Assembly (NCBI GenBank): GCA_034669905.1
Contig: JAXMOL010000030.1
Coordinates: 25,507-89,506 of the forward strand
Reading direction: 5' to 3'
From: Candidatus Hydrogenedentota bacterium
GTDB lineage: Bacteria > Hydrogenedentota > Hydrogenedentia > Hydrogenedentales > JAEUWI01
Length of the DNA stretch: 64,000 bases
The notes below the pieces were generated by a model. It was not told the DNA's origin and made no database searches. It saw nothing but the letters and a program-made list of their open reading frames with translations. The position numbers and the translations under genes are program-made. Position 1 is the stretch's first letter. Each line of letters starts with the position of its first letter. Below are positions 1 to 64,000 of this stretch, piece by piece.

Positions 1-195
1 GTTCCCATTGTCCGCCAGGATTTTCATGATGCCGCCGCACCCGAAGGTGTCGTCATCGGGGTGGGGCGTAAATATCAGGACCGTCTTCCCCTTCCAGGTC
101 TCGATGGGTTCCGAGAGCGGTGCTTCGGCCATGGCCGAACACACGTTTCCCAGCAGGAGAATAAAAACGGCGCAAACGGTGTTTCGTGTAGACAT
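1..195 (-). CDS. PIG-L family deacetylase, N-terminal part (runs off the window edge)
   Basis: Not in the ORF track. Manual translation from ATG 195 gives MSTRNTVCAVFILLLG...VLIFTPHPDDDTFGCGG: a signal-peptide-like start plus the PIG-L PHPDD motif. Confidence 0.85.
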   Translation of the reverse strand, partial: MSTRNTVCAVFILLLGNVCSAMAEAPLSEPIETWKGKTVLIFTPHPDDDTFGCGGIMKILADNGN

Positions 196-330
196 GTGTC
201 AATCCCTTTCCCGTTGGTGTCCTTCCAGTATAGGTCGGAAGGCCCGGTCAATAGCAAAAGGCCCGCCACCCTCGAGAAAGGCACTTGTTGTACCCCATGC
301 CCGCCATCACCCGGCGGCTCAAGGAAGCCC

Positions 331-864
331 ATGAAAGAACTCATTTACTACACCGCCACCTCGCTGGATGGCTTTACCGCAGGTCGCAAGGGCGACCACA
401 GTCTCTTCGTCAAACACGGCGCTTCCACCACCCGCCGCGAAACGGACCTCCCCCACGTCGACACCATCATCCTCTGTCGCCAATCCTATGAGGCCGGTTA
501 TGGCTATGGACTCCGCCCCGGCCAGCCCCTCTGCGAAGGACTGGTCCACTATATCTACTCCAACTCCCTCCGCTTCGACGCCGCCCACCCCGACGTCCAC
601 GTCCTCTCTCCCTGCATCGAAAACATCGCCCAACGAAAAGCCGAGGGCGACGGGGCCATTTATCTCTACGGTGGTGGCTACTTCGCCGGATGGCTCCTGG
701 AAAACGGCCTCATCGACACGGTGAAACTCCGCATCAACCCTGCCATCGTGGGGGACGGCGAGCGCATATTCGGACAATCGCCCCAGTCGGCCCGCCTCGA
801 ACTCGTCGAATCCCAGCCCGACGAAGGCGGAGTCTTCCTCAACACCTACCGCGTGTTAAACTAG
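331..864 (+). CDS. Dihydrofolate reductase-like / RibD C-terminal domain protein
   Basis: MKELIYYTATSLDGF start, IYLYGGG and LIDTVKLRINPAIVGDGERIF motifs; AAGGAA RBS before ATG 331. Confidence 0.85.
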   Translation: MKELIYYTATSLDGFTAGRKGDHSLFVKHGASTTRRETDLPHVDTIILCRQSYEAGYGYGLRPGQPLCEGLVHYIYSNSLRFDAAHPDVHVLSPCIENIAQRKAEGDGAIYLYGGGYFAGWLLENGLIDTVKLRINPAIVGDGERIFGQSPQSARLELVESQPDEGGVFLNTYRVLN

Positions 865-940
865 GCCCACCGAAGGACGAGCTTCCCCCGGCGGATAGGC
901 CGCCCCCTCGCCCGACGGCAACCCCATTGGAGTACTCACT

Positions 941-1312
941 ATGCTGAAAAACGCCGCCTTTGGCGCCCTCTGTTTCCTTATCGGAATGACCACCTACGCC
1001 CTGGCCCAGACCCAGGCCGAGATGAATCAGGAGGCCAAGACCGATCTCGAGATCGCCGACGCCGAACTGAACAAGGTCTACAAAGCCCTCCGTGCCAAAC
1101 TCAGCGACGACGGAAAGACCCGCCTGAAAGAAGTCCAGCTCATCTGGCTCAAATACCGCGACAAGAACGCAGCATTCGAAGCCTCCCTCTACGAAGGCGG
1201 CAGCATCGCCCCCATGGTCCACGCCGGCTCCCTCACCACCTCCACCGTCCTCCGCACCGAACAACTCAAAGGCATGTTCGCCGAAGGCTACGAAGAAGAT
1301 AGCCTGCCCTGA
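941..1312 (+). CDS. LprI / DUF1311 family secreted protein
   Basis: Signal peptide, QTQAEMN...ADAELNKVY...QLIWLKYRD pattern. Confidence 0.8.
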   Translation: MLKNAAFGALCFLIGMTTYALAQTQAEMNQEAKTDLEIADAELNKVYKALRAKLSDDGKTRLKEVQLIWLKYRDKNAAFEASLYEGGSIAPMVHAGSLTTSTVLRTEQLKGMFAEGYEEDSLP

Positions 1313-1343
1313 GCACGGACCCGCCCCCCGACAGTCCCCCCCC

Positions 1344-1376
1344 ACACCCTTCTGCAACGCGCGAAGGGTGTTTTTT
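1344..1376 (+). terminator. Rho-independent terminator
   Basis: ACACCCTTC/GAAGGGTGT stem followed by a T run, just after the LprI-like stop. Confidence 0.65.
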
Positions 1377-1698
1377 GTTGTGGCGGGGCACAATCTCCTG
1401 CAAATAAAAGGCCCCGAGTATCAGACAAGGGTTAAACGTAGTTGAACGGAATCTCATCCAGGCGAATTCTAAGTGTTACCCGGTAACACTTTGCATGTTT
1501 GAGCCAGCGTTCTCAGTCCAGGCAGCAGAATTATTTCGCATAGCCCCCATTACCAGTGTTCAGCGTTGGACTCCATTGTTTGGACACTAGCGCGTGTTTC
1601 TGAAGTGTATCCGTGTCGGGATAATGCCATCGGACCGACGGCGCTCCACAGAGACGGAGCCTTGGTGTCTCCCGGGCAGCGGTTAGGACTAACCGAAC

Positions 1699-1729
1699 AA
1701 AAAATCCCCGTTGGAAAACCAACGGGGAT
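1699..1729 (-). terminator. Original tRNA-Pro terminator, displaced 10 kb by the insertion
   Basis: Perfect 11-bp stem ATCCCCGTTGG-AAAA-CCAACGGGGAT with a U tract on the minus strand, just downstream of the duplicated tRNA 3' end. Confidence 0.8.
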
Positions 1730-1742
1730 GAAGTAACCGGTA

Positions 1743-1796
1743 TATATTGGTCGGGGTGGTAGGATTCGAACCTACGGCCCCCTGCTCCCAAAGCAG
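1743..1796 (-). repeat. att site: duplicated 3' part of tRNA-Pro (54-bp direct repeat)
   Basis: Identical to 11848-11901; spans the anticodon stem-loop to CCA plus 5 nt. Confidence 0.97.
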
Positions 1797-1939
1797 TCAA
1801 ATAGACAGTACAGCTACGACACTAAGTGTCTTTGTTGCAAGGTTTTATAACTCTATCAGACTTTACCCTTCATTGCAAGTATTACCTTCATTTTGGGGGT
1901 GTTTTGGACCATTTCGGGTACCATACCCGGATCGTCTAT

Positions 1940-2398
1940 TTACCATCCACCCCGAAAAGCGCGGGGCTCGTAGCTCCGGACCCATCGCCGAATTGGGGTA
2001 CGGGACGGCCGTTTCTGCGCCTCGATTTCCTCTGGCGATAATTGCCATTTACGTAACACAACCACTGATTTAGTTGCGTTATCTGATTCGTTACTGTGTG
2101 TTTCGTTGTCATCCTCGGCGAACGCGTCAAAGATGATCTCTGTCAGTTCCTCGCGGTCGCCACTTGTCGGCAATCCCAAATTGGTAGCCACCTCGCGCAA
2201 TTCCTCGTCGCTCAGCGCATTTAGGTCTACTTCCTCATGGTCTGTATCGACTGAGGGGGAGTTTTCGTCACACGCGGCAACCTCGTGCGTTTTGCGTGCT
2301 TTCCAGGCCGCAACCTTGCACCTGTCATCACAGAATTTCCTTCGACGGCCTGTTTTTGGCTGTTCCAGCGGTTTTTCACAGTGCTGGCAAGTATCCAT
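1940..2398 (-). CDS. Zn-finger (CxxC...CxxxC, CGNR-like) plus SAP/Rho-N-like DNA-binding protein
   Basis: MDTCQHC...RRRKFCDDRCKVAAWKARK and DLNALSDEELREVATNLGLPTSGDREEL; AAAGGA RBS. Confidence 0.7.
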   Translation of the reverse strand: MDTCQHCEKPLEQPKTGRRRKFCDDRCKVAAWKARKTHEVAACDENSPSVDTDHEEVDLNALSDEELREVATNLGLPTSGDREELTEIIFDAFAEDDNETHSNESDNATKSVVVLRKWQLSPEEIEAQKRPSRTPIRRWVRSYEPRAFRGGW

Positions 2399-2457
2399 GG
2401 ATTTGGTCCTTTCGTCTCGGCTCCAGCCCCCCCGGGGGGACTAACAGTGCAACAAAT

Positions 2458-2508
2458 ACCCGCAGTGCGTCGTCTGACCGACCTCTACCCTCCCCCGGGG
2501 GGGGACCC
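2458..2508 (-). other. Candidate lambda-type cos packaging site
   Basis: Minus strand reads GGGTCCC-N26-AGACGACGCACT-GCGGGT; lambda reads GGGTCCT-N23-GGGCGGCGACCT-C-GCGGGT. Confidence 0.45.
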
Positions 2509-2557
2509 GTCGCCTTTTGGGGCGCTCAGGCCCCCCGATCCGGGGTGTTTCGTGGCC

Positions 2558-3031
2558 TCACGCGGTCGGTGTGGCCATGGTTCGTGCGGTTTGGCCCTGG
2601 TGGCAGGGTGCGCCATGCACGGGATGGGGTGCGCGGGCCTTCTGCACGGTGCGGGCTTCCAGTGCACGTAACCGCTCGCATGGCTCTATCGGTTCAAGGG
2701 CCAGATCCAGCGCGGCGGAATTGGTCGCCCTCATTCCATGGACCAGGTACAGCGCCACGATACGGCGTGTGCGTGCTACCCCATCCAAGCCCAGCGCCAC
2801 GGTGACCACCTGGGCCATGCGCCTATGCTGTTCGCCTCGGTTACGGCTCGCCTGCCTTGCGAGGTACCAGGCGGCCTTCAGGCGGTCTTGAAGTTGTTCC
2901 CGTGTCGGGGCCCCGCCATCGACCGGGAAAGAGTCATGGAAGGCAACCAGGGCGTCTTGGGCTTCGGGCGATATCTGGTGTTTGCACTCTTCGAAGTGTT
3001 GGATCACTTCCTCACGGCTTCGAAAGTTCAT
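2558..3031 (-). CDS. Hypothetical protein (157 aa), translationally coupled to rep
   Basis: ATG overlaps the rep TGA (TGATG) with GGAGG upstream; MNFRSREEVIQHF... Confidence 0.65.
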   Translation of the reverse strand: MNFRSREEVIQHFEECKHQISPEAQDALVAFHDSFPVDGGAPTREQLQDRLKAAWYLARQASRNRGEQHRRMAQVVTVALGLDGVARTRRIVALYLVHGMRATNSAALDLALEPIEPCERLRALEARTVQKARAPHPVHGAPCHQGQTARTMATPTA

Positions 3032-4035
3032 CAATGCACCTCCTTCGGCTTGGCAGGCAACCGCACGCCACGGGACTCCAGATGCTTTTTGCACTTGTTC
3101 GCAATGTAGGCCCCGGGCTTGTTTAGCGTTCCCAGCCCTTTCACCTCTCGGGCTTGAGGGTCCTTGCATTGCTCGACGTACTCGACAGCCTCAAAGAGCA
3201 CACCAACCCCGTCGTGAGCCTTCATCAGCCCGCCCACCTCCTTCCACCATGCACGGTAGTGCTCTGGATCGTCTGCAGCCTTTCGAAGCCGTCGCCAAAG
3301 CTCAGTGCCGTGGTGCTTCGAAAGGACCGACTCCGACAAATCCGAAACCGATGAAATCGCCGAATCCGACCGACCGACCGAATCCGACCTTCCCCCTGGT
3401 TCAGGGTTTGGCCTGGGCTTTGGCTTGTCACGTGGTCCGGGCTCGGTTCGGCTCGGTATCGGTATCGGCAAGGTATCGGTATCGGTATCGGTATCGGTAG
3501 GCGCGTTTCCGCGCGGAAACGCGCGATTCCGCGCGCGGCTGTTTTCCGGTGGGTTTTCCGGGCTATCTGGTGGCGTATCCTGGGGGTTTCCTGGGCCTGA
3601 ATCGGAGGGCGGATCACCCCCTGGATTGTCCATCATTTTCTTGTAGTCTCGCTCAATTTCCGCCCGATCTTTCGTATGGATCCGGGTCAACTTCGGGATG
3701 GAACCATCCGCGAAAAAGGCGCGGGACTTCACGAGGGCATTGTGTACCGAGTCTTCGCAATGTTCCGCCCAATCATGGACAATCAACCTGTGCCTGTCGT
3801 CACGGTCCAACCAGTTACGGTTAACAAGGGCCTCAATCAATTCGCCTGGGTCGCCGTCGTACTCGAGGCCCATTGCTAACTCTTCGTCTGTAAACTTCCC
3901 TATGTTGCCCGCTGGTGTGTTTCGCGCTGTAAAGTCCCACATGAGTTGCAGTAGACCCACAGCGGCATATAGGGGAAGGTTCAGATCCTTCTTCAGGAGT
4001 TGAAACTTCATGAGGCTGTCAGTGCCTTTTTTCAT
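3031..4035 (-). CDS. Phage replication initiator (replisome organizer-like) with repeat-rich linker
   Basis: N-terminal winged-helix-like region LMWDF...GELIEALVNRNWLD...LIVHDWAEH; Pro/Asp/Thr-rich linker encoded by DNA repeats; C-terminal NKPGAYIANKC; GGAGG RBS. Confidence 0.7.
   Translation of the reverse strand: MKKGTDSLMKFQLLKKDLNLPLYAAVGLLQLMWDFTARNTPAGNIGKFTDEELAMGLEYDGDPGELIEALVNRNWLDRDDRHRLIVHDWAEHCEDSVHNALVKSRAFFADGSIPKLTRIHTKDRAEIERDYKKMMDNPGGDPPSDSGPGNPQDTPPDSPENPPENSRARNRAFPRGNAPTDTDTDTDTLPIPIPSRTEPGPRDKPKPRPNPEPGGRSDSVGRSDSAISSVSDLSESVLSKHHGTELWRRLRKAADDPEHYRAWWKEVGGLMKAHDGVGVLFEAVEYVEQCKDPQAREVKGLGTLNKPGAYIANKCKKHLESRGVRLPAKPKEVH
3326..3631. repeat. Iteron-like repeats and 24-bp palindrome inside rep (candidate origin)
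   Basis: GGTATC x2 and x4 (3455-3499); palindrome GCGCGTTTCCGCGCGGAAACGCGC (3501-3524); degenerate 12-bp-period repeats; CCGAATCCGACC x2. Confidence 0.6.
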
Positions 4036-4090
4036 AGATCAACCTCCTCTCCTGTTGACTTTCGCCCCTGATTTAGAGTAGTATCTATCT

Positions 4091-4160
4091 CACGGCTCTG
4101 TTGCAAGATTCGTTGCCCGCCCAATCGTTTCGCGACGGTTGCGGCGGGCGGTCCTTTTCT
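4091..4160 (+). ncRNA. Candidate antisense RNA counter-transcribed to the rep leader
   Basis: TTGACT(4055)-N18-TAGTAT(4079) promoter beside the rep RBS; hairpin 4115-4149 with plus-strand G-U pairs, then CCTTTTCT. Confidence 0.5.
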
Positions 4161-4228
4161 GGGGTACATTTCGTTTCCTTAGGGTTCTCTCTGGCCAGAC
4201 AGAATTTAGGAAATGGCCTGGAAGCCGT

Positions 4229-5830
4229 CTACAGGACTTCACGGGCCTGTGCGGGGTTTCCCCCTGGGTTTCGCTGATTGGAGCCCTTACCGGCCGATTT
4301 CAGGGCCGCCGTGTTTTCCCTGAGCGCTTGGGTCATTTCTCCCACCCCCTCCTTCAGGCCCTCGGTGTCAACGGGGAATTCAGCACGGGCCGCTTCCACA
4401 TCGAAGGTCCGGGCACGGGTGGCCTTCAATCGCTCCAATTGTGCGGGGGAATACGTGCCGGCATTGTATGGCGAATTATTCTCGAGTCGCTCCAAGTCCC
4501 GTTGCCTGCGGAACTCAAACAGATCCCGCAACATTTCATCGCGCAGCGGGCCCGGCGCCGTGTTTCGGATTTCACCAATGCGGCCGCGCTCGAGAGTCTG
4601 CCGGCTCCCTATACCGCCCAACACACGACCAAAAAATGCACCCCAGCTATTCTGGTCTTCGCCCGTGTGCAGCTGCACAGCCAGGGCACCAAGATCCTGA
4701 TTTCGGGAGAATTTCGAAAGCATAGTTTGCGGGGCTGTGTCGTTGGCAATGTTTGGGGCGTTTTCCCGGAGTTTTGCATTGATCGCATTCAGTTCCTGCA
4801 TTTTCGTGACCGGGTCTTCCAGGCGCTTGGCGATAATTTCCACCGCCTTGCTCGTGTCGCCTGAAATTTTCCCAAGGTCCTCGATAGACCCGGAAACTTC
4901 GTCAATGCTGGAAGCCAAATTTTGAGCCGTGACAATACTTTGCTTGCCGAACAAGTCGATCATCTCGCCCTTGCTGGACTTGAAAAGCTCTTTCAGCTGG
5001 ACCAGCTTTTCTTGATAACTTCCCGTCAGTTGGATGCCCTTCTTCTGGGCCTCCTCCATGATCAGGAAAACGTTTCGTAGTCCGGTGAAGGTTTTCTCAA
5101 TGGAGCCGGTTTTGAGGGTGGACCCAATCACCGTGCCCAACACCTCGTCAAGGGTGACGCCCACCACGTCCCCCGCACTGGCTAATTCAGGAAGCCGTGT
5201 TGCCAGGTCTTCAAAGCTCAGGCGTGCCTTGTCCTGGGTGTACATAAGTTTGTTCAAAAGCTCGGTGACGTTCTCCACTTCCCCGCCATAGATCTGGTAT
5301 GAGGAAGTAAGCAGGTTTTGGGCGGTTACCAGGTCACCCCCCGTGGCCTTCGAAAGGTCTTTCATAGCCTGCCCGAGATCCCCTCGTACCGCATCGGAAA
5401 GGTTCCCGGTGCCGGATGTCAGATCAAACAGTGCCTGGGCTCCTTGGGCCGCTGTCACATCCAAAGCCGACGACAGCAACACGACCTCCCTACGCAACCG
5501 GGCCAGATCGCCGGCGTTGTCGCCCAGACTCGAAAGAGGTACGATCGCCTTTTCGAGTTCGAGCTGCTTAGCATCGATGGCCTGGGCGGTCTGATTGACT
5601 TTGCCCAACCCGGCGGCCGCTGCCCCAAGTCCGGCCAGGCCTGCCACGCCCATTAATACACTGCGCCCCAAGCCTTTCATAGTCATGGCGGTCGCTTGGC
5701 CTTCCCGGCGCAAACCGCGCATGCCGTTCCGGGTGTCGCGAAACACGGCTTTGGTAGTTGCCCGCACTCCGGACGTATTGCCCGTTTCAAAATTCATTTT
5801 GACAGTAGTGTCGCCCTTGGACGTACTCAT
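4229..5830 (-). CDS. Phage tail tape measure protein (TP901/PhageMin_Tail-like), short, 533 aa
   Basis: Helical Ala/Gly-rich protein with hydrophobic GVAGLAGLGAAAAG, then AQGAQALFDLTSG...TQDKARLSFEDLATRLPELASAGDVVGVTLDEVLG...TFTGLRNVF, which matches the TMP core pattern. Confidence 0.8.
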   Translation of the reverse strand: MSTSKGDTTVKMNFETGNTSGVRATTKAVFRDTRNGMRGLRREGQATAMTMKGLGRSVLMGVAGLAGLGAAAAGLGKVNQTAQAIDAKQLELEKAIVPLSSLGDNAGDLARLRREVVLLSSALDVTAAQGAQALFDLTSGTGNLSDAVRGDLGQAMKDLSKATGGDLVTAQNLLTSSYQIYGGEVENVTELLNKLMYTQDKARLSFEDLATRLPELASAGDVVGVTLDEVLGTVIGSTLKTGSIEKTFTGLRNVFLIMEEAQKKGIQLTGSYQEKLVQLKELFKSSKGEMIDLFGKQSIVTAQNLASSIDEVSGSIEDLGKISGDTSKAVEIIAKRLEDPVTKMQELNAINAKLRENAPNIANDTAPQTMLSKFSRNQDLGALAVQLHTGEDQNSWGAFFGRVLGGIGSRQTLERGRIGEIRNTAPGPLRDEMLRDLFEFRRQRDLERLENNSPYNAGTYSPAQLERLKATRARTFDVEAARAEFPVDTEGLKEGVGEMTQALRENTAALKSAGKGSNQRNPGGNPAQAREVL

Positions 5831-6028
5831 TCACTTCCTTTCAGTTTCGCGCCAAACTTGCGCTACGTATTTCCAAAATCCCAAACGCTCACGGCCATCG
5901 CGGGCGGTCTTGCAGAACTGGTCAGCACGGGCTGTTTTGTCTGCCCATCGCTTCGACGTGGCCGCGATCCAGTCCAGCCAGGGCCGGGGCAGTCGCCACA
6001 GGATGGCCTCAACAATCTTCCAGAGCAT
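5831..6028 (-). CDS. Small Trp/Arg-rich hypothetical protein (65 aa)
   Basis: ATG overlaps the upstream TGA (TGATG); its stop abuts the TMP ATG. Confidence 0.55.
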   Translation of the reverse strand: MLWKIVEAILWRLPRPWLDWIAATSKRWADKTARADQFCKTARDGRERLGFWKYVAQVWRETERK

Positions 6029-6357
6029 CAAAGCCCTTCCCGTTCCAGGCGGGCGGCCGCACGGGTGGCCGCCTCGGTACGTTCGGCGTTGGTTCGGTGC
6101 GGGGCAATCTCGGGCCGGGTTTCGCCGTCCTTCAACTGAAAATACGCGACATCCTGATCGGCGATCTCCTTGAAGAACTCCGAAGCCTTGGACGCATCCA
6201 CAAACAACCTCTTCCCCACCCGTTGATGAGGTAGGCGCACCTGTTGTCCATTGCGCGTTTTGATGCCCTTTCGACACCAACGCCAGATCGTTGATGGGGC
6301 GGGATCCCCTGGTACCAATTTCGCAAACTCGCCAATTGTGACCATGTTCGACTTCAT
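6028..6357 (-). CDS. AlpA/excisionase-like HTH protein (DUF1580-like)
   Basis: TIGEFAKLVPGDPAPSTIWRWCRKG...VRLPHQRVGKRLFV MerR/Xis-like motif; GGAG RBS. Confidence 0.8.
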   Translation of the reverse strand: MKSNMVTIGEFAKLVPGDPAPSTIWRWCRKGIKTRNGQQVRLPHQRVGKRLFVDASKASEFFKEIADQDVAYFQLKDGETRPEIAPHRTNAERTEAATRAAARLEREGL

Positions 6358-6404
6358 TGCAAAACTTCTCCATTTCTTGTTTTTGTTGCATCGTTCGATT
6401 TTTT

Positions 6405-6432
6405 AAAACCGGGTGGACCGCGGCCCACCCGG
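6405..6432 (-). terminator. Terminator after the capsid gene
   Basis: CCGGGTGG/CCACCCGG stem followed by TTTT on the minus strand. Confidence 0.55.
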
Positions 6433-6478
6433 CCCCTGAAGGAGGGACAGCATCACAGGCTGTCGCCACAAAAAAGGA

Positions 6479-7585
6479 CTATTGACCCACGCTTGCCCAA
6501 CCGGCGCGGTGGTCGATGGTGGTACCACCGAAAACGCTCTTGACCTTCCAGGTCAGCACGTCGGATTGAATCCAAGCGGCATTTGAGGATCCCCGGTCAG
6601 GCACGGTCACCTGGGGGAAGTCGTACCCGGCGAGGGTGCCGAACTCACCGGCGGGAATATTCGCCGGATCCGTGAACAGCGCCCACGAGGTCGCTCCTTT
6701 CGTACCGGAGGTCACGAGGGACGGGATCCACGGGTTGACCAGCAACTGAATGTTGAGGTCCGCAAGCACGTTACGGGTGCCCATCCGTTCTGGGGTTCCG
6801 CTACCAGACCCCGAAGTATCCACGGGATAAACGAGGTTGATGGAGTTGAGGATTTCCATGGCAAGCAACTGCAGGGCGGGGGGCACCATAAGGTACTTGG
6901 GTTGTGCCACGATGGGATCGCCGTCCGGGTCGGTATATGCGAGCATTTGACCAACCGCGGTGCGCAGATTCTCCACGCTCAAGGGAAGCGAGGATACCCC
7001 GCTTGGCTGGGCATCAAAGAACGCGTCAACCGGGCCGTCTGCACCGAAATACAGGGAGCTCAAAAACGCTTCTAGCGTCCTAATCAGGGCACGGGCCATA
7101 CGCATTGGCATGGTCTCGAATACCCGAACGGGGTCATTCGCCAGGGCCTCTTCGGTCGCCTGAAATAAGGCACCGTACTTGATGACTTTGTAGGTGTCGG
7201 TCTGGCTTTGCTCCAAACTGATCTGCCCATACTCGGCACCCTCCCGAACAATAGGAAGGGTGGTCTCCAGGCCATCAAAGCGGATAGCCTCAACAGGTCC
7301 GAATGTGGGGATCCCTCGGCGCACCCGGACGATGTTTTCCATGACGCGGGGCGTGTGAGTGTACAGGGCTTGCAGTTCGCGGGCGGTCACGTCGGCAGTG
7401 AGAAGCGCAGCGCTCCCGGTGGTGGTGGCAAAACATTGCCGAATGCGTTCAGCACGACGGCGAGGATCGCCACCATTGCCAAAGAGCAGATCAGCGGCGG
7501 CGGCCAGTTCCGCTTCAGAGAATTGGCTCTGTCGCCGGGCATCCTCGGCGGCCCATCCTTGGGCGAGTTCTAAAAGTTCAGGCAT
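6479..7585 (-). CDS. Major capsid protein, Mu gpT-like (HK97 fold)
   Basis: IVREGAEY, YKVIKYGALFQATEEALANDP, PKYLMVPPAL, WKVKSVFGGTTIDHR motifs; start placed after AAGGAG RBS. Confidence 0.85.
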   Translation of the reverse strand: MPELLELAQGWAAEDARRQSQFSEAELAAAADLLFGNGGDPRRRAERIRQCFATTTGSAALLTADVTARELQALYTHTPRVMENIVRVRRGIPTFGPVEAIRFDGLETTLPIVREGAEYGQISLEQSQTDTYKVIKYGALFQATEEALANDPVRVFETMPMRMARALIRTLEAFLSSLYFGADGPVDAFFDAQPSGVSSLPLSVENLRTAVGQMLAYTDPDGDPIVAQPKYLMVPPALQLLAMEILNSINLVYPVDTSGSGSGTPERMGTRNVLADLNIQLLVNPWIPSLVTSGTKGATSWALFTDPANIPAGEFGTLAGYDFPQVTVPDRGSSNAAWIQSDVLTWKVKSVFGGTTIDHRAGWASVGQ

Positions 7586-7599
7586 TACGACGGGTCTCC

Positions 7600-8025
7600 T
7601 TAGGAGGTTTTGATCTTCACGCAAATATTGGACGCGGACGCGGATCCGGACAGGGCGTTAAGCGCGTACCCGAAAAGGGTGTGGCCGCTGGTCGCATCGA
7701 CTGACAGCACGGCGGTGCTATCGTCAATGTAGACCGCATCACCAACGGCAACGTCTTCCGTGCCTTGGTCGTCAGAGGCCACGACAGGCAGCGAAAATAC
7801 CCCGCTGGTCTGTAGCACCAAGTCCGCATCGTTTCCGGTGGGCTCGGTGACCACGACACCAACCAGGCCACCCACGATGGCGGCATCACCCAGTTGAGGG
7901 GGATCATTGGGTGCGGTGACTACGTTTTCATTCAATGTCAGCTTGGACCCGCCTTGTGTCGGGGCTGGGCTGATTTCCCGGCCAGCCGTTGCGCCGGTCG
8001 GATAATATGCGGTGGGGTATCCCAT
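7600..8025 (-). CDS. Capsid decoration/cement protein (DUF2190-like)
   Basis: GDAAIVGGLVGVV...GVFSLP...VGDAVYID...LFGYAL pattern; adjacent to the MCP. Confidence 0.8.
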   Translation of the reverse strand: MGYPTAYYPTGATAGREISPAPTQGGSKLTLNENVVTAPNDPPQLGDAAIVGGLVGVVVTEPTGNDADLVLQTSGVFSLPVVASDDQGTEDVAVGDAVYIDDSTAVLSVDATSGHTLFGYALNALSGSASASNICVKIKTS

Positions 8026-9071
8026 CAGGTTCCTTTCTTCGCGGCCGATTCGGCCATTTTGCGGGCGGTGGCTTCGGGAAATCCGAGTCGCTGAAACCGG
8101 CCAAAAAACACATCTTCCAGTTGCCCCGGATTGGGCGCACGGCCCGGATATTCGCGGGGCTCAGCGGACTCCAGTTGAATCTTTTCTGATTCGGCCTCAA
8201 GCTCGAGCAGCAAATTGCTTCGTTCGCTCAACGCGATCAGTTCTTCCAAAAAATCATCGTAGGCCATGCCGGTTTCAATGGCATGGAAGGCAAACCCGTT
8301 CGGGTGTTTCTTCGTGCTCTGGAAGTGCTGAGGCTTGCACTTGGACAGCATCTTCGTGATGCGGTCCCGCTCTGCCATGACGGCAGCTGGAACGTCTCCC
8401 CCGTCTGGCTTGTGGTGGGGCCCAACATTAAGGCCTAGAACTTTTGCTTGGTGGTTCAGGGCCACTTGGGCGCGCTCCACGAAGTCCGGGTTCTGCAGGG
8501 CTTTGCGGAGCCCCACCATAAGATCGGCGGAAAATTGTAGTCCCTCGATGGGCTGGGCGAATAGGCCATCACCCGACGCGGGTTCGTCGACCAGGTCAAC
8601 CGCATGCAGGGCATCGACCCGAAGCACTGGCAACAGGGGCGCCCCGCCATCGTCGAACCCTTCACGCTCCACGATGTCAGCACTGACCACCATACTGCTA
8701 CCCAGCATTGTGGGGTGGTCCGTGGCCATACGCTGGATGTGCGCAAGCATGGCCGGGTTGCTCGCATCGCTCAGATGCAGATCAGCCAATACATAATCGC
8801 CCGCTCTTCGGAAGTTTTGACGCACTCCGCAAAATGTGCCCAGCGAGTCGGTACACATAGACGGGTGCCCAAAGCGGGACTTGATCCCATCGGGCGCGGC
8901 GTTGCCTAACGCTACAACCTGCTCGAGGGTGGTTTCGTCGATGATTACCCCGTGACCAGTGGCAGGGCCCAGCATACAAATTTGTGTGCCGTGCAGGATG
9001 CCGGGTGCATCGCTGTTCGGCTTCATGGCACCCGTGGGCAGGGCTGGCGTCTCGAAAGTGAAACGGGTCAT
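8025..9071 (-). CDS. Prohead maturation protease / scaffold protein
   Basis: KSRFGHP, LADLHL, GSSM and LHAVDLVDEPA motifs of HK97/Mu-type prohead proteases, followed by a helical C-terminal region; coupled to both neighbours. Confidence 0.75.
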   Translation of the reverse strand: MTRFTFETPALPTGAMKPNSDAPGILHGTQICMLGPATGHGVIIDETTLEQVVALGNAAPDGIKSRFGHPSMCTDSLGTFCGVRQNFRRAGDYVLADLHLSDASNPAMLAHIQRMATDHPTMLGSSMVVSADIVEREGFDDGGAPLLPVLRVDALHAVDLVDEPASGDGLFAQPIEGLQFSADLMVGLRKALQNPDFVERAQVALNHQAKVLGLNVGPHHKPDGGDVPAAVMAERDRITKMLSKCKPQHFQSTKKHPNGFAFHAIETGMAYDDFLEELIALSERSNLLLELEAESEKIQLESAEPREYPGRAPNPGQLEDVFFGRFQRLGFPEATARKMAESAAKKGT

Positions 9072-9694
9072 TCAGCAGCGGCCTCCAGGGCGTCACGTTT
9101 GCTCTGGGCTACCTGTCCGGCAAGGAACTGTGCCGAGTTTTCGAAACTCGGGATCGGCGTCACAAACCGCCCGCATTCGCCCCAAAAATCAGGCCAGCCA
9201 TCCGTGCCAGTCACAGCGGCCAGTGCGATTTGAGCGAGTTCCAGCGGGTCGGTGAAGGCCTGCCCGGCGTCAATCGTGGTTAAAGCGTCGTAAAATTGTT
9301 GGCGTGGTTCTTCGCACGCCCAATCCCGAACCCACCCATCGAGGGCGACGGCGAGCAATTCTCGATAGAGGGCTTTCTCCAGACTCCACGACGCGGCCGT
9401 CTTCAAATTAACAATTCGGCTCAATGTCGCCGGGTCCACTCCCAAGCGTCTGGCGAGTTCCCGCTGTCGAATTCCAAGGGCCGATGCGGCCATTTTGAAT
9501 CGGATCGCGGAAACCTCCTTCGCGGCCTGCAGTCGCCACTCAAGGGCAAACGGCCCATGCGGGTGGCCTGATTCGATGGCGGCCCGGTTAACCGCATCCT
9601 GGGCCGCGCCGGCCTTTTGGCCGAACGGACTCGTTGCGGTCAGTCCAACAACGGCGTTTGGGAAGGTCTCCCGGAAAATTTCCAAGTCAGTCAT
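9068..9694 (-). CDS. XRE/Cro-type HTH regulator with extra domains
   Basis: LGIRQRELARRLGVDPATLSRIVN HTH; ATGA overlap with the protease gene. Confidence 0.75.
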   Translation of the reverse strand: MTDLEIFRETFPNAVVGLTATSPFGQKAGAAQDAVNRAAIESGHPHGPFALEWRLQAAKEVSAIRFKMAASALGIRQRELARRLGVDPATLSRIVNLKTAASWSLEKALYRELLAVALDGWVRDWACEEPRQQFYDALTTIDAGQAFTDPLELAQIALAAVTGTDGWPDFWGECGRFVTPIPSFENSAQFLAGQVAQSKRDALEAAAE

Positions 9695-9781
9695 AAATCG
9701 CCTTTCAAAGTGATCCGTATCATTGGCTCGTGCAATTTGTACCAAAAGCCTAACACAGCAAAACTCTGCTGTGCTGTGCCA

Positions 9782-9863
9782 ATGTGAAATATATTTCCGT
9801 TTTCAATGATTAATTTTTGGCCTGTTCCACATTGGAACCCAAAAACAGAAATATATTTCACAT
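9782..9863. promoter_or_regulatory. Paired palindromic operators in an AT-rich promoter region
   Basis: Perfect 16-bp inverted repeat ATGTGAAATATATTTC (9782-9797) / GAAATATATTTCACAT (9848-9863); each arm contains the palindrome GAAATATATTTC. Confidence 0.6.
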
Positions 9864-10047
9864 CCCATAAAACACACGGTTTGTTTTTCCTCGTAAAACG
9901 AAAAACGCCACGGAACGAAACCTCCAAAAGTGAGGTACGTTCCATGGCGAGGCCTAACACGATGTGACGTGTTTTTTTGTTTGGCGTGGCGTGGGGTTTC
10001 GGCCTAGCGGCCGCTATGTCTGTCTGGTATACACCTGAAGAAGGGGT

Positions 10048-10380
10048 TTATTCGGCAGTGCTCAACCGCCGCATTCCCCGCATGGCAGGGGACCGAAAGC
10101 GATCACGGGTACGCGTCAGGCGGTGCCCACATTTAATGCACTTTGTGGGTGCAACATAACCCGAATTGATATGTTCCGAATCAGACACCCCGGGCATATT
10201 CAGTTTCCCGCACGCGGAGCACGTCCGCAGCGCGCTTTCACAGTCAGTTACACCTCGAGCCTGTCGGGCTTTGTGGCCCAGTTCGTTGGCGAGGTAGTCC
10301 GCCAGGCTTTTCCCGGCTTCCTTGGCCTGGGCCTGGAAGGTGGTTGCATTCTGTTCGCTCAGTTCGATACTTACTCGCAT
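10048..10380 (-). CDS. RHH/CopG-like plus Zn-ribbon small regulator
   Basis: MRVSIELSE...AKEAGKSLADYL followed by CSACG...CIKCG. Confidence 0.65.
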   Translation of the reverse strand: MRVSIELSEQNATTFQAQAKEAGKSLADYLANELGHKARQARGVTDCESALRTCSACGKLNMPGVSDSEHINSGYVAPTKCIKCGHRLTRTRDRFRSPAMRGMRRLSTAE

Positions 10381-10427
10381 TGGTTTTCCTTTCGAAAGCG
10401 TGCCGGCACCCGTGGTACAATGACCTT

Positions 10428-10495
10428 CTGTCGGTGGTGCAAACCGCTTTCATTGTGACCCTCGGGCGTGTCCGCGCTCGGGGGTCGTTCGATTT
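10428..10495 (+). ncRNA. Candidate second antisense RNA
   Basis: Extended -10 TGgTACAAT (10413-10421) near the RBS of the minus-strand gene; hairpin 10457-10486 with three plus-strand G-U pairs. Confidence 0.4.
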
Positions 10496-10538
10496 AAGCC
10501 AGGCAGAACACCCACCCGGCGAATGGCATAGTTCAGAA

Positions 10539-11687
10539 TCAGCCCAATTCCTTCGCGATTTCCAGGGCCAGGGCCTCGTTTTTCTCCGCGTAGAGCTCCG
10601 ATGTGTCTACCCGGCTATGACCTAACGCAATCGACGCGGCCTCGAGTCCGGATTGTTTCCGCACCTCGGTGCCGTGGTTGTGCCTCAGTCGGTGAGGGTG
10701 CCAATGGGGCACACCCGCCTTCACACATGCCCGACGAATGGCCCGGGCGTATGAATAGCGGTCGTAGCTCTCGCTTAGCGTGCGGGTGGTCTTCCTGGGG
10801 TTCGGCTTCTGATTCTTTCGGCGGTGGGTAGTCGCTTGGGCCGCCCTCTCCCGTGCCGCATCTTTTGGGCTGAATAGATAGGCGGACACAGGACGATCCT
10901 GCAGGAAGGGACGGATCACGGCCTGGGCGCGGGGTCCGAAGTACAACGTGCGGCGCTTCCCTCGGTGGGCGGACTTGTGCCGGTCCAGGCGCACAGTCCA
11001 GACTTCCCCGGAAGTATCCAGGTCCACGGGGCGCAAATAGCAGATCTCAGATGTCCGGGCACCGGTGAGTAGTTGCAGCTGAATCAGGGCCCAGACTTGG
11101 CGGGATACGTGGGGCTCTACCGCTTCCACATGGGCCATGGGCACCGGTAACACCTTTTGGGGTTCCCGTGCCTGGGTCCGGCCCGCTTTCAACCCTTCCA
11201 CGGCGTCCAGGGCCGTAAGGGTCTGGGGGTTGACCAACTCATGGGACACCCCCCACCGAAAGATTGCCTTAGTGATGGATGTTTTCTTGTTGGCCGTGGT
11301 TCGGGCGGCACCCTCCGCGATCCAGTGCTCACGCAATGCGCGCAATGCCAGGGGCCCGAAGGCTTCGCACTGGTCCGAACCGTACAAGCGGCGAATATCG
11401 CGGATTACGCCACGGATCACGCCAATGTGGGTGCCCTCTTGATCATAGAACTCCTTTGCATAGGTCCAGTACCGTTCCAGGAGTTCGACTATCAGGAGGC
11501 CTTCGGCGGGGGCGGGAAGGTTCCGACCACAGGCCAACCACTCCTGAATGACACGGTCGTAGTTGGCCTGAACGTCTGGGGAATCCGACCGGCCAAGGTA
11601 TTTTCGTCGGCCGTTCAGATTGACGTAGTATTGCCCGGAAGCCTTGTGAAGGCGCATTTCGGGGATTGTGGGGCGGCGGCCGCTCAT
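10539..11687 (-). CDS. int: Tyrosine recombinase / integrase
   Basis: TGARTSE, HK, HRLRH, LGHS...Y catalytic residues; N-terminal arm-binding-like domain; adjacent to the tRNA att. Confidence 0.97.
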   Translation of the reverse strand: MSGRRPTIPEMRLHKASGQYYVNLNGRRKYLGRSDSPDVQANYDRVIQEWLACGRNLPAPAEGLLIVELLERYWTYAKEFYDQEGTHIGVIRGVIRDIRRLYGSDQCEAFGPLALRALREHWIAEGAARTTANKKTSITKAIFRWGVSHELVNPQTLTALDAVEGLKAGRTQAREPQKVLPVPMAHVEAVEPHVSRQVWALIQLQLLTGARTSEICYLRPVDLDTSGEVWTVRLDRHKSAHRGKRRTLYFGPRAQAVIRPFLQDRPVSAYLFSPKDAARERAAQATTHRRKNQKPNPRKTTRTLSESYDRYSYARAIRRACVKAGVPHWHPHRLRHNHGTEVRKQSGLEAASIALGHSRVDTSELYAEKNEALALEIAKELG

Positions 11688-11847
11688 TGGGCCGGTCCAG
11701 GATCAGTAATCTGGTGGTGGGACTGCTCTTGACAGGTATCCACGGTACGACTCCCGTTTTCCGGGTATATACCCGAAAAACCGTTGTAGTGTCGCACCGC
11801 CAATGCTGGCGGGTAACCTGTCTAAGTGACTGATTCGACTGGATTTG

Positions 11848-11901
11848 TATATTGGTCGGGGTGGTAGGATTCGAACCTACGGCCCCCTGCTCCCAAAGCA
11901 G
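11848..11901 (-). repeat. att site overlapping the intact tRNA-Pro
   Basis: Identical to 1743-1796. Confidence 0.97.
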
Positions 11902-11930
11902 GTGCGCTAACCGGACTGCGCCACACCCCG
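11853..11930 (-). tRNA. tRNA-Pro(UGG)
   Basis: CGGGGTG acceptor stem, CCTGC-TTTGGGA-GCAGG anticodon arm, GTTCGAATC T loop, encoded CCA. Confidence 0.97.
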
Positions 11931-12174
11931 ACCGGGGAAGAGGAAGTATAGCATAGCGTCCGCGCTGGAACCAACATCCGTGACGGATTCTTTTCCTGCC
12001 TGTGAGTCCTTTCCCCGACGCCGTCCCACCGCGCTGGTTGTGCCGCAGGGGCCGGATTCTCTATGCTGTGCTTGGTGTGTTGGTCCGTCGTGCTCCCCCC
12101 TGGAACCGGGGGCCTTTCGGGCGGCCTTCCCCACCGGTTTTCACTGCTTTTCACCACCCACGCAGGGAGTCGTC

Positions 12175-14214
12175 GTGCGTTCCAATGAATCGTCTCCGGG
12201 GGAGTACCCCGCCTGGTCTGCCGCAGGCATGGCCCTGTTTTTCCTTTATCTGGAGTCGCTGAAGGCCATGCGGTCCTCCCAGTGGAGTGGCCTGCTGCCG
12301 AGCGATTGGCTGGGCGTCGGAATGACCGGGCTGTTCTATGCCCTCTTAGTCTGGGCGCTGGTGGTGGGCATTCGTCGGGGGACTTCAGGGTTGGGCCTTC
12401 GCGTTCCGGGCTGCGCCCTGTTTGTCGCCGGGACGGTCCTTTGGGGCCTCTTGAGCACGCACCGGGAGGAAACCCCCACGCTGGATGACGGCATTGTGGC
12501 GGTCGTACTGGCGGGCTTCAGCTTCGCCCTGTGGTTGGGCAACAGAACGGGGCGCTATTCGGAGGCCCAACTGGGTGGCGCGCTGATCGTCCTCTGGCTT
12601 TCGGGGCTCGCAGCCCTTCATGGTGCGGGGCACTATTTCCTTTTCAGTCCCCACCGTGCCCGGGAGGTCACCCTCTTCCCCGCCCTGTGGCTCGCGCCCG
12701 TGGGCCTTGGGCTGGCAACCGTGCTGTGCTGGAAATCCCGAACGTCGTTGCTGGCCGTGGGCGGCGTGGTCGGGGTGGCGACGCCCCTGCTGGCCGTGTT
12801 CGCCCTCCTTTATACGCCTGCGCGCGATGATGGGGCGCAACAGCCCAATATGGTCTTCCTCATCAGCGACACGCTCCGGGCCGATTATTGCAGTGTCTAC
12901 GGCGGCGACGTGCCCACGCCACGGCTGGAAGCCATGGCCGATTCGGGCACCCGCTTTGACCGGCACTATGCCCTCTCCCCCTGGACCCTCCCCTCCATGA
13001 CGGGGCTCTTCTCTTCCCAGTACCCCAAATCCCTCACGCCCGATTCCGATCATGAGGCGTGGATCCTCCAGATGAATCAGTATGAGGTGGACTACGACAC
13101 GCCGACCCTCCCCATGCGCCTGGAGGAAGCGGGGTATCGGACGGGCGCCTTCACGGCGAACGCTTTTCTCCCCGTCGTGCCCGGCATGATGTTTGGCTAT
13201 CAGGACCGGGCGAGTGCCCATCCCATCCTCCTGGAAGACAACGGCTATTTCAATCAGCTCCCCTTCCTCAGTGCGGCGCTCCGGGCCTGGTGTCCCGTGT
13301 TGGTGGACATTCGCCCTCACAACACGACCCACGATCTTGATCACTACGCCCGGGCCTTCATCCGCCGCCACCGGGACAAGCCTTTCTTCCTGTGGATTCA
13401 CTACATCGATCCCCACGCACCCTATGATCCCCCGGAAGATCTGCGGCGGGTGACCGAAGGGCCCTGGCCCTTCTTTCATCCCTATGTGGGCGGCGAAGCT
13501 TGGGGCATTCCCATCCTCGGTAAGAACTTTTCCGTCGCGCAGCCCGATCAGGACTATGTCCGCTCGCTCTACGAGGGGGAAGTGGCCTATATCGATGGCT
13601 TCGTGGGCCGCATTCAAGATGCCCTCACCGAGGCGGGCATTGCCGAAAAGACGCTCTTCTGCTTTACCTCCGACCACGGCGAAGAACTCTGGGACCATGG
13701 TGGCTGGGGCCACGGTCAATCGCTCTATGACGAGATGATTCGGGTGCCGCTCATTGTGGCCGGACCCGGCATCGCGTCCCAGGTCGTTTCCGAACCGGTG
13801 TCGGCCATTGACCTCGTGCCGACCCTGGCGGACTTGCTGGACGTCGCGCCTGCCGACACCTGGCAGGGCACGAGCCTGGGCCCTGTGCTGCGGGGTGATG
13901 CCACCGTGCCGCCGGACCGGCCCGTGTTTTCCCACGGGACGAGTAATAAGTCTACAGAAAATCCCCAACACATGGTGGTGGTCGGCGACTACAAACTCAT
14001 CCGCATGGCAGGGTCCGACCGGGTATCCCTCTACGACCTCGCAACTGACCCGGGCGAAACGAAGGACGTGGCAGCCGCCCACCCGGAAGTGGTGGCACGT
14101 CTCACCACCCTGTTGGATGAATGGCTCGCCAGTTTCCCGGCCTACTTTGACGAGGCCCCGGCCGAGTTCAATCGGGAGATGGAACAGGGCCTCGAAGGCA
14201 TGGGGTATCTCTAA
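12175..14214 (+). CDS. Membrane-anchored sulfatase-like hydrolase
   Basis: Multiple N-terminal TM helices; PNMVFLISDTLRAD, SPWTLPS, HYIDPHAPY, TSDHGE. Start is approximate (GTG after GGGAG). Confidence 0.85.
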   Translation: MRSNESSPGEYPAWSAAGMALFFLYLESLKAMRSSQWSGLLPSDWLGVGMTGLFYALLVWALVVGIRRGTSGLGLRVPGCALFVAGTVLWGLLSTHREETPTLDDGIVAVVLAGFSFALWLGNRTGRYSEAQLGGALIVLWLSGLAALHGAGHYFLFSPHRAREVTLFPALWLAPVGLGLATVLCWKSRTSLLAVGGVVGVATPLLAVFALLYTPARDDGAQQPNMVFLISDTLRADYCSVYGGDVPTPRLEAMADSGTRFDRHYALSPWTLPSMTGLFSSQYPKSLTPDSDHEAWILQMNQYEVDYDTPTLPMRLEEAGYRTGAFTANAFLPVVPGMMFGYQDRASAHPILLEDNGYFNQLPFLSAALRAWCPVLVDIRPHNTTHDLDHYARAFIRRHRDKPFFLWIHYIDPHAPYDPPEDLRRVTEGPWPFFHPYVGGEAWGIPILGKNFSVAQPDQDYVRSLYEGEVAYIDGFVGRIQDALTEAGIAEKTLFCFTSDHGEELWDHGGWGHGQSLYDEMIRVPLIVAGPGIASQVVSEPVSAIDLVPTLADLLDVAPADTWQGTSLGPVLRGDATVPPDRPVFSHGTSNKSTENPQHMVVVGDYKLIRMAGSDRVSLYDLATDPGETKDVAAAHPEVVARLTTLLDEWLASFPAYFDEAPAEFNREMEQGLEGMGYL

Positions 14215-14369
14215 GGTCACCTGTCCGCATCGCCCGTGGGCCTTGCTTATCGACTGCGTTGGCCCTACAATATGGCACGAATACCTGACTCAGGAAGGGC
14301 CGTACCTGTACTCCACAGGACCCACCCGGCCATCCCCCCTATGTACATTTCAGCGGAAGGAAATCATCC

Positions 14370-15407
14370 ATGGCAACGAAGAAAATTCGCGTTGGCATCA
14401 TTGGCTGTGGCGCCATTGCCGAACGTTTGCACATCCCCGACTACGCCGCCTGTGACCAGGCCGAACTGGTTGCATTCTGTGACAACGACAAGAAGCGCGC
14501 CAAGGCTATCGCCGAAAAATTTGCGCCAGATGCAGCGGTCTACAATGACTACAAGGCCCTGCTCAAGAACGAAGACGTAGACGCCGTTTCGGTGTGCATG
14601 CCCAACAAGTTCCACGGCATCTGCAGCATCGACGCGGCCAAGGCCGGCAAGCACGTCCTCGTCGAAAAGCCCATGGCCATGAGCCTGGCCGAGGCCAAGA
14701 AGATGGTCGCCGCCGCCAAGAAGGCCAAGGTGCATTTGCTGGTCAACCAGAGCATGCGCAACTACCCGGCCCACAAGAAGGCCCGCGAAATCATCGCCAG
14801 CGGCTTCCTCGGTAAGGTGCTCCATGTAAGCGGCATGTGCGGACACGAAGGCCCCGAAGTATGGGCCCCCAACGCCAAGTGGTTCTTCAAAAAGAAAGAC
14901 GCCCGCTTTGGTGCCATGGCCGATCTCGGTGTGCACAAGGCCGATGCCATCCGCTATATCACCGGCAAAGAGATTAGCGAAATCCGCGCCTTCTCGGGCA
15001 CCCTCGAGAAAAAGGGCACGGACCTGGAAGACAACTTTGTTTCCTCCTTTACCTTTAAGGACGGCGGCATGGGCTCCCTCGCGGCCTCCTGGACGGTCAA
15101 GGGCGGCATGACCAACTACACCATCGTCCACTGTGAAAAGGGCACGCTGGAAGTCTTGCTCCATCCCGACAAACCCCTGGTGGCCCGACTGCACGATCCC
15201 CTTTCGGAAATCGTCTTCACCCTGCCGGAAGCCCCGATCCTCTATAAGGACTCCTGGGGACTCGACATTGGTGGCGCCTTCATCCGCGCCATCCTCGGCG
15301 AAGAAGAGCCCTTCTGCACGGGTGAAGAGGGCCTGAAGAGTCTGGCCGTCATCCTCGCCGCCGAAAAAGCTGCCGATACAGGCAAATCGGTCAAGGTCAC
15401 GGTATAA
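14370..15407 (+). CDS. Gfo/Idh/MocA oxidoreductase
   Basis: GIIGCGAIA, GKHVLVEKPM, GAMADLGVH. Confidence 0.92.
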   Translation: MATKKIRVGIIGCGAIAERLHIPDYAACDQAELVAFCDNDKKRAKAIAEKFAPDAAVYNDYKALLKNEDVDAVSVCMPNKFHGICSIDAAKAGKHVLVEKPMAMSLAEAKKMVAAAKKAKVHLLVNQSMRNYPAHKKAREIIASGFLGKVLHVSGMCGHEGPEVWAPNAKWFFKKKDARFGAMADLGVHKADAIRYITGKEISEIRAFSGTLEKKGTDLEDNFVSSFTFKDGGMGSLAASWTVKGGMTNYTIVHCEKGTLEVLLHPDKPLVARLHDPLSEIVFTLPEAPILYKDSWGLDIGGAFIRAILGEEEPFCTGEEGLKSLAVILAAEKAADTGKSVKVTV

Positions 15408-15419
15408 TAGGTCTATGAC

Positions 15420-15463
15420 ACGCCGGTGGCCGTCGTGCGGGCGGCTGCCGGTGTTGTTTTTTT
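15420..15463 (+). terminator. Rho-independent terminator
   Basis: GC-rich stem with G-U pairs followed by T7. Confidence 0.6.
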
Positions 15464-15538
15464 CGGGCATGGGGACACGAACCTGGCCGCCTGTCAGGGC
15501 CGCCCATTCCCACCAGCAATCGGGTATATAGAAACTAC

Positions 15539-16633
15539 ATGACTACAAAAACTTTGACAGTCGCCCTCGGCGATCGGGCCTACCCCATTCACCTGGGCAC
15601 CGGCATCCTCTCCCAACTGGCCGAAATGGTGCGCAAGAGCGGCGTCGCGGGCACCATCGGCATCGTAACCGACTCCAACGTGGGCCCCCTCTACGGCGAC
15701 CAGGTATGCGCTGCCCTCCAGGCGGCCGGTTTTAAGACCGTGCTTCACACCACGCCTGCCGGCGAACCCCACAAACGCATGGCCACGGTGGAAGCCATCT
15801 GCGGCACCTTTCTGGAAGGCGGACTCGACCGCACCAGTCTCATCGTGGCCCTGGGTGGCGGTGTGGTCGGTGACGTGGCGGGTTACGTGGCGGCCTCCTT
15901 CATGCGGGGCATTCCCTTCATCCAGGTGCCGACCACCATTGTCGCCCAGGTGGATTCCAGCGTCGGCGGTAAGACCGGGGTCAATCATCCCCTGGGTAAA
16001 AACACCATTGGCGCTTTCCACCAGCCCCTGGGCGTACTCATCGATATGACGTTGCTCCAGTCCCTGCCGGAACGGGAGTTGCGGGCGGGCCTGGCGGAGG
16101 CCATCAAGCATGGCATCATCGCCGACGAGACGCTCTTTCAATTTATGGAAGACCACGCTGCGGCAATCCTCGCAAAAGACCAGGAAGCCCTGGCCGTACC
16201 CATCTTAAAGTCCTGTGAAATTAAGTCGGCTGTTGTCGCCGCTGATGAAAAAGAGCACGGTGCGCGGGCCAACCTGAATTATGGCCACACCTTTGGCCAT
16301 GCGATTGAGTCCGTCACCCGCTATGAAACCTTCCTGCACGGCGAAGCCATTGCCCTGGGCATGGTGGCCGCCGGTGCCCTCTCCCGGGAGCTGGGCCTGG
16401 TCGATGATGGCTTTGTGGCGCGTCAACGCGCTATCTTTGAGGCCTATGGCCTTCCGGTCACGTGGGATGCCTTGCCCATGGACGAAGTAATTCAGGCCAT
16501 GCAGAAAGATAAAAAAGTGCGTGCAGGTACCTTGAAATTTATTGTGGCGGATCGCATGGGGCACGTCATCCATCGGACCGATATCACGGAAGCCCAGGTT
16601 CGCGTCGCCTTGTCGGCCATCTCGGGCCAGTAA
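15539..16633 (+). CDS. aroB: 3-dehydroquinate synthase
   Basis: LGGGVVGD, PTT..AQVDSSVGGKTG, LNYGHTFGHA, HGEAI. Confidence 0.97.
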   Translation: MTTKTLTVALGDRAYPIHLGTGILSQLAEMVRKSGVAGTIGIVTDSNVGPLYGDQVCAALQAAGFKTVLHTTPAGEPHKRMATVEAICGTFLEGGLDRTSLIVALGGGVVGDVAGYVAASFMRGIPFIQVPTTIVAQVDSSVGGKTGVNHPLGKNTIGAFHQPLGVLIDMTLLQSLPERELRAGLAEAIKHGIIADETLFQFMEDHAAAILAKDQEALAVPILKSCEIKSAVVAADEKEHGARANLNYGHTFGHAIESVTRYETFLHGEAIALGMVAAGALSRELGLVDDGFVARQRAIFEAYGLPVTWDALPMDEVIQAMQKDKKVRAGTLKFIVADRMGHVIHRTDITEAQVRVALSAISGQ

Positions 16634-16649
16634 CCAGAAGGAATGCGTC

Positions 16650-17474
16650 ATGGTCTTTGGTGGCGAGAATGCGGACAGCTATTACGATGAAGGGGTGACA
16701 GCCAGCATGAAGGGCGAGGTGGTCCAGGCCGTGCGTCACTTCAAGAAAGCGATGCAGCTTGACCCCTATCACGTATCCAGTTGTCACCAGCTCGGCAAGT
16801 GTTATGTGCGCCTGGGACGCTTGCAGGATGCCGTCGAGTGTTTCTATCGCGCCATCAAGGCCCGACCCAACCCGATTCCCCCCCGCCTCGATTTGGGCTT
16901 TGCGCTCCTGGAGGGCGGCAATGCCGAGCGTGCTGAGGTCGCTTTCAATGAAGTGATGGAACGGAAGCCCGAAAACGCCAAGGCCCTGTTAGGCCTCGCC
17001 GGGTGTGCCTTTCAGAAGGGCGAATGGGATCAGGCCTATCTGCTGGTGGGCCAGGTGCTCGATCAGGGTGCCGCCAGCTTTTCCGCCCTGTACCTGAGGG
17101 GCCGCGCCGCCCGTTTGGCCGGGTTTATCACCGACAGCAATGAAGCCTTTGAATCGGCCGACGGCCTTTTGGAGAAGCTCATTGAAGGCAACCCCGAGCA
17201 ACCCGAGGGCTACTACCTCCGTGGTGAACTCTGCTTCGCCCAGGAGAATTTTGCCGCCGCGCTGGATGCCTACCAACAGGCCGAATCCCGCCTCGTTGCG
17301 GACGCCCACTATTACACCTACGGCGAGCACTTCGATCAGATTGGCGTGTTGGGGAAACGGGCCATGTGCCTCTTCCGTCTGGACCGCAAGGACGAAGCCC
17401 GCGCGCTGGGTGAGGCCATCCAGGAACACGACCCGGAAAACCGTATTGCGGCCATGCTGACCCAGTCTGACTGA
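16650..17474 (+). CDS. TPR repeat protein
   Basis: Repeated TPR-like helical units. Confidence 0.8.
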   Translation: MVFGGENADSYYDEGVTASMKGEVVQAVRHFKKAMQLDPYHVSSCHQLGKCYVRLGRLQDAVECFYRAIKARPNPIPPRLDLGFALLEGGNAERAEVAFNEVMERKPENAKALLGLAGCAFQKGEWDQAYLLVGQVLDQGAASFSALYLRGRAARLAGFITDSNEAFESADGLLEKLIEGNPEQPEGYYLRGELCFAQENFAAALDAYQQAESRLVADAHYYTYGEHFDQIGVLGKRAMCLFRLDRKDEARALGEAIQEHDPENRIAAMLTQSD

Positions 17475-17482
17475 GGGCACCC

Positions 17483-18133
17483 ATGAGCGAAATCAACATC
17501 CAACTGGTGCGGGAATTCTTCGAGCTCAACCGGTTTCGCGTGTTGACCCACTGGCAACATGACGACGAGCAGCGCCGGGGCGTGGAAAGTGGACTGCTCC
17601 TCTTTGTCGAGCAGGTAGGACCCGAAGTCCAGGAAACCCCGCCCTTCCTGTTGCAACAACACGATCTCCATCGGCTTCATCGGGCCGTGGTCGAGGTTCG
17701 CGCCTGGCACGGGGACAAATTCTATCCCTCCGTGGTGGAGTCCAGCCCCATCCTGGGCCACGTGGCCTCGCCGGAAGTTCGGTCCCTCGCCCAGTCGGTT
17801 TTCGGCGTTGATGCCTTTGCATCGGTGCTGGTCATCTCCGAGCTACCCACCTCCCTCGAGCCACGAAACCGCACCATCGCCCTCCTGAAAGACCTGGGCG
17901 TCCAGCACATCGTCGAATTCGGCACCATGCTCGCCTCCATGCTGGAACAACTCAGCCCCCAAAGCAATTACGCGCCGTCGCAAACGCTCCAGACCCTGCG
18001 CCTCCTCAAGCGCTATGATTTGGTACGCCGACAGCAACTCGAATTCCGATTTCCCATGGAGCCTATGCCACCGTCGGTGGATTCGACGGTGGATACGACG
18101 ATGGATGAGAGTAAAGCGGATTTCGACAAGTAA
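17483..18133 (+). CDS. Conserved hypothetical protein (possible PD-(D/E)xK-like fold)
   Basis: Long ORF in an operon with an RBS; VVEVRAWH motif. Confidence 0.65.
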   Translation: MSEINIQLVREFFELNRFRVLTHWQHDDEQRRGVESGLLLFVEQVGPEVQETPPFLLQQHDLHRLHRAVVEVRAWHGDKFYPSVVESSPILGHVASPEVRSLAQSVFGVDAFASVLVISELPTSLEPRNRTIALLKDLGVQHIVEFGTMLASMLEQLSPQSNYAPSQTLQTLRLLKRYDLVRRQQLEFRFPMEPMPPSVDSTVDTTMDESKADFDK

Positions 18134-18177
18134 GTTCTGGTAGCCGTTGACATACCGGAAACATGGGGACCGCACAA

Positions 18178-18537
18178 ATGACAGAATACTTAAAAGCTCT
18201 CTGTGCACTCGGAGACAGCCGTCGATTCATACAGAAAATGCCGGAATCAGTTCGTCGTCAACTCGGGTATACGCTCTTCCAGGTCCAATCCGGCAATTCA
18301 CCCAGAGGTCTTCAAGAATTGAAAGGGTTTTCTGTCGCCGTACAGGAAATACGATTGCGACATGATAAAGAGTCCTATCGGGCGATCTTTACCGTGGCGC
18401 TCGGAAATACGGTATACTTACTACACGCGTTCCATAAGAAGTCCAAGAGTGGTATTGCTACACCCAAACACGAAATTGAAATAATTCGAAAAAGGCTTAA
18501 AGAGGCGGAACGGCTGGAGGCAGAACGAAATGGATAG
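18178..18537 (+). CDS. RelE/HigB-like (Gp49/DUF891) toxin
   Basis: EIRL...YRAIF...VYLLHAFHKKSKSGIATPKHEIEIIRKRL. Confidence 0.88.
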   Translation: MTEYLKALCALGDSRRFIQKMPESVRRQLGYTLFQVQSGNSPRGLQELKGFSVAVQEIRLRHDKESYRAIFTVALGNTVYLLHAFHKKSKSGIATPKHEIEIIRKRLKEAERLEAERNG

Positions 18538-18838
18538 TTCAGAATCTATCTATAACATTTTTGAAACGTTGGGCCTTGAGAATGCCGAAGCGCTCATGGC
18601 CGTCTCCGTGCTGGCTTCCAAAATAGTTAAAGCGAAAGAAGCCCGTGGTCTTTCCGACACCGAAGCCGCTGAATTGGCCGGTTGCACACCGATGCGAATC
18701 GACCAGATTTGCCGCGCGGACTTGGACGGGTTCACGATTGACGAACTGTGCCGCTACCTCGTCTCACTCGGGCAAAATGTCCATATAGCGGTGGAATCTT
18801 CCGATGCAAGCGGAGCGCACCTGCGCGTGGTGGGATAA
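18530..18838 (+). CDS. HigA-like XRE antitoxin
   Basis: NIFETLGL start, HTH GLSDTEAAELAG, FTIDEL; overlaps the toxin gene. Confidence 0.85.
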   Translation: MDSSESIYNIFETLGLENAEALMAVSVLASKIVKAKEARGLSDTEAAELAGCTPMRIDQICRADLDGFTIDELCRYLVSLGQNVHIAVESSDASGAHLRVVG

Positions 18839-18905
18839 GACGACTTTCCAACACGCAAGGCTGCCGCACGTAGTTCGTAGACATGCCGCCCCCTGACAAC
18901 GACAA

Positions 18906-18937
18906 ACGGCACGGCTCCCAGCTGGGAACCGTGCCGT
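18906..18937. terminator. Hairpin between convergent genes
   Basis: ACGGCACGGCTCCCA/TGGGAACCGTGCCGT near-perfect stem. Confidence 0.45.
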
Positions 18938-18962
18938 AAAATATGTCGAGAATCAAGCGTGT

Positions 18963-20024
18963 TTACCGGGGAATGAAACTCGTGTTCGCCTTCAGGCCCT
19001 CGATCCACGTCGCGATCAGCTTGGACGCGTTCTCCACGTCTTTCAGGGAAACCAACTCCACCGGTGTGTGCATGTAGCGGTTGGGGATGCCGATGAGTCC
19101 CGTCGCCACACCACCCCGGCTCAACTGCATGGCGTTGGCATCCGTTCCCGTTCCCCGTGGCATGGCCAAGGGCTGCAGGGGAATCTTCGCCTTCTTGGCC
19201 GCATCCAGGATGCCCTTGTGCACCACCGGATTGATGTTGGGACCCCGGCTGATGATGGGTCCCGCACCGATAGCGGTCTCGCCATAGCGCTCCCCTTCTC
19301 CCCGGGGGTGGTCCGTCGCCCAGGCTACGTCTACCGCGAGGCCGGCATGGGGCTGACACCCATAGGCACTCGTCGTGGCACCGCGAAGGCCAATCTCTTC
19401 CTGCACGGTGGTCACGGCGTACACGGCCACGTTAATTTTTTTCTTGGCCAGGAGGCGCACGGCCTCGAGAATAACAAAGGCACCCACGCGATCATCGAGG
19501 GCACGGGCCACCACCATGTCATTACGCAGCTCCTGGTAGCCCACGTCGATGGTGATGGGGTCACCGATACCAATAACCTTTTCGGCGTCCTTCTTATCCT
19601 TCGCACCAATATCGATCCACATCTCGTGCATCTCGAGGGCCTTATTCCGATCATCCGGGGGCGTCAGGTGGATGGCCTTACGGCCGATAACGCCGGATAC
19701 GGGACCCTTGGCACCATGGACCGTGATGCGCTGGCCACCGAGAACGGCGCTGTCCACACCGCCAATAGGGACAAATCCGGCGAAGCCGTTGGCATCGATG
19801 GTGTTGACCATGAGGCCGATTTCGTCCACGTGTCCGGCGAGCATGATACGCAGATCCGCCCCTTTATTCAGTACGTGATACTGGTTGCCATGGACATCTT
19901 TGTAGATTTCGCCCGCGAAGGGCTCCATGTACTTTTTACAGACCCGCTGGATTTTTTCCTCAAATCCCGAGGGGCTGGGTGTGGCTAAGAGTTTCTTCAG
20001 AAAATCAAGCGATTCTTTACGCAT
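18963..20024 (-). CDS. M42 family aminopeptidase
   Basis: SPSGFE, GHVDEIG, ALDDRVG, QEEIGLRGA, RYMHTPVE. Confidence 0.93.
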   Translation of the reverse strand: MRKESLDFLKKLLATPSPSGFEEKIQRVCKKYMEPFAGEIYKDVHGNQYHVLNKGADLRIMLAGHVDEIGLMVNTIDANGFAGFVPIGGVDSAVLGGQRITVHGAKGPVSGVIGRKAIHLTPPDDRNKALEMHEMWIDIGAKDKKDAEKVIGIGDPITIDVGYQELRNDMVVARALDDRVGAFVILEAVRLLAKKKINVAVYAVTTVQEEIGLRGATTSAYGCQPHAGLAVDVAWATDHPRGEGERYGETAIGAGPIISRGPNINPVVHKGILDAAKKAKIPLQPLAMPRGTGTDANAMQLSRGGVATGLIGIPNRYMHTPVELVSLKDVENASKLIATWIEGLKANTSFIPR

Positions 20025-20103
20025 TACGGCATTCTCCTTCCGCGATTGAAGGCCCTATGGTACCGAAGGCACCAGGGTGATTGCATGTTGACCGAAATTG
20101 GAG

Positions 20104-21153
20104 TCAAAGGGGGGTGTAGTCGGAATCGCCGGTGCACTGGAGTACCCAGCCGGTGAGCAGCTCAATGCAGCTCGCCACATCGTGAAGACAAACCATCTCC
20201 ACGGCTGTGTGCATATAGCGATTGGGAATGCCCATATCCAGGGTCGCCACCCCACCGCGGGTCCGCTGCAGGGCACTGGCGTCGGTCCCGTCGGCATCGG
20301 GCTCGGCACGAAACTGAAGAGGGATGGCATTCTGTTTGGCCACCCCCTGGAACTCCGCCAGCAATTGGGGATTTACCCCCGCACCACGGGCGAGAATGGG
20401 CCCGGCAGACAAGGCGGTTTCCCCCCAACGTGCGCCATCGGCGTGCGGGTGATCGGTGGCGAAGTTCACATCGAGGTTAATGGCGACTTGCGGGTCGCAG
20501 TGGTAGCCACTCGTCTTCGCACCGCGCAGCCCCACCTCTTCCTGGACGGAAGTTACGCCCACCACATCCACCGCCAATTTCCGCCGGGACAATCGCTTCA
20601 AGGTCTCCATCAGGATAAACACCCCGATGCGATTGTCCAGGCCCCGGGCAGCCACACGGTCATTGCGCAGCCAGGTCACGGGGGTATCGAGGACAAGCGT
20701 GTCTCCAATGGAGACCAACCTGGCGGCTTCCTTTTTGCTGCGGGCGCCAATGTCCACCCAGAGCTTGTCGACTGCGACGGCTTCCGGCTTGGCGTCCGGG
20801 GAGCGAAAGTGAATGGGGCGGCACCCGATAACGCCCGGCACATTCCCGATGCGTACCCGCTGCCCCTGGAGGGTACTGCCATCCACCCCGCCGATTGGGG
20901 AAATCCGTAGAAAGCCGTTGGCGTCGATCCCCCGCACCATGAGTCCAATTTCGTCGCAATGGGCACACAACATGACCCGAGGCCTGCCCTCGTGGGGCAG
21001 GGGATAATATTGGTTGCCGTGCACGTCCCGATAAATACCGCGTACCGAAGTACGAAGCTGCCGGGTCAGGTGCGCCTGAACCAGCCCCTCCTCTCCCGAC
21101 GGGCTGGCCAGGGAAAGCAATTGGGCCAGGCGTTTTCGGGCCGACGCTTTCAT
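20104..21153 (-). CDS. M42 family aminopeptidase (second paralog)
   Basis: AHCDEIG, GLDNRIG, QEEVGLRGA, RYMHTAVE. Confidence 0.92.
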   Translation of the reverse strand: MKASARKRLAQLLSLASPSGEEGLVQAHLTRQLRTSVRGIYRDVHGNQYYPLPHEGRPRVMLCAHCDEIGLMVRGIDANGFLRISPIGGVDGSTLQGQRVRIGNVPGVIGCRPIHFRSPDAKPEAVAVDKLWVDIGARSKKEAARLVSIGDTLVLDTPVTWLRNDRVAARGLDNRIGVFILMETLKRLSRRKLAVDVVGVTSVQEEVGLRGAKTSGYHCDPQVAINLDVNFATDHPHADGARWGETALSAGPILARGAGVNPQLLAEFQGVAKQNAIPLQFRAEPDADGTDASALQRTRGGVATLDMGIPNRYMHTAVEMVCLHDVASCIELLTGWVLQCTGDSDYTPL

Positions 21154-21506
21154 GCCGGACACACCGAAATCTGCATGCGTTGGATTACCATGGAACCAGG
21201 GGGCCCTTCTTCTCAGCCTACTTTGCCGTTGATCAGGCTTTCTTTCGTCTCGATTTTGGATTCCGAAATGGTATTGACGGTATCACTCGCCGGACGGGGG
21301 GGACGGGTAACGGTCCTTACATGCTTCATCATTTTCTCCTGCCATGAATATACAGCGCGTCGCTGTTGGTTGCGTTTCTTCCCAGCACTTGGATAGTATC
21401 ACCAAAGGTGCGGGCAGATGCCAGCTTCATCCCAGGAAACTTCAACACCGCTGGTCCCTCCGCACCTGAGGACTCCCCGATTGTCTGGAAAGGTGTTTGC
21501 ACTCCG

Positions 21507-23762
21507 ATGAAGTATAAGTATGCGGGATATATCAGCACGCTCCTGGAGCAGCCCGATCCGGAACTACGCGACCAGTTGGAGCACGTGGAATTTTCCGCCG
21601 ACGATTTCGTTGATTGGAATCTCGTAGACAACGAAGCCGACTCCGAGTGGAAGGTCATTCCGGCGGAGCGGGACAAGTCGGAGAACGGCGTTCGCCTGAC
21701 CGGCCACTTTGAGGGCGTACGGCAGATTGACAACCTCTCTCCCGACGAGCCTAGTTTCTGGGTCGCCCTCAGCTCCCGGCGCTGGCAGAATGACCGGCTG
21801 CCCATCGACCTTTCCCGATTCCCCATTGCGGAGATTACCTACCGGTGCCGCTCCGTTTCCGCCCGCCCCTCGTGGGTCTTAGGCTACGACGGCGGCACCC
21901 ACTTCGACGGCCTCGAACCCACGGACACCGTGCAAACCATTGCGCGGCTCATCCAGTACAATGGCTTCCCCACAGAAATCGACACGATCACCTTTCGCCT
22001 CTATGCCAACCGGCGGCAGACCGAATCCATGGAGATTCTCTCCGTCCGTTTCCGGGCCATGTCGGAGGCCGAGCGCATGGCCTGTGCGGCCGCACGGGAT
22101 GCCCGCTTCGAGCACGGCGAACCGCCCCAATATCCTTTGCTCGATGAATTCATGCCACTGGGTGTCAGCATGAAGGCCGGCACGTCGAAGCGAATGGCCG
22201 AGTGCATGGAAATGTCTTTTCGTGACTACTGGCGGCTGGCCCTCGAAGATGTGGCCCGCCATCACCACAACGCCGTGGCTATTGAAGAAATTGGCGACCT
22301 CAGTCAATCCGAGTGGAGGGAGATCCTCGGACTGGCCGAGTCTTATGGAATCCGCGTATTGGCCCACCACGACTGGGCGGAAGATGCCTTCGCAGCTGAT
22401 CCGCAGGCCCTGGTAGACCGCGATATCCGTCCCTATGCGGATTCCCCAGCGCTCCTCGGCTGGGCCATTCGCAACGAACCCCCGGCCCACTCCTTCAACA
22501 TGCACGTGGAAGCCCAGACCCTTATCCGAAAGGCGGATCCCAATCACCCCGTGGTGGCCATCATGCGGGAGCCCAATTCGCTTCCCCTCTTTGCCCCCCA
22601 CTTTCCGGTCTCCGGCATCACCCACTTTAAATCCCATGTGCCGTGGGAACTCGGAAAAACGATTCGGGCCCACATTGACCAAATGGGCGGCCAACATCTC
22701 TGGGTGGTGGCACCGGCCTTTGTGTACACCACCGAAACCCCCGAGTGGAATACCAGCCCCGAAATGCGGCTCATGATTAATCTGGCCTTCGCCCATGGCG
22801 CCCGCGGCTGGTTTGCCTTTACCTATCATAATGACCCCATCTGGGTCGAAGGCAACACCCAACGCTCACTGACCGGACCCTTCCTGAATTTCAGCGACAA
22901 TTGGTCTGAGCTGAGCCACCGTATGGAGCGCTTTTACGCCCTCACGCCCCTGGCTCTGAATGCCCGCCCCATGGACTCCCCCCCGGAATACGACTTCAAA
23001 ATCACCTGGGAAGACCACGACAAGTCACTCCGCCCGGCCGATTTACCCGCCATCCAGTGGAATTGGCTGGCCGGGCCGGACTTTCAGTTGGTCTATGTAA
23101 TCAGCAATGAGTTGAACGAAGTCACGACCGTAAACCTGGAAGTGCCCGACACCTTCAGCAAGGGCCTCGAAGTCTATGACATGACGGACTTTGTGCGTAG
23201 TCGCAACTGGCAACCCTCGGCCCACCGGCGCCACCTGGAGATGTTTCCAGGCCAGGGCCAGATCCTGCTGGTCGCGGAACCCGATGTCTGCGAGCGACTG
23301 CGAGACGACATCATCCAACGCCTCCAGGAAGATGATCAGCGCCAGGTAGCCATAAACCTCGGTCTCGCCAGACGTTACAACCTGGACGTTGCCGCAATCC
23401 AGCGTAGCATTCGCCAGATCGGCACCCGGGCACCGATCCAGGATGCCCAAACCACCCTGGAAGCCAAAGAAGAATTGGTCAACCTGCTCTACAAAGCCCC
23501 GGAGCTTTCCGCAGCACAGAGTACCCTGACCAAAGCGGGAGCCGCCTTGTGTGCCTGCGACGGGGCCCTGTGCCGTCTGATCGGCAATGGCCAGATGGAC
23601 CGTGCACGGGACATGGGGATCAACGTCTTGCCCCTCGCCCGGAAGGCCGCCGCCCTGCGACTTCAGCTCCGCCGGGGGCAGGCCTGTGAGGTCCTGGGGG
23701 AAGCCGAAGCGTTGAGCCAGCAAACCCTTACGCTGTTGGACCAGATTCGGGCCATCCGCTGA
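21507..23762 (+). CDS. Large hypothetical protein with a glycoside-hydrolase-like central domain
   Basis: Long ORF; SPALLGWAIRNEP and ADPNHPV resemble clan GH-A barrels. Confidence 0.65.
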   Translation: MKYKYAGYISTLLEQPDPELRDQLEHVEFSADDFVDWNLVDNEADSEWKVIPAERDKSENGVRLTGHFEGVRQIDNLSPDEPSFWVALSSRRWQNDRLPIDLSRFPIAEITYRCRSVSARPSWVLGYDGGTHFDGLEPTDTVQTIARLIQYNGFPTEIDTITFRLYANRRQTESMEILSVRFRAMSEAERMACAAARDARFEHGEPPQYPLLDEFMPLGVSMKAGTSKRMAECMEMSFRDYWRLALEDVARHHHNAVAIEEIGDLSQSEWREILGLAESYGIRVLAHHDWAEDAFAADPQALVDRDIRPYADSPALLGWAIRNEPPAHSFNMHVEAQTLIRKADPNHPVVAIMREPNSLPLFAPHFPVSGITHFKSHVPWELGKTIRAHIDQMGGQHLWVVAPAFVYTTETPEWNTSPEMRLMINLAFAHGARGWFAFTYHNDPIWVEGNTQRSLTGPFLNFSDNWSELSHRMERFYALTPLALNARPMDSPPEYDFKITWEDHDKSLRPADLPAIQWNWLAGPDFQLVYVISNELNEVTTVNLEVPDTFSKGLEVYDMTDFVRSRNWQPSAHRRHLEMFPGQGQILLVAEPDVCERLRDDIIQRLQEDDQRQVAINLGLARRYNLDVAAIQRSIRQIGTRAPIQDAQTTLEAKEELVNLLYKAPELSAAQSTLTKAGAALCACDGALCRLIGNGQMDRARDMGINVLPLARKAAALRLQLRRGQACEVLGEAEALSQQTLTLLDQIRAIR

Positions 23763-23947
23763 TTCCCGTCCCAAACATCCCAACTACCCTCTACGTGGAA
23801 TCTTACGGGGATGTACGTTGACTTGGCCTGAGACCAGTTGATATACTCCTCACTCCCTCAGCGCTCCAACGTGGCCCTGTGTGAACAGGATGTCGTGTGG
23901 GAGTGTTTTCAGGTCCGTAAGAGCCAGGTAATTCGGCTGGACCCTAC

Positions 23948-24022
23948 AGGGGCGTGGCCAAGTGGTAAGGCACCTGCTTTTGGTGCAGGGTATCGTAGGT
24001 TCGAATCCTACCGCCCCTGCCA
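23948..24022 (+). tRNA. tRNA-Gln(UUG)
   Basis: AGGGGCG/CGCCCCT acceptor, CCTGC-TTTTGGT-GCAGG anticodon arm, GTTCGAATC, CCA; classic position upstream of prs. Confidence 0.95.
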
Positions 24023-24046
24023 TTTTTTCTCCGTCTGGAGGATTGT

Positions 24047-25027
24047 GTGGTAAAAAGGATCAGCGATTCCGTGGCATATACGAGCGACATGAAAGTCTTT
24101 AGTGGCGGGGCTTCCGAAGCCCTCACCCTCGGGATCTGTGAACATCTGGACTGTGCCCCGGCACGGGCCAGTGTGGGACGCTTTTCCGATGGCGAAATTC
24201 GGGTCCAGATCGCAGACAACATTCGTGGCCGGGACGTATTTCTGGTAAACAGTACCTCCCCCCCGGTCAATCGGCACCTGATGGAATTGCTCATCATGAT
24301 CGATGCCGCCAAACGGGCGTCGGCAGAGCGCATTACGGCGGTCATGCCCTATTATGGTTACGCCCGTCAGGACCGGAAAGACAAGGCCCGGGTACCGATT
24401 ACGGCCAAACTGGTCGCCAACCTGCTCACGGCAGCCGGCGCAGATCGCGTTTTGACCGTCGACCTGCACTGCGGCCAGATCCAGGGTTTTTTTGATATCC
24501 CCGTAGACCATCTCTCAGCAGAAGTGGTGTTCGTAAATCACCTTAAGAACCAACACTCCCTGCAGGAAAAACTGATGGTTGTGTCGCCCGATACCGGTAG
24601 CGTAGGGCGCGCTCGGGAATTCGCCAACCGCCTCGGCGTTCCCCTGGCCATCGTCGACAAACGACGGCCCAAAGAGAACGTCGCGGAAGTGATGAATATT
24701 ATCGGTGATGTCAAGGGCGTGAACGCCCTCATTTTTGACGACATGATTGATACGGCGGGCACCCTCGCCAAGGCCGCGAAAGCCATTAAGGAACATGGTG
24801 CGTTGTCCGTGCGTGCATGCGCGACGCACCCCGTGTTCAGTGGCCCGGCCCTGGACAATATAGAGCATTCGGAACTGGAAGAAATACTGGTGTGCGATTC
24901 AATTCCCCTGACGGAAAAGGCCCAGAGCAACCCGAAAATTCGGGTACTCTCCCTCGCCGCGTTGATCGGGGAAGCTATTCGCAGAGTCCACAAGGATGAA
25001 TCCGTCAGCAATCTGTTTAAGAACTGA
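24047..25027 (+). CDS. prs: Ribose-phosphate pyrophosphokinase
   Basis: FSDGE, PYYGYARQDRK, DLHCGQIQGFF, DDMIDTAGT. Start uncertain. Confidence 0.97.
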   Translation: MVKRISDSVAYTSDMKVFSGGASEALTLGICEHLDCAPARASVGRFSDGEIRVQIADNIRGRDVFLVNSTSPPVNRHLMELLIMIDAAKRASAERITAVMPYYGYARQDRKDKARVPITAKLVANLLTAAGADRVLTVDLHCGQIQGFFDIPVDHLSAEVVFVNHLKNQHSLQEKLMVVSPDTGSVGRAREFANRLGVPLAIVDKRRPKENVAEVMNIIGDVKGVNALIFDDMIDTAGTLAKAAKAIKEHGALSVRACATHPVFSGPALDNIEHSELEEILVCDSIPLTEKAQSNPKIRVLSLAALIGEAIRRVHKDESVSNLFKN

Positions 25028-25052
25028 CTGAGATTCGGAGGCATAACAAGTC

Positions 25053-25685
25053 ATGGAAATGCAATCGATTAAAGTAACGACCCGGACCGAGACCGGAAAA
25101 GGTCCCGCCCGCCGCAAACGCGTTGTAGGCGACATCCCCGCGGTGGTCTATGGTGAAGGTGCCGGTTCGGTCCCTATCGTGATCAACGCGAAGGACTTCG
25201 ACACCCTCGTCCATGGCAGTCACGGCGAGCACGCCGTGGTACAGCTCGAGGTCGAAGACAAGCCGGAACTCAATGGTCCGATCATGATCAAAGACGTTCA
25301 GCACCACCCTATCAAGAACCAGATTATGCACGCTGACTTTCAGCGTATTAAGCTGGACAAGCCTGTTCAGACCATTCTGCCCATCAACTTGACGGGTCAC
25401 TGCGTAGGTCTGGTTGAGGGCGGTGTGCCCGATCAGCAGTTGCGCGAACTGGAAATTGAGTGTCTCCCCCTGGATACGCCCGTTCAGTTCGACGTGGACA
25501 TCACCGACGTCGCCATTGGCGGTCGGGTTCACGTTTCCGACCTGACCGCGCCCGAAGGCGTCAAGATCCTGACCGAAGGCGACCGCACGATTATCGCCAT
25601 CCACGCACCGCGTGTCGCTAGCAGCACAGGTGACGATGCGGAAGAAGTGGCTGAAGAAGCTGCTACGGAGGAAGCTGAAGCGTAA
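25053..25685 (+). CDS. rplY: 50S ribosomal protein L25/Ctc
   Basis: GKGPARR, IPAVVYG, HADFQRI; prs-rplY-pth synteny. Confidence 0.96.
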   Translation: MEMQSIKVTTRTETGKGPARRKRVVGDIPAVVYGEGAGSVPIVINAKDFDTLVHGSHGEHAVVQLEVEDKPELNGPIMIKDVQHHPIKNQIMHADFQRIKLDKPVQTILPINLTGHCVGLVEGGVPDQQLRELEIECLPLDTPVQFDVDITDVAIGGRVHVSDLTAPEGVKILTEGDRTIIAIHAPRVASSTGDDAEEVAEEAATEEAEA

Positions 25686-25733
25686 TTCACGCTTTACTTC
25701 CCCCCCATCGTTGAGATTGGCTGGCGCATCCTT

Positions 25734-26291
25734 ATGAAAGTCATTGCAGGACTGGGAAATCCCGGTTCCGGTTACAAGAACACCCGTCATAATCTGGGAT
25801 TCATGGTGGTGGATCGGTTGGCCGAGATGCTGAACGTCACCTTTGATCGCGAAAAGCATCAGGGACTGATCAGCCAGACCGCCTATCGTGGTGAAAAGCT
25901 GTTACTGGTTAAACCCCAGACCTTTATGAATCGCAGTGGCGACTGTATCGCGCGCCTTTGCCGCAATACGATATACGATCCGGCGGATCTGCTGGTCATT
26001 GTGGATGATATCAATCTCCCCCTGGAAAAAATTCGCCTCCGGGCCGGGGGGAGTGCCGGTGGACACAATGGCCTGAAATCCGTCATTGAACGTATGGGAA
26101 GCCGCGATTATCATCGGATGCGCATGGGCGTAGGTGATGATAGACGCAAGGGTGATCTTGCCGATTACGTGCTCGCCAAGTTTCTCCCGGATGAACGGGA
26201 GGCCTTAAGTGCCTCTATCGACCGGGGAGCGGAAGCGGCGCTGTTTTGGGCCACCCAGGGCATCAGCGCCGCGATGAATGAGTTTAATTGA
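25734..26291 (+). CDS. pth: Peptidyl-tRNA hydrolase
   Basis: GLGNPG..Y..TRHNLG, KPQTFMN, GGHNGLKS. Confidence 0.97.
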   Translation: MKVIAGLGNPGSGYKNTRHNLGFMVVDRLAEMLNVTFDREKHQGLISQTAYRGEKLLLVKPQTFMNRSGDCIARLCRNTIYDPADLLVIVDDINLPLEKIRLRAGGSAGGHNGLKSVIERMGSRDYHRMRMGVGDDRRKGDLADYVLAKFLPDEREALSASIDRGAEAALFWATQGISAAMNEFN

Positions 26292-26340
26292 TCCTTGATG
26301 CTGCGCCGTCTCTGGCGCATATTGCAGGGAGGAATGGGAT

Positions 26341-26853
26341 ATGGAGCAAATGAAGAAGCACACGATTAGCGTACTCGTGGAAAACCATTTTGGTGTGCTT
26401 GCACGGGTCTCCGGCCTGTTCAGTGCCCGTGGCTATAACATTATCAGCCTCTGCGTCGGCGAGACGATGGACCCCTCCATCTCCCGCATGACCGTGGTCG
26501 TCCGTGGCGACGACAACGTGCTGTTCCAGATGATACAGCAGTTAAACAAGCTCGTGGACGTGATTGAAGTATCCGACCTCACGGCCTCCTCTTTCGTGGA
26601 GCGTGAACTGGTACTCATCAAGGTGAATGTAGAAAAAGAGCAGCGCGGTGAAGTGGTGGAGATCGCCTCTATTTTCCGCGCCAACGTGGTCGATGTGGGC
26701 CCCGATTCCCTCACCGTAGAGGTAACCGGCGCCGAAGGCAAAGTATCTGCCTGTATCGACATGCTCCGCCCCTATGCGATTTCCGAATTGGTCCGCTCGG
26801 GAGAAATCGCCATTGAGCGGGCCCCGAAACGACATTGCAGTTTACCCGAATAA
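26341..26853 (+). CDS. ilvN: Acetolactate synthase small subunit
   Basis: HTISVLVENHFGVLARVSGLFSARGYNI, QLNKLVDV, ERELVLIKV. Confidence 0.95.
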   Translation: MEQMKKHTISVLVENHFGVLARVSGLFSARGYNIISLCVGETMDPSISRMTVVVRGDDNVLFQMIQQLNKLVDVIEVSDLTASSFVERELVLIKVNVEKEQRGEVVEIASIFRANVVDVGPDSLTVEVTGAEGKVSACIDMLRPYAISELVRSGEIAIERAPKRHCSLPE

Positions 26854-27030
26854 ACGGTATGATCAGGTAATGAGTTTTTTGGCGAGAGCACGCATGAGGA
26901 TTGACACGCAAGACAGGCTGGAAGCCCCTCGGCAACCCGTTTGTTGTCGTGCATCTATATGCGCCGTTCTTCCGGACTCGGTGCAGCCGCTGGTTTCCAG
27001 CGCGCAGCCTGATGAGGAAGCGATTGCTAC

Positions 27031-27059
27031 AACCGCAGCTTAAGGGCTGCGGTTTTTTT
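27031..27059 (+). terminator. Rho-independent terminator
   Basis: AACCGCAGC-TTAAGG-GCTGCGGTT followed by a T run. Confidence 0.8.
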
Positions 27060-27132
27060 GTGCCCCTGAGCAGGGTAAGACAGGTTGTAAAGAAGCGCAA
27101 TTTCGGTTGAACTGGCGCGGAGGCGTAGACCA

Positions 27133-27867
27133 TTGAAAAAACTATTAGAGCTACAGAATCTCGACCTGCAAATTGAGAAATTTCGCGCACGGGAAACCGA
27201 GATACCCAAGCAGAAGAACAAATTCGATATCCACCGGAAGCGGCTGGCAGACGAATTGAAAGAGAGCGAGGATAAATTCAAGGGCCTCCAGCTGGAGCAG
27301 CGCGAGTGCGAAAGCGAAGTAGCTGCAAAGCAGGAAGAGATTAAGAAAAAAGAGACCGCCCTCCTCGCGGTCAAAAAGAATGAAGAATACCAGGCGCTCC
27401 TCCATGAGATGGAAATGCTTAAGAAGCAGATTGGCATCAAAGAGGAGCGCATCCTGACTATCATGGAAGAAATGGATGACGCCCGGACCTGTTTCGAGGA
27501 AGATAAACAGCGTATTGCGGGCGAACAGGCCGAAATCGCCGCCGAATGTGATAAGATCGACGCCGAACTGGCCGTCGCCGTCTCTGAGCGAAAAGCCCTG
27601 GAAGAACGGCGGAAGCCCCTGGTGGAGCAGATTGATCCGACGTTCATTCGCAAGTATGATCGCATCCGACGCGCCAAGAAAACCGGTGCGGCCCTGGTGC
27701 CCCTTCAGGGGGAATCCTGCTCTGGCTGCTTCATGGGCATTACGGCCCAGAATGTAAACCAGATTCTTGGTGGCGAATTCTTGCCCTGTCATCATTGCGG
27801 GCGGCTCGTATACTATGCCCCCCGGGTTGAAGAAGAAACTGCAGAAGTGTCGAAAGGAGGGCTATGA
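27133..27867 (+). CDS. Coiled-coil protein with C4 zinc ribbon (zf-RING_7/CT398-like)
   Basis: LLELQNLD start, long coiled coil, CSGC...CHHCGRLVY. Confidence 0.9.
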   Translation: MKKLLELQNLDLQIEKFRARETEIPKQKNKFDIHRKRLADELKESEDKFKGLQLEQRECESEVAAKQEEIKKKETALLAVKKNEEYQALLHEMEMLKKQIGIKEERILTIMEEMDDARTCFEEDKQRIAGEQAEIAAECDKIDAELAVAVSERKALEERRKPLVEQIDPTFIRKYDRIRRAKKTGAALVPLQGESCSGCFMGITAQNVNQILGGEFLPCHHCGRLVYYAPRVEEETAEVSKGGL

Positions 27868-27870
27868 CCC

Positions 27871-28803
27871 GTGGCTTTTTTTAAGCGCACGCCGTTTGGC
27901 CGAAAGAAACGAACCCAGAGTGCCGTACCCGATGGTCTCTGGAAGAAATGCGATGGCTGCAAACAAACCGTCTACCAGCCGGACATCAAAGAAAATATGT
28001 ACGTCTGCCCCCAATGCGCCCATCACTATCGCATTGGCTCCCGTGATCGTATCGATATTCTGGTTGATACGGGTTCCTTTACCGAGACCCACACCAACAT
28101 TACCGCCGCGGATCCCCTGGAGTTTGCAGTGGGTAAGGAAACCTATACGCAGCGCATCGATCGGGCCCGCAAACAGTCGGGACTCAATGAAGCCCTCGTG
28201 ACCGGACTCGCCGCCATCGAGGGGGTACGTTGTGCCATTGGCTGCATGGACTCTTCCTTTGTCATGGCAAGCATGGGCTCGGCCGTTGGCGAAAAGTTCT
28301 CCCGACTCGTGGGAGACGCGATCGCCCATGAAGTGCCGCTCATCGTCTTCGCGGCATCCGGTGGCGCCCGTATGCAGGAAGGCATTCTGGCCCTCATGCA
28401 AATGGCCAAGACGGCAGATGCCGTACGCCAGATCAACGAAGCCGGGCTCCCCTTCATCGTGGTGCAGACCGACCCCACTTCCGGTGGTGTATTTGCCAGT
28501 TTCGCCAATCTCGGCGACATTACCATTGCCGAGCCCAAGGCCTATATCGGATTCGCCGGCGCACGACTCATCGAGGGTGCGTTCAAGATTAAGCTGCCCG
28601 ATGGGTTCCAGCGGGCCGAGTACCAGCGTGACAACGGGTTTGTGGACCACATCGTGCCCCGTACCGAGATGCGGGCTCATCTTGGAAAGCTCCTGCGCTA
28701 CCTGGCACCCAAGGCCGATGAAGATCTGAAAGATTACGTCCCCGAAAAGGTGGAAGAACCTGATCTCGCTGCCGCCACATCGGAGTCAGAAGCAGAGGCA
28801 TGA
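27871..28803 (+). CDS. accD: Acetyl-CoA carboxylase carboxyltransferase beta subunit
   Basis: GLWKKC..C, SMGSAVGEK, SGGARMQEG, FQRAE. Confidence 0.97.
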   Translation: MAFFKRTPFGRKKRTQSAVPDGLWKKCDGCKQTVYQPDIKENMYVCPQCAHHYRIGSRDRIDILVDTGSFTETHTNITAADPLEFAVGKETYTQRIDRARKQSGLNEALVTGLAAIEGVRCAIGCMDSSFVMASMGSAVGEKFSRLVGDAIAHEVPLIVFAASGGARMQEGILALMQMAKTADAVRQINEAGLPFIVVQTDPTSGGVFASFANLGDITIAEPKAYIGFAGARLIEGAFKIKLPDGFQRAEYQRDNGFVDHIVPRTEMRAHLGKLLRYLAPKADEDLKDYVPEKVEEPDLAAATSESEAEA

Positions 28804-30098
28804 CCACCATCACAACGGCACGGCCGCACACCCCCCTGCGGCAGTACCTATTCGATTTGACCCTGCACGGAATCAAGCTGGGCCTGGATAATATCCAGGC
28901 CCTTCTTCGTGCTGCCGACGCGCCCCACCTCGCCTACCCGACGATTCACATCGGTGGCACCAATGGAAAGGGCAGCGTCGTCGCCCTCTTGTCCGCCATG
29001 TTGAGCGACGCAGGCTATCGGGTTGGCCGTTTCACCAGCCCCCATCTCATCGACGTATCCGAGCGCTTCCTCATCAATGGCGAACCCATCACCGAGGTCG
29101 ATCTGGAAGAAAACATACGCTTCTTTCAAGACGTCGCCACGTCGATGCCCCAATGCCCCACCTTCTTCGAGATGAACACGGCCATCGCCTTTCGGCACTT
29201 CGCCCAACAACGGGTAGATGTGGCCCTCATCGAAGTGGGGATGGGCGGGCGCTTCGACAGCACCAATGTTGTGCAGCCCATCGCCACCGCCATCACCAAC
29301 ATCGATCTGGAGCATACCGCCTTCCTCGGGAATACCATCACCGCTATCGCGGGAGAAAAAGCCGGGATTATCAAGGCCGGTGTACCGGTGATTACCGCCG
29401 AGTGTCAGGAGGAAGCCCTCTCGGTCTTTCGAAAGACGGCCGCAGGGCTCAAGGCACCCCTGCACGAAGTGGGCCGGGATATCGCGTTCGAATGCAGTGG
29501 CTCACCCTGGGCTCAGCGCATGGATTACCACAGCCCCACGCTCACCCTGACCGCCGCACCCCTCGGGCTGCCGGGAGCCTACCAGGGAGCCAACGCGGCC
29601 GTGGCCATCGCGGTAGCAGAACAGCTCGCAGCGACCTTTCCCAACCTCAACGAACAATCCATCCTGGCGGGATTGCAGAAGGCTTCCTGGCCCTGTCGCC
29701 TCGAACGGGTCCTCGACCTCCCTCCCACCTTCATTGATGTGGCCCACAATGAAGCGGGTGCACAGCGCCTCGCGGACCACCTGGATGAGTGCGTAATGGT
29801 TTTTGCAGCATCTTCCGACAAAGACGCGGCCGCTATGCTGCGCGCCCTTCAGCCCAAGGCGAAGCACCTGCTCCTTACCCGCTTCGAAGGGAAACGGGCC
29901 GCATCAACCGCGGCCTTGTCCGCCCACCTCACACCGGGAAGCTACGTCGTGCACCCCGCCCTGCCGGAAGCGATTGAGGCGGGTCTGGCCTTGGCGGATG
30001 AATCCTGCCCCCTCCTGATTACGGGCTCCATCTACGCCGCAGGAGAAGCCCGGGAGTACCTGATCCAACACCACGGCGCGACCCCCTTGCAGTTCTGA
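28800..30098 (+). CDS. folC: Folylpolyglutamate synthase / dihydrofolate synthase
   Basis: GGTNGKGS, FTSPH, EVGMGGRFDSTN, DVAHN, TGSIY. Confidence 0.96.
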   Translation: MTTITTARPHTPLRQYLFDLTLHGIKLGLDNIQALLRAADAPHLAYPTIHIGGTNGKGSVVALLSAMLSDAGYRVGRFTSPHLIDVSERFLINGEPITEVDLEENIRFFQDVATSMPQCPTFFEMNTAIAFRHFAQQRVDVALIEVGMGGRFDSTNVVQPIATAITNIDLEHTAFLGNTITAIAGEKAGIIKAGVPVITAECQEEALSVFRKTAAGLKAPLHEVGRDIAFECSGSPWAQRMDYHSPTLTLTAAPLGLPGAYQGANAAVAIAVAEQLAATFPNLNEQSILAGLQKASWPCRLERVLDLPPTFIDVAHNEAGAQRLADHLDECVMVFAASSDKDAAAMLRALQPKAKHLLLTRFEGKRAASTAALSAHLTPGSYVVHPALPEAIEAGLALADESCPLLITGSIYAAGEAREYLIQHHGATPLQF

Positions 30099-30113
30099 CC
30101 GGCCTGGCGCCCC

Positions 30114-31901
30114 TCAGTCTTTCGCGAGGCAAATCAGTTTCTGACCCGGGTGAGGGTTGGCCGGGCTTTCCGACGTAATCACATTGAGCCGTTTATCCTC
30201 GGTGATGACCAACAGGGGGATGGCGTCGGGGTTCTGCACCTTGAATTCTTTGAAGGTAAAGGCGTCCGTCAGGGGCGTCACCTTAATCTTCGCACCGCCC
30301 CAGATGCGCTCTGAAAGCATCCGGAAGGGCACATCCTCGCCAAAGAGAATGCGGCCCCGGAGGTGGCGTGGCAACTCCGCTTCATCATGCCGCTTGCCCG
30401 GGGCGTTTTCCATCCCCATCTGGTAGGTTTCGCTTCGGCCAAAGACTTCGGCAAAGTGCAGGGTAGCCAGGGCATTGACCGTGTAGTTGCCCGTCAACGC
30501 CAAGACCCGACCCATGCGGTCGAGGGGCAGTTCATCGAGGAGACGTTCCGAAAGGGCATCCCCAAAGTGCGCCGGGATACCGTCCTGTCGGGCCACGGTT
30601 ATGTTCCGCCAGTTGCTGTCCACCAGCAGCACATCAAAGCCCTCTTTCATGAGGACCTGGGCCAACTGTCGGGCGGGCGCGTGAGCTCCAATAATGACCG
30701 AGCCCTGGGGATTGTCAATGGCCAGTTTCAGCCGTTTCGCCAGGGGCCCCGCCGTTAGGCCATAGACGAGCACCGTAATAGCGATTACGAGAAACGTCGC
30801 CGGCACCATGCGCTCGGCACCCGCATGGCCGCTTTCGGCCAGAGAAAGGGCAAAGACCGAGGTCACGGCCGCCGCCACGATACCCCGGGGCGCCATCCAG
30901 CAGAGAAAGATGCGCTCTGCCCGGGTCAGGGCCGTGCCAAGCGTACAAAAGTAGATAGACAGGGGCCGCGCCACGAATATCAGCACCAGCGCGAAGGCCA
31001 CGCCGCCAAAGCCCAGCTCCCGCAGGGTCATCAAATCCAGTCGAGCAGAGAGCAACACAAACAAGACCGCCAAGAGGAGCACCCGCAGGTTTTCCTTGAA
31101 CTCGACGAGATGACGAATAGATACCTTGTTCTGGTTTGCCAGCCAAACCCCCATGATGGTGACCGTGAGCAGGCCCGATTCGTGCATCAGGGTATTGGAG
31201 AGGGCGAAGGCACCGAGGGCCATGGCGAGGCTTACCGCGACATGGAGCATCTCGGGAATCCAATAGCGACGAATCAAGAGCACCAGTGTGTTCGCGCCCA
31301 GAATGCCCAGGCCCAGCCCAATCACCAGGGTCTTGATAACGCCCAGAATGACCCCTGAGGTCGCATGGTCCGGACTCGAATTAATGGCTTCATAGACCAA
31401 TACGGCGAGACTGGCCCCCACCGGGTCGATCATGATACCTTCCCACTTCAACAGGGGCCCCACCTTGCCCGTGGGCCGGATATGCCGCAGTAGCGGGCCA
31501 ATGACCGTCGGACCGGTCACCACGAGAATCGCGCCCAGCAGTAAGGAGACCGACCAGGAAAGGTCCAGCAGGTAGTGGGCCGCCAGCGCGCTGATAATCC
31601 AGGTCGCCACGACGCCCACACTGACCAGACGCCAGAACACGGCACTCACCCCGGACAATTCCCGGAAACGAAGGGTCAATCCCCCTTCAAAGAGGATAAG
31701 GGCCACACACACCGACACGAGGGGCAGCAGCAAATCACCGAAGAGCTTGTCCGGCTGTACCCACCCCAGGATAGGCCCCGCCACCAGGCCGGACGCCAGG
31801 AGAAAGAGGATGGAGGGAATCTTGATGCGCCACCCAATCCATTGGGCCGCAATACCAAGCACAATAAGTAACGTCAATTGAATAAGATGATTGTCTTCCA
31901 T
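30114..31901 (-). CDS. CPA1 family Na+/H+ antiporter with C-terminal TrkA-like domain
   Basis: ILFEGG, TGPTVIGP, WEGIMIDP, APRGIVAAA. Confidence 0.9.
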   Translation of the reverse strand: MEDNHLIQLTLLIVLGIAAQWIGWRIKIPSILFLLASGLVAGPILGWVQPDKLFGDLLLPLVSVCVALILFEGGLTLRFRELSGVSAVFWRLVSVGVVATWIISALAAHYLLDLSWSVSLLLGAILVVTGPTVIGPLLRHIRPTGKVGPLLKWEGIMIDPVGASLAVLVYEAINSSPDHATSGVILGVIKTLVIGLGLGILGANTLVLLIRRYWIPEMLHVAVSLAMALGAFALSNTLMHESGLLTVTIMGVWLANQNKVSIRHLVEFKENLRVLLLAVLFVLLSARLDLMTLRELGFGGVAFALVLIFVARPLSIYFCTLGTALTRAERIFLCWMAPRGIVAAAVTSVFALSLAESGHAGAERMVPATFLVIAITVLVYGLTAGPLAKRLKLAIDNPQGSVIIGAHAPARQLAQVLMKEGFDVLLVDSNWRNITVARQDGIPAHFGDALSERLLDELPLDRMGRVLALTGNYTVNALATLHFAEVFGRSETYQMGMENAPGKRHDEAELPRHLRGRILFGEDVPFRMLSERIWGGAKIKVTPLTDAFTFKEFKVQNPDAIPLLVITEDKRLNVITSESPANPHPGQKLICLAKD

Positions 31902-32125
31902 ATAAAGACCTGTATCGTTGGAGAAAGGCCACGGCAGAGCCTCCAACCCGGAACGCCCCCGTCCGCGACCGTGTAAAGCATAAAACAATGACACCCCGGA
32001 CGCAACTTGACAAATATTCGAATACGCTGACGCTTCTGGAGAGGAGGCGATCTACGGGCCGGGCCAACCACGAAAAGGCGCATGGAGGGAAGGGCATTCG
32101 GCCATTTGCAAACAAAATGCGCGAA

Positions 32126-32154
32126 TGTCCCTTGAAATGGCCCCCACTCGTCGT
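32126..32154 (+). promoter_or_regulatory. ECF-type promoter TGTCCC-N17-CGTCGT
   Basis: Same motif and spacing recur at 35812 and 38710. Confidence 0.6.
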
Positions 32155-32198
32155 ATAGTTATCAGTGGCCATTGAACCAGTCAAAGGAGATACGTCCC

Positions 32199-32675
32199 AT
32201 GGAATTCATTACGATTCCGGAACCCCAGATTATGGAAAGCGAACACAAAACCATTGCCGGGCTCGTTTCGACCTACTTGTTTACCGACTGTGGTGCCATC
32301 CCGGCGCAGTGGGCGCGCTTCAACGCCCTGCGGACGCAGATTCCCCATCAAATCGACGGGGCCACCTATGGGGTCTGTTGCATGGCAGACGCACCCGGCA
32401 CAATGAATTACTACGCGGGAGTTGGCGTGACCAATACCACGGGGCTCCCCGAAGAATTTGAAACGGTGACCCTTCCGGGCGCACGGTATGCGTGCTTCCG
32501 TTGCGACCACCACATCGCGGAGATTCAGCGGGTGATCCACACGGTATGGAATCAATGGCTGCCAGGGTCGGGTTATCGCCCGGGCAACGCGCCGAGTTTT
32601 GAACGTTATACCCAATCCTACGACCCCGAAACGGGCGGAGGCGGTTTTGAAATATGGATCCCTATCGCCTCCTGA
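32199..32675 (+). CDS. GyrI-like effector-binding protein
   Basis: IPAQWARF, YGVC, YACF, WLPGSGY...FERY...EIWIPI. Confidence 0.88.
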   Translation: MEFITIPEPQIMESEHKTIAGLVSTYLFTDCGAIPAQWARFNALRTQIPHQIDGATYGVCCMADAPGTMNYYAGVGVTNTTGLPEEFETVTLPGARYACFRCDHHIAEIQRVIHTVWNQWLPGSGYRPGNAPSFERYTQSYDPETGGGGFEIWIPIAS

Positions 32676-32707
32676 ATGCTCACCCCCACGTGCAGAAAGC
32701 CTAACCC

Positions 32708-33889
32708 ATGAATACCATGCATCGCGACGACTGGCAAACGGCCCTTGGCCGACACATCGAAAACGGAAGCCTGCCGGGTCTGGTTGCCCTGCGCGCCCAG
32801 GGAAAGCAGATCGAGGTCTATACGGCGGGCGCCCTGTCCCTTACGGACCCCACCCCCATGGCCCGGGATACGCTATTCCGTATCGCCTCCATGACCAAAC
32901 CGATCGCCGCCGCCGCGGCTATGATGCTCGTGGATGAGGGCGCCCTCTCGCTGGATGACCCGGTCGACCATTGGCTCCCCGAGTTGGCCGACCGGAGGGT
33001 CTTACGTGCCCTCGATGGCCCGTTGGACGAGACGGTTCCCGCCCATCGCCCTTTGACTGCCCGGGATCTGCTGACGATGCGTATGGGATTGGGTTATATC
33101 CTGGCCCGTTCCGATGACTACCCCATCCAGCACGCCATCAAGGACCTGAACATCCTCCAGGGCATGCCCCGACTTCAGGAATGGCCCGACCCGGACACGT
33201 GGATCGCAGGCGTTGGCACGTTGCCGCTCATGGCCCAACCCGGGGAGCGCTGGATGTATGATCTGTCTCTCGAGGTCCTGAGCGTGCTGATTGGCCGTGT
33301 GAGTGGCCACGCATTGGGCGACTTCCTGGAACAGCGCCTCTTCGGCCCCCTGGGAATGAAGGATACGGGCTTCTACGTGCCCCCGGACAAGCTATCCCGG
33401 CTCGCCACCGCCTATGAAGGCGCCCCTTCGGGTGAAGGCCTCCAGGTCTACGACACACCGGAGGACGGCGGTTGGTCCCGCATGCCGCGCTTTCACTCTG
33501 CGGCTGCAGGCCTTGTATCTACCGCCGACGACTACCGGGCCTTTCTCCAACTTCTCTTAGACAACGGAGTCGCCGAAGGCACCCGTCTCCTTTCCGAGGA
33601 ATCGGTGACCCTCATGCGCCAGGACCACCTCACCGAGGCACAGCGAAAGGCCAACCAGCTATTTCTCGGTGCCCACAGTGGTTGGGGCTTTGGCCTCGCC
33701 GTCAATCGGGAAGTCGGCCCGACCGGAGAGCGGCCAGGAAGATTCGGGTGGACCGGCGGCATCGGCACGACCGCCTTTGCCGACCCCGACGGGAAGCGCA
33801 TCGGAATTCTGCTGACCCAACGCCTCCTCGACACGCCCCGGCCTCCGGAAGTTTTTGATGATTTCTGGAAAGGCTTCTACGACACCTGA
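32708..33889 (+). CDS. Serine hydrolase (class C beta-lactamase-like)
   Basis: FRIASMTK, QPGERWMY, PLGMKDT, FGWTG. Confidence 0.92.
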   Translation: MNTMHRDDWQTALGRHIENGSLPGLVALRAQGKQIEVYTAGALSLTDPTPMARDTLFRIASMTKPIAAAAAMMLVDEGALSLDDPVDHWLPELADRRVLRALDGPLDETVPAHRPLTARDLLTMRMGLGYILARSDDYPIQHAIKDLNILQGMPRLQEWPDPDTWIAGVGTLPLMAQPGERWMYDLSLEVLSVLIGRVSGHALGDFLEQRLFGPLGMKDTGFYVPPDKLSRLATAYEGAPSGEGLQVYDTPEDGGWSRMPRFHSAAAGLVSTADDYRAFLQLLLDNGVAEGTRLLSEESVTLMRQDHLTEAQRKANQLFLGAHSGWGFGLAVNREVGPTGERPGRFGWTGGIGTTAFADPDGKRIGILLTQRLLDTPRPPEVFDDFWKGFYDT

Positions 33890-33996
33890 GTCCCCTCCAC
33901 CGAACGGTCTGTTTGGCGCCAAATCGCGCGGGTGACTATAAGCTTGGTATGATGCCCGCGAAAAAACGCAGCCAATCACCGTGTGGAGTATCCCCC

Positions 33997-35310
33997 TTGT
34001 CCAGTGACCCCGATCCATCTGCTCCCCCGTCTCGCCCCCATGTCCTCATTATTGGCGGTGGCTTCGCGGGGCTGTCCTGTGCCCTGGCCCTGAAGCACGT
34101 ACCCGTTCGTGTCACCTTGATCGACCGGCGGAATTTTCATCTCTTTCAACCCCTGTTGTACCAGGTCGCCACCGGTGGCCTGTCCCCCGCCAACATCGCA
34201 ACGCCACTCCGAAAGGTCTTGAGCCGATACGGAAACACCCGCGTGCTATTGGGCGAAGTGGCGCATATCGACACCACGGCGAAACAGGTCGGTCTCAATG
34301 GCTTCCAACTGGATTATGACTATCTGGTCGTCGCAACGGGTTCGGGCCATCATTATTTCGGGAACGATGAATGGGAAACCCATGCCCCCGGCCTGAAGAC
34401 CATAGAAGATGCAACACGGATTCGGCACGAGGTCTTAAAAGCCTTCGAGTTGGCCGAGCGCGAAAACGATCCCGACGTTGTGCAACACTACCTGACTTTT
34501 GCCATTGTAGGCGCGGGCCCCACCGGGGTGGAGTTGGCCGGTGCCATCAGCGAAATCGCCCGCCACACGCTTCGGCACGAATTCCGTACCATCAAGCCGG
34601 AAGACGCCCGCATTGTCTTGTTGGAACATGCCGATAGAGTCCTGCCCCCCTATCCGCACGCCCTCTCGGACGACGCCCGCAGGATGCTCACCGAACTCGG
34701 CGTCGAAGTCCAGACCGGCGTCAAGGTCACGGGCATTACGGCGGAGCAGGTGCACGTGGAAACCGCAGACGGCCCCGAAACGATCAACGCAAAAACGGTA
34801 CTCTGGGCAGCCGGTGTGGCCGCATCCCCCCTGGGTAGAATGCTCGTCGAGGGCGCCGATGACGCATTGGCCCACGGAGGCCGGGTCCGGGTCAATCAAT
34901 TTCTCGCGCTGCCCAGGCACCCCGAGGTCTTTGTGGTGGGTGACCTCGCCTTCGCCCTGGATGCCGACGAAGCGCCCCTGCCCGGTGTCGCCCCGGTAGC
35001 CGCCCAGCAGGGCAAGTATGTGGCCAAACACATTGCCGCACGGCTACGCGGCGAAGCGGTGGAGCCCTTCCACTATTTTGACGCGGGGATGGCCTCGACC
35101 ATCGGACGGGGGAAGGCGGTGGCCGTGATTTTCGGACGTCCCCTGCGCGGCGGTGTGGCGTGGCTGGCCTGGCTCTTCATCCATCTCATGAAACTGGTGA
35201 GCTTTGAAAACCGGGTCCTCGTCTTCATGCAGTGGGCCTGGAATTACACCACCCGCAACCGCAGTGCCCGGCTCATTACGGGCGAGGAACACGACAGCAA
35301 CGACCGCTGA
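33997..35310 (+). CDS. ndh: Type II NADH dehydrogenase-like flavoprotein
   Basis: GGGFAG, FQPLLYQVATG, GAGPTGVELAG, WAAGV. Start approximate. Confidence 0.9.
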   Translation: MSSDPDPSAPPSRPHVLIIGGGFAGLSCALALKHVPVRVTLIDRRNFHLFQPLLYQVATGGLSPANIATPLRKVLSRYGNTRVLLGEVAHIDTTAKQVGLNGFQLDYDYLVVATGSGHHYFGNDEWETHAPGLKTIEDATRIRHEVLKAFELAERENDPDVVQHYLTFAIVGAGPTGVELAGAISEIARHTLRHEFRTIKPEDARIVLLEHADRVLPPYPHALSDDARRMLTELGVEVQTGVKVTGITAEQVHVETADGPETINAKTVLWAAGVAASPLGRMLVEGADDALAHGGRVRVNQFLALPRHPEVFVVGDLAFALDADEAPLPGVAPVAAQQGKYVAKHIAARLRGEAVEPFHYFDAGMASTIGRGKAVAVIFGRPLRGGVAWLAWLFIHLMKLVSFENRVLVFMQWAWNYTTRNRSARLITGEEHDSNDR

Positions 35311-35331
35311 ACATCCGGTCTCCAGGTGGAC

Positions 35332-35628
35332 TCAATTCGGGCAGAAGCGGTGATAGCGCCCACGTATAAACATGGTAAACATACGTGGCACGTAGGGGTG
35401 TTTCACCTCTTCCCCACTCGGATCGAGTTCCAGGTTTTCCTCCGCCACATAGGTCTCGGCCCCCCCATGGACCAGCACGTGATACCACGGCTGTTCCCGA
35501 TCGGGCTGGGTGCGGTTTCTCAGGTACCACTCATCGGGCGCACTGCACCCATCGTCCGCCTGGGCAATCACACCCCGGTAATCGTAGCGCTTGTGATGAA
35601 CCACTTCGCCCACTTGAAACTGAGCCAT
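35332..35628 (-). CDS. hspQ: Heat shock protein HspQ (YccV-like)
   Basis: FQVGEVVHHKRYDYRGVI...QPWYHVLV...YVAEENL. Confidence 0.9.
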   Translation of the reverse strand: MAQFQVGEVVHHKRYDYRGVIAQADDGCSAPDEWYLRNRTQPDREQPWYHVLVHGGAETYVAEENLELDPSGEEVKHPYVPRMFTMFIRGRYHRFCPN

Positions 35629-35811
35629 GGCACAACTCCTTCGCCTGCTCGGCTTTCCCAAGGCACCGGCCCCGAGCAATGCGCCCGCCGGGGTCTCTTA
35701 CCCGGGGGAATTAAGGAACCGCTGCCTGGGTTCCGCCCACCGGAATGCCTCGTCTTTCCTTATTGTACCCCGAAGTCTGCAATACGTTTCCATTCCCGCT
35801 CCTGCCCCCCC

Positions 35812-35840
35812 TGTCCTCACCGCACGGGTTTATTCGTTGT
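35812..35840 (+). promoter_or_regulatory. ECF-type promoter TGTCCT-N17-CGTTGT
   Basis: Recurring motif upstream of the SRPBCC/DoxX cluster. Confidence 0.55.
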
Positions 35841-36138
35841 TTGAGTAGGACCACGGGGTCGGCCCCCAATCACCCGAAGCTAAACCGTTGCCATCGTGCC
35901 ACTTAGGAATACAGTAACGACAGGACATCCCGTCGGTAAGCTCCGACAAGAAAACGAAAGATTCATCTTGGTACACCCGGAAGACCGTGCTATTCTGGGA
36001 CTGGCGCCGATTAGTCTGGTTTGGTCGCCAGCAGCGTAGTCAGAACCCAACGAAGCACCCGGAACGGCCCTACCTTACGGGGAGTATGGTTGGACACGTC
36101 CGGCACAACGGCCACTTGGCCATCGCAGGAGCAATAGT

Positions 36139-36687
36139 ATGATCAAGAAACTGGCAGCAGGTCTTGGCGCATTGGTGATCATTCTGGTGATCGTAATCGC
36201 ACTTCAACCCCCATCGTTCCAGGTGGAGCGGAGCATCCAGATCGCCGCACCGCCCACAACACCTTTTTCCCTGATAAACAATTTTCACCATTGGGAGCAG
36301 TGGTCTCCCTGGGCCAAGTTGGACCCCGCCATGGAAACCACCTACGAAGGCCCTGAGTCGGGCGTGGGCGCAGTTTATCGGTGGAGCGGAAACGGTGATG
36401 TGGGCGAAGGCCAAATGACCATCACCGAAAGCACCCCGGGCGAGAAAATCGTCCTTTCCCTCGAATTTAAGAAACCCTTTGAAGCCCAGAATACCACCGT
36501 ATTTCTCTTCGTGGCCGACGGAAACACCACAACCCTGGTATGGCGCATGGAAGGCACCAATAACTTCATCGGGAAAGCCATGGGGCTTGTGATGAATATG
36601 GACGCCATGATTGGCGAGAGCTTTGAGCAGGGACTCGCCGAACTCAAGGTCATCTCCGAGACCACCAACCCAACGCCGGCCGAATAG
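36139..36687 (+). CDS. SRPBCC/polyketide cyclase family protein
   Basis: VERSIQI, WEQWSPW, GVGAVYRWSGN, FEQGLAELK. Confidence 0.88.
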   Translation: MIKKLAAGLGALVIILVIVIALQPPSFQVERSIQIAAPPTTPFSLINNFHHWEQWSPWAKLDPAMETTYEGPESGVGAVYRWSGNGDVGEGQMTITESTPGEKIVLSLEFKKPFEAQNTTVFLFVADGNTTTLVWRMEGTNNFIGKAMGLVMNMDAMIGESFEQGLAELKVISETTNPTPAE

Positions 36688-36717
36688 CCGAACACACCGC
36701 AAGGGAGCGAAATCACC

Positions 36718-37143
36718 ATGCCGGACTCCACCCCAGACACACCAGGAAACAGCAAGATGCAATGGGCGGGCTATCTGCTCAGCGCCATTCCGGTGCTTAT
36801 GTTACTCATGAGTGCCATCATGAAGATATCCAAGAATGCCATGGTCATGGAGGGCATGCCCCAAATGGGCTACCCCGTCGCGCTGGCCGTTCCCATTGGT
36901 GTCGTCGAATTGCTCTGCACCATCCTCTACCTCGTCCCCCGCACCTCGGTACTGGGAGCCATCCTCCTTACCGGCTATCTCGGTGGTGCAACCGCCACCC
37001 ACGTGCGCATCCAAGAACCCTTCGTGGGCCCGGTAATCTTCGGAATTCTACTCTGGGGCGGCCTGTTCTTGCGGGACGCACACATTCGCGCCCTGATCCC
37101 CTTCCGCAAACCCCAACCCACGAATAGCACGGAGAAAAACTAA
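36718..37143 (+). CDS. DoxX-like membrane protein
   Basis: LGAILLTGYLGGATATHVR. Confidence 0.88.
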   Translation: MPDSTPDTPGNSKMQWAGYLLSAIPVLMLLMSAIMKISKNAMVMEGMPQMGYPVALAVPIGVVELLCTILYLVPRTSVLGAILLTGYLGGATATHVRIQEPFVGPVIFGILLWGGLFLRDAHIRALIPFRKPQPTNSTEKN

Positions 37144-37148
37144 TCCCC

Positions 37149-37607
37149 ATGGCACCCTATGAACTGGCTATTACCCGACTCATCGACGCCCCAAGGGAGC
37201 GTATCTTTGCCGCCTGGACCGACCCGGAGCAGTTGAAACAATGGTTTGCCCCGCAACCGATCACCACCCCGGAGTGTGAAATGGACCCACGGCCCGGAGG
37301 TATCTTTCGTACCCTCATGCGCGGTGAGGATGGCACCGAATACCCGGGCACCGGCGTCTTCCTGGAAGTGGTGGCACCGGAACGGATCGTATTTACAGAC
37401 GCCTTTCTCCCGGGCTGGATCCCGGCAGAAAAGCCCTTCATGACCGCCATCATCACGATGGAAGAGGAGGAAGGAAAAACCCGCTACACCGCGCGGGTCC
37501 GCCATTGGAACGAAGAGGATCTCAAGCAACACGAAGCCATGAATTTTCATGAAGGATGGGGAACGTGCATCGACCAGCTGGTAACCCTGGTTGCGCGCCC
37601 TGACTAA
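37149..37607 (+). CDS. SRPBCC/AHSA1 family protein
   Basis: TRLIDAPRERIFAAWTDP, DPRPGG, HEAMNFHEGW. Confidence 0.9.
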   Translation: MAPYELAITRLIDAPRERIFAAWTDPEQLKQWFAPQPITTPECEMDPRPGGIFRTLMRGEDGTEYPGTGVFLEVVAPERIVFTDAFLPGWIPAEKPFMTAIITMEEEEGKTRYTARVRHWNEEDLKQHEAMNFHEGWGTCIDQLVTLVARPD

Positions 37608-37646
37608 CACTCGCCGACGTACTATCTCCTGGAAAGGAACTGCCCC

Positions 37647-38066
37647 ATGAAAGTCGAAGCCTATTTGTTTTTTAACGGTCGTTGTGAAGAGGCCATTGCC
37701 TTTTACAAGACCGCGATCGATGCCCAGGTGGCCATGCTCATGCGATTCAACGAAATGCCAGAACCCCGGGAAGAAGGCGCGATTCCACCAGGCATGGATG
37801 ACAAGATCATGCACGCCACCCTGCGTATCGGTGAAACGATGATGATGGCTTCGGATGGCTATTGTCAGGAAACGGCCAAATTCGATGGGTTTTCGCTTCA
37901 TATTGAGGCCGCCACCAAAGAAGAGGCCGAACGGCTGTTCAACGGCCTGGGTGACGGGGGCACCGTCACGATGCCCCTGGAGGAGACTTTCTGGTCCCCC
38001 TACTTTGGCATGGTGACCGACAAATTTGGCGTGAACTGGATGGTTGATGTCGCTCAGCCGGTCTAG
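37647..38066 (+). CDS. VOC/PhnB-like protein
   Basis: YLFFNGRCEEAIAFY, IMHATL, FGMVTDKFGVNWM. Confidence 0.92.
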   Translation: MKVEAYLFFNGRCEEAIAFYKTAIDAQVAMLMRFNEMPEPREEGAIPPGMDDKIMHATLRIGETMMMASDGYCQETAKFDGFSLHIEAATKEEAERLFNGLGDGGTVTMPLEETFWSPYFGMVTDKFGVNWMVDVAQPV

Positions 38067-38244
38067 AAACATTTGGCGACTCGGTTCGGGCGGGCACGTG
38101 ATTTACTCCGTGCCCGCTCCGTTTGCTCAAGGTTCATGGAGCACAGGTCTTGAGTGGTCCTGCCTGTACGGGGCACAATAGGGCGAGTACGATTTTTCGG
38201 GGCTGATCGCTGCCCCCACAACCCCAATCACCTCGGAGATACCC

Positions 38245-38703
38245 ATGAACAAGACCCTCCTGATACGCCTCTTTCAACCCACTCCCCAGAATAACGCCGC
38301 CTCTACCGCCCTGCTCCTGCTTCGCCTCGTTGCGGGACTCGCCTTCGTCTACCACGGCTGGGGAAAAATTCAGGCGCCCTTCAGCTGGATGGGACCCGAC
38401 GCATCGGTGCCCGGCATCTTCCAGTTTCTCGCGGCCCTGTCTGAATTTGGTGGAGGAATCGCCTGGATGGTTGGCCTGGTGACGCCTCTGGCCAGCCTGG
38501 GACTCTTCTTCACCATGGCCGTGGCCACCCATATGCACGCCATCGTGAAGGGCGACCCCTTCGTCAGCCAAGGGGGCGGCTCCTATGAGTTGGCGCTCCT
38601 CTACCTCGTAATCGCAATACTATTCATTGTCCTCGGACCCGGAAAGTTCTCTGCCGACCGTTTCGTATTCGGCCTGCGGAGCACGAAGCAGCCGACTGAA
38701 TAA
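38245..38703 (+). CDS. DoxX family protein
   Basis: LLLRLVAG..F..HGWGK, EFGGG, GPGKFSAD. Confidence 0.9.
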   Translation: MNKTLLIRLFQPTPQNNAASTALLLLRLVAGLAFVYHGWGKIQAPFSWMGPDASVPGIFQFLAALSEFGGGIAWMVGLVTPLASLGLFFTMAVATHMHAIVKGDPFVSQGGGSYELALLYLVIAILFIVLGPGKFSADRFVFGLRSTKQPTE

Positions 38704-38709
38704 TCCCCA

Positions 38710-38738
38710 TGTCCTCGTGGCCACTGCCCAATCGTTGT
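38710..38738 (+). promoter_or_regulatory. ECF-type promoter TGTCCT-N17-CGTTGT (probable autoregulatory promoter)
   Basis: Directly upstream of the YCII-ECF operon. Confidence 0.65.
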
Positions 38739-38784
38739 CTTATCAACGCGCCACGGCGCATCACCAACGACAGGAGATTGAATC

Positions 38785-39189
38785 ATGGACGTCGAAATGG
38801 AATCAGGCTACATGTTGCTCTTTCGGGGCACCGAGTGGGATAAAGACCTTTCCCCCGCACAAATTCAGGAGACCATGACCCGTTGGACCGATTGGTTTGA
38901 CGGGCTCATGGCAGACGGCCGGGCCAAGAGTGGACAACCGCTCGAAAGTACGGGCGTGGTCCTTTCCGGGAAAAACGGAGCCACCGTTTCGGATGGTCCC
39001 TTCGCCGAGGCCAAGGAAACCGTGGCGGGTTATTTCCTGCTCACTGTGGAGACCCTGGAAGAAGCGATGGCCATCGGGCGCCAGTGCCCGGCCCTGGAAC
39101 ATGGTATGCACGTCGAGGTGCGACCGGTTCGCGGAATGTGCCCCATGATGGAAAAGGCCGAGGCCTACGCGGCTGAAAACGCGGGTTGA
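38785..39189 (+). CDS. YCII-related (DGPF) protein
   Basis: DGPFAEAKE motif, VEVRPV. Confidence 0.92.
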   Translation: MDVEMESGYMLLFRGTEWDKDLSPAQIQETMTRWTDWFDGLMADGRAKSGQPLESTGVVLSGKNGATVSDGPFAEAKETVAGYFLLTVETLEEAMAIGRQCPALEHGMHVEVRPVRGMCPMMEKAEAYAAENAG

Positions 39190-39193
39190 CGGC

Positions 39194-40513
39194 GTGACCC
39201 CGCCGGAAGACAGGGCACCGGTCTATCAACAGGATACCGCCCGGGTCACCGAGCACCTCTTTCGTGACGAGGCCGGTAAACTCGTGGCGACCCTCACCCG
39301 TATGTTTGGCATGGGGCGCCTCCAGCTCGCGGAAGACGTGGTGCAGGAGGCCCTCATCCGTGCCATGCAGACCTGGCCCTACTATGGCATCCCGGAAAAC
39401 CCGGCGGCCTGGATTACCCAGACGGCCAAGAATCGGGCCCTGGATATCCTCCGCCGGGAGCAGAATTTTCGCAAGAAGGAAGCCGGGATTGTCGCCTTTC
39501 AGGAGGCCGGCCCCCTGGGTCAGCCGGGCCCACCCGACGTGGTTTTCGATTCGGAAATCGGGGATGACCGCCTGCGCATGATCTTTGCCTGTTGCCACCC
39601 GGCCATCCCCCGGGAGGCCCAGGTGGCCCTCACCCTCAAGACCCTGTGTGGCCTCAGTACGGCCGAAATCGCAGCGGCGTTCCTCGCCTCGGAAGCCGCC
39701 GTGGCCAAGCGATTGACCCGGGCGCGCAAGACTATTCGTGATGCCCACGTGCCCTTTGAGATTCCCCACGGTGAAGCCCTGTCTGAGCGCCTGGAAAGTG
39801 TTGAGCAATCCCTCTACCTCCTCTTCAATGAAGGCTACAAGGCATCCTCCGGCGAGTATCTTGTGCGCGAAGAACTGTGCCGGGAAGCCATTCGGCTCGT
39901 GGAATTGCTCACGGAGCACCCGGCAGGCGACCAGCCGCGAACCCATGCCCTCGCCGCCCTCATGTGCCTCAATGCCGCCCGCTTCAACGAGCGGCTGGGA
40001 GCCGAAGGCCAGTTACTCCGGCTACAGGACCAGGACCGCAGCCAATGGGACCGCACCCTTATCGCCCGGGGCATGTATCACCTGGGTAAGGCCGCCTCGG
40101 GCCAGGAATTGAGCGCCTACCACATCCAGGCGGGCATCGCGGCCTGTCATTGCACGGCGGCAGATTTCGAAGCGACAAACTGGCCCCAGATCCTCGCGCT
40201 CTACGATGCATGGGTCGCCCAGGACAACTCCCCCATTGTGGCTCTCAACCGCGCCGTCGCCCTGGCCCACGTGGAGGGACCTGCCGCAGCCAAGGCCGCC
40301 GTGGACGCCATCGCGCGCAAGAAACCCCTGGAAGGCTATTATCTCTATGATGCCGTCTTGGGGGACCTGGAGGAGCAGTTGGGCCATCACGACGGGGCCG
40401 CGCTGCACTTCGGCCGGGCCGCGGAACGGACGGCAATCGAGTCGGAGCGGGCCTTCCTCTTAAAACGCCAGGACGGATGCCACAAGGCGGCCACGCTGGT
40501 CGGGTTAGAATAG
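39194..40513 (+). CDS. ECF sigma factor, ECF42-type with C-terminal TPR-like extension
   Basis: AEDVVQEA, DDRLRMIFACCHP, LLFNEGY, LQDQDRSQWD, LNRAVA. Confidence 0.93.
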   Translation: MTPPEDRAPVYQQDTARVTEHLFRDEAGKLVATLTRMFGMGRLQLAEDVVQEALIRAMQTWPYYGIPENPAAWITQTAKNRALDILRREQNFRKKEAGIVAFQEAGPLGQPGPPDVVFDSEIGDDRLRMIFACCHPAIPREAQVALTLKTLCGLSTAEIAAAFLASEAAVAKRLTRARKTIRDAHVPFEIPHGEALSERLESVEQSLYLLFNEGYKASSGEYLVREELCREAIRLVELLTEHPAGDQPRTHALAALMCLNAARFNERLGAEGQLLRLQDQDRSQWDRTLIARGMYHLGKAASGQELSAYHIQAGIAACHCTAADFEATNWPQILALYDAWVAQDNSPIVALNRAVALAHVEGPAAAKAAVDAIARKKPLEGYYLYDAVLGDLEEQLGHHDGAALHFGRAAERTAIESERAFLLKRQDGCHKAATLVGLE

Positions 40514-40627
40514 GGCAACGACCATCTATCCCGCCCCCCCTCTGTGTGCAGAAAGTTTATATGGTTCATCGGCATGTAGAGGGTGCTTGGATTGCCCCCT
40601 CCACCAAAACAAACCAAACCCAACAGT

Positions 40628-41056
40628 CGTGCCGCGCGATCCGGTATTCCCGGTTCGTGCGTGAATTGGGAGATACGATCAGGTCACTCTATAGAGGTCC
40701 CGTCCTGGGCCAAGGGAAATACACTAATAGCCCAATGAGGTCCTACAGCTCCTTCGCACGAACTGGAGTACCAGATCGCGCGGCACGTCCATTTTCGAAT
40801 AGCTCCTCCCCAGTCATTGGTCATGAATCATTTATTCTGTGCCACGTCCACGACGCGCCGGAGGTGGGCGATGGCGAGCTACGCGAGATTTCGTGTGCAT
40901 GGAGCCCTCTCGACGTCAGGCCACGCAGAATGATTCAAATCGGGCGTCCCCTATCACCCGGGAATGGACGCCCTCGTCAGTCGTGTTGCTTGAGAATGAG
41001 TTTCTCCTTTCCTCCACGCACACGAAACCTCGTGGAACTCGGCATCGCGTGGCACG
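40628..41056. repeat. Two doublets of degenerate inverted repeats
   Basis: 40628-40661 pairs with 40755-40787, and 40868-40904 pairs with 41012-41056; shared CGTGCCRCGCGAT...TTCGTG core. Confidence 0.7.
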
Positions 41057-41133
41057 GGGTTCACGGGACTTCGTCCGATTGAACTTTCCATACACGCGCC
41101 GCATTCGTTTCCGTTCCGGCCGAAGAGCTTTTT

Positions 41134-41264
41134 CTCGTTCCCCTGCTCCGCGTGGGAATGCAGACCACGGTGATTCAGCCGAACTCCCCTGCCCCACGAC
41201 AACTCCTCCTCCCCCCTACGCGGAGCGTAGGAAAAGGCATTTCCACGCAGAGCATGGGAACGAG
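41134..41264. repeat. REPIN-like element, copy 1
   Basis: Arms CTCGTTCCCCTGCTCCGCGTGGGAATGC / GCATTTCCACGCAGAGCATGGGAACGAG. Confidence 0.85.
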
Positions 41265-41332
41265 CAGAACTCTGGAAAACCCGCAGTCCATTGGTTCTTC
41301 CTGCGCTCTCCCAGGCCGTGGGCCTTGCCGTA

Positions 41333-42510
41333 TCAGCGACGCGACGCCGGTGCTGTCCCCTCACCACGTCTCTTACGAACCATAATGACTCCACCAAGTA
41401 ACAATACTGCCAAGGCAATTGAAAGTATCAGCCAAGTACCCCCCGATGAACTCTGCTCCGTCCCATCTGGTGATGGATTCGTGACGTCAACTTCTTTAGG
41501 AAGCGCCCTGGCTATGGATGGGTTCGCAATTCTGGCACTAGCCCCTGGCCCGTCACTATCGGACAAGGCTACCCCATCTGTCGGCACGGGATCACCCTCA
41601 CCACGATCCGCTTCCATGTTTTCTCGAAGTTGCTCCAGTGACTCAGCGACTGCCACCCGCACGGGACCGTTCTCGGCGTCCGCCTGCGCATCCGCGATCG
41701 CCTGTGCCCGAACCGCCCATTCCTCGACTCCCACATAGGCCAACGCCGCTCCGGTCCTCCGTGACGCTTCATCGGGATAAAAGTGATTAACGCGCTCGGC
41801 TAATTCATTGAGCACCCGTGCCGCCGCATCAAATTCCCCTATAGAGGAATAGGCCGTTCCCAAATGATACAACACCCCAGGATTTTTTCATCGTCATCGG
41901 AAGTAAACACACGAGCCTCTTCCCCCATGCGCACGACATCCTCCCATCGTCCCAATTGTCGATAGGTGTCTGTCAATTGACGACGCAGCCGTCCTTGTTG
42001 GTGCTCAGAAATAACCTCGTCTCCCAAGCTGTACAAGGACTCGAATATAGTTGCAGCCGTCTCATAATCCCGCTGCTTCGTAGCCAGCAGGGCGTTACGA
42101 TACCGGAGAAGGAAGCCCCACTCCGTATCCGCTCCGCCGCCATTCAGCTCGCGAATCGCCACGGTTTCTCGGGCATAATGCACGCTCAGGTGACGTTCTT
42201 GCGCAACCGACAGGCTATAGGCCACACGATCCCCCTCTGCTTCGGGGAGCCGTAAAATAAGACGTTCTGCTACCGTGGCAAATTCTGAAAAGTACTCCTC
42301 TGAATTTGCAAATTCCAGAAAGCGGCCCAGCAATTGGTTTCTCGCTTCATCACTCGTGGACGTCAAAATCTCCGCCTCCAATTGGTTTAAATCTACCGCC
42401 CCGGATTCCATGTTCGCGGAGATACGGTCCTGAGCCCATGTACTTACGGGCAGCGTGGACAGCAGTGTCAGATATATAATCAATCGAGATGAGAATGTTT
42501 CCCTTGACAT
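41333..42510 (-). pseudogene. Secreted TPR-like protein with C-terminal TM anchor, split by a one-base frameshift
   Basis: ORFs 41839-42510 and 41333-41875 overlap; one extra A in the A6 run near 41885 joins them (EKNPGVLYHLG). Confidence 0.65.
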
Positions 42511-42636
42511 CAGATTCGAACCCTTCTTAGAGCTACGCCATTGAAAGAAATCGAAGGATCGGCAGCTTCAAACACAGCCTCTGCAATAGCATTGTCGGCG
42601 TGTCCGCTCTAGGAAGCGCAGCTGAGAACCAATGGG

Positions 42637-42763
42637 CAGACTACGATTTACCTCTTGTAGTCCTTTTCGTCCGACACCGTATCTCGGGCTATACGCGCCT
42701 AGCTCAGTGCACATCGGGAAACTGTTTGAACATTCTATTGCGTACCCTGTCCATTTGATGCCC
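42637..42763. repeat. ~126-bp direct repeat, copy 1
   Basis: Closely similar to 43257-43382. Confidence 0.9.
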
Positions 42764-42784
42764 CTCAGCGCTTCTTCGGGAGCA

Positions 42785-43192
42785 TTACCACAGGCCCTTC
42801 GTCTTAACCCCCGTAAATTCATCCCATGCCCTGCAGTGTTCTTTTGATTCCCGTCCCAGAAATGGGAGAAGAATCGCAATGTCAAAGGCATCGGTATCAG
42901 CCGTATGGAGGATACACTCCAGCGCCCCAGTCGCCACAGCTGCCTTGACCGATTGGGTACCATGGACCAAGAGTTCCTCGATTGTACTCAGGACGTTAGC
43001 CAACTCTGACCGGTCCATTGCTACCGCGTGAGTGCACAAGCACGATCCGAATTCTTCAAATACACATGTACTAGGCGGCGTTTCCGGTGACCAATACTCG
43101 ACGATAGATCCGTACGCATTTTTCATATGGCCCGATGACCTGGTCATACGTTGGATTGCGTCTTCTGTTTCTATCATCGTCCCCTGTACCAT
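42785..43192 (-). CDS. Hypothetical protein, immunity-protein-like
   Basis: IEELL..G...VKAAVATGALE...LGRESKEHCRAWDEF pattern; AAAGGA RBS. Confidence 0.6.
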   Translation of the reverse strand: MVQGTMIETEDAIQRMTRSSGHMKNAYGSIVEYWSPETPPSTCVFEEFGSCLCTHAVAMDRSELANVLSTIEELLVHGTQSVKAAVATGALECILHTADTDAFDIAILLPFLGRESKEHCRAWDEFTGVKTKGLW

Positions 43193-43256
43193 GCTTCAAT
43201 TTCCTTTCAGAGCATCTAGTATACCCAAAATCACATCCTCTATTGAGAACCGAGGC

Positions 43257-43382
43257 CAGACTACGATTTACCTCTTGTAATCCTTATCGTCCGCCACCGT
43301 ATCTCGGGCTATACGCGCCTAGTCAGTGCACCTCAGGAAACAGTTTGAACATTCTATTACGTACTCTGTCCCTTTGATGCCC
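43257..43382. repeat. ~126-bp direct repeat, copy 2
   Basis: Closely similar to 42637-42763. Confidence 0.9.
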
Positions 43383-43389
43383 TGGGGCT

Positions 43390-43617
43390 TTAGCGATTGC
43401 CTTCGCGGGACTCTCGGACCGCGTCCAGGATATCCTGGGTCGTGGCCTTGGGCCTGGTCTTGAGGCAGGGCACATCCAACGGCGACGCCTTTTGCGGCTT
43501 GAAGACCACGCTGAACGCATCGCCACCACGACGGGTAATAAGCACTTCTTCATTCCGTGCGATATACAACACTTCCGACAATCGCTGACGTGCCTGGGAA
43601 TACGTATATTGTTTCAT
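43390..43617 (-). CDS. Phd/YefM family antitoxin (orphan)
   Basis: MKQYTYSQARQRLSEVL...EEVLITRRGG. Confidence 0.85.
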   Translation of the reverse strand: MKQYTYSQARQRLSEVLYIARNEEVLITRRGGDAFSVVFKPQKASPLDVPCLKTRPKATTQDILDAVRESREGNR

Positions 43618-43635
43618 GTCGGCAACTCCATTTTT

Positions 43636-43789
43636 CTCGTTCCCATGCTCCGCGTGGGAATGCAGATCACGACGCTCCGCGTCGACAGACCACGATGATT
43701 CAGGCGAACTCCCCTGACACCACGACAACGCCGCCCCCCCCTACGCGGAGCGTAGGAAAAGGCATTCCCACGCAGAGCATGGGAACGAG
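43636..43789. repeat. REPIN-like element, copy 2
   Basis: Same arms and spacer as 41134-41264, plus a ~23-bp insertion. Confidence 0.85.
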
Positions 43790-44027
43790 CAGAAACCTGG
43801 AAAACCCGTAGTCCCCCCTTTTGTTCTCCCGGCGTCCAACTATCTCCGAGGCATTGGACGCCCTCGTTAATCGTGTGTTTGTCAGAATGGAGATCTTCGC
43901 TCCTCCACGCACCCTTAAAGCCACTCGTGCCTCGTGTCTGTAAGGGTGGCACCCCTGCGGCATCATCCTCTATCTCACCGCCTGTGTCACGGGGTCTATG
44001 ACTTGGTCTTCCATTCTTAGCCCCGAT

Positions 44028-45308
44028 TCACCCCCGGCCCAAGACGGCGCCAAAACTACGGGGATCGGGCAGGGCGGCATCGCCGACGATGTTCTGCGTG
44101 CTGTATTCGGTGATATCCACAAAGGCCGAGTTCTTTTCTGCTGATTCGTAGGCCGCCATGACGAGGGCCATGGTGTCCCAGGCAAGGAGGGCACCGGATT
44201 GGGGATAGCGCTTGTCTGAGAGGGCACAGGCTACCGCATCGTCCATCTCGTTGACGTAGCCGTGGGCGTGAAACTGGCGGGGCCGTGGGAAGGACGTGCC
44301 CTGTGCGGTGGGGAGTTTTTCCCGCAACAACACATCGCCAATCACGTCACCGTCGGGCAAAAAGAGCTCGTTTTCGTTATTGGGATTGAGGCCCATGTCG
44401 TATTCGGCAAAGTCGGTAATAACGGAAAAACGATTCTTGATGCCGCTGATGCTCAGGTCGTAGCCGTACAGTTCCGCCACGGTGCCATCTTCAAACACGA
44501 CGGTCATGCGGGCGAAGTCATCCACGTTCTGCATGACGCGGAAGTGTTCTCCGGCGGACTCTTCCTGGCCTTTCAAAATCTGGAGGGCCACGGCCGATAC
44601 GCGCACCGGACGAATCGGCTTGCCTTCCCGGAGCATCCCTTCCACCTGCTTGAGATAGAGGGCCGATCCCAGGGGATGACAGGCCTTGTTGAACAGGGAG
44701 CCACCGCCCGATTTGGCGGGGGTATCGTAATCAATGGCGTGGGAACCCTGGTGGGCACAGACGCCCTGCTGGAGGATGACCTTCCCTTTGCCGCTGCCCT
44801 GGGCCTCCCGCATGAGTTCCACAAGGGCTTTCATGCCATCGACATAGACGAAATTCTCGGCGTAGAGCAGCTTGGCCCCGTGCTTCGCCACCGCTTCCAA
44901 CACCTCCTGCAAAGCATCCATGGACTCGCGCTTCCGAGTTTCGGCATCCGCCTGCCGTCCTTCCGGATAGCCCGGCCAGATGAGGGGCGGCTTCTCCAGC
45001 ACGATGACCTTCACGCCCGCCTCGGCGGCCTCCTTGACGAATTGTCCATGCACGTAGTTGGCGCAGGCGATACAATCAATATCAGGCTGCACCTTCTCCA
45101 ACATCTCCTGGTGGGAGTCGAAGGCGTGATCCACGCCGTGGCGTTTGGCGAAGAGCTTGGCGTTGCCCAGGTTGCCGGAATTGACGCCCGCCAGATGGAG
45201 ATTGACCCCATTGCGGTGGGGCAACATGCCGAAGCTGCGGGCCACGAAGTCACCAGCAAATCCGGTGCCGCTGATGGTAATGTTGAGGGTCTTGGTTTCG
45301 TTTTCCAA
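44028..45308 (-). CDS. Gfo/Idh/MocA oxidoreductase
   Basis: SGTGFAG, VLEKP, YAENFVY, SGGGSLFNKACHP. Confidence 0.88.
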   Translation of the reverse strand: MENETKTLNITISGTGFAGDFVARSFGMLPHRNGVNLHLAGVNSGNLGNAKLFAKRHGVDHAFDSHQEMLEKVQPDIDCIACANYVHGQFVKEAAEAGVKVIVLEKPPLIWPGYPEGRQADAETRKRESMDALQEVLEAVAKHGAKLLYAENFVYVDGMKALVELMREAQGSGKGKVILQQGVCAHQGSHAIDYDTPAKSGGGSLFNKACHPLGSALYLKQVEGMLREGKPIRPVRVSAVALQILKGQEESAGEHFRVMQNVDDFARMTVVFEDGTVAELYGYDLSISGIKNRFSVITDFAEYDMGLNPNNENELFLPDGDVIGDVLLREKLPTAQGTSFPRPRQFHAHGYVNEMDDAVACALSDKRYPQSGALLAWDTMALVMAAYESAEKNSAFVDITEYSTQNIVGDAALPDPRSFGAVLGRG

Positions 45309-45336
45309 GGGATTCTCCGAAAGTATCAAAGGTCTT

Positions 45337-45525
45337 AACCACGAACAAACACGAATTTACACGAATTCTTATCTACGTTGTCTACAGGACCGCGCGCGCG
45401 AAGCGTCCGAAAAACGGGAAGAGTGATTAACCACAGAGAACGCAAAGAACACAGAATAGTGTATCGCACCTTTTGAGCGACCGTCGCCGTCTTTCATTCG
45501 TGTAAATTTGTGTCTATTCGTGGTT
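45337..45525. repeat. 30-bp inverted repeat of ACACGAA-type tandem units
   Basis: 45337-45366 pairs with 45496-45525, with three mismatches. Confidence 0.8.
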
Positions 45526-45546
45526 CAAACCGATTTCATCATGTCA

Positions 45547-47835
45547 TCACTTCCGCATAATTTCCGCCGTCACCTTCTCGGGGTCAAAGTATTTCAGGCG
45601 CAACGAATTGGCGATTACGTTTAAGGAACTCAGGGCCATGCACACTTCCGCCACTACGGGATGAAGCAGCCCCACCATGGCCAAAGGCACCATGAGCAGG
45701 TTGTAGCCAAAGGCCCAGAATAGATTCTGCACGATCTTGTAGTAGGTGGCTTTCCCAAGTTGTATAACCGCCACCAGCGCCATCAAGTCACCCTTCACCA
45801 GCGTGATATCCGCCGATTCCATGGCGATATCTGTCCCCGTGCCCAGCGCGATGCCAATGTCGGCCGTGGCCAGGGCGCCAGCATCGTTGATGCCATCCCC
45901 CACCATGCCCACCGTGCCAATGGTCTCCTTCTTAAGCTTGGCAATCTCACGGGCCTTGTCCTGAGGGAGCACGTCAGCAATCACCCGCTCGATACCCACC
46001 TGGTCCGCCACCACCTCGGCCGTAGCGCGGTTATCACCCGTGATCATAATGCACTTAATCTGCATCTGCTTGAGAATCTTGATAGCCCGCACCGATTCGG
46101 GCTTCAGCGTGTCGGCGAGTCCGATAATCCCAACGACCTTGCCGTCCCGCGCCACGAGCGCCACGGTCTTGGCTTCCCGCTGCATCTGGTAGAGGGCATG
46201 TTCCACAGGTGCGGTATCCACTCCGCCGTCCTTGAGCAAGGCGGGCTTGCCTACCAGCACCACGGCCTCATCGATACACGCACGGGTGCCCTTTCCGGGA
46301 ATGGCTTCGAAATCACTGGCCTCCAGCGCCTCGCACCGTGAGCGACCTGCCTCCTCCACGATGGCCTTCGCGAGGGGGTGTTCTGAATACGCCGAAACGC
46401 CTGCCGCCCAGGCCAACAACTCCTGGCGGGTCACCCCGGTCACCGTCTCCACCGCCGTAACTTTCGGTCGGCCATGGGTGAGTGTGCCGGTCTTATCAAA
46501 ACACAGGAGAGTCAGTTCCTTGAGCCACTGTACTGCGGCCCCTTCGCGAATGAGGAGTCCCCGTTCGGCGGCCTGTCCCGTGCCCACCATGACCGCCGTG
46601 GGCGTGGCCAGGCCCATGGCGCAGGGACAGGAAATGACCAACACGGCGACGGCGGAAAATATCGCCATACTCAGGCGGGACGTCTCGCCCGACGGCACCC
46701 AGGGCAAATAGGGCACGGCCCACGCACTGAGGGCCTCCATCATTTCCGGCACGGTCAGCCAGAAAACCGCCGTCACCACCGCGACACCCAATACCAGCGG
46801 CACGAAGACGGCCGTTATCTGATCGGCGAAGCCCTGGATGGCGGGCTTGGAGGCCTGGGCCTCCTGTACCATCTGGGCCACCTGGGCCAGGAAGGTCTCA
46901 TCGCCCACCTTCATGGCACGCACTTCCAGCGCACCGGTGGTATTTATCGTGGCCCCGATGACCGGGTCCCCCACGCCCCTATCCACGGGGATAGATTCAC
47001 CCGTGGCCATGGACTCATCAATGGCGCTGTGTCCCGCTATGACTTCACCGTCCGTCGGAATTTTCTCGCCCGGCTGAATGACCATGACGTCACCGACCTG
47101 CAGCGCGTCGATGGGCACCTCCACCACCTCGTCTCCTCGCCGCACCCGGGCCGTCTTCGCCCCCAGCTCCAGCAGACGGCGAATGGCCTGGGAAGCCCGC
47201 CCCCGTGCCTGGGCCTCGAGAAAACGCCCCGTGAGGTGGAAGGCCATAATCATCGAAGAGACCGCGGCGAAGCTGGCCACGTCCATGCCGAAAAGGTGCA
47301 TGGGACCCGTGCTCCAGGCCGCCAGGGTACCAATGGCGATCAGGGCATCCATGGAAGGGGCCTTGGCGCGAAGGGTCGCCCACCCTTTTTTGTAGGTCTC
47401 GGCACCGGACACCACCAGTACCGGCAAGGCCAGCAGTACTTCCAGCCATCCCCAGAAAGGGACCATCCAGAGTCCGGTCATATGTAGTAACATCAAAAGG
47501 GCGATGGGCCCGGTCAAGGCCCAGGCGAGGACACAACGCTGACGGGCGACGGCCAGGTTTTCCAGGGAAACATCAATGTCATATTCCGAGCGCGAAGCGT
47601 CTTTCTCGACCGCTCCAAAGCCCAGCTCCTCGACCGTGGCGATAATTTCTTCCGGGCCAATGGTGTCGGGCAGCACCTGCACGACGGCCTCTTCGGTCAT
47701 GAGGTTTACCGTGGCCTCTTCGATGCCTTCCAGGTCCTGCAGGGCGGTTTCCACGCGGCGCACACATCCGGCACAGGTCATGCCGGTAATTCGAAATCGA
47801 TGGGGAATGGATTCAGGGGTAGTAGCGTCCGTCAT
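45547..47835 (-). CDS. copA: Cu(+)-type P1B ATPase
   Basis: GMTCAGC, TGES, CPC, DKTGTLT, SEHP, GDGIND, YN...MALSS. Confidence 0.93.
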   Translation of the reverse strand: MTDATTPESIPHRFRITGMTCAGCVRRVETALQDLEGIEEATVNLMTEEAVVQVLPDTIGPEEIIATVEELGFGAVEKDASRSEYDIDVSLENLAVARQRCVLAWALTGPIALLMLLHMTGLWMVPFWGWLEVLLALPVLVVSGAETYKKGWATLRAKAPSMDALIAIGTLAAWSTGPMHLFGMDVASFAAVSSMIMAFHLTGRFLEAQARGRASQAIRRLLELGAKTARVRRGDEVVEVPIDALQVGDVMVIQPGEKIPTDGEVIAGHSAIDESMATGESIPVDRGVGDPVIGATINTTGALEVRAMKVGDETFLAQVAQMVQEAQASKPAIQGFADQITAVFVPLVLGVAVVTAVFWLTVPEMMEALSAWAVPYLPWVPSGETSRLSMAIFSAVAVLVISCPCAMGLATPTAVMVGTGQAAERGLLIREGAAVQWLKELTLLCFDKTGTLTHGRPKVTAVETVTGVTRQELLAWAAGVSAYSEHPLAKAIVEEAGRSRCEALEASDFEAIPGKGTRACIDEAVVLVGKPALLKDGGVDTAPVEHALYQMQREAKTVALVARDGKVVGIIGLADTLKPESVRAIKILKQMQIKCIMITGDNRATAEVVADQVGIERVIADVLPQDKAREIAKLKKETIGTVGMVGDGINDAGALATADIGIALGTGTDIAMESADITLVKGDLMALVAVIQLGKATYYKIVQNLFWAFGYNLLMVPLAMVGLLHPVVAEVCMALSSLNVIANSLRLKYFDPEKVTAEIMRK

Positions 47836-48050
47836 GGGGGTCTTTCCTTCTACTGCGGGACCCCTATTATGGATCACCGCTGCGGGTGAAGGCACGCGGG
47901 GAGTAAAGAGGGGGACAGCACCGACGTCATGAACTCACTCCACCCCAATGCACCGCGTGGCCAACGGGCACACTTTCCCCCGGGTCGAAACCGTGATAGT
48001 CGGGGCCGTCCCCCGCTTAGCAGGGATTCCCGCGCCCCCTTATTCCTCCC

Positions 48051-48773
48051 TCAGGTGGCGTCGTAGAGACTGCGCCACCGCAATAGCTTCATCGGCATGG
48101 TGAACCAACCCGAATCGTGCACCGGGATGGGTTCATATTGCACATGACCCCGTCCGGGATCGGCCTGCATCCACGTCTTGTCCCCCACATAGACCAAGGT
48201 GTGCACGCCGTTCATCGTGACGGCAATGTCGCCCGGCAGCAAGCGCCCATGGTCCAGGTCATTCAGGGAAGGCACCTCAAAAAGCAGTACCGTTCTGTCT
48301 TGATATTCCTCGCCCATGGCCTTGGCCGAAGCATCGTACCACCACAGGCTACACGCCTCACGGATTGGTCGGCCATTGAGGGTCTTCAAGCCCAACCCCA
48401 TATTCGCTGTGATATAGCCTTTTCGGACCAGACCGGAGCAGTCGATGCCCAGTCGGTTCTCCCCACCCCACGAATAGGTCGTCCCTTCATAGGGCTTGAG
48501 GGACTCCATGTAGGCACTTCGGAGCACCGTCGGGTCCACCGCCCGCCCGGGTAGCAAGAGTGGCGTAACAACGAGGAGGCCGATGGCAATCAGGCTATAA
48601 CGCAACCAATGGCGTTTCCAATAGAGCAGCACGCCGGCCACCAATTGCCCCGAAAACAGGAGAATAACAGCGAGGCGCAGGATGCCGCGGCTTTCTGGTT
48701 GGATAACGAGTGCGAGCCAAAGGAGCCAGACGAATACCCAGAGCAGCTTCATCATTTTAACGCGTCGAGTCAT
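48051..48773 (-). CDS. Membrane-anchored NlpC/P60 family protein
   Basis: N-terminal TM helices; YSWGGE..GIDCSGLV, PGD, HTLVY. Confidence 0.8.
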   Translation of the reverse strand: MTRRVKMMKLLWVFVWLLWLALVIQPESRGILRLAVILLFSGQLVAGVLLYWKRHWLRYSLIAIGLLVVTPLLLPGRAVDPTVLRSAYMESLKPYEGTTYSWGGENRLGIDCSGLVRKGYITANMGLGLKTLNGRPIREACSLWWYDASAKAMGEEYQDRTVLLFEVPSLNDLDHGRLLPGDIAVTMNGVHTLVYVGDKTWMQADPGRGHVQYEPIPVHDSGWFTMPMKLLRWRSLYDAT

Positions 48774-48812
48774 CTCTACCCCTTCGCAGTGTAGCCGCAC
48801 ACCAAATTGCGC

Positions 48813-49043
48813 TCAGGGCGCCTGCTCCTTCGCAGACACCCGCTCCAACACTTCCCAGGTCCGGTCATCTTCCGTGTAAAAGAGCGCCGAAGCATCCCGG
48901 TCCGTGCGGACATTCTCCTGAATCACATGGCCCGCATAGCCCTTCTCCGCGAGCCAGGGCAACACGGTGGATATGAGTAGCAGGGCCACGCCAAGGCCCA
49001 GGGCCAGCCGTAGCCAGCCCTGGAATGTCGATTTCGTGTCCAT
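48813..49043 (-). CDS. Small membrane protein
   Basis: One TM helix; start overlaps the transporter stop. Confidence 0.65.
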   Translation of the reverse strand: MDTKSTFQGWLRLALGLGVALLLISTVLPWLAEKGYAGHVIQENVRTDRDASALFYTEDDRTWEVLERVSAKEQAP

Positions 49044-50356
49044 TAGTTTACCAGAGAAGGCGGCAAGGGAAAGAGCACGCCACTCAGGACCAGCCAGGCG
49101 ATAAAGAGGGTCAGCACGATATTGAAGGTCTGGCCCACGAGATAGAGCGTCATGGGTTTGCCGCCCTGCATTTGTGCGGCCATGGCCTTGAAGTTAGACT
49201 CCAGTCCGATGGAGATAAAGGCCATGGTGAAAAGCCAACCGCGGATGGTTTTGGTCTGCTTCAACATGCTGCTTACCGTGTCTTCGCCAAGCAGGGGAAT
49301 CATGACGAAGGACGCCACGAGGGATGCGGCCAGAAAGCCCAGGATAAATTTGGGAAAGCGCTTCCACACTTCCGCCATGCCGGGACGCTCGTTGTCGGCA
49401 TCCCGGTCCACCCGAGTCACCCAGAAGACGGCGATACAGAAGGCCACCACACCAATAAGGATGTTCTGGATCATCTTCACGATGATGGCTGCGGCCTCCG
49501 CTTCCGGTCCGAGCACGGCACCCGCCGCACCCACGGCGCCGGTGGCGTCAATCGTGCCGCCCATCCAGGCCCCACCCAGCAAGGGCGAGAGTCCCATCTG
49601 GGCTACAAGAATGGGCATACCAATCATCATGGCCACGGTAAAGATGAGGGTCATTCCCACGGCAATGGTGAGGTCTTCCTTCTTCGCATTCGACGCGGCC
49701 GCGGCGGCGATGGCGGCAGACACACCACAAACCGAAGTGGCCGTGGCGATAATGATGACCAGGGGTTTGTTGACCATCTTCAGCACGCGCGTCCCGAAGA
49801 ACCACATAAAAATAATCACAATAGGCGTCACGCCCCAGGCGATGGCCAGGCCATAGGCGCCGAACTTCAGGATGTTGCCGAATAGGATGCCCGAGCCCAT
49901 GATGACCAGGCCGGTCTTGATGTAGAACTCGGTCTTGATCGCCGGCTGGAGCCACGCGGGCACGCCCACCGTGTTGGCAATGAGCAGGCCCAGCCCCACC
50001 GCCCAGAAGGCGTAGCTGATCCCATAGTGTTTCACGGTCGCCTCGTTGGCAAAGACGTAGGTGAGGCAGGCGAGCAGGAAAATCACGAAGAACCCGGGTA
50101 GGAACGATACCACCCGGTCTTTGCCCATGACGGCAATGGCCGCACCAAAAATCGCGCACAGTCCGACCGCCAGGGCAAGCAAGGGGCCAAAGGATATCCC
50201 GGAACTGAGTGCAGAAAAATCACCCCAGGACCAACCGGGCATTTTGGGCACGCTGTCTACCGCGCCGACGAACACACTGCCCAACAAGATAAACCCGAGC
50301 CAGATGGCCCACCAGTCTTCGAGTTTAATCAGATCACGCCATGAGGATTTGTTCAC
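49043..50356 (-). CDS. YeiH/PSE putative sulfate exporter family transporter
   Basis: EFYIKTGLV, SVCGVSAAIA, GGTIDATGAV, WKRFPKFILGF. Confidence 0.9.
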   Translation of the reverse strand: MNKSSWRDLIKLEDWWAIWLGFILLGSVFVGAVDSVPKMPGWSWGDFSALSSGISFGPLLALAVGLCAIFGAAIAVMGKDRVVSFLPGFFVIFLLACLTYVFANEATVKHYGISYAFWAVGLGLLIANTVGVPAWLQPAIKTEFYIKTGLVIMGSGILFGNILKFGAYGLAIAWGVTPIVIIFMWFFGTRVLKMVNKPLVIIIATATSVCGVSAAIAAAAASNAKKEDLTIAVGMTLIFTVAMMIGMPILVAQMGLSPLLGGAWMGGTIDATGAVGAAGAVLGPEAEAAAIIVKMIQNILIGVVAFCIAVFWVTRVDRDADNERPGMAEVWKRFPKFILGFLAASLVASFVMIPLLGEDTVSSMLKQTKTIRGWLFTMAFISIGLESNFKAMAAQMQGGKPMTLYLVGQTFNIVLTLFIAWLVLSGVLFPLPPSLVN

Positions 50357-50436
50357 TGCATATTCTCCTGTAAATGATACTGTCGGTTGCCGTAAAGGGG
50401 GCTACGCTAACAGAGACTTAACCGAAAAATCAGATT

Positions 50437-50646
50437 GGAAAAGACATAAGGGACCTATGAAGACTAAAAGGACGGCATGGGAAGCGGTCACCGCGACAAG
50501 CCAAGATACGACACCCGAAACATCTCCGCTTGGATCGCTTGCTTAGATTGGCGGTGGACCAACCTACGGTCAATAGGACTAACCTTGGATGCCCCACGAC
50601 CATGTCCGCCGTCCTTTAGGTCCTTTTCGTCCTTTGGGTCCTTTCC
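50437..50646. repeat. Inverted arrays of ~9-bp AAGGAC-type units
   Basis: 50437-50480 mirrors 50600-50646. Confidence 0.6.
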
Positions 50647-50650
50647 CAGG

Positions 50651-52021
50651 CTATTTTCCGAGGATGTCCAGGTAACGAATATAGGTCTCTATCCCCCGGA
50701 AGAATCCGGGCAGATATTGGCGCTCGTTGGGTCCATGGATGCCGTCGTCGGGCTGGGCAAAGCCCAACATGACGGTATCTACCCCGAGTTTCTTCTGCAG
50801 CATCCCAACGATGGGCACGCTGCCGCCTTCCCGCTTGAAGACGGGCGGTTTTCCATAGCTCGTTTCCAGGGCCTCTTCGGCAGCCTTAATATAGATGGAG
50901 GTGCGGTCCATGGTCGATCCGGGTCCGCTCGAATGCTTGTGCAGATCCCAGGAGACGCCCTCGGGCACGTGGTCTTCCAGAAAGGCGCGAAACTGTCCTT
51001 CGATGGCTTCCGGATCCTGATCTGCCACGAGACGGGCACTGATTTTGGCGTGGGCGCGGGCGGGCAACACGGTCTTTGCGCCTTCCCCCGTGAAGCCTCC
51101 CCAGATACCATTCACCTCCAGGGTCGGCCGGGCACCAATGCGCTCGACCGTTGAAAAGCCCGCCTCGCCGAAGCACATCTGGACCCCCGCCATTTCCTGA
51201 AAACTCTCGTCGTCGTGGGGCAGGCGCTGCAACAAGGTACGCTCTTCATCGCTCAAGGGACGGACGTCGTCATAGAATCCGGGAAGCGTGACGCGCCCTT
51301 GCGCATCGTGCATGGCCGCAATTAATTCAGACAGGACGTGGAGGGGATTACGCACGGCGCCGCCAAACATGCCACTGTGGAGATCTTTCTTTGCGGTCCG
51401 CAGCTCCAGCTCAAAATAGGCGAGGCCCCGCAGCGAATACATGATGGCCGGCGTATCCTTGTCGTAGATGCCGGAGTCACAATTCAACACCGCATCACAG
51501 GCCAGTTGCTCTTTGTGGGCATCAATAAAGCCCGGCAGGCTGGGCGAGCCCACTTCTTCTTCACCTTCCAGGAGGTACTTCACGTTGACCGGATAATCGC
51601 CCTGGGCGGCGATGCTTTCCATGGCCTTCAACTGGGCGAAAATCTGGCCCTTCATATCCGACGCACCCCGGGCGTAGATATAGTCACCCCGAATTTCGCC
51701 GGCAAAGGGATCAGACTCCCACTCATCGAGGGGGTCCACGGGTTGCACGTCGTAGTGGCCGTAAATCAGCAGGGTTGGTTTGCCCGGTGCCTTCAGCCAT
51801 TCACCATAGACGATGGGATGGCCGTCGGTGGGCATGACCGCCACATTTTCCATCTTCAGGTCACGGAGTTGCTGTGCAAGCCACTCGGCCGTCTTCAATA
51901 CGTCGGCCTTATTTTCGGGCAGGGTCGAAATACTGGGCATGGCCAGGAGGGCACGGTACTCTTCCAGATGCCGTTCGGAATTTGCCTGTGCGTGGGCCAG
52001 TGCGTCGTCAAGAAATGCCAT
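50651..52021 (-). CDS. M20 family dipeptidase
   Basis: YGHYDVQP, ARGASDMKG, EGEEE, DLHSG, HGPNE. Confidence 0.93.
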   Translation of the reverse strand: MAFLDDALAHAQANSERHLEEYRALLAMPSISTLPENKADVLKTAEWLAQQLRDLKMENVAVMPTDGHPIVYGEWLKAPGKPTLLIYGHYDVQPVDPLDEWESDPFAGEIRGDYIYARGASDMKGQIFAQLKAMESIAAQGDYPVNVKYLLEGEEEVGSPSLPGFIDAHKEQLACDAVLNCDSGIYDKDTPAIMYSLRGLAYFELELRTAKKDLHSGMFGGAVRNPLHVLSELIAAMHDAQGRVTLPGFYDDVRPLSDEERTLLQRLPHDDESFQEMAGVQMCFGEAGFSTVERIGARPTLEVNGIWGGFTGEGAKTVLPARAHAKISARLVADQDPEAIEGQFRAFLEDHVPEGVSWDLHKHSSGPGSTMDRTSIYIKAAEEALETSYGKPPVFKREGGSVPIVGMLQKKLGVDTVMLGFAQPDDGIHGPNERQYLPGFFRGIETYIRYLDILGK

Positions 52022-52329
52022 GGGTATTCTCCAGGTAAAAGTGGCCCACAGCATACAAGAATAGCCGCCCTCAGGTCACGCAAATAGCGTCGTGAAATAC
52101 GCCCTGCTCCAATTCGGTGCAAGGGAAGCCTTTCCACGTATCGCCATAATCCATTTATTACAAATAACTTAGAACATCAAGGTCATTTCGGATTGCCACA
52201 TCCCCGACAGGGCAAACCGTGAAAATCCCGGTTCCAACTTCCCTACACCACAAAGTGCACGGTACAATAGGTGAGAACCAATCCCGATTCCTGGTGTCTA
52301 AGATCCTGCAAACTGGAGAAGTCCCCCGC

Positions 52330-52932
52330 GTGGTGATATTGGAAGAAACACAAAGGCATTCAGACGATGATCTGGTGCGCGCCTGCCGTGACGGGCAGGA
52401 CTCCGCCTTTGAAGAACTGGTACGCCGCTACAAGGATCGGGTGTATAACGTGGTCTATCGCTATCTCGGAAATCATGAAGACAGCCTCGATGTCGCCCTG
52501 GAAGTATTCGTCCGGGCGCATCGGAGCTTCGACAGTTTCGAGGGCCACTCCCAGGTCTACACCTGGCTCTACAGCATCGCGTCGAACGCGGCCCGCAATA
52601 AGCTCCGGGATAAGTCGCGCAAAGGCCGCAACAAAGGCGTGTCCTTTGAGCTGCTGGAAGAAAAAGCGCCTTCGGTCGCACAGGCGGCCACCACCGATGG
52701 GGTTACACCCAGCCACCTGGCCCAGAAGCGCGAGTTGAATGACGGGCTGAAGGACTGTCTCGAAGAACTACCAGACACCTATCGCCTCCCCTTCGTGCTG
52801 CGCACCTTTGACAACCTCAGCTATGCCGATATCGCCACCTCGGTGGGCTGTCCCCAGGGCACCATCAAGTCGCGCCTCAATCAGGCCCGTAAACGGCTCC
52901 GTGATTGCCTGACCCACAAGGGGGTGATCTGA
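52330..52932 (+). CDS. ECF sigma-70 factor (SigW/RpoE-like)
   Basis: AFEELVRRY, TWLYSIASN, GTIKSRLNQAR. Confidence 0.92.
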   Translation: MVILEETQRHSDDDLVRACRDGQDSAFEELVRRYKDRVYNVVYRYLGNHEDSLDVALEVFVRAHRSFDSFEGHSQVYTWLYSIASNAARNKLRDKSRKGRNKGVSFELLEEKAPSVAQAATTDGVTPSHLAQKRELNDGLKDCLEELPDTYRLPFVLRTFDNLSYADIATSVGCPQGTIKSRLNQARKRLRDCLTHKGVI

Positions 52933-54062
52933 TGCCCATCGCCTGCGAACAAATCCGCAACGAGTTTTCCGCCCTGCTCGACGACGAGCTCAATTCCGAG
53001 GACCGGGAGCTCGTGGAAGAGCACCTTTCCGAATGTGCGGAATGCCTCCGGGAACTCCATGGGTACAAGCAAGTATCGGACGTCTATTTCTATCACCATC
53101 CCGTAAAGGCGCCGGACAATTTCGACGAACTCCTGAAGGAAGCCCTCGCCCCGGTTCCCTCATCTACCGGGATGGGGTGGTCCCCCTGGCGCATGGCCGC
53201 CGCAGCGGCAATCGTACTCGTGGCCGGTGGTATCGGTTGGCGCACCCTGCAGGATAGCCCTGAGAGGACCATGGTACTTTCCAGTAACCTGGACCAGCGG
53301 GAACCTGAGGTCCAATCGGCTCCCGCAGAAGAACCCATGCAAGGGGCAACTGAAGCGGCCATGGAGCAGGCATCCACTGCGGCATCAAACGCCCCGTCGG
53401 AAGGCGAATTTTCCGCGCCTCCCGTCGGCCTCGGTGGCCGTGGCATCGGCCCCGCGTCCTCGGGATTCGGAGGCGGAATCGTACCCAAGGAGGCTCCCGA
53501 AGCCGAAGTGCGGATGAAGCAATCCGCCCCTGCGGCAGACGCCCCCACCCTTCCCGAAGCAGAAGCGCCTGCCCGTGCTCGTAAAATGGAAGAGCGCGAT
53601 GCCGTGTCTATTCAAGCAGCACCACCCGCACCCGCACCGGCTCCCATGCTGGAAGAGGCCGTGGCCAATAGCGAATCGGACGATGTACGGGCAATAGAGC
53701 ACCTCGCCGATGCCATGGCGGACGCCGATGACGTCCCAGCGGAGGAACCGCGCCAATCCCTCCTCAAACAACGGATGGCGGACGAGTCTCCGAGCACGGC
53801 GGCCGTGCCCCCCGCCGAACCGGTGCAATGGCGTGAGCAACAGTTTTCCCTGACGGAAGGCGTACTGACACAGCGCAGCTATGGGCAAGAGCCCCTCTCC
53901 GTCGTTCAGGCACCTTCGGAAGCGTGGACCCAACTGCTGGACGCCCACCCCGACCTGGCCCAGCTCGTGGATGGGACCCAGGATGTCATCGTCCGGCTTG
54001 ATGAGACCTGGTACCGCATCGATGTCGCACCCCGTGCCCCCGAAGCAGCCGCCACCGAGTAA
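52932..54062 (+). CDS. zf-HC2 anti-sigma factor
   Basis: HLSECAEC motif, TM helix, coupled to the sigma gene. Confidence 0.88.
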   Translation: MPIACEQIRNEFSALLDDELNSEDRELVEEHLSECAECLRELHGYKQVSDVYFYHHPVKAPDNFDELLKEALAPVPSSTGMGWSPWRMAAAAAIVLVAGGIGWRTLQDSPERTMVLSSNLDQREPEVQSAPAEEPMQGATEAAMEQASTAASNAPSEGEFSAPPVGLGGRGIGPASSGFGGGIVPKEAPEAEVRMKQSAPAADAPTLPEAEAPARARKMEERDAVSIQAAPPAPAPAPMLEEAVANSESDDVRAIEHLADAMADADDVPAEEPRQSLLKQRMADESPSTAAVPPAEPVQWREQQFSLTEGVLTQRSYGQEPLSVVQAPSEAWTQLLDAHPDLAQLVDGTQDVIVRLDETWYRIDVAPRAPEAAATE

Positions 54063-54161
54063 GGTATCGCGCACCCTTCGTCTTTCACCCGTTAAGCTTG
54101 CAATCCGATTGTCGTTCTTTCATGCTGGTAGTGTCTGTAACCCACAACGAAAGGCGGCTTC

Positions 54162-55943
54162 ATGGATAGAATTCGACAGGCTTCGGGCAATCATTCACGG
54201 CGTAGTTTTCTGCAACACACGGGCCTCGGCCTGGTCGCCCTGGCGACGTGGGCTACCCCCCGTGCCCATAGCGTGCCCTCCCGACCCAACGTGTTGCTCA
54301 TCATGACGGATGACCAGGGCTACGGCGATCTCTCGTGTCTCGGCAACCCCGTGCTCCAGACCCCCCATCTTGATGAACTCCACCGTCAAAGCCTGCGACT
54401 CACCAACTTTCATGTGAGCCCCACCTGCGCCCCCACCCGGGCCTCTCTCATGACGGGACGCTACAACAACCGCACGGGCGTATGGCACACCATCATGGGC
54501 CGCTCCATCCTCCGGCGCGATGAAATCACCATGGCCGATTACTTTAAGAAGGCGGGCTACCAGACCGGCATCTTTGGCAAGTGGCACCTCGGGGACACCT
54601 ATCCCTATCGCCCGGAAGATCGGGGCTTCGACGAAGTCCTGGTCCACGGTGGCGGTGGCGTGGGTCAGACGCCCGACTACTGGGGCAACAACTACCAGGA
54701 CGACACCTACTTTCACAATGGCACCCCCAAAGCCTGTCCCGGCTATTGCACCGATGTCTGGTTTGATGCGGCCCAGAAATTCATGACCCAGCAACGGGAC
54801 ACCCCGTTTTTTTGTTATCTCCCCACCAACGTCCCCCATTTTCCCTTTCTCGTGGCCGACCAATACAAGAAGCCCTTCGAAGGAAAAGGACTCAATGAAG
54901 ACCAAGTGGCGTTCTACGGCATGCTGGCCCATTTCGACGAGTGTATGGGGCGGCTGATGAAAGCCCTGGATGACAGCGGGATGGCCCATAACACCATCGT
55001 CATTTTCATGACCGACAATGGCACAGGCGGGGGCGACAAAGCCGGCATGCGCGGCACCAAGGGCAGTGAATATGAGGGGGGACACCGAGTCCCCTGTTTC
55101 ATCCGATGGCCCGATGGAAAATGGACGGGCGGGAAAGACATCCCCGAATTGAGCGCCCACATCGACCTCTTGCCAACCCTGTTAGAAACCTGCGGCATAG
55201 ACCAGGACACCTCCATGCCCTTTGATGGCATCAGTCTCGTGCCCTGGCTTCACGATGCCACGCACCCGGCTGCAGCGCGCGCCATTGTGGTGGATTCCCA
55301 GCGCATTGACCATCCCGAAAAGTGGCGCAAGAGTGCCGTGTTGGAAGGCCGTTGGCGCCTGGTCAATGGCAAAGAACTCTATGATGTCGACCAGGACCCC
55401 GCGCAAAAACACGATGTGGCATCCAAACACCCCGATATCGTCACGCGACTCACGGCCCACTACGACGGGTGGTGGACCAGTACCTCCGCCCGTTTCGACG
55501 AGTACTGTCCCATGGTCATTGGCGCCGCCGGTCAGGGCGTGAGCCATCTCACCTGCCACGATTGGCATGCTCCCATCAAGCAGGTCCCCTGGAACCAGCC
55601 CTACGTCCGTGACGGAAGACCGGGACAGGGGTTCTGGGTCGTCGAGGTGGAGCAGGAAGGCACCTACCAGTTTGACCTCCGCCGGTGGCCCGTGGAATGC
55701 AACGCCACGATGCGCGGCAGCGTCGATGGGGGCAAGGCCCTGGAGATTACCGAGGCCCGGGTGCATATCGCCGGTCTCAGCGAGTCCACCCCCGTCTCGG
55801 CCACCGATCGGTCCGCCACTTTCCAGCTCAATCTGCCCAAAGGCCAGCACCGCCTGCAAAGCACCTTGGTGGAAGCAGACGGTTCGGTGCGGGGCGCCTA
55901 TTACGTGTCTATTGCGAAGGTCGACGGGCCACGACAAATATAG
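54162..55943 (+). CDS. Tat-exported arylsulfatase
   Basis: SRRSFL Tat motif, TDDQG, CAPTRASLMTGR, GKWHLG. Confidence 0.95.
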   Translation: MDRIRQASGNHSRRSFLQHTGLGLVALATWATPRAHSVPSRPNVLLIMTDDQGYGDLSCLGNPVLQTPHLDELHRQSLRLTNFHVSPTCAPTRASLMTGRYNNRTGVWHTIMGRSILRRDEITMADYFKKAGYQTGIFGKWHLGDTYPYRPEDRGFDEVLVHGGGGVGQTPDYWGNNYQDDTYFHNGTPKACPGYCTDVWFDAAQKFMTQQRDTPFFCYLPTNVPHFPFLVADQYKKPFEGKGLNEDQVAFYGMLAHFDECMGRLMKALDDSGMAHNTIVIFMTDNGTGGGDKAGMRGTKGSEYEGGHRVPCFIRWPDGKWTGGKDIPELSAHIDLLPTLLETCGIDQDTSMPFDGISLVPWLHDATHPAAARAIVVDSQRIDHPEKWRKSAVLEGRWRLVNGKELYDVDQDPAQKHDVASKHPDIVTRLTAHYDGWWTSTSARFDEYCPMVIGAAGQGVSHLTCHDWHAPIKQVPWNQPYVRDGRPGQGFWVVEVEQEGTYQFDLRRWPVECNATMRGSVDGGKALEITEARVHIAGLSESTPVSATDRSATFQLNLPKGQHRLQSTLVEADGSVRGAYYVSIAKVDGPRQI

Positions 55944-56643
55944 AGAGGCCCGCAGGCCAGGCGCAGCAGGCCATCACCTGGCGTTCGAAGGCCAGCAGGC
56001 CACCGAGTACGTGGTTCACCCAATCCGGTGTGTGGGGGTCCAAATCGGACCCCCGCTCCGGGAGCCATTTGCGCCCCACCCGGCAGGCGACGATGGCGGG
56101 TAAGAGCAGGCTGTTCCAATAACTGGATTGAACGATTTCCAAACCCGCCTCCCGGACGAGTCCGTTTATTTCGCCACGGGTAAAGCGGTGGGCCGTGTGG
56201 ACCGCCACGTCGTGGGACGAATAGAGCCATTGGTAGGCGGGCACATTGAGTACCACAATACCCCCCGGCCGCACGATGCGATAGGCTTCGCGCAAGACCG
56301 CCCCCCGATCGGGCACCCCCGCATGGTAGAGCACGTCCAGGAGCAACACCCCTTCAGCGACCTCCCCCGCCAAGGGCAACTCGCCTGCATCGGCCTGCGC
56401 GACCCGCGTTATGCCCCGCTCCCGACAGAAAGCAAGGGCCTCGGAGGCCAGATCCACGCCAGTGACGGCATAGGCGGAGTGCAATCGTGCCGCCATCCCA
56501 CCGGTCCCGCAACCCACATCCACCACGGGTGCCCCGGACGAGAGATGGCGTGCGGCGGCGCGGGACACGAGGGCGTGAAGCCCCCGGTACCACCAATGGG
56601 TATCTTCCACGGCGCGCATACACGCGTACTCTTCCGTATTCAC
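55909..56643 (-). CDS. Class I SAM-dependent methyltransferase
   Basis: EDTHWWY, VDVGCGTG, LDVLYH, VPAY. Confidence 0.88.
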   Translation of the reverse strand: MNTEEYACMRAVEDTHWWYRGLHALVSRAAARHLSSGAPVVDVGCGTGGMAARLHSAYAVTGVDLASEALAFCRERGITRVAQADAGELPLAGEVAEGVLLLDVLYHAGVPDRGAVLREAYRIVRPGGIVVLNVPAYQWLYSSHDVAVHTAHRFTRGEINGLVREAGLEIVQSSYWNSLLLPAIVACRVGRKWLPERGSDLDPHTPDWVNHVLGGLLAFERQVMACCAWPAGLSIFVVARRPSQ

Positions 56644-56758
56644 GGTTTTGCGCTCCTGTGATGGGGGTGCTAACATGGCATCAGGACGTCGTGCCGTCCA
56701 TAGCGCGACGACGGGCGTATTGTTACGCGCCGACGCGGAAGAATCAAGGAGGAACAGG

Positions 56759-57556
56759 ATGATGGCAGTGCTACGGGGTGCTTTGGCGCTTGTGTTGGTC
56801 GGCATAACGCTGGTGGGGTGCGAGGCGCGGGTGAATCGGGAGCGTAATAATTTCGGCTTTCTGGCCATCCACGAAGCGGCACGGGCCGGGGACGTGGCCC
56901 AGGTTGCGGCCTTGCTCGAACAAGGGGCCAAGGCGAATGCCGCCGACCTCGACAACATGACGGCCCTCCACACGGCGGCGAAAATGGGCAACATCGAACT
57001 CGCCCAGCTCCTCCTCTCCCACCACGCGGACCCGACACTCCGCACCAATGATGGCTGGGATGCCCTGCACCTCGCGGCCTGGAAGGGACACGAGCGTATG
57101 GTGGAGTTGCTCATGAGCTACGGCGCCGTGGCCAACCGAATGACCGACCGGGGCTGGACCGCCATCCACATGGCCGCCTTTCAGGGCTCCATCCCTATCA
57201 TCGATCTCCTGCGTCGGGACTGGGAGTCTCACGCGGTGGCCGGTAAGCCCGAGTTGAACACGCCGGACAAGGAAGGCAACACGCCCCTTTTCCTCGCCGT
57301 GGACCAGGGCCACACCGAGGTGGTGAATTACTTTATCCTCAAGGGCGTGGATATTAATTCAAAGGACAAATCGGGAAGCTCCCTCCTGCACCGCGCCGTG
57401 GAGCGGGGCGACTATGATCAAGTGGCCTTCCTGCTCAGCAACGGCGCCGACCCCAATGTCCGTGATGCCAATGGAAAGACCCCCTACACCCTGACGGCCG
57501 AGCGCCAGGACGCCAACATGGCCCAGATGCTCATCAACGCAGGCGGCGGTGTCTAA
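56759..57556 (+). CDS. Ankyrin-repeat lipoprotein
   Basis: LVGC lipobox; TALHTAA, ALHLAA and TPLFLA repeats. Confidence 0.9.
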   Translation: MMAVLRGALALVLVGITLVGCEARVNRERNNFGFLAIHEAARAGDVAQVAALLEQGAKANAADLDNMTALHTAAKMGNIELAQLLLSHHADPTLRTNDGWDALHLAAWKGHERMVELLMSYGAVANRMTDRGWTAIHMAAFQGSIPIIDLLRRDWESHAVAGKPELNTPDKEGNTPLFLAVDQGHTEVVNYFILKGVDINSKDKSGSSLLHRAVERGDYDQVAFLLSNGADPNVRDANGKTPYTLTAERQDANMAQMLINAGGGV

Positions 57557-57653
57557 GACCAGGATGCCCGTGCAGCCCGGCAGGGCTCGCCCGTGCTACA
57601 TGTACGCCACCCAATGCAAGCAACATATTATGGGGTGCCAACGGCCCATCAAT

Positions 57654-57788
57654 ACAGGGACTGCCTTCGCGCCGAAAGCTACATTGGGTAGCGTCAGGAC
57701 GGGGATGTAAAGGCCCTTTCAATGGATAGACAGCACGCGTAGATGCGCGAGGCTGTACCGGCAGTATGGGGAGACGCGGTGTTGGTGA
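57654..57788 (-). repeat. 135-bp degenerate inverted repeat, left of RAYT
   Basis: Reverse complement aligns without gaps to 59156-59290. Confidence 0.75.
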
Positions 57789-58327
57789 TCTTCGCACCCT
57801 TTCTTGGGGCAGTCGCGGTTGTTTTTTCGGTGTGCCTTGTCTCGGACAGGTTCAGAACGCGCCGTGGCGGAAGTCTCCAAGCTCCTGTCCGAGGCAAGGG
57901 GCAAGCCTACCCTTACCCACACGGTTATCCGTGAGACACGCCACGTGCCGTAACACGGTGCCTTTGGCACCCAAGCCGGCGGGCCGCCGGCGCTCCATAG
58001 ACTCGTCCCTCAAGAGGAACGCGGAGACTGACGGGACGGTATCGCGCCCGGAGACCCTGTGTAATCCAAGTCCGCCCCGCGCCATCCCGCACGCCTGCCA
58101 GCACCCCAAGACCTTGACGTGCGTTCCTGTCCCGGTGGCAGAACGATTGCCAACTCCACGGCCCAATCACGAAACGCCGTCCGAATCCCGTCCACCTCCA
58201 CGGAGTCCGCCGGGACATGCTGCCGCCCGACAGCACATCAGAAATCCCGACGCCACGAGAAGGGCCACCGGCAACCGCCCCTCCCCATCGAATACCTGCG
58301 GCAGAACGTCCCTTCCCCGCCCCCACG

Positions 58328-59002
58328 CTACCCATCTTTTCGCGGACGGCCCACGGGGAGAGCGCGGACGCGGCGGCCGAGTTGGGCTTCCAGCTGGCTC
58401 AGGAATCCGTCCGTTCCCAGGGGGCGGCCAGTTTGGGTCTTCAGGCGGAAGGTCTCGCCAAAGTCGGGGTCGATGCCGCTGTTCAGCACGGCGCGCCAGC
58501 GGGATTCATCGCCGAGGTATTCACGCCACCAGCAAAGGTCCAGCAGGCCATCGTCTTTCTTCTCGCCCACATGCACCGCCGCGCTCGACCAGGGATAACG
58601 CCACGGCTTGCGCACCATGCGGGCCCGGACGGGATTCTGCTCCACGTAGTGCATGGCGTTGCCGAAATGGGGCTCATCCAACACGCACGAATGGAATCGC
58701 CCCTGCCACAGATGGCCGCTCCGCCCATGAAACTGGTTGATGTATTGGCTATAACGGAAATGGGTCCGCCCGATGGCCTTCGCCAGGGCCTCCTCCACCT
58801 CGGGCACCGCGATAATATGGACGTGGTTGGTCATGAGGCAATAGCCGTGAATACGGAGGCCGTAGCGCAGCGCATGCTCCCGCAGAAAACGGAGATAGAC
58901 CCGCCGGTCGTCGTCCACGAAGAAAACGTCCTGCTGGTTATTCCCACGTTGGGTGATATGGTGCGCTTCTCCCGCCACCACGATACGTGCTACTCTGGGC
59001 AT
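58328..59002 (-). CDS. REP-associated tyrosine transposase (RAYT, IS200/Y1 HUH family)
   Basis: MPRVAR...HHITQRGNN, YCLMTNHVH, LWQGRF, YVEQNPVRA, YPWSS. Confidence 0.93.
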   Translation of the reverse strand: MPRVARIVVAGEAHHITQRGNNQQDVFFVDDDRRVYLRFLREHALRYGLRIHGYCLMTNHVHIIAVPEVEEALAKAIGRTHFRYSQYINQFHGRSGHLWQGRFHSCVLDEPHFGNAMHYVEQNPVRARMVRKPWRYPWSSAAVHVGEKKDDGLLDLCWWREYLGDESRWRAVLNSGIDPDFGETFRLKTQTGRPLGTDGFLSQLEAQLGRRVRALPVGRPRKDG

Positions 59003-59155
59003 AAAGACAGCATAGCGGAAGCAGGTGGGGATGTCAATTACAGGTGACTGTCCCTATTTGTACAGACACCACCCAGAGTGCGGCAGTGAAGACACCCGGG
59101 GCGTATTCCTGTCTGCGAGAACGGCAGGGAATGCACGATGCCATTTGAGGCAGCG

Positions 59156-59290
59156 TCACCCACCCAACGTCTCCCCGGACTGCCGGGACAGCCTCGCACA
59201 CCAACGCCTACCACCCATCCGCCAAGTCCGCTGCTACATCCCCGCCCACTCGCGACCCCACGTCGCTTTCAGCGCGAAGGCAGTCCCTGT
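59156..59290 (+). repeat. 135-bp degenerate inverted repeat, right of RAYT
   Basis: Shares CGTCTCCCC..ACTGCCGG.ACAGCCTCGC and GCGCGAAGGCAGTCCCTGT with the left copy. Confidence 0.75.
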
Positions 59291-59294
59291 GGAA

Positions 59295-59490
59295 GCACAA
59301 CACCAACGGGAGCGCAATGGGACTCCTGCGCCTGTATGTGCCAAAGGAAACAGCCATCATAACAATGAAACCACCACCTTGAACACGATCGCAGAAAGGC
59401 TAAACGATAGCCCCGGAAAGCTACTTCCCTACCTAACCCCACACGAGGTTCTGCAAGAAGCCATTGTTGCACTTGATGGTTGAATCTACC
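59295..59490 (+). pseudogene. IS30-family transposase C-terminal remnant with right end
   Basis: Frameshifted NTNG..GLLRLYVPK / LNTIAERLNDSPGKLLPYLTPHEV...VAL, then TGTTGCACTTGATGGTTGAATCTACC. Confidence 0.75.
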
Positions 59491-59595
59491 ATCGCCGTTC
59501 CTGAACGATTCCCGATTTTGTATGTTACTATGGGTTTGAGGGTTTCAAAGCTACCCAATACATAGGGAGTTCAATCAGCACAGGAAGGGAATGCC

Positions 59596-62500
59596 ATGTG
59601 CACCAGAAGAATCCATATTCCCAATGCAATAGGTCACAGCACGTGCCTCCTGTTCGTGTTGCTCTTTCTACTACTCGCTCCAGGCGCGGAAGCGCAGATT
59701 GATATAGAAGGAGACATCACCTGGAGCACAAATCCCATCGTACTTGATGACTGGGTATCCATTAAAGCTGGAGCCCGTCTAACCATCCTTCCCGGTGTCA
59801 ATGTGCGATTCGCCTCCGTAGATGCCGCCCGCCAGGGAACCCTGACCGTAGAGCCCGGCGGCACACTCATCGCGGCAGGCACTGCGGAAAGCAACATCTC
59901 CTTCACTTCGGATGCCGCTGCACCAGAACCTGGGGATTGGGCTTACATCGAAGTGCAAGAAGGCGGAACGGCCACGCTCGACTACTGCGATATCCAGGAT
60001 GCAGGGCAGTGGATTGGCATCGGGGCGCTCAACATCGGTCCAGGCAATGTAACGGTACGTAATTCATCCATCAGCAACTCGTTTGCCGCAGGAATAGACG
60101 TCTACGGCGACAACAACGTAGCCAACTTCAACAACCTAAGCATCACCGATTGCGCGGGTCCCGCCATACTCCAGCGCTCCGCCAACATGTCACCGACCTA
60201 CAGTAGTTTAAACCTCAACAATAATGAATGGAACGGCGTGGTCGTCGTTGCGACCACCCTGACCAGCACATCCAACTGGAGCATGCTTGGCACCCCCTAC
60301 ATCGTTGATGGATGGTTACAAATCAGTGAAAATGGAATTCTGAACATCAGTCCCGGCGTACTCGTACAATTCAAAGATACCGATTCGGCCCAACAATCCA
60401 ATATCGATGCCCTGGCGGGCGGCACGTTCAACGCCGTGGGAAGCGCCGAAAGCCCCATCACCTTTACTTCCGCGTTCGAAACACCGGCAGCGGGCGATTG
60501 GGCATTTCTCGGAATCCGAAGCGGTGCGAGCGGCGAGCTCGACCACTGTATCGTCGAGTATGCGGGTGACTTCGACAATGCTGCCGTCGAAATCGCCTCG
60601 AGCGACGTTTCCGTGACCAATACCACCATCCGAAACTGTCTGGAAAGCGGTGTTGGTGTTTTTGCAGCCACCATCACGCCCACACTCGACGCCCTTAGCA
60701 TCCACGACTGCGCAAACTCTGCGATTAGTCTCTCCACACCCAACACACAGCCTATAATTGGAAACAATCTCACCTTCACCGGCAACGGCATGAACACCAT
60801 CACTGTCTCGGCCGGCAGCCCTATGAACACCAACACCGCCTGGACCTCGACCGGGGCTCCCTACGCCATTGCTGGCTGGCTCAACGTAGAGGACGGCGCT
60901 GTCTTCTCCATCGATCCCGGTGTAACCATTCAGTTTGCACCCTCGGGCTCGGCCAAACAATCGCAGATAACCATCAAGTCCGACAGTACGCTGACGGCAA
61001 TCGGAACCGAATCCGAGCCCATTATTTTCACCTCCTTCCAGGAATCCCCCGCCCCGGGAGATTGGGCCGAAATAACCTTCGAGGACGGCACGCACGGAAA
61101 CATAACCCAATGTATCCTGGAATATGCGGGTGACTTCAGCAGCCCGGCCATCTCCATTCTAGCCAACGATGTTCACGTTGTGGACACATTAATACGCTCC
61201 TGTTCCTGGAATGGAATACAACTTGAGGCCGACGGCATCACCCCGACTATCACCGGGCTCACTGTCCGGGACTGCGCAAAATGGGCCATCGAACAATCCA
61301 GCATCAACATGAACGTGCAGTACGGCGACTTACGCTTTGAAAATAACACCGAAGGCGACGCGGTGCGCATTCGGGAAAGCGACGCAACCCAGAATGTTAC
61401 GTGGCCATTCAGCGGCGAACCCTACGCACTCGCAGGTTGGTTTAACCTAAACACTGGCACAACCCTCACCGTATCGCCCGGCGTCGAAGTACAATTTGCC
61501 CCTTCGGACTCCGCATTGCAATCTTTTGTTACAGTGCTTGAGGGGGCCACTTTGCTCGCCCAAGGCAGCTCAGAAGCACCGATTCTGTTTACTTCTTCCC
61601 GACCCGAACCCGCGCCTGGCGACTGGGCATCCGTGAAGATTCTTGCCGGAGGCACGGCCAACTTCGACAATTGTACACTGGAATACGGCGGCAATTTCGG
61701 ACGGGCCATGCTGGACATTCAAGATTCAAGCGTCAGCGTCAAACGCACACTACTCCGCCACTGCGCCGTCGAAGGGGTCGAAATTTTTGGCGATGCGACA
61801 CCAACACTCACGGGCAACACGATCATCGACAACGTCTTCGGGCTTCGAAACAACACACCCGACACCGAAGTTGACGCGACCATGACCTGGTGGGGAGATT
61901 CCAGCGGCCCGTTTCATGCAAGCCTCAACCCCGACGGCCTCGGAGACGAAGTCAGTGACGGTGTACGCTTCGAACCCTGGGCAACAACCCCCATTACCCC
62001 CGTGGGAGACATCCCCTCCATCACAATAAATGGAAGCCCTAACGTCACCATCAACTGTGGCACCGCGTATACCGATGCCGGCGCAACCGCCAACGATACC
62101 GAAGATGGCGACCTGTCCCTCAGCATCCGCGTCACCGGTACCGTGGACCCCGACACTCCGGGGGACTACACCATCCGTTATGACGTTAACGACTCCGATG
62201 GCAATCCAGCCACGTCGGTCATACGCACCGTCACCGTCTCGGATAACTGTGCCGGTGAAGGTGAAGACCCATGCCCCGACGCCAGCCCTGATTCCGATGG
62301 CGATGGCTCCAGCGACTGCGAAGAAGATCGTGCGGGCACGGAAGCCGGGCAAGTAGATAGTGATGGCGATGGCCTGCCGGATGGCTATGAGCTCATGGAA
62401 AACCTGGACCCGCTGGATCCGACGGACGCCGGGATGGACGAAGACCTTGACGGTTCGAGCAATCTGGAGGAATTCCTGGACGGCAGCGACCTGAATGATG

Positions 62501-63747
62501 TGAACAGCCCGAGCATGGCGTCCTTCGTGGCGAACGATGGCATGGATGATGTCAGCCGTGGCAGCGTTACGGCTCCTTTCCGAACCATTGCCTTCGCGCT
62601 GGCCCAATTCGCCGCCTCCGGGGAGGAAAGCGTTCGTATCGTTTTGGAGCCGGGCACCTACGTGGAGGATGTTAGCCTGGCATCGGGTGTCACGATAACT
62701 GGTCGCGCACCGAATGAATCCGAGATCGTGGGCGTCATAACAGGTGCGGATAACGCGTCTCTGGAATTGGTAAACATCGTACCAGCCATGTCCACGGACA
62801 CCCTGTTGACCGTGGACGACGCCGCTATGCGTGTACATCGTGTGCGGTTTGTGGGTATGCCCGACGCCCGCGAAGCCACGGGCATTGGCTTGTCGGGAAC
62901 GGGCGTGGCCAACAGCGTAATAAGCCAGTGCGACTTTGTGGACCTCGCCGTCGGTGTCGACATTGTGGGCGGCATTCCTTTGATTCGCCGCGGTCTTTTT
63001 GTTGACCCGTCCATTGCGGGTATCCGCATCCGGGAAACGGCGTTGGTGGAAGGTGCGACCGCGCTCGGCCTGGAGACGGATGGCGCCACCGGCTTCAACA
63101 CCTTCACCTTCGACCCGGATGCGACGGACCCCGTCGCCAATCCCATCGCGGTAAAGAACGAAGCGGCCACGACCCTCTTGATGGAAAACAATGATTGGGG
63201 CACGGATGACGATGTCGTGGTCGAGACTCTGATTGATGGTCCGATAGACTTCACGCCCAAGCTGGCTGCGGGATCGGCCATCCTGGCGTCCAGCATCTTT
63301 TGCACCGTGTGGGAGGCGGACTCGCAACAGAAGCTCTCCTCCGCGTCGGTCGCGCTGGATCCGACCCGCTTCGATGCCGTCACGGACAACACCAACGGCG
63401 TCTATGCTTTCCCTTCGGTCCTGGCGGGGAGCTATGCGCTCTCCAGCACAGTGGGTGGCTACGACAACGCCCAAGTATCCGTGGAAGTCGGGGCGGGCGA
63501 GATAAAATCCGTCGTCATCCCCATGCGCAGTCCCGCTTCGGGCGGTGAAGGTGAAGGTGAAGGTGAAGGTGAAGGTGAAGGTGAAGGTGAAGGTGAAGGT
63601 GAAGGTGAAGGCGAAGGCGAAACACCGACACCCACAATGGATTGTAGTGGAAACACAACATCGCCTCTGGGCCAGTTCACCGGTGACATGTTGCTGGTCG
63701 GTATGCTGTTGTTAGCCCTCCTGGCGCAGAAGCGGCGTCTGGCGTAA
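59596..63747 (+). CDS. Large secreted/surface protein: beta-helix repeats, DUF5011 Ig-like, DxDxDG Ca-binding, DUF1565-like, carboxypeptidase-regulatory-like domain, (GE)13 linker, C-terminal anchor
   Basis: Signal peptide; four FTS...PGDW modules; YTDAGATANDTEDGD; DSDGDG repeats; C-terminal Cys...GD-hydrophobic-KRR. Confidence 0.88.
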   Translation: MCTRRIHIPNAIGHSTCLLFVLLFLLLAPGAEAQIDIEGDITWSTNPIVLDDWVSIKAGARLTILPGVNVRFASVDAARQGTLTVEPGGTLIAAGTAESNISFTSDAAAPEPGDWAYIEVQEGGTATLDYCDIQDAGQWIGIGALNIGPGNVTVRNSSISNSFAAGIDVYGDNNVANFNNLSITDCAGPAILQRSANMSPTYSSLNLNNNEWNGVVVVATTLTSTSNWSMLGTPYIVDGWLQISENGILNISPGVLVQFKDTDSAQQSNIDALAGGTFNAVGSAESPITFTSAFETPAAGDWAFLGIRSGASGELDHCIVEYAGDFDNAAVEIASSDVSVTNTTIRNCLESGVGVFAATITPTLDALSIHDCANSAISLSTPNTQPIIGNNLTFTGNGMNTITVSAGSPMNTNTAWTSTGAPYAIAGWLNVEDGAVFSIDPGVTIQFAPSGSAKQSQITIKSDSTLTAIGTESEPIIFTSFQESPAPGDWAEITFEDGTHGNITQCILEYAGDFSSPAISILANDVHVVDTLIRSCSWNGIQLEADGITPTITGLTVRDCAKWAIEQSSINMNVQYGDLRFENNTEGDAVRIRESDATQNVTWPFSGEPYALAGWFNLNTGTTLTVSPGVEVQFAPSDSALQSFVTVLEGATLLAQGSSEAPILFTSSRPEPAPGDWASVKILAGGTANFDNCTLEYGGNFGRAMLDIQDSSVSVKRTLLRHCAVEGVEIFGDATPTLTGNTIIDNVFGLRNNTPDTEVDATMTWWGDSSGPFHASLNPDGLGDEVSDGVRFEPWATTPITPVGDIPSITINGSPNVTINCGTAYTDAGATANDTEDGDLSLSIRVTGTVDPDTPGDYTIRYDVNDSDGNPATSVIRTVTVSDNCAGEGEDPCPDASPDSDGDGSSDCEEDRAGTEAGQVDSDGDGLPDGYELMENLDPLDPTDAGMDEDLDGSSNLEEFLDGSDLNDVNSPSMASFVANDGMDDVSRGSVTAPFRTIAFALAQFAASGEESVRIVLEPGTYVEDVSLASGVTITGRAPNESEIVGVITGADNASLELVNIVPAMSTDTLLTVDDAAMRVHRVRFVGMPDAREATGIGLSGTGVANSVISQCDFVDLAVGVDIVGGIPLIRRGLFVDPSIAGIRIRETALVEGATALGLETDGATGFNTFTFDPDATDPVANPIAVKNEAATTLLMENNDWGTDDDVVVETLIDGPIDFTPKLAAGSAILASSIFCTVWEADSQQKLSSASVALDPTRFDAVTDNTNGVYAFPSVLAGSYALSSTVGGYDNAQVSVEVGAGEIKSVVIPMRSPASGGEGEGEGEGEGEGEGEGEGEGEGEGETPTPTMDCSGNTTSPLGQFTGDMLLVGMLLLALLAQKRRLA
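63544..63621 (+). repeat. (GGTGAA)11(GGCGAA)2 coding microsatellite
   Basis: Counted directly; encodes (GE)13. Confidence 0.95.
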
Positions 63748-64000
63748 AAACCGTTCGTTGTATGTAACGCAGAGCGTTCATGTGGACTGCACTTAACAAT
63801 TGAATCCGGGCTTGGCCCCGATTATTTCAACCCCTCCACGCCAAAAAGTCGAGCACGTTACCACAAGAAAAAGCTAAATAGGCGAAGATTCATCTCGGAC
63901 ATTTTCCAAGTCATTCGGTTGCCATCTTAAAGATTTGGGGCTTGGGAGCGCAGGCGGCTCGCCTGCATTACGTCGAAGACGTAAAAACTACGTGCCTTCG

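Follow-up and report, generated by a model that had tools for sequence, protein, structure and literature searches.

Satellites that encode their own tape measure protein (TMP) have already been published, namely PLEs, EPIPs and some cf-PICIs, and the idea that such a TMP templates a chimeric tail has been published as well (PMC12987554, PMC12822802). PLEs (PLE1/4/11 of Vibrio cholerae, with ICP1 as helper) are integrated satellites that carry a TMP gene together with a small neighbouring gene and only a partial tail pathway, with the helper providing the tube and most tail parts. Virions were shown to contain the PLE11 TMP, which determines how long the tail becomes and makes it about 10 nm shorter; when tmp is deleted, transduction drops by about 99.9%. 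The TMPs of PLE11 and ICP1 are 20% identical, and how the satellite TMP wins over that of the helper is stated to be unknown (PMC12987554). EPIPs, described from Mycolicibacterium aichiense, are about 11 kb long and encode a TMP without other tail proteins, and their tails are longer than those of the helper; their gene list includes a major capsid protein, though the text also says that capsid proteins are lacking (PMC12822802). cf-PICIs encode their own capsid and protease, an integrase, an AlpA/Xis-like regulator and a replication gene, and depend on helper tails (PMC10085698); some of them encode putative TMPs (PMC12987554).

Here, we analyzed a 64,000-nt stretch of DNA from a Candidatus Hydrogenedentota bacterium (hereafter, the window), which contains a satellite-like element with a TMP gene. 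Like PLEs, the element is integrated and pairs its TMP with a small neighbouring gene, and a helper is proposed to supply the tube and most tail parts. However, PLEs use the ICP1 capsid protein and a contractile tail, whereas the element has its own capsid, cement and likely protease genes and points to a cos siphophage; moreover, PLEs encode a recognizable chaperone, and PLE11 also a hub, while neither a hub nor a recognizable chaperone was found in the element (PMC12987554). The Vibrio host, the ICP1 helper and the use of the helper capsid protein set PLEs apart from the element, a separation that is based on these features rather than on direct comparison with PLE proteins. With EPIPs, the element shares its approximate size and a TMP without other tail proteins, but the small terminase, head-tail adaptor, stopper and serine integrase listed for EPIPs (PMC12822802) were not detected, and its integrase is of the tyrosine type. 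The cf-PICI gene set is present (with the protease inferred), yet none of the cf-PICI core genes for TerL, TerS, portal, head-tail adaptor and connector (PMC10085698) was detected, and the capsid protein is PF25209-type, unlike those of cf-PICIs. The SatelliteFinder model for PICIs, finally, comprises a small terminase and no tail gene, whereas the element gave no TerS match and has a TMP. Judged by its genes, the element appears PLE-like in its tail module but belongs to none of the PLE, cf-PICI, PICI and EPIP classes. Phage satellites of Hydrogenedentota were not found in any paper, with most subscription papers lying outside the search scope, and neither the TMP family, the host group nor the 65-aa partner described below was found in the literature searched.

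By analogy to these systems, we consider it rather probable that this integrated 10-kb element is a capsid-encoding cos satellite, the TMP of which would template chimeric tails from helper parts.

A satellite-like element with capsid and tape measure genes

The element comprises 10,159 bp bounded by a perfect 54-nt direct repeat, of which the copy at 11848-11901 lies inside tRNA-Pro, and all of its genes are located on the minus strand (Table 1). The gene labelled as a likely protease was named because its phage homologues are found directly behind a portal gene or fused to a capsid domain.

Table 1. Features of the element, with positions in the window.
Feature	Position	Strand	Evidence
att direct repeat, 3' part of tRNA-Pro, distal end	1743..1796	.	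54 nt, 100% identical to 11848-11901
Zinc-finger-like (CxxC..C..C) and SAP-like protein	1940..2398	-	Pfam SAP below cut-off; homologues in both sister elements, L002 and L003
Putative cos-like packaging site: cosQ-like hexamer, 23 nt, cosN-like 13-mer	2467..2508	-	motif conservation, lambda spacing
Hypothetical protein, ~158 aa	2558..3034	-	weak homologue in L002 only, E 9e-5; no family match
Replication initiator (rep)	3031..4035	-	phrog_9474, E 6.6e-14; 44% to L002; another replication module in L003
TMP, 533 aa, PhageMin_Tail/TP901 type	4229..5830	-	HMM libraries and fold matches
ORF65, 65 aa, predicted all-helical, candidate TMP chaperone (from position only)	5831..6028	-	conserved; no family
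Xis/AlpA-like DNA-binding protein	6028..6357	-	DUF1580, E 4e-4, below cut-off; homologue in L002, none found in L003
Major capsid protein	6479..7624	-	PF25209, 111 bits; 61-68% to sister elements
Cement/decoration protein	7600..8025	-	PF09956, 46.5 bits; phrog_122
Likely prohead protease/scaffold	8025..9071	-	context of phage homologues; no relevant library match
Xre-type HTH regulator, coupled to head operon	9068..9745	-	HTH_3 over cut-off; homologues in both sisters
Ribbon-helix-helix/zinc-ribbon-like small protein	10048..10380	-	weak Pfam matches only
Tyrosine integrase	10539..11687	-	PF00589, 61 bits
att direct repeat	11848..11901	.	within tRNA-Pro(TGG) 11853-11930 (-)

Scans of the element ORFs with Pfam, PHROG and NCBIfam detected no portal, terminase or tail tube gene; furthermore, no head-tail adaptor, connector or stopper was detected among these ORFs, and a small terminase was not found with 2 TerS queries or in the Pfam and PHROG scans. 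A preliminary description of the locus had noted that no tail tube, baseplate or fibre gene lies nearby; the whole genome (95.7% complete, 102 contigs) was matched by none of 20 tail, portal and terminase queries at E<=1e-3. The TerL of the phage L037 and the profiles PF05136, PF04860, PF03237 and PF03354 likewise revealed no TerL or portal in this genome, and a resident helper phage was not found with the terminase, portal and 20 tail/packaging queries. A match to a lambda tube query (E=0.017) was dismissed, as it lies antisense inside the protease gene of L002.

In 4 contig sets from 1 study, no att joint was found and the depth of the element was similar to that of its flanks, it being noted that contigs cannot show the absence of an excised form. 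An apparent 7470-9255 joint was dismissed, since it is formed by 20 letters of a deep foreign contig. A promoter scan returned 3 sites compared to 3.3 expected. Upstream of the HTH-head operon, a 22-nt inverted repeat (9782-9863; 95% complementary, arms 38 nt apart) may represent an operator or origin, and short hexamer repeats inside rep (3453-3503), which translate into a (TD)n/(IP)n stretch, may be iterons or encode a low-complexity linker. Among the host genes of the window, two similar ORFs lie in tandem at 18963-21162 (-), which may encode M42-type peptidases.

The 533-aa ORF encodes a conserved tape measure protein

The preliminary description had placed a 533-aa TMP-like gene between a Xis-like gene and rep. 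The ORF is indeed open and intact over its entire length, and its product exceeds the cut-offs of both PF10145 (42.5 bits vs the curated 33.2, residues 120-293) and TIGR01760 (30.4 vs 28.8 bits), with 8 of its 10 PHROG matches being named TMP. AlphaFold predicted a purely helical structure (mean pLDDT 70), for which 79 similar folds were retrieved from BFVD at E<=0.001, with TMPs and minor tail proteins ranking first; among the 50 matches listed, all named ones but one are TMPs, minor tail proteins or phage-related proteins. A PDB fold search of the model gave no match at E<=0.001. The ORF encodes a real TMP, which is the single PF10145 match in its genome. Its flanks are as first described, except that ORF65 intervenes between the Xis-like gene and the TMP gene. 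The gene does not occupy the tail-operon position between chaperone and tail-tip genes, as it is followed by rep and preceded by the family-less ORF65.

A protein search (8000 scored) assigned the TMP to a family of 28 proteins including itself, with lengths of 457-706 aa, 25 of which were taken into the family alignment. As read from the printed termini, an N-terminal motif is common to 24 of the 28 proteins and a C-terminal Gly-Gly..Glu motif to 26, and the spread in length arises mainly from insertions in the N-terminal helical region. Among the window element and its sisters L002 and L003, TMP identity amounts to 38-44%, codon position 3 identity is 0.28-0.33 vs 0.60-0.63 at position 2, and dS is saturated. 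Third codon positions have therefore come near saturation while the protein was kept. That the gene is a truncated fragment of a longer TMP was rejected, since a search for longer proteins returned only 2 weak 1258-aa matches among 7997 scored and the termini are conserved. A lack of TMP homology, or a truncated fragment that is not conserved, had been named beforehand as the findings that would speak against a genuine TMP; because of the TMP homology, the conserved termini and the saturated third positions with the protein kept, the gene is neither, and its family is conserved from end to end.

The family alignment matched 4 of 135 genomes of the phylum (the genome studied here, two of the same genus and a distant one). 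No relative was found in IMG/VR with two alignments or among GenBank phages, and JGI metagenomes yielded one weak match (22%). It should be noted that the genomic context is visible for a minority of the 28-protein family, among them the 3 close members, and that some of the remaining members, including some of a 14-row clade in the TMP tree (47 rows, with a long-branch warning), could be phage genes. Atlas clusters of PF10145 proteins with 479-749 aa are 99-100% viral.

A 65-aa partner precedes the TMP gene

The gene had been called stand-alone, a term that had to be given up, since in all three elements ORF65 is coupled directly upstream. ORF65 (5831-6028, -) overlaps the stop codon of the Xis-like gene and ends directly at the start codon of the TMP gene, and it is accordingly coupled at both ends. 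L002 and L003 each have a homologue at this position, and in each of the 3 pairwise comparisons none of 5000 shuffles reached the alignment score. Two more homologues were found beyond the three elements; their contigs equal those of the TMPs P0002 and P0005 in length, so that they may be linked to these TMPs. A 212-aa frame (5831-6469) that overlaps the Xis-like gene was rejected as a chance frame, because ORF65 of L003 starts at its own ATG without a Xis gene upstream.

The slot directly before the TMP gene is the usual place of tail assembly chaperones (PMC12846349), and in the lambda gene order G-T-H, chaperone genes precede that of the TMP. From its position alone, ORF65 is a candidate TMP chaperone; its product is predicted to be helical. 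No usable match to a known chaperone, Rta-like or defence protein was obtained from Atlas, Pfam, NCBIfam, PADLOC, BFVD or 20,097 local frames. Nor does ORF65 appear to be the frameshift product of a chaperone gene with a slippery site, the upstream gene being Xis-like or absent and ORF65 having its own ATG.

The preliminary description had also considered that the TMP interferes with helper tail assembly. In that case, the TMP or ORF65 would mainly poison this assembly, either as a decoy for chaperone/tip complexes or as an Rta-like blocker, and the element itself would use helper-type tails. ORF65 is small, family-less and TMP-adjacent, with a size like that of the 80-aa Rta (PMC12987554), and satellites with tail-blocking (Tai) proteins are reported to exist (PMC11364771). 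However, both termini and near-full length are kept in 24-26 of the 28 TMP proteins, which would be needless for a decoy; Rta is described as lying outside the PLE tail cluster and as dispensable for chimeric tails (PMC12987554); and 8 proteins gave no PADLOC match. We therefore regard poisoning as the main function as unlikely.

The TMP resembles those of candidate helpers in length

Whether the TMP is short, as the preliminary description had it, depends on the comparison. Intact-looking prophage TMP frames of the phylum, in which PF10145 matches occur in 27 of 135 genomes, range from about 600 to 1755 aa. In contrast, the tail operon of L037, a phage that shares the cos-like motif described below, is of the non-contractile, lambda-like kind and encodes a TMP of 516 aa, relatives of which (frames of 520-609 aa) were found in 6 of the 25 records that share the cos-like motif or the head-protease family, and the TMP of the tail operon L019 has 550 aa. 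On the basis of these frames, the satellite TMP appears short compared to many prophage TMPs of the phylum and not short compared to the candidate helper group. The likeness to helper-type TMPs is confined to length, as the L037 TMP is not detectably homologous to the satellite family (probability 0.4%). The tail of about 80 nm proposed initially is an upper bound rather than an estimate: at 0.145 nm/aa, a tail of 59-77 nm is predicted, depending on whether the 127-aa end correction reported for TP901-1 (PMC5099701) is applied. Among the roles proposed for the TMP in the preliminary description, the templating of chimeric tails from helper subunits is best supported, with PLE11 as the analogy, although these tails would not be short relative to those of the likely helper group.

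Since the TMP has a length like that of candidate-helper TMPs, a change in tail length would not be the gain for the element, which suggests that it either evades competition or benefits from a matched function in entry. Taken to its end, the latter would mean that the TMP is kept for ejection or piloting and fits the particle of the element, with tail length being incidental or set by the helper. TMPs are reported to aid DNA transit (PMC5099701), and residues 58-76 form a hydrophobic stretch rich in Gly and Ala (Kyte-Doolittle 1.78), which recurs in the family and weakly backs a channel role. This stretch is, however, the sole hydrophobic segment of the protein and mild compared to those of the 1258-aa TMPs (1.9-2.5), and family length varies by N-terminal helical insertions, as would be expected of a ruler. 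We consider it unlikely that entry is the reason for which the TMP is kept, but this role is not exclusive of the templating of chimeric tails.

A cos-like motif suggests lambda-type helpers

At 2467-2508 (-), a non-coding segment that is conserved in L002 contains a hexamer and a 13-mer spaced by 23 nt, here termed cosQ-like and cosN-like; a further conserved block follows the motif in the window and L002. In lambda, the same hexamer lies 24 nt before the genome end. A search pattern was drawn up with the window, L002 and three phage loci already in view. The window has a single match to it, compared to 0 in 100 shuffles, and 2 of 135 genomes (the genome studied here and G069) have one match each, with both copies inside these elements. 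The pattern furthermore matches 16 IMG/VR viral contigs, in all of which (16/16) a homologue of lambda gpA follows downstream on the same strand at a distance of 2.0-2.7 kb. The pattern had been shaped by 3 of the contigs and not by the other 13, one of which repeats the L108 sequence. Within the DNA fetched, 7 of the 16 contigs also encode a homologue of the protease of the element. The exact satellite version of the motif has no viral match in IMG/VR, and each of the 16 phage copies deviates from this version at 2 of the 13 cosN-like positions. In a quick protease tree, the satellite proteases form their own clade, with weak support (0.50) for joining the proteases of cos-motif phages.

These phages (IMG/VR L031, L033, L037, L100-L115) thus share with the element the cos-like motif with the same spacing, a homologous protease-like gene and, in the 516-aa protein, a TMP of similar length, but they carry genes for terminase, portal, neck, tube and tip, and the TMP and capsid of L037 belong to other families than those of the element. 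Motif and gene content suggest lambda-type cos phages as the helper group. With its own TMP, its own capsid genes and a likely packaging signal, the element would likely parasitize lambda-like phages.

A chimeric-tail satellite could also depend on another helper, e.g., of the L019 type, with the motif being a leftover. L019 (1680-4930; G121:C192), a tail operon with a PHROG match for the TMP only, holds the nearest tail-operon relative of the satellite TMP, which aligns over 340 columns (probability 98.8%), and the chaperone gene before this TMP terminates at an A9 slippery run, beyond which the -1 frame continues for a short stretch. In addition, the motif variant of L003 has 3 viral matches, none with a lambda-type terminase homologue in its locus. 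However, between the window and L002, the motif, its 23-nt spacing and the flanking DNA have been preserved despite near-saturated third codon positions, and the tree support that joins L019 to the TMP family is weak (90/76). L019 is moreover a 5-kb fragment with the terminase outside of view, so that it may itself stem from a cos phage. We judge a helper other than a lambda-type cos phage to be quite improbable.

Related elements within the order

All 3 close TMP family members with visible context sit in integrase-bearing elements of ~10-11 kb with the same head-TMP block. The order HTH-protease-cement-capsid-ORF65-TMP is kept in L002 and L003, which come from two congeneric genomes, and the three elements occupy different sites with swapped integrase and replication modules. 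The L002 element comprises 10,596 bp with a 48-nt att pair at tRNA-Val. L003 differs from the window element in both its integrase and its replication module, and no clear att was found for it beyond an 11-nt repeat. In a complete genome of the genus (G068; L024, 10571-10856), capsid-gene fragments that are 56-73% identical to the gene of the element and contain a stop appear to be the relic of a related element.

That the window element is itself a decayed prophage which lost portal, terminase and tail genes and retained the TMP as a leftover is very improbable, for although no helper was found in its genome and the relic in the genus consists only of capsid fragments with a stop, the 54-nt att pair is perfect, all ORFs are open, and the same gene set occurs in three deeply diverged elements at different sites.

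Two further att-bounded elements also combine a capsid gene with a TMP. L095 (110-9986; G103:C125; 9,877 bp, 18-nt repeat at tRNA-Arg) encodes an integrase, a chaperone-like ORF of ~98 aa (assigned by eye), a 722-aa TMP, a rep-like gene, a capsid protein and Xis; portal and terminase were not seen in it. Its capsid protein belongs to another family than that of the window element, and its TMP is sister to a phage TMP (tree support 100/100). L025 (6450-18778; G091:C10; 12,329 bp, 37-nt repeat at tRNA-Lys) holds a protease-capsid fusion, an integrase gene that an IS-like gene seems to interrupt, a 157-aa gene with a homologue in the L019 tail operon, and a 499-aa protein without a relevant library match, which is considered TMP-like because it is homologous to a 498-aa protein of L090 with a PF10145 match below cut-off. 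The latter is encoded on a 6.9-kb contig (L090, 1032-6914; G109:C385) along with a primase, a prohead protease and a 91-aa ORF, which may represent a further satellite. Within this bacterial order, at least 3 TMP captures would be implied, with the long-branch warning of the TMP tree applying to this count.

Possible course of infection and significance

For the capsid-encoding cos satellite that we favour, the whole infection cycle is pieced together from gene content, conservation and the motif. Upon infection by a lambda-type cos phage, the element would excise and replicate, and its own capsid shell would assemble on the helper portal. The helper terminase would then cut at the cos-like site and fill the shell. 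The TMP of the element, possibly escorted by ORF65, would take the place of the helper TMP and be combined with helper tube, tip and neck proteins. The resulting tail would be non-contractile and about 60-77 nm long, similar in length to that of the helper, and the TMP would subsequently act in DNA ejection, as TMPs generally do. As the L037 TMP is not detectably homologous, a fit of the satellite TMP to that tube and tip is assumed here.

A more far-reaching combination of claims is doubtful as a whole: the satellite family would make only the DNA-contacting parts of the virion, i.e., its shell and the core of its tail, while motor, portal, neck, tube and tip would be borrowed; ORF65 would be a novel, minimal factor through which helper tails come to be assembled on the satellite TMP; and TMP capture would have occurred at least three times among satellites of one order.

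The practical weight of these findings is limited, because the host and helper are uncultured or unknown. With regard to satellite biology, this family of elements would strip the tail-piracy module to two genes, the TMP gene and its 65-aa partner. As the element points to a non-contractile cos helper, it would offer a small system in which to examine whether siphophages, too, are subject to tail piracy. Furthermore, if ORF65 steers helper assembly onto the satellite TMP, it would supply the step that is still unknown in PLE-type tail piracy.
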